From positions 1 through 34,446 of the forward strand of contig CAYUHA010000001.1 of the NCBI GenBank assembly GCA_964444395.1: a stretch of DNA of 34,446 nucleotides, given 5' to 3'. The notes beneath the pieces are model-generated. The model was not told the DNA's origin. It did not search any database and saw nothing but the letters and a program-made list of their open reading frames with translations. Of this stretch, positions 1 to 34,446 are shown piece after piece. Origin of the DNA: an uncultured Candidatus Saccharibacteria bacterium. Lineage in GTDB: Bacteria; Patescibacteriota; Minisyncoccia; Minisyncoccales; CAYUHA01. Every line of letters starts with the position of its first letter. Within the stretch, counting starts at the first letter, position 1. A program made the translations under genes and the position numbers.

Positions 1-2
1 CT

Positions 3-932
3 AAAATTGGAGTCTCTTTCAGGGGAGCAACTCGCTGGATTGCTGTAGGTCCAATTTCTTTTCAACCCTCAGAATTTCTAAAACTTAGCTTTTTACTTTA
101 TCTTGCCGCTTGGCTTTCAAAAAAAGAATTCTACATCGGGAATGTCAAACAAAAAATCTTAAAACTTAAAAATAGCACTCAACCCAAGATTTTAAGAACT
201 AAATTTAAAATAAAAAATATTTTAAATAATATAACTATAAATCAGAAGCTTGGTATTTCTCAAACTCTCCTGCCATTTTTAGGAATAATAGGGATAATAA
301 GTTTATTCTTAGTTCTTCAACCAGATATCAGCACTCTCGGGATAATTGTAATAATAGGAATTGTAATGTATTTTTTAGCAAACGCGCCTCTTTGGCATAT
401 GATTCTACTCGGTTTAACTGGTATAAGCGCTTTATTTTTATTAATAAAAATTGCTCCTTATCGCTATAATAGATTTTTAGTTTTCTTAAAGCCGGATATT
501 GACCCAATGGGAATAAGTTATCAAATAAAACAATCTCTAATTGCTATAGGGTCAGGAGGAATATGGGGAAAGGGGTTAGGGCTCAGCGTCCAACAATTTG
601 AATTTCTACCTCAAACAATGGTAGACTCAATTTTTGCCATTTTTTCTGAAGAAACCGGCTTTCTCGGCTCTTTGATTTTAATTTCTCTCTTCTTGATATT
701 TTTTTGGCGAGGATTTAAAATTTCAATACAATCCCAAAATAAATTTGCCCAATTGTCTGCCTTAGGAATTAGTTTCTGGATAACACTCCAAGCATTTATA
801 AACATTGGCGCGATGATCGGAATCCTCCCTCTAACCGGAGTTCCTTTGCCATTTATCAGTTATGGAGGATCAGCGTTAGTAACAGAATTGGTCGGACTGG
901 GAATACTTTTAAATATATCAAGGTCATCTTAG
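3..932 (+). CDS. ftsW: SEDS-family peptidoglycan polymerase FtsW/RodA, 5'-truncated by the window edge
   Basis: Hand translation shows the frame of ORF 366..932 is open back to nt 3, so the tracked ORF is only the 3' part. Motifs 'GATRWIAVGPISFQPSEFLKL' and 'PLTGVPLPFISYGGSAL' are SEDS signatures. It lies directly upstream of murG, as in dcw clusters. Confidence 0.85.
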   Translation, partial: KIGVSFRGATRWIAVGPISFQPSEFLKLSFLLYLAAWLSKKEFYIGNVKQKILKLKNSTQPKILRTKFKIKNILNNITINQKLGISQTLLPFLGIIGIISLFLVLQPDISTLGIIVIIGIVMYFLANAPLWHMILLGLTGISALFLLIKIAPYRYNRFLVFLKPDIDPMGISYQIKQSLIAIGSGGIWGKGLGLSVQQFEFLPQTMVDSIFAIFSEETGFLGSLILISLFLIFFWRGFKISIQSQNKFAQLSALGISFWITLQAFINIGAMIGILPLTGVPLPFISYGGSALVTELVGLGILLNISRSS

Positions 933-1014
933 CATATTGCATCTTGACATTTTAACAAAATTTAAATTAAAAATGTTTAGACGCAAGTTTAAATATTAAA
1001 ATGTTAATGTTAAA

Positions 1015-2178
1015 ATGAAAGTTTTATTTACCGGAGGTGGAACCGGAGGACATATTTTTCCAATAATTAGCATTGTCAGAGAAATAAAAAGAATAGAGCT
1101 TGATTCTCAGTACCCCCTTTTTAAATCATCTAATAAAAAAGGTGAGTTGGAATTTTTTTATGTTGGACCAAACGACAATTATTCAATCTTTCTTTCTCAA
1201 GAAGGAATAAAAGTAAAATCAATTTTAGCTGGAAAAATCAGAAGATATCTCGGGGTCAAAAGTATACTGCAAAATTTAATAGATATCGTGTTTAAAACTC
1301 CTATAGGTATAATTCAAGCATTTTTTTATATTTTCTTCTTAGCCCCTGATGTGGTTTTCAGTAAAGGAGGATACGGATCATTACCGGTAGTTCTTGCCAG
1401 TTGGATTCTTCAAATACCTATTTTTTTGCATGAATCAGACGTTTCTCCAGGACTAGCTAATAGATTTATAAGCAAATTTTGTATAGAGATTTTCGTTTCC
1501 TTACCAATATCTAGAACCGAATACTTTCCTCCCAAAAAAATGGTACCAGTAGGAAATCCAATTAGAATAGAATTATTAAGAGGATCCACTGATGAAGCAA
1601 AAAAAATGTTTAAATTAACTCTTCAAAAGCCAATAATTTTAATTTTAGGCGGCTCTCAAGGATCCCAACGAATTAATGATAAAGTTTTAGAAATCCTGCC
1701 GGAAATTCTTTTAAATTTTGAATTAATTCATCAATGTGGAGAAAAAAATTATAAACAAGTTAAAGCAGAAAGTGAAATAGTAGTATCTGAAAAACTAAAA
1801 CCGTATTATCATCTCTTTCCGTTCCTAAAAGAACAAGAATTGAAACAAGCTTATTATATTTCAGATCTTGTTGTAAGCAGGGCGGGTTCAGGAAGCATAT
1901 TTGAAATTGCTAGCGTTTCAAAGCCAAGTATTTTAATTCCTCTGCCTGAATCCGCTCAAAATCATCAAGTTAAAAATGCTTATACTTACGCTGAAAATGG
2001 AAGTTGTTTGGTGATAGAAGAAGCAAACTTTACCGCTCATTTTTTCTTAGAAAAAATAAAATACTTATTTTCCCACCCTGAACAACTTGAAGCTATGAGA
2101 AAAGCATCTAAAAATTTCTCTCGACCAGATTCAGCTAAAGTAATCGCTCAATATCTTATTGAATATTTAAGTAGATAA
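1015..2178 (+). CDS. murG: UDP-N-acetylglucosamine--N-acetylmuramyl-(pentapeptide) pyrophosphoryl-undecaprenol GlcNAc transferase
   Basis: N-terminal 'FTGGGTGGHIFP' G-loop, 'LGGSQGSQ' and 'SRAGSGSIFE' motifs. Position after ftsW. Confidence 0.9.
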   Translation: MKVLFTGGGTGGHIFPIISIVREIKRIELDSQYPLFKSSNKKGELEFFYVGPNDNYSIFLSQEGIKVKSILAGKIRRYLGVKSILQNLIDIVFKTPIGIIQAFFYIFFLAPDVVFSKGGYGSLPVVLASWILQIPIFLHESDVSPGLANRFISKFCIEIFVSLPISRTEYFPPKKMVPVGNPIRIELLRGSTDEAKKMFKLTLQKPIILILGGSQGSQRINDKVLEILPEILLNFELIHQCGEKNYKQVKAESEIVVSEKLKPYYHLFPFLKEQELKQAYYISDLVVSRAGSGSIFEIASVSKPSILIPLPESAQNHQVKNAYTYAENGSCLVIEEANFTAHFFLEKIKYLFSHPEQLEAMRKASKNFSRPDSAKVIAQYLIEYLSR

Positions 2179-2214
2179 AAAACTTATTCCAAATTCATTT
2201 TAAAACATTATATT

Positions 2215-3960
2215 ATGAAAATTGATACAAATGTTTCCAAAATAATAAATCCTCGAGTAAGAATCGCTCCGTCTCCAACAGGTCCTCTCCATATAGGAGT
2301 AGCACGAACCGCTCTTTTTAATTATCTTTTTGCTAAAAAGTATCAAGGGGTTTTTATTTTAAGAATCGAGGATACTGATGTTGAAAGATCTAATATATAT
2401 TTTGAGAGAGATATTATTGAAAATTTAAAATGGTTGGGTATTCAATGGGACGAAGGGCCGGCTTTAATTTCTCAAGAAAAAACTAAAGAAATCCCAAATT
2501 CTAAACATCAATTCATAAACAATAAAGAAAAAAAATATATAGGAGAATATGGTCCTTATAGGCAAAGTGAGCGGATTTCAATTTATAAAAAATATCTAAA
2601 AAAGCTGTTAGACGAGGGAAAGGCCTATTATTGTTTCTGCTCTGAAGAAGAATTAGAAAGTCGAAGACAATATCAAATAAGTATTGGCCAACCCTTTGTA
2701 TATGATGGAAGGTGCCGTGAGCTTTCTGAAAAAGAAGTAAAAAAATATTTAAAGGAAAATAGATCCTTTATTATTCGATTCAAAACCCCTATAAAAAAAG
2801 TGGCTTTTAAAGACCTAATTAGAGATAATGTAGAATTTGATTCGGCTCTAATTGGTGATTTTGCTATAGCTAAGAATTTATCCACTCCTTTATATAATTT
2901 TGCAGCAGTGATTGATGATTTTGAAATGAAAATCTCTCATATAATTAGAGGCGAAGATCATATTTCTAACACTCCAAAACAAATTTTAATCCAAGAAGCC
3001 CTAAATTTTCCCCATCCCCAATATGCCCACTTACCTTTAATCTTAGGATCAGATAAAACAAAGTTGAGCAAAAGACACGGCGCAACCTCTATTACGGAAC
3101 TTAGGAAAGCCGGTTATTTAAGCGAGGCGTTAGTTAATTTTATAGCCTTCTTAGGGTGGAATCCGGGAACAGAAAGAGAAATCTTTAGTCTTGCTTCTTT
3201 AATTAAAGAATTTTCATTAGAAAAAATCCAAAAAGGAGGTGCTATTTTTAATATTAAAAGATTAGATTGGATAAATGGTTTTTATATTCGCCAGAAAACT
3301 TCAGAAAAATTAACAGAAATGTGTTTACCATATTTAATTAAAGCAGGACTTATTGAAAAATTGGAAAACAACGCGAATAATAATTCTAAAAACACCCCTG
3401 CAAACAAATCTAAAACCCTTAAACTTTTTAAAGAAAAAAAATTAAAGTTTAGAATCAAAGAAACAGCAGAAATTATTGATTTTAATTGGTTGGAAAAAAT
3501 TGTGACTATTTATCAAAAAAGATTAAAAAAACTTTCTGAAATCTCAGAACTGACAGATTTTTTCTTCAAAAAGAAGTTAAATTATGAAAAAGAACTCCTT
3601 AGGTGGAAAGATATGACTGATAAAGAGATAGTTTCTTCTCTTGACAAATTAAAAAATTTATTATCTAAAATAAAAACAGAGAATTGGAATAGCGAAACTT
3701 TAAAAAAACTTTTAATAAAGGAAGCAGAAGAGTGGGGGATTGTGTCAAGCGAAACCCGCTACCATAATGCACAAAACAAAGAAATAGAAAAAGGAATAGA
3801 AGAAAAAATTCATAGCGATAGAGGAAAACTTTTATGGCCTTTTCGGGTAGCTTTAACCGGGAAGAAGAGTTCAGCCGAACCTTTTGAAATCGCCGAAATT
3901 TTAGGAAAAGAAAAAACAATAAAAAGAATAGAGGAAGCAAAACTTCTTTTCTTATTATAA
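2215..3960 (+). CDS. gltX: Glutamyl-tRNA synthetase (long form with Lys/Asn-rich insertions)
   Basis: Class I signatures 'PSPTGPLHIGVARTA' (HIGH) and 'KLSKRHG' (KMSKS). Cys cluster 'CFCSEE...GRC'. Confidence 0.9.
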   Translation: MKIDTNVSKIINPRVRIAPSPTGPLHIGVARTALFNYLFAKKYQGVFILRIEDTDVERSNIYFERDIIENLKWLGIQWDEGPALISQEKTKEIPNSKHQFINNKEKKYIGEYGPYRQSERISIYKKYLKKLLDEGKAYYCFCSEEELESRRQYQISIGQPFVYDGRCRELSEKEVKKYLKENRSFIIRFKTPIKKVAFKDLIRDNVEFDSALIGDFAIAKNLSTPLYNFAAVIDDFEMKISHIIRGEDHISNTPKQILIQEALNFPHPQYAHLPLILGSDKTKLSKRHGATSITELRKAGYLSEALVNFIAFLGWNPGTEREIFSLASLIKEFSLEKIQKGGAIFNIKRLDWINGFYIRQKTSEKLTEMCLPYLIKAGLIEKLENNANNNSKNTPANKSKTLKLFKEKKLKFRIKETAEIIDFNWLEKIVTIYQKRLKKLSEISELTDFFFKKKLNYEKELLRWKDMTDKEIVSSLDKLKNLLSKIKTENWNSETLKKLLIKEAEEWGIVSSETRYHNAQNKEIEKGIEEKIHSDRGKLLWPFRVALTGKKSSAEPFEIAEILGKEKTIKRIEEAKLLFLL

Positions 3961-4077
3961 GTAAACAACATTTCCTCGTATATATTAAAATATACAATTT
4001 CGCCGTCGTTCCTTGAATTTAACCCATTCTTTCGCTTCTAAAACGATTCTGGTTCGAATCCTGCTCTCTAATGGAAT

Positions 4078-4115
4078 CATCTTCTAAAAATTGCCATGGC
4101 AATTTTTAGAAGATG
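4078..4115 (+). terminator. Perfect 38-nt palindrome downstream of gltX (possible terminator hairpin)
   Basis: 'catcttctaaaaattgcca|tggcaatttttagaagatg' has 19-nt perfectly complementary arms. No clean U-tract follows, so the terminator role is uncertain. Confidence 0.4.
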
Positions 4116-4162
4116 AATAATATCTTACTATTAATACTATTAAAACCTATAAAATAAAAACA

Positions 4163-4603
4163 ATGAAAAGATATTTTTTCATTATTTTATTCATAATCGT
4201 CATTTTTGTTTTTGGGTTTTGGAAATACTCAGCAGCTCAACAGAACCAAATCCCAACTTCAGCAGAAGCTCCGGAAACTTTGGAAGAGGCAAAATTTATC
4301 TTAGTAGAACTTATTAAAAATCTTCCAAGCGCTGTTAAAAAAATCTTCATAGAAGAAGCTTTACCAATTTGGCAAAAAATGTATGAAAAAATAAAATCCT
4401 TCTGGAATATTTATATTAGTGCTAGGGTTAAAATACTTTGGCAGAAAATCAAAACCACATTTGAAAAGAAAATAGAAAAAAAGGCGCCAGTTATTGAAAA
4501 AGAATTTGAGAAAGAAAAAAAAGAATTAAAGAAAGAAATAAGAGAAAAAACTCCAGGGATTATGAAAAAAACTTGGGAAAAGTTAAAGAAGTTAATAAAA
4601 TAA
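4163..4603 (+). CDS. Hypothetical N-terminally anchored/secreted Lys/Glu-rich protein
   Basis: Hydrophobic N-terminus 'YFFIILFIIVIFVFGFW' followed by a charged, coiled-coil-like tail. No recognisable family. Confidence 0.5.
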   Translation: MKRYFFIILFIIVIFVFGFWKYSAAQQNQIPTSAEAPETLEEAKFILVELIKNLPSAVKKIFIEEALPIWQKMYEKIKSFWNIYISARVKILWQKIKTTFEKKIEKKAPVIEKEFEKEKKELKKEIREKTPGIMKKTWEKLKKLIK

Positions 4604-4685
4604 TAAATAATTTTTAATATTTTAATAATTTTTTAATAATCTATAATTACTGTTATTATTTGAGAAAGGGGAGTGAATTTTTCGC

Positions 4686-4714
4686 TTGACTTAACTTTTT
4701 AAATGATTTAATAT
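4686..4714 (+). promoter_or_regulatory. Candidate sigma70-type promoter for the recombinase gene
   Basis: TTGACT (4686-4691), 17-nt spacer, TAATAT (4709-4714), about 55 nt upstream of the ATG at 4769. The AT-rich background makes chance matches likely. Confidence 0.35.
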
Positions 4715-4768
4715 AAATATAAAAAGGTTCGCATAATTATACTTAAGAGAACTATTATATGTTGAAAT

Positions 4769-5728
4769 ATGTTGAAAAAAAACAATAAACCAATCCCCCA
4801 GCATTTAAATGATTTTTTGGACTGGCTTGATATAGAAAAAGGACTTTCTTCTAAAACACAAGAAAATTACGCAAGATTTTTAAAAAGATTTTTATATTGG
4901 TTAAAAGTAAGCAAATTAGAAAAATTAAAACCTCACGAACTAACTCCTGAACATATTTGGGAATATCGCGTATTTCTTTCTCGTAAATACCCATCAAAAA
5001 CAAAAAAACCTCTTAAAAGAAGCACTCAAAATTATTATTTAATCGCCTTGAGAGCTCTTCTAAGTTATTTTGCAGCGAAGAATATATTCTCTCTGCCAGC
5101 AGATAAAATAAAACTCTCTAAAACAGGAAAAGATAAAATAGTAAATTTCTTAAATTTAGAGCAATTAGAAAAACTATTTTCAGCCCCTGATACTTCAACT
5201 ACTCAAGGATTGAGAGATAGAGCTATTTTAGAAACCTTATTTTCTACAGGAATGAGAATAGCTGAATTGGTTGCTTTAAATCGAGAACAAATTAAAGTAA
5301 AACCCGAAACAAAGGAATTGGAGCTTGGAATTATTGGCAAAGGAGGGCGATCTCGAACTGTTTATTTTTCAGAACGCGCTCTAATTTGGCTAAAAAAATA
5401 CCTTGAAACTCGAAATGACCGAGAAAAAGCTTTATTTATCAATTATAGAAGTAAAAAAGGAGCTCCTCGAAGGCTAACTCCTCGTTCAATTGAAAAAATA
5501 ATAAAAAAATACTCTATTCTTACTGGACTGCCCATTACTACCACTCCACATGTTTTACGACATAGCTTTGCCACTGATCTATTAAGTCAAGGAGTAGATA
5601 TAAGAACTGTCCAGGAGTTTTTGGGACATAAAAGTATCTCTGCCACTCAAATTTACACTCATGTTACAAGTAAAATGCTTCGAGATATACATAGAAAATT
5701 TCATAGCGGCAGAAAACTAAAAGAATAA
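4769..5728 (+). CDS. xerC: Tyrosine site-specific recombinase, XerC/XerD-like
   Basis: Catalytic-domain motifs 'STGMRIAEL' (Arg), 'HVLRHSFATDLL' (H-x-x-R) and 'LGHKSISATQIYTHV' (His and Tyr nucleophile). N-terminal SAM-like core-binding region. Confidence 0.85.
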   Translation: MLKKNNKPIPQHLNDFLDWLDIEKGLSSKTQENYARFLKRFLYWLKVSKLEKLKPHELTPEHIWEYRVFLSRKYPSKTKKPLKRSTQNYYLIALRALLSYFAAKNIFSLPADKIKLSKTGKDKIVNFLNLEQLEKLFSAPDTSTTQGLRDRAILETLFSTGMRIAELVALNREQIKVKPETKELELGIIGKGGRSRTVYFSERALIWLKKYLETRNDREKALFINYRSKKGAPRRLTPRSIEKIIKKYSILTGLPITTTPHVLRHSFATDLLSQGVDIRTVQEFLGHKSISATQIYTHVTSKMLRDIHRKFHSGRKLKE

Positions 5729-5819
5729 AAATAAAAAAAGAAAAACCTTGTATAATTTAATACGCTATACTTATAGCCGACTCATATACTAGTTTAATAC
5801 CAACTTAGCAAAAATGCGT

Positions 5820-5969
5820 ATTTATCATCTTTCTTTTTTCTTTTTTTCTTTTTTTATTTTTTTATTTTTTTATTTTTTATTTTTTATTTTTCTTTTTTCT
5901 CTTCTCTCCTTTCTCTACTCTTTCTCTTCTCTCTTTTTCTTTTTTCTTTTTCTCTTCCTCTTCTTTTTT
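5820..5969. repeat. ~150-nt almost pure polypyrimidine (T/C) low-complexity tract on the + strand
   Basis: Runs of t and c with only a handful of a and g. It produces the spurious poly-Phe/Leu/Ser ORF 5814..6011. Confidence 0.9.
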
Positions 5970-6011
5970 TCATTCCACAAAAGTGTCCGATCGGACACTT
6001 TTGTGGAATGA
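5970..6011. repeat. 42-nt perfect palindrome, copy 1 of a twice-occurring element
   Basis: 'tcattccacaaaagtgtccga|tcggacacttttgtggaatga'. A 40-nt stretch (5972-6011) is identical at 31422-31461. It sits between the convergent xerC-like gene and uppS. Confidence 0.9.
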
Positions 6012-6014
6012 ATA

Positions 6015-6704
6015 TTATTTTCCAAATCTTCTTTGTCGCCTATCGTATTCTTTTAAAGCTTGGTCTAAATCCTTCTCATTAAAATCTGGCCAATATTTTT
6101 TTGAGAAATAAAGCTCACTGTAAGCAGCTTGCCAAAGTACAAAATTAGAAAGACGTTTTTCTCCTCCTGCGCGTATGATTAAATCTGGCGCAGGAAGGCC
6201 AGCAGTTGAAAGGTAATCTTCTATTAATTCCTCGGTGATTTTTCCTGCCGGGATTTTTTCACTAATAATTTTCTGAACTGCTTGGACAATATCCCATTTT
6301 CCCCCATAACTTACCGCTAAATTTAAATAAAGTTTAGTATTGTCTTTGGTTAAATTTTCTACTTGCTCTATTATTTTTTGTAAAGATTTCGGCAGTCTTT
6401 GCTTTTGCCCAATTATCTTTACCCTTACTCCCTCTTTTTCGTATCTCTTTTTCTTTATATTTTGAGACAAACCTTTCTCAAATAATTTCATTAAATACTC
6501 AACTTCTTCTTTTGACCTATTCCAATTTTCAGTAGAAAAGCCAAAAGCAGTCAAAATCTTCACTCCCCTATCTCTGCACCATTCACAAAACTTTGTCAAA
6601 TTTTGAAAACCTTGCCAATGTCCTTTAAAAGTAGGCAAACCCCTCTGCCGGGCCCAACGACGATTACCATCTGGAAATAAAACAATATGTTGCGGAATCT
6701 TCAT
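6015..6704 (-). CDS. uppS: Undecaprenyl diphosphate synthase (cis-prenyltransferase)
   Basis: 'LFPDGNRRWARQRG', 'FSTENWNRS' and 'IRAGGEKRLSNFVLWQAAYSELYF' are hallmark UPPS motifs. Confidence 0.92.
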   Translation of the reverse strand: MKIPQHIVLFPDGNRRWARQRGLPTFKGHWQGFQNLTKFCEWCRDRGVKILTAFGFSTENWNRSKEEVEYLMKLFEKGLSQNIKKKRYEKEGVRVKIIGQKQRLPKSLQKIIEQVENLTKDNTKLYLNLAVSYGGKWDIVQAVQKIISEKIPAGKITEELIEDYLSTAGLPAPDLIIRAGGEKRLSNFVLWQAAYSELYFSKKYWPDFNEKDLDQALKEYDRRQRRFGK

Positions 6705-6728
6705 AACTCCCTATGAAATTACGAATTT

Positions 6729-6959
6729 TTACAAATATACGAATAAATCTATAAATCTATTCGTATTATTAGTATATATTCGTATGTTAATATTGCGTTT
6801 TTCAAATTTAATTGGTTCTTTTTCTTTCTGTTTTGCCGTAATATATCCTACAGCAAAAGAAAGTAAAGAAATTAAAATAACACCGATTACTAAAATTATA
6901 TCATTCTGATATTTTTTGACAAATTGTAAAAATTTTGATAACATTAACAATCGAATCAT
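6729..6959 (-). CDS. Hypothetical small single-pass membrane protein
   Basis: One TM segment 'IILVIGVILISLLSFAVGYI'. The 3' end runs into a TACGAAT-type repeat, so the true extent is uncertain. Confidence 0.35.
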   Translation of the reverse strand: MIRLLMLSKFLQFVKKYQNDIILVIGVILISLLSFAVGYITAKQKEKEPIKFEKRNINIRIYTNNTNRFIDLFVYL

Positions 6960-7041
6960 CTCATCTTAACATATATTATCAACATTTAACACTTTTACTA
7001 TTAGTTAAATGTTATAAATGTTAAGATGTTAAAATGATTTT

Positions 7042-7314
7042 ATGGCAAAAACTAAAGCAGCTGGTGCAACAAAATTAGGAAGAGATTCAGAATCTAAAAG
7101 ATTAGGAGTTAAACTTTTTGAAGGCCAAACAGCCCGGCCCGGAATGATTATTGTCCGCCAAAGAGGCACAAAATTTCTTCCAGGGAAAAATGTTAAACAA
7201 GGAAATGACTATACTCTTTATGCAACTAAACAGGGAGTAGTTAAATTCACGACAAAAAGAATTAGACAATTCAACAACTCGCAAAGAAAGGCTAAAGTGG
7301 TTAATGTCATATAA
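7042..7314 (+). CDS. rpmA: 50S ribosomal protein L27
   Basis: '[17 protein letters not shown]...[16 protein letters not shown]' matches the L27 core. Confidence 0.92.
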
Positions 7315-7319
7315 TATAA

Positions 7320-7406
7320 CACTAATCTATAAATGAAATGCTAATCTACGAATTATAATGCGAATCTACAAATGATATGCTAATCTACGGACTTGCTAAT
7401 ATTGCC
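7320..7406. repeat. About 4.5 tandem copies of a degenerate ~19-nt unit (atgctaatctacgaatt-like)
   Basis: Units begin at 7320, 7338, 7358, 7377 and 7395. They share the 'ctacgaa' core seen in other intergenic repeats. Confidence 0.75.
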
Positions 7407-7521
7407 GAAAACAGAAATCAATTAACAGAGAACAAAAAACAGTAGTGAAATCAGAAAACAGAAATTGGTTTTTTGTCTTCCATTTTCTGTACGGACTTCG
7501 GTTTTCCAATAACTTGTTTCT
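7407..7521. repeat. ~115-nt imperfect palindromic element, copy downstream of pyrG
   Basis: Core 7441-7476 'agtagtgaaatcagaaaacagaaattggttttttgt' matches 9280-9315 with 2 mismatches. The arms are rich in cagaaaa / ttttctg and fold back around 'gaaattggtttt'. Confidence 0.8.
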
Positions 7522-7577
7522 ATCTTCTCTTTCTTTTAGTGGTTCGCATAATTAGTATATTAATTCGCATATCCAAA

Positions 7578-9200
7578 TTATAATTTTATCGCTCTTCTTA
7601 TAAATTCTTTAAACAATGGATGCGGATTTAACGGCCTCGATTTAAATTCAGGATGAAACTGGACAGCAACAAAAAATGGATGATTTTTAAGCTCAACAAT
7701 CTCTACTAAATCTCTTTGAGGGTTAATTCCTGCCATTATCATTCCTTTTTTCTCTAAAATTTCTCTAAAGTTATTATTTAATTCATAGCGATGTCGGTGA
7801 CGTTCTAATATATCTCTACATCTATTGTACGCCTTAAAACTAATTGTCCCTGGCTTAATTCTACAATGATAATCCCCTAACCTCATTGTTGCTCCATATT
7901 TTTTTTCTTTTAAAAGAACTTTTTGTTCCGGCATTACATCAATTATCGAATTCTCACAGTTTTGAACAAATTCAGAAGAATTTGCTTTTTTGATTCTACA
8001 TACATTTCTAGCAAACTCAATTACTGCCAATTGCATTCCTAAACAAAGTCCCAAAAAAGGGATTTTATTTTTTCGGCAAAACTCAATCGTTTTTATCTTT
8101 CCTTCCACTCCCCTTCCTCCAAAGCCGCCAGGAATAATTATCCCATCAAAGCTTTTTAATTCTTTAATTAAATTAGGGCTAGTTTCATATTTTTCTGCGG
8201 ATATCCAAGAAATTTGAGGTTTTCTTTTATGAAACCAACAAGCATGTTTAATTGCTTCAATTACAGAAATATAAGAATCTATTAAAGTAAACTTACCGAT
8301 TTTAAAATATTTCCCTACTACTCCAATTTTTATTGATTTTTGGAACTTATTAATATTATTCACAAATTCCCTCCATCTTTTTAAATCATTTTTTCTTTGC
8401 TTCATCCCAAATTTTTTTAATATGCGATTACCTAAATTTTCTTTTTCAAAATTAACAGGTATTTCATAAATTGTTTCGACATCAGGAGCAGAAACAATAT
8501 CTTCTTTTGCTATATTACAAAAAATTGAGATTTTTCTTTTTCTTGGTTCGTCTAAAGGAACTTCTGAACGAGCAAGAATTATGTCTGGCTGAAGTCCAAC
8601 TGCATTTAAAGACCTTACTGCTCCCTGAGTTGGTTTGGTTTTCATTTCGCCGATTATACTTGGAATAGGTAGATAACTAACCAAAATTAAAAGAACATTC
8701 TTGGGGTGAAAAAGCTTTAAAATTCTTACCGCTTCTAAAAACAGCATATTTTGATATTCACCAACTGTTCCTCCGATCTCTACTAAAATAAAATCGGCTT
8801 TATTCTTTCTTTCCACCTTTTTAATTTGACTAATTACTTGCAAAGGAATATCCGGAACCACTTCCACACATCTGCCATTATATTCTAAATTTCTTTCTTT
8901 ATTTATAACTGTCTGATATATTCTACCAGTAGTAATATAATTATCAGAAGTTAAGTCCTGATCTAAAAATCTTTCATAATTTCCAATATCTTGATCACAC
9001 TCTACCCCGTCTTTAGTAACAAAAACCTCGCCATGCTCAAGAGGATTCATTGTTCCAGCATCAACATTTATATAAGGATCAATCTTGATTGCAGCAACTT
9101 TAAAACCTTTGCTTTGTAAAATTTTTCCAATACTGGCTGTAGCTACTCCCTTCCCTAATCCAGATATTACTCCTCCTGTAATGAAAATATAATGCGCCAT
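7578..9200 (-). CDS. pyrG: CTP synthase
   Basis: 'FITGGVISGLGKG' P-loop-like N-terminus, GATase 'GLCLGMQ' Cys, 'HRHRYE'. Confidence 0.95.
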   Translation of the reverse strand: MAHYIFITGGVISGLGKGVATASIGKILQSKGFKVAAIKIDPYINVDAGTMNPLEHGEVFVTKDGVECDQDIGNYERFLDQDLTSDNYITTGRIYQTVINKERNLEYNGRCVEVVPDIPLQVISQIKKVERKNKADFILVEIGGTVGEYQNMLFLEAVRILKLFHPKNVLLILVSYLPIPSIIGEMKTKPTQGAVRSLNAVGLQPDIILARSEVPLDEPRKRKISIFCNIAKEDIVSAPDVETIYEIPVNFEKENLGNRILKKFGMKQRKNDLKRWREFVNNINKFQKSIKIGVVGKYFKIGKFTLIDSYISVIEAIKHACWFHKRKPQISWISAEKYETSPNLIKELKSFDGIIIPGGFGGRGVEGKIKTIEFCRKNKIPFLGLCLGMQLAVIEFARNVCRIKKANSSEFVQNCENSIIDVMPEQKVLLKEKKYGATMRLGDYHCRIKPGTISFKAYNRCRDILERHRHRYELNNNFREILEKKGMIMAGINPQRDLVEIVELKNHPFFVAVQFHPEFKSRPLNPHPLFKEFIRRAIKL

Positions 9201-9249
9201 AATATATAATCCTAAAAAAGTTTAACTTTAAGGGTTACGATGCTTAAAG

Positions 9250-9372
9250 ACGGAAATCAGTTAATAGAAAACAGAAAATAGTAGCGAAATCAGAAAACAG
9301 AAATTGGTTTTCTGTTTTCTGTTTTCCGTTTTCTACACGGATTTCTGCTTTCTAACAACCGATTTCCGTTTT
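9250..9372. repeat. ~120-nt imperfect palindromic element, copy upstream of pyrG / downstream of rplI
   Basis: Same family and orientation as 7407-7521. Terminal arms 'cggaaatcag...' and '...ccgatttccg' are complementary. Confidence 0.8.
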
Positions 9373-9439
9373 TCATATAATCTGCGATATAATATAGGCT
9401 TCGCTATTGTAACTATTTAATGCGATTTTTGTTTAGATT

Positions 9440-9889
9440 TTAGTCTTCATCTTCAGCAACTATTACTTTTATCTCTGCTTCTAAATTATGTTTAAAATGA
9501 ATCTTAACGGGAAATTCGCCTAGCTCTTTAATTGGCTGAACTAACTCAATTTGGTCTTTTTTAATTTTAAACCCAAGTTCTTTTATCTTCTCACAAACTT
9601 TTTTAGAATCAATCGACTCAAAAAGCTGACCCTCCTCTCCAACTTTAACCGGGATTACCACTTCTAAACCATCAACACTGGAAGCCAAACTTTGAACCTT
9701 TTGCAGCTCACTTTCTGCTTTTTTTGCTTCGGTTTCTTTTTGGAGTTCCAACCATTTCATCATTTTTTCAGTAGCTGGTTTTGCTAAATTTTTAGGAAAT
9801 AAAAAATTTCTGGCGTACCCGTCTGCCACTTCCTTTATTTCATATTTTTTCCCAAGGTTTTTTATATCTTGTAATAATATTATTTTCAT
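9440..9889 (-). CDS. rplI: 50S ribosomal protein L9
   Basis: N-terminal '[32 protein letters not shown]' is the canonical L9 N-domain. Confidence 0.9.
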
Positions 9890-9959
9890 ATTCTCATTTT
9901 AACATTTTAATTTAACATTTTACACAATATTATTAAGAATAATTGAATGATTATCCTAT

Positions 9960-11192
9960 TTATTTCATCTCTCTAATTACTTCAATTGCTTTATCTAGCT
10001 GAGGATCTCTTTCTTCTTTATAATCCTCCTCGGTCATCTCTATTTTTACATCTGGCTCTAATCCCTTGTCAGCAATAAGTTCTCCTTTCGGAGTCAACCA
10101 CTTAGCTATAGTTATTTTCAAACTGGAGCCGTCTCTCAATCTCTCTAACTCCTGAACCGAACCCTTGCCAAATGATTTCTCTCCAATTAATTTTACTCCT
10201 CGATTATCCCTCAATGCTCCTGCTAAAATTTCTGACCCAGAAGCAGAACCTTGATTTATCAAAATTACCAAAGGATAAGGCAAAAGCTTAGCATTTCCTT
10301 TAGCTTTATATTCTTTTCTTTCTTTTCCTTCACCAAAATCTTCAATTACTACAACTTCTCCTCGCTTTAAGAACCAGCCTGCAATATCCTGAGCTACCTC
10401 TAAATATCCTCCGGGATTATTTCTTAAGTCTAAAATTATTTTTTCAGCACTGGAATTTAAAATTTCAACAGCTGCTTTCTTAAAATCAAAAGAAGCTTTT
10501 TCGCTAAACTGATAAAGTTTAAGATAAGCAATATCTTTTTTTCCATCAGGTTGACCTGCTGAAGAAAGTAGTTTCCACTTTAAACAAGGTATTTCAATTA
10601 CTCCCCTTGTAATTTCAAAATCTTTTGCAGTGTGCCATCCTTCTCGAAAAATAGTCAAAGTAACCTTGGTTCCTTTTTTGCCGCGAATAAGTTTTACTGC
10701 TTCCTCAATAGTCAAATCTCTAGTATAAGTATCATCTACTTTTATAATCTTATCTCCTGCCCGAAGTCCTGCCTTCTGAGCAGGAGTGCCTTCTAAAGGC
10801 GCAATAACTGTAAGCTCTCCTTTCCTTATGCCAATTTCCATACCAACCCCTTCAAATACTCCAGAAACATCCTCAGTAAATATTTTAGTATCTTCTGGAG
10901 GCAAAAATACTGTATAAGGATCTTTTAGGGATTTTACCATTCCAGAAACCGCACCATAAATCATTTTTTGATAATCTAATCTTTCCGGCTCAACAAATTT
11001 CTTCTCCAATATTCTCCAGGCCTTCCAAAATAAAGAAAAATCCACTCCTTCCGGTTTTTCAAGGGTCTGATTAATTACTCCTGAAATTGGAGGTTCTGGT
11101 TTTTGAAGCTGGCCGATATAAAAACCAAAACTAAAAATTGCTACAACACCTATTAATATAAAAATTTGAAAAAATACCTTTTTAGATTTCAT
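9960..11192 (-). CDS. S41 family C-terminal processing (tail-specific) peptidase with PDZ domain
   Basis: N-terminal TM anchor, PDZ 'GMEIG...APLEGTPAQKAGLRAGDKI', catalytic region 'INQGSASGSEILAGAL' and 'GEKSFGKGSVQ'. Confidence 0.88.
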   Translation of the reverse strand: MKSKKVFFQIFILIGVVAIFSFGFYIGQLQKPEPPISGVINQTLEKPEGVDFSLFWKAWRILEKKFVEPERLDYQKMIYGAVSGMVKSLKDPYTVFLPPEDTKIFTEDVSGVFEGVGMEIGIRKGELTVIAPLEGTPAQKAGLRAGDKIIKVDDTYTRDLTIEEAVKLIRGKKGTKVTLTIFREGWHTAKDFEITRGVIEIPCLKWKLLSSAGQPDGKKDIAYLKLYQFSEKASFDFKKAAVEILNSSAEKIILDLRNNPGGYLEVAQDIAGWFLKRGEVVVIEDFGEGKERKEYKAKGNAKLLPYPLVILINQGSASGSEILAGALRDNRGVKLIGEKSFGKGSVQELERLRDGSSLKITIAKWLTPKGELIADKGLEPDVKIEMTEEDYKEERDPQLDKAIEVIREMK

Positions 11193-11289
11193 ATTCCTGT
11201 ATTTTAATGTATTTTAACAAATAAAAAAGTCAATAACAAGTTGTTGCATAGAATACTAACATTCTAGAAAGTCCAATAGATAAAAAGAG

Positions 11290-11470
11290 TATAGCTATTC
11301 TCTTTTAATCTTCTTCTTCTTTTAATCTCCCTTTCTCCTCTCCCTTTCCTTAATTTTCCTCTCCCCCTTTTCTTATTTCTCCCCCTCCTTTGAAGAGGGA
11401 GGATTAAGGAAGGAGAGGGCTTTTTTCCTCTCCCCTCTCCCCTTCTCTATTCTTTCCTCTTTACGATTTA
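11290..11470. repeat. CT/GA-rich low-complexity block carrying the recurrent CCTCC...GGAGG hairpin motif
   Basis: Contains 'tctccccctcctttgaagagggaggattaaggaaggagaggg' (11378-11419). Related copies lie at 23020-23066 and 24180-24223. Confidence 0.8.
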
Positions 11471-11523
11471 CACTCTGTTTAAAGAGCTTATTGTTATAAA
11501 ATTATAAATAAATATAAAGATAT

Positions 11524-11572
11524 AATTCAAAAGGGCTTATTGCTTAAGTTAAGCAATAAGCCCTTTTGAATT
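11524..11572 (-). terminator. 49-nt perfect palindromic hairpin, terminator-like, closing the rSAM/peptide/methyltransferase unit (copy 1)
   Basis: 'aattcaaaagggcttattgcttaa g ttaagcaataagcccttttgaatt'. GGG/CCC stem base followed by TTTT in both directions. It lies 21 nt after the methyltransferase stop. Confidence 0.65.
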
Positions 11573-11592
11573 ACAATTTGAATTGCAAGAGA

Positions 11593-12444
11593 TTATTTTC
11601 GGTTCCTTACTGCATAAGATATATACCAATCATTTAACACTGGCAAATAATCTCCTTTTTCATTCCATCGCCCTTCAAAAAATATTTTGTGCTCTATATT
11701 ACAAATGCCGGCATTTTTCAAAGCGCTCACAATCATTTCTTTTGTAAGAAAATTAATGTTATGTTTTTTGGCCCGCAAGAAACTTTTTGAGCCCTTCCTA
11801 TAATGAATACCACTTGCCACAAAATATCCTTCTTTTTTCAAAACTCGTATGGCTTCTTTAATGGCTTCTTTCATTTTTGGCTCGTTCAAACCGTGCCAAG
11901 AAGATACGCTGTCAAAAACACCATTCTTGAAAGGCATACTTCTGGCATCAGCGCATATTATTGAAACCCTGCTATATTTCTTTATCTTCTTCAAAAAATA
12001 CTGGAGTTCTAAACAGATAGAATAACTGTGTTCAAGGGCAACAATTTCTCCTTTTGCCACTGAAATGATATTTCTTAGAAATCTTCCTGTCCCGGTGGCA
12101 AAATCAAGATGAACCGAATTCTTGCTTCTTTTGATTGAGGAAAGCATCCACTGCCATTCTTTCCTAAGTGCCTTCCGCTCTTCTCTTGAAAAAAGAAGTA
12201 TCCATTTTTTGGGAATTTCTTGGGCAAGGGTAGTTTTTCTTAAATTTTGCACAGTTCTTTTTGTCGGCTTTTTGCAGGAAGAGATAAAGCAGGTTATTCC
12301 GTTTTTGATAGGAAATTTTTTATTGCATATTTCACATCGCAATTCGCCGTCAAGTATTCTTTCTCTTGTTTTTTTATGGATTGAAAATTTAAGAGTGCGA
12401 TGACAGGTTGGGCAGGCAAGTTGATTTAAAATTTTAACTTTCAT
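11593..12444 (-). CDS. Class I SAM-dependent methyltransferase with N-terminal Trm112-like zinc ribbon
   Basis: 'CPTC...(24 aa)...CEIC' ribbon with 'PIKNGI'. Motif I 'HLDFATGTGRF', acidic post-I 'VALEHS', 'ADARSMPFKNGVFDSV', 'LKKEGYF'. Confidence 0.8.
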   Translation of the reverse strand: MKVKILNQLACPTCHRTLKFSIHKKTRERILDGELRCEICNKKFPIKNGITCFISSCKKPTKRTVQNLRKTTLAQEIPKKWILLFSREERKALRKEWQWMLSSIKRSKNSVHLDFATGTGRFLRNIISVAKGEIVALEHSYSICLELQYFLKKIKKYSRVSIICADARSMPFKNGVFDSVSSWHGLNEPKMKEAIKEAIRVLKKEGYFVASGIHYRKGSKSFLRAKKHNINFLTKEMIVSALKNAGICNIEHKIFFEGRWNEKGDYLPVLNDWYISYAVRNRK

Positions 12445-12546
12445 ATTTTTGTTATAATATCACATTAAACGGTTAATCGCAATAAAAAGCCCCAAGTTTT
12501 GGTTGTTGTGTAACTTGAGGCGTTGCACTTTTGTGCTTTTGTACTG

Positions 12547-12702
12547 TCAGCTACCTTTCTTCGGCGAGTAAGGCGTGCCACAGTACTTCCGAGAGGTTGT
12601 CGGACAGTTGAAGGAAAGTTCTTTTGCTTCCTTCTCTGTCCTGATGAGAGGCTTCTCATACCTCTTTCTCTCTGTCGTTGTAGCGGCCTTTACCCTTTTC
12701 AT
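12547..12702 (-). CDS. Unannotated 51-aa basic, Cys-containing peptide (candidate RiPP precursor)
   Basis: Hand-translated: MKRVKAATTTERKRYEKPLIRTEKEAKELSFNCPTTSRKYCGTPYSPKKGS*. ATG at 12702-12700. GGAGG (complement of 12711-12715) lies 8 nt upstream, inside the rSAM 3' end. The ATG is 5 nt after the rSAM TGA (12710-12708). Too short for the supplied ORF track. Confidence 0.6.
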   Translation of the reverse strand: MKRVKAATTTERKRYEKPLIRTEKEAKELSFNCPTTSRKYCGTPYSPKKGS

Positions 12703-12707
12703 GGCGT

Positions 12708-13727
12708 TCACCTCCTTTTCTTGTTGAGGGTTCTCATGTATTCCGCCTCTTTACATACTCTTGGAGGCGGAGCGAACAGATTTCCTGTTTCAACGAGATT
12801 CAAGCCGGGACACGGTCGACAATAAGCAAAAAGTTTACAGTTGGCACACTTTGGCATATCAGAGAATCTGATTACCCGAAACGCCTTGAGTTCGGGAGAG
12901 TTACTCCATATTTCAGAGAAAGATCGCTCTCGAAGACTGCCACACTCTATTGGAACCTGAATGCATGGAGTGACTACGCCATAGGGAGAAATGTAGCAGG
13001 ACATGTGTGCGGCGCCACACGGAATTTTATTGAACACCCCTGAGTATCCTTGAAGAGGATCAGGGTCGGGTTCGTACTCTTTTGAGAAGATAGGATCGCC
13101 AAGCACCTGTCTTACTTGCTGATCTGTAATGTGATACCGAAGAGGGGCTTGAGAACCATCAGTTTTAGGAGTGATGCGGTAATCTACTTGGAACTGAGCT
13201 CCTATCTCCTTTGCAAAGTTATACAGCCGGCGATAGCCGTTGATATTGCTTTGCATCAAGACTGAGAATATCTTGATAGGAACACTTCTCTCTTTTAGAG
13301 CACTGATAATTTTCAACGTCTTGGACAGCGACCCCTTTCTTTTTGTGATAGCATCATGAACCTCTGGATCGAGATCATACACACTAAAAGCAACAAGTTC
13401 AGGATGCCATTCAGTAATTTCGTCAATCATTCCCTCGTCTATAAGCGTGCCGTTGGTGAGAAGCCGTACTGCAAAATGCAGTTTCCTGGCATGTCTCACA
13501 ATTTCCGGAAGGTCTTTTCTCAGAAAGATTTCCCCGCCACTTAAGGTAAGATACAGGGTACCCGCTTCAGCTAATTGTTCGAGGATATCTTTGATTTCCT
13601 CAGTAGAGCATTCAAGCTGTTTTTTACCCTCTGTGAGATAGCAATGCACGCATCGCAGATTGCATCGATAAGTAAGATCGATGTGGGCAACAAGCGGGAT
13701 TTGTTTTCGCACCGCTTGCTCTCTCAA
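12708..13727 (-). CDS. Radical SAM enzyme with C-terminal SPASM (auxiliary 4Fe-4S) domain
   Basis: 'YRCNLRCVHCY' CX3CX2C cluster. SPASM-type Cys pattern 'CGAAHMSCYISPYGVVTPC...C...CANCKLFAYCRPC...C'. The start is a TTG in the track and is not well supported. GC is clearly higher than in neighbouring genes. Confidence 0.88.
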   Translation of the reverse strand: MREQAVRKQIPLVAHIDLTYRCNLRCVHCYLTEGKKQLECSTEEIKDILEQLAEAGTLYLTLSGGEIFLRKDLPEIVRHARKLHFAVRLLTNGTLIDEGMIDEITEWHPELVAFSVYDLDPEVHDAITKRKGSLSKTLKIISALKERSVPIKIFSVLMQSNINGYRRLYNFAKEIGAQFQVDYRITPKTDGSQAPLRYHITDQQVRQVLGDPIFSKEYEPDPDPLQGYSGVFNKIPCGAAHMSCYISPYGVVTPCIQVPIECGSLRERSFSEIWSNSPELKAFRVIRFSDMPKCANCKLFAYCRPCPGLNLVETGNLFAPPPRVCKEAEYMRTLNKKRR

Positions 13728-13798
13728 CGCCTCAAAGATCTCGGTGCCATCACTGCTTATGGCGACATCACTCCGCTCCCTGGATTGTAATTAATTGC

Positions 13799-13842
13799 AA
13801 TTCAAAAGGGCTTATTGTTTAAGTTAAGCAATAAGCCCTTTG
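13799..13842 (-). terminator. Hairpin copy 2 (imperfect), terminator-like, downstream of the M23 peptidase gene and upstream of the rSAM gene
   Basis: 'aattcaaaagggcttattgtttaagttaagcaataagccctttgc'. On the minus strand the stem is followed by TTTTGAATT. Confidence 0.6.
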
Positions 13843-13865
13843 CTTGCAAAAAAATTACAATTTTT

Positions 13866-14408
13866 TCACACTCTATAATTCTTGATAAATTTTGTTGGCG
13901 CTGCCCAATATCTCAACTTAGTCCGTTTTTGAGTTGACTTCCAATAACCAGGCAGCACCCTTCCTTCCCATGGACCTGTATAAATCGCGAAATGTAAATG
14001 TGCATCTTCCCACCAGCCGTTTTGTTGAGACCAAGCTCGACCTACCGTTCCTATTTTCTGGCCTATATCTACTCTATCCCCTTTTTCTACTAACCTATTT
14101 CCAAGATGTCCGTAAAGAGAAAAAAATACTTTTTTAGTTTTAGGATTTTTATGGGCAATAATAATGATGTTTCCCCAGTTGCGATAACCTCCCTGTTTTG
14201 GACTTTTCTTTGTAGCATGCAGTTTTGAATAAACTACTTTCCCTCTTCCTATTGCTTTAACTGGGGTTCCTGGTTTAATAATACAATCTTCTCCTAAATG
14301 CAGCCCCCAAAGTTTTCCGTCATATTCATCCCTTTGTCTAAACTTGCAATAATTTACTTTCCAGTCCTCTAAAGGAAAAACTAATTTTGAAGTATAAGGA
14401 TAAGCCAT
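13866..14408 (-). CDS. M23 (LytM-type) metallopeptidase, no evident signal peptide
   Basis: 'HLGED' (HxxxD) and 'HLHFAIY' (HxH) Zn ligand motifs. I prefer the ATG at 14408, preceded by AAAGGAGAA, over the tracked TTG start at 14459. Confidence 0.8.
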   Translation of the reverse strand: MAYPYTSKLVFPLEDWKVNYCKFRQRDEYDGKLWGLHLGEDCIIKPGTPVKAIGRGKVVYSKLHATKKSPKQGGYRNWGNIIIIAHKNPKTKKVFFSLYGHLGNRLVEKGDRVDIGQKIGTVGRAWSQQNGWWEDAHLHFAIYTGPWEGRVLPGYWKSTQKRTKLRYWAAPTKFIKNYRV

Positions 14409-14628
14409 ACTTTCTCCTTTATACCACAAAATTCTCAAAAAATCTATCAAAATCTTCAAATCTGGTCCCCTCCTTTCTTAAATTCTCAAATTTTTGAAGA
14501 ACTAAAAATAACCCTTAAATAACCTTTTTAAAAATAGTAGATTATCTGGTATTTTTTTAAATTTTTAATTTGTATTTTTGAAATTTTATATTTAATTTAT
14601 TAATTTATTTAATTTTTGATTTTTCTTA

Positions 14629-14700
14629 TGCCCCCACCAGGACTCGAACCTGGACTAATAGCTTAAAAGGCTACTACTCTGCCAATTGAGTTATGGGGGC
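14629..14700 (-). tRNA. tRNA-Lys (anticodon UUU)
   Basis: Reverse complement folds by hand: acceptor GCCCCCA/TGGGGGC, D arm ACTC/GAGT, anticodon stem GTAGC/GCTAT with loop CTTTTAA, T arm CCAGG-TTCGAGT-CCTGG, discriminator A. CCA is not encoded. Confidence 0.88.
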
Positions 14701-14827
14701 AATAAATAATTTTTAATTTTTAATTTTTAATTTTTGTTAATTTAATTTTTAATAAATTTTTATTGGAATTATATTTTTTATTTAAAATAAGTTTAAAAAT
14801 CAAAAATTAAGAAATAAAAATTAAAAG

Positions 14828-15928
14828 TTATATTCCTTCCTGCTTTAATTTTTTCAAAAGCTCTTTTTGTTTTTTATTTAAATGCTTTGGAGTTTTAATT
14901 TTAAGTTCTACATACATGCTTCCTCTTCCAAAACCAGAAAAATGAGGAATTCCTTTTCCAGAAATTCTTAATACTTTACCAGATTCTGTGCCCGCAGGGA
15001 TTTTAAGCAAAATTTTCTTTCCTTCTATAGTAGGTATTTCTATTTCATCGCCCAATACAGCTTGAGAAAAAGAAATTGGAACGGTTAAATAAAGATCATC
15101 CCCTTTTCTCTTAAAGACTGAATGAGGTTTTACTAAGATCCTAACATACAAATCACCGGATTCTCCTCCTCTTCTTCCGGCATCTCCTTTGCCTTTAATT
15201 TTTATTATCTGATTTGTATCAACTCCGGCCGGGATGAAAATTTTTATATCCTCTTCTCCTTTAATTCTGCCTTCTCCTTTGCAAACATTACAAGGTTTTT
15301 CTGGCTTAAATCCTTCTCCTCCGCATTCTGGACAAATAGTGTATTTAGTAAAAGAACCAAAAAATGTCCTCTTTATTTGCTGAACTTCTCCTGTTCCTCT
15401 ACAGGAAAAACATTCTTTTATTGGAGTGCCAGGTTCTCCTCCTTTTCCTTGACAGCGAGAACATTTAACAAATTTATATAAAGAAATTATTTTCTCTTTA
15501 TCTTTCAAAGTCTCCTCTAAAGAAATTTCTATATCAACTTCAATATCCTTACCTCTTTTAAAATCCTTTCTTTTAGAAGTTCTTCCAAATCCAAAAATTT
15601 CGTCAAACATATCTCCTAAATCTTCAAAACTTGCTTCCTTATACCAATTAGAATCAAAGCCCTGACCAGCTTCTCTCCAAAATGAACTAAAATCAAAACC
15701 TGACTGGGGACCTCCAGCGCCTTCTTCAAAAACTCGGCCAAATTGATCATACTGTGCTCTTTTCTTTTTATCAGACAAAACCTGATACGCTTCACTAATT
15801 TCCTTAAACTTTTTTTCATTTCCGCCTTTATCAGGATGATATTTGTGCGCGAGTTTTCTATATGCTTTTTTAATTTCTTGCTCTGAAGCGTCTCGAGGAA
15901 CGCCTAAAATTTTATAATAATCCTTCAT
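14828..15928 (-). CDS. dnaJ: Chaperone DnaJ (type I, with zinc-finger domain)
   Basis: J domain 'DYYKILGV...YHPD'. Four CxxCxGxG repeats: [32 protein letters not shown]. Confidence 0.95.
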
Positions 15929-16041
15929 AAAATCTCAAAACTCAAAAATCAAATCTCAAATCTGCTTAAATCTCAAAACTTTTAAATAAGATTTTATAAT
16001 TTTGAGATGTAGTTTTGACTTTTAAGATTTGATATTTGAGA

Positions 16042-17961
16042 TTATTTTTCCTTATATTCTCCTTCTTCGGTATCTTTCTTTTCGTCTCCCTCTTTATTTT
16101 CATCTGACTTCTCCTCTGGTTTTTGAGTTTGAGCTTGTTTATATAACTCTGCTCCTATCTTTTGAATAGCTGACGACAGCTCTGAAATTTTATTTCTTAT
16201 CTCCTCTATATTATCTCTTTCTTTTACTTTTCTTACTTCTTCAATTTTGGTTTCGATCTCTTTTTTTGCCTCAGAAGACAACTTATCTCCTGCTTCTCGT
16301 AAAGTTTTCTCGCAGGTATAAATCAAATTGTCAGCATTATTCCTTGTCTCAATCAATTCCTGCTTTTTCTTGTCTTCCTGAGCATGCAATTCCGCTTCCT
16401 TTTTCATTTTTTCGATTTCTTCTTCTGAAACCCCGCAAGAACCTTCGATTCTAATTGATTGAGATTTTCCAGTAGCTTTATCTTTGGCAGACACCTGCAA
16501 AATTCCATTTGCATCAATATCAAAGGTTACCTCAATTTGAGGAACTCCTCGCGGAGCAGGAGGAATACCGTCTAATATAAACCTGCCCAAGCTTTTGTTG
16601 TCAGCTGCTATTGGCCTTTCTCCTTGTAATACATGAATTTCTACAGATGGTTGATTATCAGCGGCTGTAGAAAAAATTTGAGTTTTTGCAGTGGGAATAG
16701 TAGTATTTTTGGGAATTAAAATTGTATTTACTCCTCCTAAAGTCTCTATACCTAAAGATAAAGGAGTAACATCTAAAAGTAAAACATCTTTAACTTCTCC
16801 TTGCAATACTCCTGCTTGCACCGCCGCTCCAATAGCTACCACCTCATCAGGATTGATTTCCTTGTTCGGCTCTTTGCCGAATAACTTTTTAATTTCCTCC
16901 TGAATTTTTGGAGTCCTGGTCTGTCCTCCTACTAAAATAAGCTCATTAATATCCTCTGGTTTTAATCCTGCCTCTTTTAAGGTCTGTTTGGTCAATTCAA
17001 TAGAGCGATCAATATATTCTTTAATTAAATTTTCAAATTCTGCTCTAGTTAATTTATAAAGAAGATGTTTTGGACCTGCTGAATCTGAAGTAATAAAAGG
17101 AAGATTTATTTCTGTCTCTAATGTGGTAGACAACTCAATTTTTGCTTTTTCAGCCGCTTCCTTTAATCTCTGCAAAGCCAAATTATCTTTAGATAAATCA
17201 ATTCCTTGGTCCTTTTTAAACTTATCTAACAACCAGTCAATTATTCTTTGGTCAAAATCGTCTCCTCCAAGATGAGTGTCGCCGCCAGTAGCTTTTACTT
17301 CAACATGCGGTTCTTTTTCACCATTTTCAAGCTCTGCTTCACCAACTTCTAAGATAGAAATATCAAAAGTTCCTCCTCCGAAATCATAAACCATAATTTT
17401 CTGTTCTTTTTTATGAGTCAAACCATAAGCTAAAGCAGCAGCTGTTGGTTCATTTATGATTCTTCTTACTTTAAATCCGGCAATCTCTCCGGCAACTTTA
17501 GTAGCTTTTCTTTGAGAATCGTCAAAGTAAGCCGGACAAGTGATAACCGCTTCTTCAATTTTCTCTCCTAACTTATCTTCAGCATCTTGCTTTAATTTCT
17601 GCAAAACCATTGCGGATATCTCTAAAGGTTTATACCATCTTTCTCCCATCTTTATCTCTACTCCGCCATCCTTGGATTCTCTAATCTCATAAGACAAAAG
17701 TTTTTTGTCTCTTTGAACTTCAGGGTCAGAAAATTTTCGACCAATCAATCTTTTAACTGAAAAAATAGTATTTTGAGGATTAGTAATCTGTTGTCTGCGG
17801 GCTAAAATTCCTATTAGTCTTTCTCCGGTTTTAGTCAAAGCCACAACCGAAGGAGTGGTTCTTGCTCCTTCTTTATTTTCAATAATTTTCGGCTCTCCTT
17901 TTTCAAGAACTGCCATAGCCGAAAAAGTTGTACCTAAATCAATTCCTAAAATTTTAGACAT
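16042..17961 (-). CDS. dnaK: Chaperone DnaK (Hsp70)
   Basis: 'GIDLGTTFS', '[10 protein letters not shown]', '[10 protein letters not shown]'. The tracked start at 17994 is a TTG inside an intergenic palindrome. The ATG at 17961 ('[12 protein letters not shown]') is the conventional N-terminus. Confidence 0.95.
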
Positions 17962-18086
17962 ATTTGTTTGCTTACGCTCAAATTCAAAGTTCAAAATGCA
18001 AAGTTAAAAATTTAATTAAAACGAAAATTATTTTTAATGATTTTGAACTTTGAACTTTGAGATTCGGGTTTAATTATATAGTATTA

Positions 18087-18650
18087 CTATTTAGCGATTT
18101 TTACTTTAGCAGCTCTAATAACTTTATCATTAAGTATATATCCTCCTTGCACTTCCTCTATTATCATTCCTGATTTTTGATTTTTCATTTCTATTTCTTC
18201 AACTATTTCATGAAAATTTGGATCAAACTTTTCTCCGATAGTCCTAATTCTCTCTACTCCCTGAATCTTTAAGAAATTTTGAAAATGACTCTTTATCTGT
18301 AAAAGTCCTTTTATGTCAGGATTATTTTTTGATTCTTTACTGAGCTTCTTCTCTGCTATTTCAAAATCATCTAAAATCGGCAAGATTTTTAAAATTATTT
18401 CTTCATTTGCATACTTTAAAAGCCCTTCAATCCTTTCCATCTCTTCTTTTTTATAATTTAAAAAGTCTGCCCTCGCTCTCTGCCATCCAGCTAAATACTC
18501 CTCTTTTTCCTTTAAAGCTGATTTTAATTCATGCTCACACCTCTCTAAAGCCAATTTCTTTTCGCTTAATTTTTGTTTCAACTCTTCAAAAGTTAATTCT
18601 TTCTTATCTTTTTTTTCTTCAGATTTTTCTAATTTTTTTTTGCTCTCCAT
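18087..18650 (-). CDS. grpE: Nucleotide exchange factor GrpE
   Basis: Coiled N-terminus then 'RARADFLNYKKE', and C-terminal beta domain 'FDPNFHEIV...GYILNDKVIRAAKV'. Operon order grpE-dnaK-dnaJ. Confidence 0.9.
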   Translation of the reverse strand: MESKKKLEKSEEKKDKKELTFEELKQKLSEKKLALERCEHELKSALKEKEEYLAGWQRARADFLNYKKEEMERIEGLLKYANEEIILKILPILDDFEIAEKKLSKESKNNPDIKGLLQIKSHFQNFLKIQGVERIRTIGEKFDPNFHEIVEEIEMKNQKSGMIIEEVQGGYILNDKVIRAAKVKIAK

Positions 18651-18772
18651 AATCTTAGATTACAATTTTAGATTATAATAGATAAAAATTGTATGGTCAA
18701 ACCCCTCCTGCCTTCTCTTTCTCTTTTGGAGGAAAAGGATTAAGGAGGAGGTTCTTTTTTACAATTATATAA

Positions 18773-18831
18773 CAAAAAAACTGGGCAAAAAATAGTTATA
18801 GTTTATAAATTATATAAGCTATTTTTTGCCC
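18773..18831 (-). terminator. Rho-independent terminator of the 91-aa gene
   Basis: 13-bp stem 'gggcaaaaaatag'/'ctattttttgccc' (18783-18795 / 18819-18831), followed on the minus strand by a T7 tract. Confidence 0.7.
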
Positions 18832-18839
18832 CCTTAAAG

Positions 18840-19115
18840 CTACAAGATTTGTTCACAGATATCTGTGAACAAATCTATATTAGTTCTTCGGATAAAGTGA
18901 GATTTTTTACCTTCGATATTTACCTCTATTATCCCTGTTGCATTTTTTCTTACTTTAATCTTTTTTCCCTTCCCTACTGCAGCAAGTAATGCATTAATTG
19001 GAAGATTTCCTACTGCTCTCTCTCTAGTGACTTTTCCATTTCTCACCACATCCACTGATGCAGAATAATATGTTCCATTATTTACTACTTTCCACCTCTT
19101 TATTTTCATTATCAT
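18840..19115 (-). CDS. Hypothetical 91-aa basic protein (stand-alone transcription unit)
   Basis: Strong RBS AAAAGGAGGGG before the ATG, own promoter-like and terminator elements. No family recognised by eye. Confidence 0.55.
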   Translation of the reverse strand: MIMKIKRWKVVNNGTYYSASVDVVRNGKVTRERAVGNLPINALLAAVGKGKKIKVRKNATGIIEVNIEGKKSHFIRRTNIDLFTDICEQIL

Positions 19116-19150
19116 CCCCTCCTTTTAATTAATTTTAATTTTAAGAACTA

Positions 19151-19194
19151 GTTATCTTTAATATAAAGATAACATATCTTAAAAACTTTGTCAA
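19151..19194 (-). promoter_or_regulatory. Candidate promoter (TTGACA-N17-TATCTT) overlapped by a 10+3+10 perfect palindrome (operator-like)
   Basis: -35 is the complement of 19189-19194 and -10 the complement of 19166-19171. Palindrome 'gttatcttta ata taaagataac' at 19151-19173. Confidence 0.4.
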
Positions 19195-19351
19195 GATATT
19201 GCTTAACAAGGGCATTGGTAACACTTTTAGATTTTTAAGGAAAGAATTAAGAAAAAAGGAAGAATTAAGGAGAGGGAGAAGATAAGTTTTAATATTTTGG
19301 AAGTATTATATTAATGCCTCCCATTTTTTATAGGTATAAATTTGGAAACAA

Positions 19352-19699
19352 TCAAGAACGTCCAATAATTAATTTAATACCAAGAACAGAAATTTGAGTT
19401 CCGCCAAAAATTAAAATAAAAGCAAAAATTGACCAAGCGATTAGATTAAAAAGTTTAGATAAATATTCGGCAGGAATTATTTGTTTCAGCTGTTCTCCTA
19501 TTATGTTTTTCATTTGAGTTTCTAAGTCTTGAATTCCTTTTTTACTTGTTTGTTTAACTCCTTCATCCTTAGGAACTGAAAATATCTCCGGAACCTCTGA
19601 TTTAACCGTAAAAATATTATAAGAAGAATAAAGACTGTATAAAATTATCGTTATTCCAATTATTAATAAGAAAAGGCCAATAAGTTTTGAGAACTTCAT
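19352..19699 (-). CDS. Hypothetical membrane protein (N- and C-terminal TM segments)
   Basis: 'LIGLFLLIIGITIILYSLY' and 'AWSIFAFILIFGGTQISVLGI' hydrophobic helices. Confidence 0.5.
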   Translation of the reverse strand: MKFSKLIGLFLLIIGITIILYSLYSSYNIFTVKSEVPEIFSVPKDEGVKQTSKKGIQDLETQMKNIIGEQLKQIIPAEYLSKLFNLIAWSIFAFILIFGGTQISVLGIKLIIGRS

Positions 19700-19986
19700 A
19701 ACCTACTACGAAATTACGAATTTTTTACGAAAATATGAATAAATTAACCTATATATAAAATTCTAAATCCGAAATCCTAAATCCTTAACAAAATCCCAAA
19801 TCCCAAATTCTAAATTTTAAATGACATAATAAAGTTTGGAATTTGTGATTTAGAACTTAGAATTTCGTTTAGAATTTCGAATTTAGAATTTAGGATTTCT
19901 TGTTCAAAATTTTGAACATTTGAATTTTGATATTGTTTAGGATTTAGGATTTTGTGCTTATGAATTATCCGCGTTTATCTGCGTTG
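19700..19986. repeat. Long imperfect palindromic intergenic element (ctaaatcc / ggatttag k-mer arms), homologous to 23989-24430
   Basis: Left arm 'ctaaatccgaaatcctaaatcc...' and right arm '...tttaggatttaggattttgtgctta'. Shares end sequences with the ftsQ-femAB spacer. Confidence 0.8.
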
Positions 19987-20292
19987 CTATCCGCGTGGTT
20001 CTGCGGAACGTTTGGTAATAATCTTATAAATATTTTCCAAAAAATCACCTCCAGCATAACCAATAACAAGAGCCAAAGCTGGACTAAAAGAATCTATCCC
20101 TAAAAACGTAATCCCTAATTCTTTAATTGCCACAGCGCTTAAAATTCCAATAACTCCGGAAAGAAACATCATTGTTAAGAAATAAGGTATCTCAAACTTA
20201 ACATTTTTATAAGAATACTGGTGTTTAATAAATCCAATTAATCCTCTAATTACTCCTCCCCCAAATCCTGCGATTAAAATTGATAGATACAT
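19987..20292 (-). CDS. Hypothetical small membrane protein (about 3 TM)
   Basis: Gly-rich hydrophobic helices 'LSILIAGFGGGVIRGLIGFI', 'FLTMMFLSGVIGILSAVAI', 'PALALVIGYAGG'. Confidence 0.5.
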   Translation of the reverse strand: MYLSILIAGFGGGVIRGLIGFIKHQYSYKNVKFEIPYFLTMMFLSGVIGILSAVAIKELGITFLGIDSFSPALALVIGYAGGDFLENIYKIITKRSAEPRG

Positions 20293-20332
20293 AATAATAA
20301 AAATTAAAAATTAAAAATTTATTAATATTATA

Positions 20333-20698
20333 TTATTTAAATTTCAATGTTTTCTGCTTGAAACTTTTTAATACTTCTTCAGCTATTTTTGCTCCGGAAG
20401 CAGTAAGGGAAAAATAAGTTCTTGGAGTCCCAGTAACTAATTTTCTTTTTCTAAGGGTTCTTAATGGCCTGTCTATTTTCCGCGAATCAGGCCAATGAGG
20501 ATACTCAGAAAAAGAAAATACTTTTGGGAATAAAATAAAGCATTCTTTCAACAATCTTTCAAAAAAGCTTTTTTTATTGTCCCGCTCCATTAAATACATA
20601 GTTAAGAGAATTAAATCGCTAATTCGTTTGTCTTTATATATGTTTTCGTCAAAAAAATTTTTTCTCTTGGTTTTCTTTGCCATTGATTCAACTTTCAT
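20333..20698 (-). CDS. Hypothetical 121-aa basic protein
   Basis: ORF with coding-like composition, tightly followed by the next minus-strand gene. No motif recognised. Confidence 0.45.
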   Translation of the reverse strand: MKVESMAKKTKRKNFFDENIYKDKRISDLILLTMYLMERDNKKSFFERLLKECFILFPKVFSFSEYPHWPDSRKIDRPLRTLRKRKLVTGTPRTYFSLTASGAKIAEEVLKSFKQKTLKFK

Positions 20699-20989
20699 TC
20701 AACATAAATAATTAAAAAATTAAAATGATATCAAAGTAAAAGAAAACAGATACCAAACTGCGAAAATAAAAATTAAAATCATACTAATTACATCAAATTT
20801 ATTCATATCTCTTTATTCATATTTATTGTTTATTTATTTATTTTGCGGTTTTTCGTATAATTGCAATTCCAGCCGCCTGTCCTATTTATTTACTACTTAT
20901 AATTATAATTATATGATAAAATAAATTTACAGCAAGTTCAATCTGTTAATTAAATTTAATTAAATCAGCAAACCCAATATTTCTAAACT

Positions 20990-22789
20990 ATGTCTAATCG
21001 CTTTACTAATTTTACAGCAGTAATTCTTCTTTTAATAATGCTGTTATTAGCTTTTACCAGCGCTCTTGGAGATTCCGCTACAATGGACGAATTGGCTCAT
21101 ATTCCTGCCGGCTACTCCTATTTATCTCAAAAAGATTTTAGAATTAATCCTGAACATCCTCCACTAATAAAAGATTTATCTGCCATTCCTCTTTTATTTC
21201 TAAATCTTAATTTTCCGAGAAATCATCCTTCTTGGCAAAAGGAAGTCAACGGCCAATGGTGGTTTGGCTCCCAATTTCTATATCATTCCGGAAACAATCC
21301 TGATAAAATTATTTTTTGGGCAAGGATTCCAATGCTTCTGCTTTTAATTTTTTTAGGATGGTTTTTATTTTTTTGGACAAAACAATTAGCTGGAAACAAA
21401 ACCGCCCTCTTAGTTCTAACTCTCTTTTGTTTCTCCCCTACTTTCTTAGCCCACGGCAGATTAGTTACTACTGACGTGGCTGCCGCACTTGGAGTAGTTA
21501 TTTCTAGTTATTTTTGGTTAGAATTTTTAAAAAATCCTTCAAGGAGAAATATTATCTTCGCCGGCATAATATTTGGAATATCAATGCTTTTTAAATTCTC
21601 TTTGGCTCTGCTTATTCCGTTTTTTGCGGTAATTACTGTTGCCTATGCTTGGTTAAATCCCTCTTTTAATAAAACTAAAACCGAACTTAATTCAAATAAA
21701 TATAAATATCGGGCTAAAGAAATATTAAAATATATCGGCTTAGCTTTACTGATAGGGATAATTGGAGCGATGGTTGTCTGGCTAACTTATCAATTTCACA
21801 TTTTAAACTATCCAGCTCAACGACAATTAAAGGATTCTCAATTTATTTTATCCTCAGGCGGTATAAATACTTTGGAAAAAATTTGCATCTGGATGGCTGA
21901 CAAACCCGGGTTAAGACCTTATGCTCATTATCTTTTAGGACTTTTAATGGCAAATCAAAGAACCATAGGCGGCAATACCGCATACTTCTTTGGAATAATT
22001 AATAATACTGGCTGGTGGTACTATTTTCCTATCGTTTACATTTTAAAAGTTCCTTTAGCCTTTCATGTATTAACCTTGATTGCTTTATTTTGGGCGGTAT
22101 GCTTAATAAAAAAACCATTTTGGATAAAGCCAATTAAAAGATTAAAGGAATGGATAAAAATTTATTTTGTTGAATTCTCGATGATGGTTTTTTTAGCAAT
22201 CTATTGGATTGTTTCAATAACCGGAAATCTTAATATCGGAGTAAGACATATTCTGCCAACCTTTCCTTTCTTATATATTTTAGTTTCCTTGGCAATAGTT
22301 AGATGGTTGAAAACTATAAAAAAATTAGGCCTAAAAAGGATTGTTGCTTCGTTAATATTTTTATGTTTAGGTTGGTATATAATTTCTTCGATTGCAAGCT
22401 GGCCATTCTATCTTAGTTATTTCAACGAAATAGCCGGAGGAACTCAAAATGGATATAAATATGTTGTGGATTCAAATTATGATTGGGGCCAGGATTTAAA
22501 AAGATTAACTAAATTTGTAAAGGAAAATAAAATTAAAAAAATTCATTTAGATTATTTTGGAGGCGGAAATCCTGAATATTATTTAAAAGAAAAATATATT
22601 CCATTAAACCCTATGAATCTAAAAAAAGAGCCAAAAGGATGGATTGCGGTTTCAGCTACTCTGCTCCAAGGAGGAAAAGGAAATGCTGCCCCTGAGTTTA
22701 ATCAACCATCTGGTTATTATCGGTGGCTTGATAAATATAAACCAGTAGCCAGAGCCGGCACTTCCATTTTTATTTACAAAATTGACTAA
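20990..22789 (+). CDS. GT-C fold glycosyltransferase (ArnT/PMT, GT39/GT83-like), polytopic membrane protein
   Basis: At least 10 hydrophobic helices. First-loop acidic motif 'GDSATMDELAHIPAGYSYL' typical of lipid-carrier-dependent glycosyltransferases. Soluble C-terminal domain. Confidence 0.75.
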   Translation: MSNRFTNFTAVILLLIMLLLAFTSALGDSATMDELAHIPAGYSYLSQKDFRINPEHPPLIKDLSAIPLLFLNLNFPRNHPSWQKEVNGQWWFGSQFLYHSGNNPDKIIFWARIPMLLLLIFLGWFLFFWTKQLAGNKTALLVLTLFCFSPTFLAHGRLVTTDVAAALGVVISSYFWLEFLKNPSRRNIIFAGIIFGISMLFKFSLALLIPFFAVITVAYAWLNPSFNKTKTELNSNKYKYRAKEILKYIGLALLIGIIGAMVVWLTYQFHILNYPAQRQLKDSQFILSSGGINTLEKICIWMADKPGLRPYAHYLLGLLMANQRTIGGNTAYFFGIINNTGWWYYFPIVYILKVPLAFHVLTLIALFWAVCLIKKPFWIKPIKRLKEWIKIYFVEFSMMVFLAIYWIVSITGNLNIGVRHILPTFPFLYILVSLAIVRWLKTIKKLGLKRIVASLIFLCLGWYIISSIASWPFYLSYFNEIAGGTQNGYKYVVDSNYDWGQDLKRLTKFVKENKIKKIHLDYFGGGNPEYYLKEKYIPLNPMNLKKEPKGWIAVSATLLQGGKGNAAPEFNQPSGYYRWLDKYKPVARAGTSIFIYKID

Positions 22790-22859
22790 TCCTGCCAAAT
22801 CAAATTTTTTAAACTTTATTATTTAATAGTTGTACGCAAAATAAAAATGCACGGCTCCT

Positions 22860-23135
22860 TTATTCTATAAACCCTCTCTTTTTCTCCTCCTTCTTTCCTT
22901 CCCCTCCAGAGAGAAAGGATTAAAAACCTTCTACTCTCTTTCTCTCCTTTAGAGGGTCAAAAACCTTTCCCACCTTTCCTCTCTCTTTAAAGGGAAAGGA
23001 TTATCCACCCCCTCCTTAATCCTCCCCCTCCTTTGGAGTGGGAGGAAATAAGAAAGGAGAGGGAGGAAGAGAGAATTAAAAAAAGTAAAAGAAAATGAAA
23101 TCATTTTCCCCGCTTTTATTTTGTATTCAGTCTTT
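22860..23135. repeat. CT/GA-rich block of stacked small hairpins including the CCTCC...GGAGG motif
   Basis: Contains 'tcctccccctcctttggagtgggaggaaataagaaaggagagggagg' (23020-23066). Bounded by 'caaaataaaa' / 'ttttattttg' inverted ends. Confidence 0.8.
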
Positions 23136-23145
23136 AAAACAAAAA

Positions 23146-23988
23146 TTATTTGTATTTAAAAGGAGCTAAATTTCCAAACCTTAAATCAATATACTCTAAA
23201 TCTTTCCGATTTTCCAGAGGAATTTGTTTTTCCAAAACTAAATTAAGCTTTTTAATCTGCCAATCTATATCTTTTTCCGGATTAAAATATACCTCCCAGC
23301 CCTGGCTAGTTTTAACATTTAATCTCTTATCCGAAAACAAAATAAATTCTTTAATAGAAATTCTTATACTGCTTAATTTTGTTTTAATCTCTTGAATTGC
23401 TTTAATTATCTTTTTATTGATCACTTGCCTCCCTAATTCTATTTCTTTTCTTTTATTTAAATCCTTAACAAAAAGAAGAGATTCTATATTTCTATCATTT
23501 TTTTTAAATGCTATTCCTTTTTCATCAAAAAGATAACAATCCTCAACACTTAATAATTGGTAATTAGCGCTAGTTGCTTGATGCAGTTGACACCAAACTC
23601 CAACAGGCTCTCTTTCTTTAATCTCAATTATTACAGCATCAGGAAATTTCCTCCTTAAATTTATTTGAGCAATTTGAGGAAACTTTTTTAAAATAATTTC
23701 ATTTATTTTCTTAAAATTAACTAAAAAAATACTTTTTGAAGAAAAGAAAAAAAATTTATGAAAAATTTGATTTCTAATATTATTTTCAATATCTGAATCG
23801 TGGACTTCTTGGTTTCCTGAAATTCTAATTTCTTTAACTTGAAAAAAATCAGAAAAAAATACAAAATAAAAAACCGTTCCTACAACAAATAAAATCAAGG
23901 TTGCTATCCAGAAAAATCGACTTTTAAAAATCGATTTTTTCTTTTTGAATCTACGCTGAGGTTTTCTAAAAGACGATATTTTTGGCAT
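23146..23988 (-). CDS. ftsQ: Cell division protein FtsQ/DivIB (POTRA domain)
   Basis: Basic N-terminus, single TM 'FWIATLILFVVGTVFYFVFF', POTRA 'FQVKEIRISGNQEVHDSDI...FPDAVIIEIKEREPVGVW'. Confidence 0.8.
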   Translation of the reverse strand: MPKISSFRKPQRRFKKKKSIFKSRFFWIATLILFVVGTVFYFVFFSDFFQVKEIRISGNQEVHDSDIENNIRNQIFHKFFFFSSKSIFLVNFKKINEIILKKFPQIAQINLRRKFPDAVIIEIKEREPVGVWCQLHQATSANYQLLSVEDCYLFDEKGIAFKKNDRNIESLLFVKDLNKRKEIELGRQVINKKIIKAIQEIKTKLSSIRISIKEFILFSDKRLNVKTSQGWEVYFNPEKDIDWQIKKLNLVLEKQIPLENRKDLEYIDLRFGNLAPFKYK

Positions 23989-24430
23989 ATTTTTTACGAA
24001 TTTATCTGCAAACTTATGCGGATTTATTGCAAATACTACGAAAATAAATCCTAAATCCTAATATCTAAACCCTAAACAATATCAAAATTCAAATGTTCAA
24101 GATTTAATTCAAAATTCAAAAGTCAAAATTCAAAATGATAATTCAAAATGTAAAAAGAATTTTTCCTTCCCCACCTATATCCTCCCCCTCCCTTTGGGAG
24201 GGGGAGGAATAAGGAGGGGGAGGACATTTTGAATCTTACATTATCATTTTGCATTTTGAGATTTGATTTTGTATTTTTAATCAGTTTTGCGTTTTGAGTT
24301 TTGAGTTTTGCGCTTAAATTCGTTTTGAATTTTGGTCATTTGAATTTGTTTAGGATTTAGGATTTTGTGCTTAGGATTTAATAACAATTGTTCATTATTC
24401 GTTATTCGTTGTTATAGTTATTATGGATAG
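23989..24430. repeat. ~440-nt imperfect palindromic intergenic element with a central 12-bp GC hairpin
   Basis: Arms of aaatcctaaatcc / caaaattcaaa k-mers mirrored by tttgaatttg / ggatttagg. Centre 'cctccccctccc tttg ggagggggagg' at 24181-24208. Confidence 0.8.
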
Positions 24431-25576
24431 TCATAGTCCTCTCTTGATTCTTCTCATTTTTTCAATAATATAATTTATCCAATATCTTTTTGAAATTACA
24501 AAATCTTGAGTTTTTACATACTCTTTTTTGTACCCGCCAAAACCTATTTTAAACAAACTAAGCCCATACCAAGGGTGATTTTTATTAATTATTTCTATTC
24601 GAGCTTTATTTACGCAGACAGGGGCAATGCCCCAGAAGTTATAAATCTGACATCCTCTTTTTTTAGCTTCTTTTATTGCTTCCCATTGCAGTAAATAAGA
24701 AACCGGAATCTTAGGATATTTTTGCCAAGAGGCTCCCTGATGATAAAAAGCTCTATCTTGATAAAAAATTATCATTGCTGAAGCTAATATTTCCCCCTTA
24801 TATTTTCCTAGAAAAACAGAAATTTGATTATCTTGACTGAAAACTAAAAACTCATTTTTTAAATAATCTAAAGAAAATGGAATAAAATGTTGACGGTCAA
24901 CCGTTTTTTGATAAAGCTTATTAAACTCTTCCACCCCTCTGACAGAATTATCTTGGATTATTTCAATATCTTGATTCTTCAAACCCTGGCGGATTAAATA
25001 ACGGGTAGTTTTCCTCATATTCATCAAAAGTTCTTGTTCCGGAATAGTAATATCCAATTTCCAAGTCAATTCAGGATGTATATGAATTGGCGCATTTCTA
25101 AATCCCAATTCTCTAAAAATCTTTTCATTTTCTTTTGTTCTTTCCCAAATCGGACTTATCCGAATAAAACTGCAATTCTCTTCTTTTGCAATCTCTATTA
25201 ATTTTTCTAACAAAATTTCTAATACTTGATACTTGATACTTGATACCCGATTATTGATTATCGGCCCGTGTGGCACCAATAAAAAAGTCCCTCTTCTAGC
25301 TTTTATTCTTATTACCAGCGCTACTGCTATAAGTTCCGGGTTTTGAGTTTTATCCTTTCCAACGAATCTTGTCCTCGGCGGAAATTGCGGCTTTGAACTT
25401 TGAGCTTTGAACTCTGAGCTTTCTCCGTATAATCCCAATCTCCAAATCTTGCTTCCCATTTCTTTATTAAACTCTCCCCAATTCCAAGACTGCAAGAAAG
25501 TTTTTTCTTTACAATCTAAAAGAAAATCTTCCCAGATTTTTTTATCTATTATTTCTCTCATAATTATTTCTCTCAT
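24431..25576 (-). CDS. FemAB-family peptidoglycan interpeptide-bridge aminoacyltransferase
   Basis: Overall FemX/MurM-like layout: 'FLQSWNWGEF', 'LLVPHGPI', 'RKTTRYLIRQGLK', 'AFYHQGAS', 'YNFWGI'. Alternative start at 25561 because of the duplicated MREII. Overlaps the murF 3' end. Confidence 0.7.
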   Translation of the reverse strand: MREIIMREIIDKKIWEDFLLDCKEKTFLQSWNWGEFNKEMGSKIWRLGLYGESSEFKAQSSKPQFPPRTRFVGKDKTQNPELIAVALVIRIKARRGTFLLVPHGPIINNRVSSIKYQVLEILLEKLIEIAKEENCSFIRISPIWERTKENEKIFRELGFRNAPIHIHPELTWKLDITIPEQELLMNMRKTTRYLIRQGLKNQDIEIIQDNSVRGVEEFNKLYQKTVDRQHFIPFSLDYLKNEFLVFSQDNQISVFLGKYKGEILASAMIIFYQDRAFYHQGASWQKYPKIPVSYLLQWEAIKEAKKRGCQIYNFWGIAPVCVNKARIEIINKNHPWYGLSLFKIGFGGYKKEYVKTQDFVISKRYWINYIIEKMRRIKRGL

Positions 25577-27125
25577 ATATCAATAAATCAATTAATTGTT
25601 TTTTTGTTTTGCCTTCTAAAAGAATTGTATCGCCCGGATTCGTAAATTGCTTAATCTTTTCCGCAATTTGTTTTGCATCTTTTATTAATAAAATGCTTTC
25701 AGGATTCATTCCATTTTCAATAGCAGAATCTTTTAATTCTTTAAAATAATCTTTTGTTGTAATAATTGCCAAATCACAAACCTCGCTAATTTTTTTACCT
25801 ATTTTTTTATGAACATCCTTTGCTGATTTGCCTAATTCAATTAAACATCTCATTATTACTATTTTCTTTCTTGCCCCGTAGGAAGCCGAAGGCTCTCCTT
25901 TGGGGCTTGCCCCGTAGGGTCCGCCATAGTAACGGCGGACTCCTTCGGGGTCCTGCCAAAGATTTAAATAATCCAAATCAGCAATAACTCCTTCAGGATT
26001 TGCTGAATAGCTTGAATCAATAATATTTAATCCGTTAATCCCCTTCAGCAATTTTATTGCTCCTTGCTCTATTTTAATTTTTCTGCAGGCATTAGATATT
26101 TCATTAAGATTCATTCCAAGCTCTTTTGCCGCTGCAACAGCGCCCAAAACATTTAAAACATTATGCCCACCTAAGACATTGACCTTAAAATCAGCAAAGT
26201 CTCCATCCCTTGAAAAAACTTTAAAAGAAATCCTTCCTCTTTCTACTTTTACATTTCTAGCCCATACATTCAATCTATCCTTAACTGAATAAAACTTTAA
26301 ACTTTTAACTTTAACTTTGAACTTTGAATCTTGAACCTTGAACTTAATATATTCATTGTCCCAATTCAAAATACCTACTCCATTTTCTGGTAAACTTTCT
26401 ATAATTTCAAACTTTGCTTTAATAATGTTTTCCAAAGAACCGAAAGTTGAAAGATGCTGAGAATTTATTCCTGTTAAAATTCCTATCTTGGGCTTAACAA
26501 ACCCGCAAACCTGCTTGATTTTTCCTCTTTCGTAAGCGCCTATTTCGCACACGAATACCTGATGATTTTCATTTAATTTATTTAAAATAGTTTGCGCTAT
26601 TCCGATTTCAGCGTTAATATTTTTTTCTGTTTTCAAAACATTAAATTTTTCAGAAAGAATAGTAGACAAAAACTCTTTTACTGAACTCTTGCCGTAACTT
26701 CCACTTATTCCAATTACTAAAAGATTTTTAAATTTATCTCTCTTTCGTTTTGCCTTTTTAATAATTCTTTTTTTAAAAAATTCTACTGGAGCTTGAAAAA
26801 ACAAAATAAAAAGAGAAAAGATTATCGGGACCAAAATGACTGAAAACAAAAGAAAAAGATAAAATTTTCTCAAAGGCAGCACAAAAAGGCAAAAAGCAAA
26901 TAAAATTTCTAATAATATTCCAAAAAATAAAATAATAATTATTTTTTTAGTAAATTTAGGAATTCTTATTTGCCAAAATGTAGAGATAATCTTTTTTATT
27001 TTCTGGGTCTCAAAGTGCGCCTTAAATCTTCTTATATGATAATCTTTTAACTGCCAAAACCACGCCCAAAAAAACAAGGATTTTGTAAAAAATAAAAACC
27101 AAAAAATTAAAAATAAAATCTTCAT
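25542..27125 (-). CDS. murF: UDP-MurNAc-tripeptide--D-Ala-D-Ala ligase (MurF-like) with an unusual N-terminal about-3-TM region
   Basis: Mur ligase P-loop 'IGISGSYGKSS', 'NINAEIGIAQT', 'CEIGAYERGKI', 'GINSQHLSTFGSLENIIKAKFEI', 'IDSSYSANP'. The first ~130 aa are hydrophobic helices rather than the usual N-domain. Confidence 0.8.
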   Translation of the reverse strand: MKILFLIFWFLFFTKSLFFWAWFWQLKDYHIRRFKAHFETQKIKKIISTFWQIRIPKFTKKIIIILFFGILLEILFAFCLFVLPLRKFYLFLLFSVILVPIIFSLFILFFQAPVEFFKKRIIKKAKRKRDKFKNLLVIGISGSYGKSSVKEFLSTILSEKFNVLKTEKNINAEIGIAQTILNKLNENHQVFVCEIGAYERGKIKQVCGFVKPKIGILTGINSQHLSTFGSLENIIKAKFEIIESLPENGVGILNWDNEYIKFKVQDSKFKVKVKSLKFYSVKDRLNVWARNVKVERGRISFKVFSRDGDFADFKVNVLGGHNVLNVLGAVAAAKELGMNLNEISNACRKIKIEQGAIKLLKGINGLNIIDSSYSANPEGVIADLDYLNLWQDPEGVRRYYGGPYGASPKGEPSASYGARKKIVIMRCLIELGKSAKDVHKKIGKKISEVCDLAIITTKDYFKELKDSAIENGMNPESILLIKDAKQIAEKIKQFTNPGDTILLEGKTKKQLIDLLIYERNNYERNNR

Positions 27126-27868
27126 TGGATGAATTGATTAATTTTTTCAGCTAAAATTTGCGGATTTTCCAAATATGGGGTATGCTTAATATCTTTCAAA
27201 ATTTCTAATTTTGAATTTGGAATCTCTTTTTTCATTAAATAGGCATCTTTTAATGGAGTTATTTTATCTTTTTCTCCCCATATAATTAAGGTAGGAGTTT
27301 TTATTTGGGATAAATATTGAGTCAAATCTTCTTCAATAATTTTTTTAAAAGTTTCTTTTAAATTTCCTTGAGCTTGAATATAATCAGTTTTTCTAACTAT
27401 AAATTTATAAAATATTTTTCTAATAAATTGATAAAAGGGCAGAAAAGAAAACATTCGTCCAAATCTTGCGATAGCAAAAATCAGACGATGATATAAATTT
27501 TGAAGCAAAACCCTTTTATGTCTTATCCCTGCCGAAGAAACCAAAATTAAACCATTCAATTTCTCTGGATATTTTGCGGCAAATTTTATTGCTATCCTTC
27601 CGCCAAAAGAATGACCTAATAAAAAAAACGATTGAAAACCTGCCTCGCTCAAAAAAAGACGAGACTGGTTCTCGTATTGCTTTAAAAAATTTTTAAGCCA
27701 TTCAATATAGTCATCTAAATTCCAAGCTCTACTTAACTGTGTTTCCCTTTTAAAACCAGGCAAGTCCGGCAGGATTACCCTTATTCCTTGTTCTTCAAGA
27801 TTATTTTTTACCTTTTCCCATTTTTCTTTTGAACTTTGCCAGCCATGTAAAATTATTAAAGTTTTCAT
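27122..27868 (-). CDS. Alpha/beta-fold hydrolase
   Basis: 'ILHGW' N-terminus, nucleophile elbow 'GHSFGG', C-terminal 'KHTPYLENP' His region. 4-nt overlap (ATGA) with the murF start. Confidence 0.8.
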   Translation of the reverse strand: MKTLIILHGWQSSKEKWEKVKNNLEEQGIRVILPDLPGFKRETQLSRAWNLDDYIEWLKNFLKQYENQSRLFLSEAGFQSFFLLGHSFGGRIAIKFAAKYPEKLNGLILVSSAGIRHKRVLLQNLYHRLIFAIARFGRMFSFLPFYQFIRKIFYKFIVRKTDYIQAQGNLKETFKKIIEEDLTQYLSQIKTPTLIIWGEKDKITPLKDAYLMKKEIPNSKLEILKDIKHTPYLENPQILAEKINQFIQ

Positions 27869-27930
27869 TTTTTAAATTTAGTTTTAAATTTAGAAACAAA
27901 TTTACCTCCTCAAATACCCAAGTCCTTTTG

Positions 27931-27970
27931 CAAAAATTGAGTTCCGCTATGAAGGATTTATTAGCGGAGC
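27931..27970 (-). terminator. Candidate rho-independent terminator after serS
   Basis: 9-bp stem 'gttccgcta'/'tagcggagc' (27941-27949 / 27962-27970), then TTTTT on the minus strand. Confidence 0.5.
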
Positions 27971-27979
27971 AAACATAGA

Positions 27980-29257
27980 TTAAAACGAGGATGTACGCGG
28001 GATAATTTTAAAATTCAAGTATTTCTGTAAAGCTTTGGGCACCAAAACAGAGCCATCTTTCTCTTGATAATTCTCAATTATCGCTATTAATGTTCTGCCA
28101 ATAGCAAAAGCGGTGCCGTTTACAGTATGAACAAAATTTAATTTATTAAATTTATCTCGATATCTGATATTCAGCCGCCTTGCCTGAAAATCAGTGCAGT
28201 TTGAACAAGAATGTGTTTCTCTGTACTGATTTTGACCCGGCATCCATGCTTCAATATCATATTTTGCCGCTGCTGGAACTCCTAAATCTCCTGTACACAT
28301 TTGAACTACTCGATAAGGAACTCCTAAGGTTTGCATTAATTTTTCCTCTATTGATAAGAAAAACTGATGTTCTTCTTTGGATTTCTCCGGGTCGCAAAAA
28401 CTAAACATTTCAGCTTTATCAAATTGATGAACCCGTAAAATTCCTTTTGTATCTTTACCATAAGAGCCCGCTTCTCTTCTAAAACAAGTGGAAAACCCTA
28501 TAAAACGTTTAGGCAAATCTTCTTTATTTAAAATTTCATCTGCATACATCGGCCCGATGGCTTGTTCTGAAGTGCCTACAAAATACAATTTATCCTTCTC
28601 AAAGTGATAAGTTTCCTGCTCCCCTCCTTGAGCCAAATATCCCATACCTTCCATAGATTTTTCAGTAATCATCACCGGCGGAACAATAGGAATAAATCCT
28701 TTATTAACTAATAAATCAAAAGCTAAATTTATTAAAGCAAATTCAAGCAAAACTGCTTCGTTCTTCAAATATCCAAAACGAGAACCTGAAACTTTTGCCG
28801 CCCTTTTAACATCGATTAAATCCAACTTCTCCGCAATTTCCAGATAATCTTTTGGTTTAAAATCAAACTTTCTTCTCCCCCCTACTTCTTTAATAACCAC
28901 ATTATCTTTCTCATCTTCTCCTATCGGTACATCCCTTAAAGCCATATTTGGGACCTGAAACATTAGATTATTAAATTCCTCCTCGATTTCTTTAAATTTT
29001 TTTTGAACTTTATCACTCTCCTTATCAAGTTTCTGCATTTCTAAAATAATATTCTTTTTCTCCTTATTATTTACAGCAGAAGCAATATCTTTGCTTGCTT
29101 TATTTTTTCTTGCCCTGAAATTTTCTAAAATTGCTAAAATTTCTCGCTTTTTTTTGTCTAAATCTAAAAGCTGGTCAATATCAACCTTAACCTGTTTATT
29201 CTTGCAGTTCTGCCTAACTAAATCCGGATTTTCACGAATGAATTTAATATCTAACAT
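27980..29257 (-). CDS. serS: Seryl-tRNA synthetase
   Basis: Coiled N-terminal arm, class II motifs 'CFRREAGS' and 'GTAFAIGRTLIAIIENYQ'. I prefer the ATG at 29257 ('MLDIKFIREN') over the tracked TTG at 29284, which lies in a repeat. Confidence 0.92.
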   Translation of the reverse strand: MLDIKFIRENPDLVRQNCKNKQVKVDIDQLLDLDKKKREILAILENFRARKNKASKDIASAVNNKEKKNIILEMQKLDKESDKVQKKFKEIEEEFNNLMFQVPNMALRDVPIGEDEKDNVVIKEVGGRRKFDFKPKDYLEIAEKLDLIDVKRAAKVSGSRFGYLKNEAVLLEFALINLAFDLLVNKGFIPIVPPVMITEKSMEGMGYLAQGGEQETYHFEKDKLYFVGTSEQAIGPMYADEILNKEDLPKRFIGFSTCFRREAGSYGKDTKGILRVHQFDKAEMFSFCDPEKSKEEHQFFLSIEEKLMQTLGVPYRVVQMCTGDLGVPAAAKYDIEAWMPGQNQYRETHSCSNCTDFQARRLNIRYRDKFNKLNFVHTVNGTAFAIGRTLIAIIENYQEKDGSVLVPKALQKYLNFKIIPRTSSF

Positions 29258-29336
29258 AAAATTATTCAAAAACTCAAAACTCAAATTTCAAAATCACAAC
29301 TTAAAATTAAAAATTTTTGATTTTATCTTATCAATT

Positions 29337-30866
29337 TTAAGTTTTACGCTTCGATTTTGCGTCTTGAGTTCCGTGTTTTGGGTTATCTTTTGGTTTCATT
29401 GTGGGGAATAATATAACCTCCCTCAAGCTATGTGAATCAGTTAATAAAGCTACCAAACGGTCAATTCCCATTCCCAAACCTGCAGAAGGGGGCATACCGT
29501 ATTCTAATGCAGTCAAAAAATCTTTATCTATTCTTTGAGCTTCTTGGAGTCCTTTTTTATATAACTTTTCCTGTTGCTCAAATCTTTTTCTCTGTTCCAA
29601 TGGATCATTAAGTTCAGAAAAAGCATTAATAAGTTCCCATCCCGCTGTTATTAACTGAAAATTAGCTAATTTTGGCTTGTTTAAAATATCATTCTTTGTG
29701 GGCTCTAACTGCTTAGCTAAAGGAAAAGCCCCTAAAGGATGATGGATTATAAAAGTCGGATTCCAAATGTTCGGAAGACAAACCTTTTTATAAATCTCAT
29801 CCGCAACTTTCGATTTATCATCTGTTTCCTCAACCTTTATCCCTAATTTTTTTGCCTCTTTTTTTAGTGCTAAAATATGAATTTCATCTAAATTTATTTT
29901 AGTATATTTTCTTAAAACCTGAGTAAATTCAACTCTTTGCCAAGGAGTACTAAAATCTATCTCCTTTCCCTGATACTTAATCTTTAACCCTCCAAATATC
30001 TTCTTGAGTAAATCCTCAAACATTTTTTCTGTGAATTTCATTAAATCCTTATAATCAGCGTAAGCCCAATAAAATTCCAGCATAGTAAAATCCGGATTAT
30101 GAGATTTATCTATGCCTTCATTTCTAAACATTCTTCCTAACTCATAAACTTTTTCAAATCCTCCTACCAAAAGTCGTTTTAAATAAAGCTCTGGAGCGAT
30201 TCGCAAATATAAATCCAAATTTAAAGCATTTAGATGAGTTTTGAATGGCCTTGCTTTTGCCCCTCCATAAATTGATTGCAGAATCGGAGTTTCTACCTCT
30301 AAAAAATCATGTTCATTTAAAAAACTCCTTATTTCCTTTATAATTTTTGAACGAATTATAAATTTTTTCTTAACTTCTGGATTAAAAATCAAGTCTAAGT
30401 ATCTTTTTCTATATCTTTCTTCAATATCTTTTAATCCATGCCATTTTTCAGGCAAAGGAAGCAAAGCTTTAGCTAACATCTTAAAACCTAAAACTTCAAG
30501 AGTTTTTTCTCCCTTTCTAGTTTTAAATAATTCTCCCCTAACCTCAATAAAATCTCCTATATCAAAATTATCTAAGAAAAACTGATATGAATCTTCTCCT
30601 AATCTATCTTTTTTAAAGTAACATTGAATTTTAGCTTTGCCATCTTCAATATGCAAAAAAGTAGAGCCGCCATGTTCTCGAATAGACCGAATCCTTCCTG
30701 CCAAAATTACTTCCTTTTTTAACCTGCAAAAATTATCAAAATCTTTTAATATTTCAGTTATTTCGTGAGTTCTTTTTGTTTTAATTGGATAAGCTGAAAA
30801 TCCGGCATTTTTTATAGCCTCCAGTTTCTTTAAACGATTTTTGCGAATTTCAGAAAAATTAGACAT
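29337..30866 (-). CDS. lysS: Lysyl-tRNA synthetase, class II
   Basis: OB-fold N-domain, 'RMFRNEGID', 'EFYWAYADY', 'GLGMGIDRLVALLT'. Confidence 0.92.
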   Translation of the reverse strand: MSNFSEIRKNRLKKLEAIKNAGFSAYPIKTKRTHEITEILKDFDNFCRLKKEVILAGRIRSIREHGGSTFLHIEDGKAKIQCYFKKDRLGEDSYQFFLDNFDIGDFIEVRGELFKTRKGEKTLEVLGFKMLAKALLPLPEKWHGLKDIEERYRKRYLDLIFNPEVKKKFIIRSKIIKEIRSFLNEHDFLEVETPILQSIYGGAKARPFKTHLNALNLDLYLRIAPELYLKRLLVGGFEKVYELGRMFRNEGIDKSHNPDFTMLEFYWAYADYKDLMKFTEKMFEDLLKKIFGGLKIKYQGKEIDFSTPWQRVEFTQVLRKYTKINLDEIHILALKKEAKKLGIKVEETDDKSKVADEIYKKVCLPNIWNPTFIIHHPLGAFPLAKQLEPTKNDILNKPKLANFQLITAGWELINAFSELNDPLEQRKRFEQQEKLYKKGLQEAQRIDKDFLTALEYGMPPSAGLGMGIDRLVALLTDSHSLREVILFPTMKPKDNPKHGTQDAKSKRKT

Positions 30867-31309
30867 AGCTATAAAATATCAAAAATCAAACAATAAATTT
30901 CTATAAATTTCGCGAAGCAAATTTCTATAAATTTCAGAAATTTATAGAAACTTATAGAAATTCATTGAAATTATTTGTCATTTTGACTTTTGAGTTTTAA
31001 ATTCTACTATTTATTGTAGCTTATCATAAAAAATCGGTCAAAATTATATGCTACTTCCATAAATTAAATCAACCAAAATCTTCGCACAAAATCTTCGTAT
31101 TTTTTATTTTATATTTTATTAATTTTTTTTAATTTTTATTTTTTTAATTTTTATTTTTTATTTTCATTACTAATTTTATTGATTTAATTTCTTCTCTTTC
31201 CTTAAAGGTTAAACCATAATATTTTTCATAGAATTCAACGCTTTAACTTTTTATAACATAATACCATAATGTTGCGCTAAATTCTTGAATCTAATTAAAA
31301 TTTTTATTA

Positions 31310-31420
31310 TTTATGTTAATTTTATATTAATTTTATATTTCATTTATATTTCATATTAATTTTATATTTTAATCTATATTTTAATTTATATTTTACTATT
31401 TATATTTTACTAATCTCACA
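31310..31420. repeat. Degenerate ~12-nt AT-only tandem repeat (aatttatatttt-like)
   Basis: Successive units 'taattttatatt', 'tcatttatattt', 'aatctatatttt', 'aatttatatttt', 'actatttatatttt'. There are no unique spacers. Confidence 0.75.
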
Positions 31421-31421
31421 A

Positions 31422-31461
31422 ATTCCACAAAAGTGTCCGATCGGACACTTTTGTGGAATGA
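31422..31461. repeat. Copy 2 of the 40-nt palindromic element
   Basis: Identical to 5972-6011 ('attccacaaaagtgtccgatcggacacttttgtggaatga'). Confidence 0.9.
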
Positions 31462-31470
31462 GAATAAAGA

Positions 31471-31550
31471 GGTATTAGTTCTATATTAGTTCTATAACTT
31501 GAAATATCAGTTTTGAGGTATTAGCTTCGGGGTATTAGCTTGAGGTATTA
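31471..31550. repeat. Iteron-like cluster of GGTATTA(G) / TATTAGTTCTA short direct repeats
   Basis: GGTATTA at 31471, 31517, 31531 and 31544. Tandem 'tattagttcta' x2 at 31473-31494. Followed by 'atattggta' x3 at about 31590-31618. Confidence 0.7.
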
Positions 31551-31633
31551 ACCCTGTAATTTACTATAAATAATATAAAAATATAAAATAATATTGGTAA
31601 TATTGGTAATATTGGCCCATAACTTAAAACAAC

Positions 31634-31679
31634 AGCTGTACATATTTAACCCACGACCGCATCCTAAATATGTACAGCT
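31634..31679. other. 15-bp perfect stem hairpin with 16-nt loop, T-tract on the + side
   Basis: 'agctgtacatattta' / 'taaatatgtacagct', followed by 'tcttatttttt'. No upstream + strand gene, so this could be the 3' end of a small RNA or a bidirectional stop. Confidence 0.5.
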
Positions 31680-31734
31680 TCTTATTTTTTATAGATTTTT
31701 TAAGGTTCTTGCTTAAAAAAAGGTTCTTGCTTAA

Positions 31735-31795
31735 AAAGAAAAAAGCCCTGGATTAGGCATATAAATTATATTATATATTTGCCTGTATCCAGAGC
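31735..31795 (-). terminator. Rho-independent terminator of the 209-aa gene
   Basis: Bulged stem 'gccctggattaggca' / 'tgcctgtatccagagc', followed on the minus strand by TTTTTTCTTTTT. Confidence 0.6.
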
Positions 31796-31808
31796 TTTGG
31801 AGTATCCA

Positions 31809-32438
31809 TTATTTATACCAATGGATACTCCCAATGGCATCTCTCGCCGCCTGCATTGCGGCGAGATATTTTGCATTTTCATAGCTTCGGCTTTTATAGC
31901 CGAAGCTGTTTCCTCCGCTTATCAATCGTTCGTAAAGGGAGCCACTTCTCCCTCTACGGATTCGGGTTCGGAAGCTGCTTATATAACTATGCTGTCCTGT
32001 TCCTGTCCCAAACCCTATCAGTCGCTGAGTCCGGGCTTCTTTCACTTTTATCCTAATCTCTGCTATATAATAACGGAAATTAGGATTGGTGCTAAAATTA
32101 ATTACCTCCCCACATATTTTTAATGCGGGGAAATTCAATGTAGAGCCTGATTTTTTCCTTTTTGTGACTTTGGCTCCTACAATAGTTACTATATAATCTA
32201 CATCAATATCAATAACCTCTGTCTTCTTTCTGTAGGACCTTTGATTAGGTTCGTATACCTGGAAGCCTGCTTCACAGAATGCTTCCTGCACTGCGTGTAG
32301 GAGCATTCTTTTAGTATCTCCGTAACAACTACGCGCTTCCCAATATACAGCCACACTCTCGGCTTTTGCTGAAGTGCTTACAATACTGCTTACCAAAAAA
32401 GCTGTCATTAAAACCACCGTAATCTTTTTCATTTTCAC
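31809..32438 (-). CDS. Secreted protein of unknown function (signal peptide, no lipobox)
   Basis: 'MKMKKITVVLMTAFLVSSIVSTSAKA|ES' is a Sec signal with an AxA site. RBS AAAAGGAGAGAG. Elevated GC. No family recognised by eye. Confidence 0.65.
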   Translation of the reverse strand: MKMKKITVVLMTAFLVSSIVSTSAKAESVAVYWEARSCYGDTKRMLLHAVQEAFCEAGFQVYEPNQRSYRKKTEVIDIDVDYIVTIVGAKVTKRKKSGSTLNFPALKICGEVINFSTNPNFRYYIAEIRIKVKEARTQRLIGFGTGTGQHSYISSFRTRIRRGRSGSLYERLISGGNSFGYKSRSYENAKYLAAMQAARDAIGSIHWYK

Positions 32439-32450
32439 TCTCTCCTTTTA

Positions 32451-32645
32451 CTACTTTAACATCCACAATGGAACATCGTGGATGTTCAATTTTATCTTCT
32501 TTCTTCCGTTTCCAAAACAAATGAAACGAGCTACTTTACTTTTCTTTTCTGTCTCAGAGGTTGTTCCATCAGGAAGCATCTCCTTTAGTACCTCCCTATC
32601 TTCTTGGGATAAACAACTATTACTGCTAAAACTTAATTCTTTCAT
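32451..32645 (-). CDS. Hypothetical 64-aa protein, first gene of the two-gene unit
   Basis: Very strong RBS AAAAGGAGGGGAGGA immediately 5' of the ATG. The stop lies 12 nt before the next gene's ATG. Confidence 0.5.
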   Translation of the reverse strand: MKELSFSSNSCLSQEDREVLKEMLPDGTTSETEKKSKVARFICFGNGRKKIKLNIHDVPLWMLK

Positions 32646-32718
32646 TCCTCCCCTCCTTTTGTTTTTTCCTTATTTTATTTCGTTTCCTTCCTTATTCAAT
32701 TTCCAAGTTGCTATTAAT

Positions 32719-32747
32719 AAAATAGCATATTATTTATTTTTTGTCAA
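32719..32747 (-). promoter_or_regulatory. Candidate promoter TTGACA-N17-TATTTT for the 64-aa/209-aa operon, overlapping the PBP gene stop
   Basis: -35 is the complement of 32742-32747 (inside the PBP 3' end) and -10 the complement of 32719-32724. Confidence 0.35.
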
Positions 32748-34446
32748 TAGTAAAATAACTTTCTAATACTTTTTTAGCTACTGGCAGAGCAGCGACTTGC
32801 GCTTCTCTTACATTTTCAATCACTATAGTCAACACTATTTGCGGTTCATCATAAGGAGCGAAAACAGTTATCCAGTTATGATAATGATTTTTCTTCGGAG
32901 TTTGGGCGGTCCCGGTTTTCGCTCCGACTTTTACAGGTAAAGAATTTAACATAAAACTTGAACCAGTAGGAGAAGTCACTGCCTGCCTCATTCCCTCTCT
33001 GACTATCTGAAGATTTTCCAAACTAATAAAATTTTTTCTTAAAATCTGAGGCTCAATAATCTTAATTTTTTTATTAATATCTTTTACATCCTCATCAAAA
33101 GACCTCGAACTTTCTACAATTCCTTTAACCACTTGCGGTTTATATAAAGTTCCTTTATTGGCTATAACTGAAAAAGCGTTAGCAACCTGCAATGGAGTAA
33201 CCTGAAGATATCCTTGGCCAATAGAAAGATTATAGGTATCGCCTATACGCCAAATTTTGCTTGTTTTTTCTTTAAAATAATTTTTTTTCCATAAAATGTC
33301 GGGAATTAATCCTGACTTCTCTCCGGGCAGGTCAATTCCAGTTTTAGCTCCCCATCCGAACAATTCAAGATATTTTTTAATTCTTTCAACCCCTAATCCT
33401 TTAAAATTTTTATATCCTCCGCCTATAATATAAAAAAACACATTACAGGATTCAGCTATCGCTTTCCTTATATCAGTTAAATGATGAACTTTCCAATCAT
33501 GGAATACCCAAGGATGCTTCGGGTCCCAAGGATTTGGAACAATAAGTTTTCCCTGACAGTTTATTATCTTTCTGTCTGATATTAAATTTTCCTGCAAGGC
33601 GGCAGAAGCAATTAAGGGTTTAATAGTAGAACCAGTGGGATATAACCCAGCAATAGCCCGATTGAAAAGAGGTTTAAAAGGATTAGTTTTAATTTTTTGA
33701 TAATCTTCTTTAGAAATTCCTTGAGAAAATAAATTATTATCAAAACTTGGAACATTTACTAAAGCCAATACCCCGCCGGTATTTGGGTCTAACGCTACTG
33801 CTGACGCCTTTCTTGCGCCGGTCCTTTTTAAAGTATAAATTAATTCTTCTTCAAGTTTCTTTTGAAGAGAAGAATCTAACCAAAGGACTAAACTTTTTCC
33901 TGGTTCGGGTTCAGATAACACTTTTTTTGACCTTTCATTTCCATAAACGTCTCTTTCTACTTGAATTTTTCCCGGCTTTCCTCTTAAAATTTTCTCATAA
34001 AATTTTTCAACTCCAGTCTTGCCGATATAGTCGGTAATAGAATAATCTCTAAAATTTTCTATTTCTTGAGAATTTATTTTTCCGGTATAACCAATTAAAT
34101 GAGAAAAACTTGAACCTTGAGGATATTCTCTAACAGCATTCTCTTCAATTTTAAAACCAAAAACCTCTTTTTTGCCGGAAAAAACAGGATTGGATAGAAG
34201 TAAAACCATTGTTTCATAATCTAAATTTTCAAAAATAGAGACAATATTAAATTTAGATTCCTCAATTTCTTTTTCTAATTCCTTGGGTTCTTTTTTAATA
34301 ATCTTAGAAATTTTCTCTATAAGTTCTAATCTCTTTTGCTTATTTAAAGGAAGATCCCGCTTATCACAAATTAAATCAAAACTGGATTTATTGAAAACCA
34401 TTTGTTTTAAATTGGTTAGCAAATTCATAAGATAATTCCCTCCACA
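32734..34446 (-). CDS. Class B penicillin-binding protein (PBP2/FtsI-type transpeptidase), probably continuing beyond the window
   Basis: 'GSTIKPL' (SxxK), 'ESCNVFF' (SxN), 'AKTGTAQ' (KTG). The 18 nt 5' of the tracked ATG (34428) are in frame with no stop. The tracked N-terminus lacks the expected TM anchor. Confidence 0.88.
   Translation of the reverse strand, partial: CGGNYLMNLLTNLKQMVFNKSSFDLICDKRDLPLNKQKRLELIEKISKIIKKEPKELEKEIEESKFNIVSIFENLDYETMVLLLSNPVFSGKKEVFGFKIEENAVREYPQGSSFSHLIGYTGKINSQEIENFRDYSITDYIGKTGVEKFYEKILRGKPGKIQVERDVYGNERSKKVLSEPEPGKSLVLWLDSSLQKKLEEELIYTLKRTGARKASAVALDPNTGGVLALVNVPSFDNNLFSQGISKEDYQKIKTNPFKPLFNRAIAGLYPTGSTIKPLIASAALQENLISDRKIINCQGKLIVPNPWDPKHPWVFHDWKVHHLTDIRKAIAESCNVFFYIIGGGYKNFKGLGVERIKKYLELFGWGAKTGIDLPGEKSGLIPDILWKKNYFKEKTSKIWRIGDTYNLSIGQGYLQVTPLQVANAFSVIANKGTLYKPQVVKGIVESSRSFDEDVKDINKKIKIIEPQILRKNFISLENLQIVREGMRQAVTSPTGSSFMLNSLPVKVGAKTGTAQTPKKNHYHNWITVFAPYDEPQIVLTIVIENVREAQVAALPVAKKVLESYFTIDKK

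Follow-up and report, generated by a model that had tools for sequence, protein, structure and literature searches.

The closest described systems are the sactipeptide and ranthipeptide pathways (SkfB-SkfA, ThnB, AlbA, CteB-SCIFF), in which an enzyme composed of an N-terminal PqqD-type RRE, a radical SAM (rSAM) domain and a Cys-rich C-terminal auxiliary-cluster domain adjoins a short precursor made up of a leader and a core that contains Cys. The mycofactocin (MftA/B/C) and PQQ (PqqA/D/E) pathways also use an rSAM/SPASM enzyme that depends on a PqqD-type RRE, together with a short precursor whose C-terminal core is strongly conserved. SynChlorMet (ScmC, ScmD of the PqqD family and the rSAM/SPASM proteins ScmE/ScmF) is an uncharacterised NCBIfam/TIGRFAM system, and the lasso-peptide protein TbiB1 offers a further RRE for comparison. 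YxxP is a documented recognition sequence common to lasso, PQQ and some sactipeptide RREs (PMC12710340). In the passage of PMC8172795 that cites Wieckowski 2015, ThnB deprived of its RRE still cleaves SAM but does not form the thioether.

We analysed a stretch of 34,446 nt, here called the window, in which three genes form a conserved, uncharacterised peptide-modification cassette that is common in tiny-genome (CPR) bacteria. The three co-directional minus-strand ORFs that an initial annotation had described were all recovered in place (Table 1). Our main reading, to which we assign a probability of about 0.7, is that the locus belongs to a conserved RiPP-type cassette of three genes, which is mobile and occurs mainly in CPR/Patescibacteria, and that the copy in the window is truncated and disabled.

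Table 1. Cassette genes, signals and bordering repeats in the window.
Feature	Position	Strand	Basis
Upstream copy of 49-nt hairpin	13793..13841	-	repeats D1, I1, I6; pattern search; sequence
5'-truncated radical SAM/SPASM maturase gene	12708..13784	-	domain matches, homology to full-length relatives
51-aa precursor peptide gene	12547..12702	-	own AAGGAGG, conserved in family
Intrinsic terminator after peptide gene	12480..12521	-	10-bp stem + U-tract
Promoter-like site directly 5' of methyltransferase ATG	12454..12482	-	consensus match only
Intact 283-aa class I SAM methyltransferase gene with Trm112-like zinc ribbon	11593..12444	-	Pfam, structure model, Foldseek
Downstream hairpin copy bounding cassette fragment	11524..11578	-	repeat + pattern searches

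The rSAM ORF of 339 aa (12708-13727) matched the Pfam models Radical_SAM (PF04055, E 6.5e-26) and SPASM (PF13186, E 4.3e-12). It carries the CX3CX2C cluster motif CNLRCVHC at residues 22-29 and nine Cys at positions 237, 244, 255, 262, 294, 297, 303, 306 and 325, with a SPASM pattern that includes C294-x2-C297-x5-C303-x2-C306. These SPASM Cys are invariant in alignment A1, and the window enzyme retains every invariant residue of that alignment. The motifs are thus present as first described, although the gene itself is not complete (see below). Against curated HMMs none of the scores reached its cut-off: AhbD 131.9 bits against 500, NirJ2 130.8 bits against 500, MftC 126 against 265, ScmE 115.5 against 400, PqqE 114.3 against 381, AlbA 100.3 against 850, StsB 97.5 against 625 and SkfB 77.8 against 300, the first five equalling or exceeding the scores of the sactipeptide synthases. 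The closest homologue, P0001, has 454 aa, is 95% identical and possesses an N-terminal PqqD/RRE domain. The catalytic core found its best solved-structure matches in the SkfB thioether synthase (2.4e-16) and PqqE (8.8e-15), and the RRE of P0001 matched that of TbiB1 (5V1U, E 2e-6).

The family resembles sactipeptide and ranthipeptide systems in its domain composition, in its adjoining precursor and in having SkfB as its best solved-structure sequence match. It differs from them in falling below the cut-offs of AlbA, StsB and SkfB, in a peptide with two Cys only and a core that is near-invariant rather than variable, and in the presence here of a Trm112-fused methyltransferase with neither a protease nor an ABC exporter, the RRE being deleted in the window. 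The best HMM matches include MftC and PqqE, but besides the low scores the family has neither the C-terminal Gly-Val-Tyr nor the Glu/Tyr pair pattern, the other mycofactocin and PQQ pathway genes are absent here, and the cassette is mobile and patchy. ScmE is also among the top matches to the window enzyme, and relatives 44-49% identical to it sit in ScmC-PqqD-rSAM-short ORF cassettes whose peptides have the same K-x-Y-x-K-P-x-[IL] leader. However, ScmC is found only beside these more distant relatives and is absent here, where there is a methyltransferase instead and the core peptide is another one. The likeness to lasso systems, given by the RRE match and the YxxP of the leader, is limited to the probable mode of leader binding; a lasso cyclase and a leader peptidase are absent here, and catalysis falls to a radical SAM enzyme.

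The 51-aa ORF (12550-12702, stop codon 12547-12549) begins with an ATG at 12702, 5 nt past the rSAM stop, and AAGGAGG lies 8 nt 5' of this ATG, which confirms the position and the ribosome-binding GGAGG noted earlier. Its leader contains Y15-x-x-P18 and its core is SFNCPTTSRKYCGTPYSPKKGS, while the family consensus joins a Y-x-x-P leader to the core NCPTTSxKYCGxPFSPKKG, with P18, C33, P34 and C41 invariant. The initial annotation had pointed out that a short ORF not conserved next to homologous enzymes would speak against its proposal. We found the peptide adjoining homologous enzymes in about 60 independent loci and in 51 protein clusters, and its location downstream of the enzyme, which had been thought unusual, is the normal gene order in the family. 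When 33 distinct DNA versions of this gene were compared, 22/20/36 of 36 sites varied at the three codon positions, and codon differences amounted to 7187 synonymous versus 5401 non-synonymous; judged by these comparisons, the ORF is under purifying selection. The core is near-invariant across lineages whose enzymes share only 47-55% identity. Searches of the window peptide against NCBIfam (E up to 10) and Pfam models found no match, nor did those of eight more distant peptides against NCBIfam/Pfam, which agrees with the first impression by eye that it resembles none of SCIFF, PqqA, MftA or subtilosin-like peptides. As for SCIFF, the peptide contains two Cys, compared with six in that C-terminal ~45-residue pattern.

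These data bear on the explanation that the locus is not a RiPP system at all, the rSAM being a maturase of cofactor or haem type (AhbD/NirJ-like, anSME-like) and the reading frame of the short ORF being due to chance. AhbD and NirJ2 do give the best NCBIfam scores; however, these scores are far below the curated cut-offs, the relatives have a PqqD/RRE domain, and in dozens of loci the short ORF is adjacent, conserved and subject to purifying selection, and its leader carries the YxxP RRE motif. We regard this explanation as extremely improbable, and as far as sequence comparison goes it is already contradicted by the conservation data.

The predicted methyltransferase scored 29.3 bits on Trm112p (PF03966, cut-off 22) and also matched Methyltransf_25/11/31, bearing out the description of a class I (Rossmann-type) methyltransferase fused to a Trm112-like ribbon. 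In the CxxC...CxxC ribbon, C11 and C14 are invariant, conservation at C37 and C40 is 90% or more, and the ribbon matched PDB 6ZXW_H (E 1.5e-7). With the structure model (pLDDT 93.8), Foldseek returned generic class I methyltransferases at a TM of about 0.5, and the structural neighbours were mostly small-molecule and peptide natural-product methyltransferases. The window gene has 96.7% DNA identity to L141, which comes from the same sample as L001, the intact locus used for comparison below. The methyltransferase co-occurs with the peptide and the enzyme down to 47% rSAM identity. The check proposed in the initial annotation, for homologues accompanied by a short ORF and a Trm112-type methyltransferase, found such loci, usually with both, and in L088-L090 and L119 the order is peptide-MT-PqqD-rSAM. 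Because the short ORF is conserved and under purifying selection and the methyltransferase co-occurs with it, the refuting tests named in the initial annotation did not refute its proposal. The proposed unit of precursor, maturase and methyltransferase is supported, but in the window it is probably not a minimal working system.

In the intact cassette, by our main reading, one promoter directs the synthesis of a 450-455-aa enzyme (N-terminal PqqD-type RRE, radical SAM and SPASM) and of a 47-56-aa precursor just downstream, an intrinsic terminator comes after the precursor, and a second promoter serves the Trm112-fused class I methyltransferase. The Y-x-x-P-x-[IV] motif of the leader would be bound by the RRE, and the invariant core N-C-P-T-T-S-x-K-Y-C-G-x-P-F/Y-S-P-K-K-G would thereby be presented to the radical SAM site. 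There the two invariant Cys would most likely be joined as thioethers to acceptor carbons, in the manner of sactipeptides or ranthipeptides, and the methyltransferase would add one or more methyl groups. Cys thioether crosslinks in the product are plausible, and the two invariant core Cys fit them. The putative tailoring of the peptide by the methyltransferase is inferred from the co-occurrence of the genes.

The initial annotation had read the 339-aa protein as a maturase with no room for an RRE. Our comparison shows instead that the gene is 5'-truncated and that the missing domain reflects damage and not a new design; the reading as a minimal RRE-less maturase would therefore be an annotation error. 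The first canonical start is the TTG at 13727, and the ORF begins there because stop codons lie upstream, whereas homology to full-length relatives runs 5' past this TTG (SRERSDVAISSDGTEIFEA) to 13784 and there ends. From 13784 to about 12448 the window aligns with L001 without gaps at 96.5% identity; 5' of 13784 the sequence is unrelated to L001 and contains in-frame stops and the hairpin. The window copy has thus lost the promoter, the Shine-Dalgarno sequence, the ATG and RRE codons 1-96, a deletion of ~497 nt at the 5' end of the enzyme operon. Since the nearest relative at this nucleotide identity still has the fused RRE, the loss is recent. An RRE (PqqD) was not found in the 34-kb window by tblastn/blastn, the family PqqD HMM giving a best E of 0.042, and these searches ruled out, within the window, that the missing RRE had been moved elsewhere by inversion. 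The stretch from the hairpin to the rSAM ORF contains no promoter-like site. In the relatives the RRE is either fused or encoded by a separate upstream gene, and PqqD is present in every other peptide-bearing locus whose sequence extends ~330 nt or more 5' of the rSAM core; a leader-binding RRE, fused or adjacent, is a feature of the family that the window copy does not share. Among the 120 best matches, 69 are at least 440 aa long, in keeping with a fused PqqD domain. The truncated ORF is free of stops and frameshifts and its catalytic core is intact, as are the peptide gene and the methyltransferase gene. Substitutions between the window and L001 number 18 non-synonymous and 9 synonymous in all, and those assigned to branches (5N/3S and 7N/3S) suggest equally relaxed evolution that does not single out the window copy as decaying.

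The intact core raises the possibility that the window copy still modifies its peptide, either with no RRE or with one encoded outside the window and acting in trans. Read-through from the M23 gene would then provide the transcript, and translation of the core would begin at the TTG or at a GTG close by. Split PqqD/rSAM architectures do occur in the family, and the stand-alone rSAM subunit P0017 starts only 8 residues earlier than the window ORF, so the latter could fold and act if it were supplied with read-through and an RRE from elsewhere; the peptide also keeps its own strong Shine-Dalgarno sequence, and all invariant enzyme residues are retained. However, all of the split-form loci examined (4/4 short-form contexts) have a separate PqqD gene directly upstream, in the place that the hairpin occupies here, and PqqD is absent from the whole 34 kb. 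A promoter-like site ahead of the ORF is likewise missing, just 2 nt separate the TTG from the GAGG that precedes it, the RRE, still fused in the nearest relative, was lost recently, and removal of the RRE, by the account of ThnB cited above, abolishes thioether formation. We therefore consider a working copy unlikely, and for the window copy we favour a disabled remnant over a minimal working system. Since promoter, proper start and RRE are absent, the peptide is probably not matured here. The methyltransferase alone is likely still to be expressed normally, as a promoter-like site of its own (TTGCGA-17-TATTAT with TG), identified by consensus match only, is retained. The window copy is nevertheless useful, for it provides a natural RRE-deletion allele with about 96.5% DNA identity to an intact relative.

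Little secondary metabolism is expected of CPR/Patescibacteria, whose genomes are tiny, and the cassette is for this reason a notable candidate. The initial annotation had described secondary-metabolite loci as rarely reported in reduced, AT-rich genomes, yet nearly all of the named homologues belong to MAGs of Parcubacteria, Paceibacterota, Patescibacteria or Saccharibacteria. GTDB species representatives yielded distant relatives only, with at most 47% identity. The distribution is patchy, inverted repeats and a serine recombinase are associated with the cassette, and the cassette is mobile. A literature search did not find a paper describing this family. A conserved mobile rSAM-RiPP cassette that has a precursor family of its own and an unusual Trm112-fused methyltransferase is a testable candidate for episymbiont signalling or competition, and heterologous reconstitution should be simple because it involves a short precursor and an enzyme made of one polypeptide.

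The patchy, mobile distribution also bears on where the product might act. Perhaps it is not a secreted antimicrobial but an intracellular molecule, such as a peptide-derived cofactor of the PQQ/mycofactocin type or an effector directed at translation, with a methyltransferase that may hit a cellular target instead of the peptide and confer immunity. A core that stays near-invariant while the enzymes diverge to 47-55% identity is typical of cofactor precursors and not of bacteriocins, and MftC and PqqE stand among the best HMM matches. With a pI of 10.0 and 14 K+R the window peptide is highly basic, it lacks a hydrophobic segment, and no conserved protease or exporter was found beside the cassette. 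Known Trm112 partners methylate tRNA, rRNA or a release factor, and in the window it is the methyltransferase, with its own promoter, that survives intact. On the other hand, a patchy and mobile distribution suits an accessory trait better than a core cofactor, partner oxidoreductases are absent, and the structural neighbours of the methyltransferase belong mostly to small-molecule and peptide natural-product pathways. An intracellular product of this kind is in our opinion doubtful. A narrower form, that the family makes a new kind of modified peptide, crosslinked by the rSAM enzyme and acting inside CPR cells, while the methyltransferase protects or modifies a component of translation and not the peptide, appears quite improbable. 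The strongly basic, near-invariant core of ~20 residues and the lack of an exporter and a protease are observations that point to it. If it were true, the window would represent an orphan stage, in which the maturase has been disabled while the methyltransferase, under a promoter of its own, persists to provide immunity.

Returning to the reading of a truncated mobile cassette, the remaining fragment (13784-11588, 2.2 kb) is flanked by two copies of a 49-nt host hairpin and is placed directly behind the terminator of the M23 peptidase gene. The bounds of the region, 11524 and 13842, match two copies of this palindromic hairpin of 43-49 nt. The upstream copy doubles as a terminator-like stem-loop 3' of the M23 peptidase gene; the downstream one has 25-nt perfect palindrome arms at 11523-11573 and a 49-nt inverted copy at 11530-11578. 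A pattern search for the hairpin gave 3 matches against 0.00 expected. It was not found in 87 loci, a metagenome scan gave 0 matches, and an exact look-up of the window methyltransferase for other assemblies of the truncated arrangement returned nothing on record.

Integron attC-like hairpins were also considered for these repeats and were ruled out, given that there are only two copies and no integrase, and that the RYYYAAC/GTTRRRY-like words sit in the loop and not at the ends. The GA-rich tract at 11300-11470 was examined as a structured RNA, with a z-score of -0.67 and no Rfam match. The terminator 3' of the peptide gene keeps its structure in L001 and L002 despite differing sequence (z-scores of -2.66, -2.21 and -6.33).

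The G+C content of the rSAM gene is above that of the methyltransferase gene by ~0.1 in all 20 of the 20 loci compared. A G+C island as a sign of recent transfer or mosaic origin was ruled out by the constancy of this difference, which is a cassette-wide feature and not peculiar to the window.

Three co-directional ORFs lie on the minus strand of the window at 11.5-13.9 kb. The initial annotation had described them as a radical SAM (rSAM)/SPASM gene, a 51-aa ORF and a Trm112-fused methyltransferase (MT), set between ctp and M23 genes, and this description proved correct as to ORFs, domains, cluster motif (CNLRCVHC, residues 22-29), spacing of the short ORF and flanking peptidases. Nine Cys fall within the C-terminal third of the rSAM protein. 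A GA-rich low-complexity tract (11300-11470) separates the S41 protease gene from the downstream hairpin; Rfam returned nothing for it, and it is predicted to fold no better than shuffled sequence (z -0.67).

Features of the cassette in the window and of loci carrying homologues
Feature	Location	Strand	Remarks
rSAM/SPASM ORF	12708-13727	-	339 aa as listed; Pfam Radical_SAM E 6.5e-26, SPASM E 4.3e-12
51-aa ORF	ATG at 12702	-	5 nt past rSAM stop codon; AAGGAGG 8 nt 5' of ATG
Methyltransferase	11593-12444	-	283 aa; Trm112p zinc ribbon and several class I methyltransferase models matched
Flanking genes			S41 C-terminal processing protease and M23 peptidase, by HMM matches
tRNA-Lys	14628-14701
49-nt hairpin copies	13793-13841 and 11524-11578
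Inverted repeats, L002	5621-5908 / 8601-8888
Inverted repeats, L105	1340-1583 / 4165-4408
ScmC-type cassettes	L143 2895-5200; L144; L145 2921-5175
Loci with 49-62-aa peptides	L009, L013, L014, L020, L021, L032, L038, L048, L050		just 3' of the rSAM match

In the nearest rSAM locus, L001, the enzyme is followed by the same peptide (90% identical), as it is in L002-L007 (78%), and so are Saccharibacteria enzymes at just 47% identity. Whether the short ORF is conserved beside homologues, a check proposed in the initial annotation, was answered by a profile search that returned 51 clusters, all unnamed and none with a Pfam domain, and by a metagenome scan that added 47 further loci. The peptide could not be placed in a named family by eye, and likewise no NCBIfam model matched it, even with E up to 10. 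In the alignment P18, C33, P34 and C41 are invariant, and Y15, E23, K24, E25, E28, T36, G42, P44, P47, K48, K49 and G50 are at least 90% conserved, the consensus being Y-E-K-P-x-I-R-S-E-K-E-A-K-E-L-S-F-N-C-P-T-T-S-x-K-Y-C-G-x-P-F-S-P-K-K-G-(S). The peptide gene was compared in 33 distinct DNA versions: variable sites number 36 of 36 at third codon positions, 22 at first and 20 at second, and synonymous codon differences outnumber non-synonymous ones (7187 to 5401). Judged from sequence, these short ORFs form a genuine precursor family.

The rSAM protein reached the cut-off of no curated NCBIfam family; its best scores, for AhbD, NirJ2 and MftC, were about 130 bits, where 265-500 are required. 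A protein search placed it in a tight family whose closest member, P0001, is 95% identical and 454 aa long. At least 440 aa were found in 69 of the 120 best matches, and the long forms listed carry an N-terminal PqqD domain (PF05402), the leader-binding RRE. When the window is translated 5' of the listed TTG, the homology goes on as SRERSDVAISSDGTEIFEA, which is the P0001 linker, and then runs into stop codons. At the DNA level, window and L001 align without gaps at 96.5% identity from window position 13784 to about 12448. What the window lacks is the 5' part of L001, namely a TTGACA-type promoter, AGGAGG, ATG and RRE codons 1-96, and in its place, 8 nt from 13784, stands the hairpin after the M23 gene. 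Searches of the window with tblastn and blastn did not recover the missing part elsewhere, nor did an HMM of 69 RREs from the family, whose best match in the window had E 0.042. No promoter-like site was found between the hairpin and the rSAM ORF; by reading of the sequence, the sole SD-like GAGG there lies only 2 nt before the TTG. The minimal, RRE-less maturase of the initial annotation is therefore an artefact of gene truncation, in which the RRE codons have been deleted.

Short enzymes do occur naturally, with 43 of the 120 best matches measuring 336-360 aa. In all four contexts examined (P0076, P0017, P0099 and P0117) a separate PqqD gene of 96-102 aa lies directly upstream and abuts or overlaps the rSAM start; in these short forms the gene has been split and the RRE is still encoded. 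PqqD was found in every peptide-bearing locus with at least about 330 nt upstream of the rSAM core, the window being the sole exception.

In two lineages, the whole cassette lies within perfect inverted repeats of 244-288 nt, whose inner edge overlaps the final MT codons. A serine recombinase (344 aa, in L002, L100, L122 and L108) often adjoins it, and in L007 and L113 the cassette is inverted with respect to the same flanking genes, so it is a mobile segment that can invert. The genes most closely related to the window MT and rSAM lie on two short contigs from one sample (JGI 3300039233), L141 and L001. The L141 MT is 96.7% identical in DNA to that of the window, and the 3' end of L141 (952-1070) is the exact reverse complement of the L001 5' end (1-119). 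Long inverted repeats therefore exist there too, and one of them is where the assembly broke. In that organism, peptide terminator and MT start are further separated by extra sequence, which is not present in the window. The window lacks the long inverted repeats and the first 497 nt. Its homologous fragment (13784-11588) is bordered on both sides, 8-9 nt outside the ends, by a 49-nt sequence in mutually inverted copies (94%), whose palindromic core doubles as a direct repeat of 43 nt (98% identity). Of the two copies, the upstream one forms the terminator-like hairpin after the M23 gene. Neither JGI metagenome contigs nor 87 of the loci yielded a match to the 49-nt sequence.

The MT occurs beside peptide and enzyme in the close group, where its identity is 60-70%, and in the distant group, where it is 41-49%. 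Some loci (L088-L090, L119) have the order peptide-MT-PqqD-rSAM, and the MT family is compact, at about 283 aa. By these gene neighbourhoods, the MT is part of the cassette unit. An intrinsic terminator, conserved in structure and not in sequence, ends the peptide gene, and a candidate promoter matching the consensus lies directly 5' of the MT ATG, so the MT is probably transcribed apart from the rSAM-peptide genes. A high-confidence structure model of the MT (pLDDT 93.8) has its structural neighbours, at TM about 0.5, among generic class I methyltransferases of natural-product pathways, LahSB (a RiPP C-terminal methyltransferase) and an archaeal methyltransferase bound to Trm112 being two of them. 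Across the neighbourhoods compared, the cassette has no conserved protease, exporter or other gene beside it. In L092 (8617-10206) and L099 (1650-2237) the MT is followed by a 529-aa protein that matches Radical_SAM and acetyltransferase models weakly; other loci do not conserve it.

Alongside the observed domain content, conserved leader and core, gene co-occurrence and truncation, we propose that the RRE would bind the YxxP leader. The lasso RRE TbiB1 is a match to the RRE of this family (E 2e-6), and recognition of the YxxP type has been described for RREs of lasso, PQQ and sactipeptide pathways (PMC12710340). The two invariant Cys would then be crosslinked as thioethers, SkfB being the best solved-structure match of the rSAM core, and the MT would methylate the product. 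The cassette would work in the manner of sactipeptide/ranthipeptide systems, and its leader would be recognised as in lasso peptides. Perhaps the chemistry is of the C-C type instead, since PqqE-, MftC- and AhbD-like scores are similar. As to the window copy, ThnB without its RRE cleaved SAM and made no thioether (PMC8172795). Because of this, and because promoter and proper start are missing, we consider the window copy probably unable to mature its own peptide (probability roughly 0.65). The rSAM ORF is intact, and the copy may still work if an RRE is encoded elsewhere in the genome.

The cassette fell short of every curated family threshold. No NCBIfam or Pfam peptide model matches the precursor family or its pairing with a Trm112-MT, and both are undescribed in the literature searchable here. 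One complete cassette (P0037/P0124/P0196) was deposited as 'Candidatus Methanomethylicaceae archaeon', which, on a contig of no more than 4461 nt, could reflect mis-binning or real transfer to an archaeon. Unannotated 49-62-aa peptides, without NCBIfam matches, accompany enzymes 30-45% identical in Omnitrophota, Acidobacteriota, Nitrospirota and other loci, and have the same YxKPx[IL] leader and cores with 3-4 Cys (e.g. ...EEVLAxGCK...). Distant short-form rSAM/SPASM relatives (44-49% identity) lie in SynChlorMet-like cassettes with the same leader motif, in the order ScmC(PF27840)-PqqD-rSAM-short ORF. Their peptides, in L143-L145, again have a K-x-Y-x-K-P-x-[IL] leader but different Cys-containing cores, so the leader motif is common to a much wider clade. 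One of these ScmC-type relatives sits in a Methanobacterium MAG.

Follow-up and report, generated by a model that had tools for sequence, protein, structure and literature searches.

The 51-codon ORF at 12547..12702 on the minus strand of the window (the whole stretch of 34,446 nucleotides analyzed here) is, judging from its homologues, a real and strongly conserved gene. Its product is probably (estimated probability nearly 0.8) the precursor peptide of an RRE-dependent radical SAM (rSAM)/SPASM maturase, encoded in a three-gene cassette of which the window carries a copy without the RRE. The order of the complete cassette would be [PqqD/RRE-rSAM-SPASM] - [peptide] - [Trm112-ribbon methyltransferase]. 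By analogy with known systems we infer that the peptide is the substrate of the rSAM enzyme of this cassette.

Identification and conservation of the peptide gene

Re-reading and translation of the minus strand from ATG to TGA (12702..12547) gave MKRVKAATTTERKRYEKPLIRTEKEAKELSFNCPTTSRKYCGTPYSPKKGS, 51 amino acids plus stop, in agreement with the sequence and coordinates first described for this ORF. An independent contig, 100 % identical over 6014..15942, carries the ORF without a gene call. Homologues have been called by other sources; they carry no Pfam domains and bear the name 'hypothetical protein' in every case. Scans of Pfam and NCBIfam with E values up to 10, in which six relatives were included, returned no family for the peptide, and look-ups returned no record of the exact sequences of the window peptide and the window methyltransferase.

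Loci with relatives of the rSAM gene were gathered from genome and metagenome collections (87 in total), and the L088 contig, harbouring the closest homologue, was added. A tBLASTn search of the kind proposed in the earlier note detected a peptide homologue in 41 of these other rSAM-containing loci, in 28 distinct DNA versions. In 39 of the 41 the peptide gene is located directly behind the rSAM gene; the other two, L005 and L025, have the permuted order peptide-methyltransferase-rSAM. Codon-level analysis of 25 distinct sequences (35 gap-free codons) revealed purifying selection in the frame of the ORF only. This frame 0 is free of stops in all 25 sequences and has a pN/pS of 0.20 at a pS of 0.76, meaning that synonymous sites are near saturation. 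Third positions vary in 35 of 35 codons, compared to 18 of 35 for positions 1 and 2. Four of the five other frames show pN/pS values of 1.3-1.9, and the antisense frame rc1, with a pN/pS of 0.24, nevertheless contains stops in 9 of the 25 sequences. The ORF at 12465..12659, listed earlier as a competitor, begins inside the peptide ORF in frame +1; this frame has a pN/pS of 1.86 and contains stops in 17 of the 25 homologues, and is thus unconserved. Rfam searches over 11400..14000 gave no match in the ORF, and only chance matches on the palindromes described below. Stops or frameshifts in homologues, or conservation residing in another frame or at the RNA level, were looked for and not encountered, except for the lineage of L003, L037 and L038, in which the core has been replaced. 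Linkage by tblastn and the codon-level test both tie a genuine gene to the rSAM gene, physically as well as evolutionarily.

Expression signals

The Shine-Dalgarno (SD) sequence AAGGAGGTGA of the peptide gene (12708..12717, minus strand) contains GGAGG at 12711..12715, 8 nt upstream of the ATG as had been described before. The 3' end of the rSAM gene supplies it, through two final Arg codons (AGG AGG) and the TGA stop (12710..12708), and the gap between this stop and the ATG is 5 nt, also as described. In nearly all of 29 distinct loci AAGGAGGTGA or a one-base variant of it was found 6-9 nt before the ATG, including loci where the peptide gene is not adjacent to the rSAM stop. In most loci it coincides with the terminal Arg-Arg-stop of the rSAM gene. 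The C-terminal RR of the rSAM enzyme is invariant among homologues because the SD of the peptide gene is built from this Arg-Arg-stop. Since the SD usually overlaps the rSAM stop, the rSAM and peptide genes are expected to be read from one mRNA.

Downstream of the peptide gene a small hairpin, GCAC-AAAA-GUGC (12525..12536, minus strand), is predicted in the interval that separates the peptide gene from the methyltransferase gene. A predicted intrinsic-terminator hairpin comes next on the same strand, with a stem formed by 12512..12521 and 12489..12498 and then TTTTTATT at 12481..12488. In 27 of 29 loci a hairpin with T-run is present 44-76 nt past the peptide stop; its GC-rich stems differ in sequence between loci, and the small hairpin preceding it, GCRC-GNRA-GYGC, shows GC/AU covariation in the alignment. 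This conserved terminator had not been mentioned in the first reading. Such a terminator is expected to make the mRNA of the peptide more abundant than that of the methyltransferase. The arrangement is the classic one for a precursor gene that shares a transcript with its enzyme and has an attenuating terminator behind it.

The peptide family

The proposed division of the peptide into a leader (approximately residues 1-30) and a core (approximately residues 31-51) was borne out by the alignment. Residues P18, C33, T36, C41, P47, K48, K49 and G50 are invariant, while Y15, E23, E28, P34 and G42 are near-invariant. Positions 40 and 45 are occupied by an aromatic residue or His in all homologues; of the core aromatics pointed out in the earlier note these two are therefore conserved, whereas F31 is not conserved as an aromatic. 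The core consensus NCPTTSxKYCGxP[FY]SPKKG is almost invariant, and the C-terminus reads ...SPKKG(S). The leader contains a Y15-x-x-P18 motif, which can be extended to Y-x-x-P-x-[ILV]. This extended motif is known from lasso leaders; work on TbiB1 and TbiA reportedly showed that a lasso RRE binds the YxxPxL leader.

A [YW]xxP motif is common to the small peptides of all rSAM relatives retrieved (42-84 % identity, high-GC soil loci included). In 54 of 54 genuine peptide variants the first Cys is located exactly 18 residues past the aromatic residue of this motif. The second Cys follows 6-11 residues past the first, and always 8 residues past it in the NCPTT...SPKKG clade. Sister clades retain the leader KRKPYQKPxLTxEELFEATVLxC, have a variable core and may contain 2-3 tandem copies of the peptide. 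The NCPTT...SPKKG clade comprises 66 clusters when grouped at 90 % identity, and 6 representatives when the threshold is 50 %. When 1.84 billion representatives were searched with a profile, only 6 matches were obtained, indicating that the peptide family is small and tight. The carriers are mostly labelled Parcubacteria, Paceibacterota or Patescibacteria; labels outside the CPR are one Thermodesulfobacteriota MAG and one archaeal-labelled contig. The near-invariant core persists across rSAM enzymes diverged to 48 % identity and across phyla. Antimicrobial RiPPs do not typically have so strongly conserved a core, and the near-invariant basic core suggests a conserved target and not a fast-evolving bacteriocin.

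The rSAM/SPASM maturase family

Close homologues of the rSAM enzyme are ~454 amino acids long and consist of PqqD (PF05402, recognized in most), Radical_SAM and SPASM domains. The window rSAM itself matches PF04055 (E=6.5e-26) and PF13186 (E=4e-12) in Pfam. The CX3CX2C motif (C22, C26, C29) is invariant in sets of 23 and of 53 sequences. The SPASM cysteines C237, C255, C262, C297, C303, C306 and C325 are invariant as well, and C244 and C294 nearly so; the domain thus has cysteines for two auxiliary 4Fe-4S clusters. Of the 11 loci examined that encode short forms of the enzyme (~345 amino acids), 10 have a separate gene for a PqqD protein of 96-112 amino acids immediately upstream. The exception, L007, may lack an adjacent PqqD/RRE.

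The N-terminal domain of the family matches the lasso RRE TbiB1 with E=2e-6, and the catalytic part matches SkfB and PqqE by sequence, PqqE being the second match among PDB sequences. An AF2 model of the rSAM (pLDDT 89.9, pTM 0.90) was found by fold search to be nearest to SkfB, SuiB, CteB and TigE, followed by PqqE and anSME. The top fold neighbours of the modelled maturase are three-domain RRE-rSAM RiPP maturases. An identity as anSME was rejected, as the core has N-C-P-T-T / Y-C-G-x-P without C/S-x-P/A-x-R and anSME is only a mid-rank fold match.

The window rSAM scores below every curated NCBIfam cut-off, including those of AlbA (105 versus 850 bits), SkfB (72 versus 300) and StsB (97 versus 625) from the thioether group, and MftC (126 versus 265) and PqqE (114 versus 381) from the cofactor group. 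Its score for ScmE is 115 bits with a cut-off of 400. PADLOC returned only generic viperin/rSAM and methyltransferase matches and no defence system, and the rSAM was not encountered in the viral contigs scanned. At the family level an rSAM core, a SPASM domain, an RRE and an adjacent candidate precursor are all recognizable in sequence, consistent with an RRE-dependent radical SAM/SPASM RiPP system.

The methyltransferase and the composition of the cassette

The methyltransferase gene (11593..12444, minus strand) encodes a protein of 283 amino acids with an N-terminal Trm112-like CxxC...CxxC zinc ribbon and a class I SAM-dependent methyltransferase domain. Its place as the third member of the cassette had not been mentioned in the first reading. 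Clustering of the ORFs of the peptide-bearing loci yielded the rSAM and this 283-amino-acid methyltransferase as conserved neighbours and no others; in particular, a protease, exporter or transporter is not among them. Of the 34 loci whose flanks are long enough to tell, 31 carry the methyltransferase gene and three (L004, L042 and L044) lack it, and the methyltransferase diverges in step with the rSAM. The family counts 136 proteins, many of them on contigs that also carry rSAM matches. The AF2 model of the methyltransferase (pLDDT 94) retrieved generic small-molecule methyltransferases only as fold matches, giving no clue to the substrate.

The flanking genes are otherwise unrelated between loci, which indicates that the three genes form a self-contained unit. 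Several loci deviate from this layout. In L003, L037 and L038 an insertion of ~950 nt with an extra methyltransferase gene has replaced the peptide core and the terminator, while the rSAM and Trm112-methyltransferase genes are intact despite the loss of the core. In L029 an IS element interrupts the rSAM gene. These insertions, the IS disruption and the methyltransferase losses mark the cassette as dispensable and easily rearranged, and leave the coding evidence unaffected. The rSAM and peptide genes have a GC content of 45-49 %, compared to 33 % in the flanks of the window. GC content was discarded as evidence for horizontal transfer, as the rSAM gene is richer in GC than the methyltransferase gene and the flanks in nearly every locus.

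The truncated copy in the window

The rSAM gene of the window (12708..13784, minus strand) is 5'-truncated. It retains the CX3CX2C motif and the SPASM cysteines, but the PqqD/RRE part is gone; the truncation had been missed in the first reading. Locus L088, encoding P0001 (454 amino acids, a 95 % identical protein), aligns without gaps at 96.4 % nucleotide identity over 12448..13784 only, and the homology of the window rSAM begins at residue 97 of P0001, past an in-frame TAA. Lost from the window gene are thus the whole RRE domain (~96 codons), the ATG and any promoter. Upstream of 13784 lie 6 unrelated bases, the in-frame TAA at 13791..13793 and then a palindrome. The only possible starts of the remaining rSAM are TTG at 13727 and GTG at 13712, neither with a good SD, and no promoter match was found between the upstream hairpin and the rSAM gene. 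A tblastn search of the 34 kb with five RRE queries found no RRE elsewhere.

The palindrome directly upstream of the truncation junction (copy A, 13793..13841) is a terminator-like hairpin of 49 nt with a perfect stem, located downstream of a gene for an M23 peptidase, which it terminates. A second copy (copy B, 11523..11578), 94-98 % identical to copy A, is located directly 3' of the methyltransferase gene. The sequence AAATTGTAATT just before the palindrome is common to both copies, which together bracket the cassette. Further copies were found neither in the window nor in the 88 loci. An assembly artefact at this hairpin repeat was ruled out: the junction is real, because an independent contig of another assembly, built with k=141 and spanning the 49-nt repeat, is identical across it.

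The translational coupling to the rSAM gene proposed in the earlier note is to be assigned accordingly. The embedded SD is kept family-wide and coupling holds as a property of the family, but the truncation means that in the window it is coupling to a remnant of doubtful own translation. Here expression of the peptide probably depends on the SD of its own gene and on transcriptional read-through. Maturation in the window would probably fail if no other part of the genome provided an RRE, and between local failure and such a supply the chances are roughly even. Either the local system was crippled recently, or it depends on an RRE gene at another site; the first of these stays a candidate reading because the rSAM core is almost without decay.

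It can also be argued that the cassette of the window is still fully functional, either with a 339-amino-acid rSAM that works without a fused RRE or with an RRE encoded outside the 34-kb window. This is possible, if somewhat doubtful. The truncation takes away the RRE only, and what is left is ~8 residues shorter than stand-alone short forms such as P0017 (346 amino acids). The window rSAM has kept its catalytic cysteines and almost every conserved column, S173F being its sole substitution at such a column. The peptide and methyltransferase are intact and consensus-like, and L007 may likewise do without an adjacent PqqD gene. However, short-form loci carry a PqqD gene immediately upstream in all but that one case, and the window has none. 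The gene also lacks an ATG, a good SD and a matching promoter, and has a strong terminator hairpin directly upstream. Its dN/dS of 0.55 relative to L088, the nearest intact relative, with one or two unusual substitutions, exceeds the family-level ratio. The RRE-less copy in the window represents a natural experiment on what becomes of the system after loss of leader recognition.

Proposed mechanism and alternative roles

In the proposed mechanism the PqqD-like RRE would bind the leader via Y15-x-x-P18-x-[ILV], in the way lasso RREs bind YxxPxL leaders. The bound leader may then place Cys33, 18 residues past the Tyr, in the active site of the rSAM; it is the fixed Tyr-to-Cys ruler that points to presentation of Cys33 by an RRE-bound leader. 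The 5'-deoxyadenosyl radical and the two auxiliary Fe-S clusters could install one or two intramolecular cross-links at Cys33/Cys41, and the methyltransferase would subsequently methylate the product. The role of the peptide as substrate and the chemistry rest on analogy with characterized maturases, and so does even the direction, i.e. which of the two is substrate and which is partner. Counting against the proposal are the sub-threshold NCBIfam scores of the rSAM, the unusually strong conservation of the core, the lack of a linked exporter or protease, the generic fold of the methyltransferase and the replacement of the core in one lineage.

The most likely chemistry, proposed tentatively and at slightly less than even odds, is the formation of sacti/ranthi-type thioethers. 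Thioethers are favoured because the two Cys are the only residues conserved superfamily-wide and because two thioether synthases are among the nearest structures. C-C cross-links via the conserved aromatics, as in SuiB, or other Cys chemistry are the alternative. It is also conceivable, though rather unlikely, that the product is of an undescribed kind: a ruler-positioned two-Cys peptide carrying a new radical modification of Cys plus methylation, with a conserved role in CPR/Patescibacteria that is cofactor-like or concerned with host interaction, and not a bacteriocin. If this were true, the YxxP-N14-Cys...Cys superfamily, including HprK-linked soil clades, would constitute one large unrecognized RiPP class.

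The precursor might otherwise give rise to an intracellular cofactor or small effector, comparable to PQQ or mycofactocin, and not to an exported product. The almost invariant core, maintained over the rSAM divergence and range of phyla given above, is in agreement with this, as are a cassette without exporter or leader peptidase and its retention in tiny CPR genomes next to housekeeping genes. Furthermore, MftC gives the best full-length NCBIfam alignment of the rSAM core, and PqqE ranks high. However, both scores are far under their cut-offs, the peptide has no C-terminal Val-Tyr or E-x3-Y motif, and the maturase, by its fused N-terminal RRE and its nearest folds, is of the sactisynthase and streptide type. 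The patchiness and small size of the family and the disruption of the cassette by insertions in several genomes also fit poorly with an essential cofactor. A cofactor role is therefore considered improbable.

Very little speaks for the small protein being an accessory, regulatory or immunity subunit of enzymes that act on something else. The methyltransferase does resemble small-molecule methyltransferases, the rSAM is also AhbD/NirJ-like in the NCBIfam ranking, and peptide modification is so far argued by analogy. Against this, a leader-like YxxP motif combined with a dedicated PqqD/RRE is a hallmark of peptide-substrate recognition, the spacing from motif to first Cys is fixed, and the tandem copies with variable cores in distant clades are typical of precursors and not of subunits. 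That the ORF is a chance open frame, or owes its conservation to an RNA element or to the overlapping frame 12465..12659, would fit a short ORF left uncalled in the annotation of the genome, but is refuted by the homologues, by amino acids kept at near-saturated synonymous sites while the other frames show relaxed ratios or stops, by the conserved SD and ATG and by the Rfam result, and has a negligible probability.

The kind of system to which the preferred reading, a precursor and its RRE-dependent rSAM/SPASM maturase, assigns the cassette is already known. What neither Pfam and NCBIfam nor the papers found cover is the family of precursors, together with its pairing with a Trm112-methyltransferase and the predominance of CPR carriers. 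There is no Pfam or NCBIfam model for the peptide, and a search of the full-text literature on CPR/Patescibacteria radical SAM enzymes, RiPPs, Trm112 and HPr kinase-PqqD found no paper on this family. As the precursor lacks a model and is often uncalled, such rSAM genes are annotated without a substrate. CPR/Patescibacteria have minimal genomes with very few recognized biosynthetic genes, and a conserved self-contained peptide-modification cassette offers a rare handle on their chemistry and host interactions. With its constant distance from Tyr to Cys and a core that hardly varies, the family provides a precise hypothesis for heterologous expression.

Comparison with known systems

Sactipeptide and ranthipeptide systems (AlbA-SboA, SkfB-SkfA, CteB-CteA, PapB-PapA) share with the present family a maturase composed of RRE, rSAM and SPASM domains and, encoded next to it, a short precursor in which an N-terminal leader precedes a C-terminal core with Cys. 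The top structural neighbours include SkfB and CteB, and the profile alignment to AlbA is full-length. In contrast to these systems, the scores for AlbA, SkfB and StsB are far below the cut-offs, and the core has two Cys in a fixed C-x7-C arrangement, without a recognizable CX3D/CXnT repeat, and is almost invariant. A dedicated Trm112-ribbon methyltransferase is present, whereas a linked protease or ABC exporter is missing. The thioether is putative here, C33 and C41 being the only donors visible in the sequence.

With the lasso system (TbiB1 RRE and TbiA YxxPxL; PDB 5V1U/5V1V) the family has in common the match of its RRE to TbiB1 and the leader motif Y-x-x-P-x-[ILV], for which leader binding is putative; the stand-alone PqqD of sister clades matches lasso PqqD models. 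Unlike lasso systems, the cassette has no lasso cyclase or leader protease, and its RRE is fused to the rSAM. Streptide maturation (StrB/SuiB-SuiA) also employs an RRE-rSAM-SPASM enzyme, and SuiB is among the best structural matches (TM ~0.6). The core aromatics at 40 and 45 and the lysines 39, 48 and 49 could in principle support a C-C cross-link. However, sequence identity is only ~16-18 %, a KGDGW-type motif is absent, and the features conserved superfamily-wide are two Cys and not Lys/Trp.

Like the cassette, mycofactocin (MftA/B/C) and PQQ (PqqA/D/E) biosynthesis involve a tiny peptide of high conservation, an rSAM/SPASM enzyme and a chaperone of the PqqD type; of all single NCBIfam alignments to the catalytic core, that of MftC is the longest. 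Apart from the sub-threshold scores, the differences are that the peptide has no GVY or E-x3-Y motif, that the RRE is fused and not separate, and that no downstream Mft or Pqq genes are found.

Sister clades with an rSAM of 42-50 % identity combine an HprK-like gene, a separate PqqD, an rSAM/SPASM enzyme and small peptides, which resembles the SynChlorMet cassette (ScmC/D/E/F). To our knowledge, the SynChlorMet and GeoRSP cassettes of NCBIfam/TIGRFAM are themselves uncharacterized. The sister clades show weak matches to the ScmC (24-40 bits, cut-off 125), ScmD (37 bits, cut-off 100), ScmE and GeoRSP models, all below cut-off. The clade of the window differs from SynChlorMet in having the Trm112-methyltransferase instead of the HprK-like protein.

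Duplicated hairpin at the cassette borders

A palindromic, terminator-like hairpin of 49-60 nt occurs in two copies in the window, at 13793-13841 and at 11523-11578 (copy B), which share 94-98% identity. The pair forms the exact borders of the segment that carries the truncated radical SAM (rSAM) gene, the precursor peptide gene and the Trm112-methyltransferase gene. No further copies were found in the window or in the 88 loci that had been fetched by the time of the search. This suggests that the cassette arrived, or was rearranged, through recombination at a terminator hairpin.

The closest intact rSAM gene (L088) and the closest methyltransferase gene (L089) were found on contigs of one JGI sample. 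Positions 1-119 of L088 and 952-1070 of L089 overlap perfectly over 119 nt in inverted orientation. The genome concerned therefore either has an inverted repeat or carries the genes in the order methyltransferase-palindrome-rSAM, unlike the window. The sequences of L088 and the window part 4 nt ahead of the methyltransferase start.

Rearrangements and gene content in relatives

Cassettes of several relatives are rearranged. L003, L037 and L038, which belong to one lineage, harbour an insertion of ~950 nt (at about 5085-6036) in place of the peptide core and the terminator; it brings an additional class I methyltransferase gene (252 aa), while leader, rSAM gene and Trm112-methyltransferase gene are intact. 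L029, a close relative, has an IS element with a DDE transposase gene in its rSAM gene, towards the 3' end, from about 1342. L010-L014 carry a duplicate of the last ~30 rSAM codons, including the Shine-Dalgarno sequence, ahead of the peptide gene and ~100-120 nt past the rSAM stop; the peptide gene retains its Shine-Dalgarno sequence although the true rSAM stop lies 110-120 nt away. One relative, represented in the protein database by P0053 / P0308, has lost the rSAM stop, so that the enzyme continues into a peptide whose divergent core, SFGCPKITTKQCSVPIW, retains the C-x7-C spacing.

In sister clades of the rSAM (L045-L067 and L070-L087; 42-50% identity), the neighbouring genes encode an HprK-like P-loop protein, a stand-alone PqqD and one, two or three peptides in tandem. 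The peptides have variable two-Cys cores and share with the window's clade both the YxxP leader and the 18-residue Tyr-to-Cys spacing. The sister clades resemble the uncharacterised SynChlorMet cassette, but score below its cut-offs.

Other features of the window

A tRNA-Lys(UUU) gene (14628-14701, minus strand), a possible integration hot spot, lies a short distance upstream of the cassette and of the M23 peptidase gene, within a repeat-rich spacer of 18-21% GC (14550-14830). An unusual purine-rich / pyrimidine-rich low-complexity tract (11300-11460) separates hairpin copy B from the S41 peptidase gene and includes runs of the GGGGAGAGG type and 2.8 repeats of a 23-nt unit at 11332-11391; neither an ORF nor an RNA family accounts for its sequence. 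The intergenic spacer between the genes for CTP synthase and ribosomal protein L9 harbours an imperfect 58-nt inverted repeat (9246-9303 / 9316-9373), 78% complementary, with a 12-nt loop.
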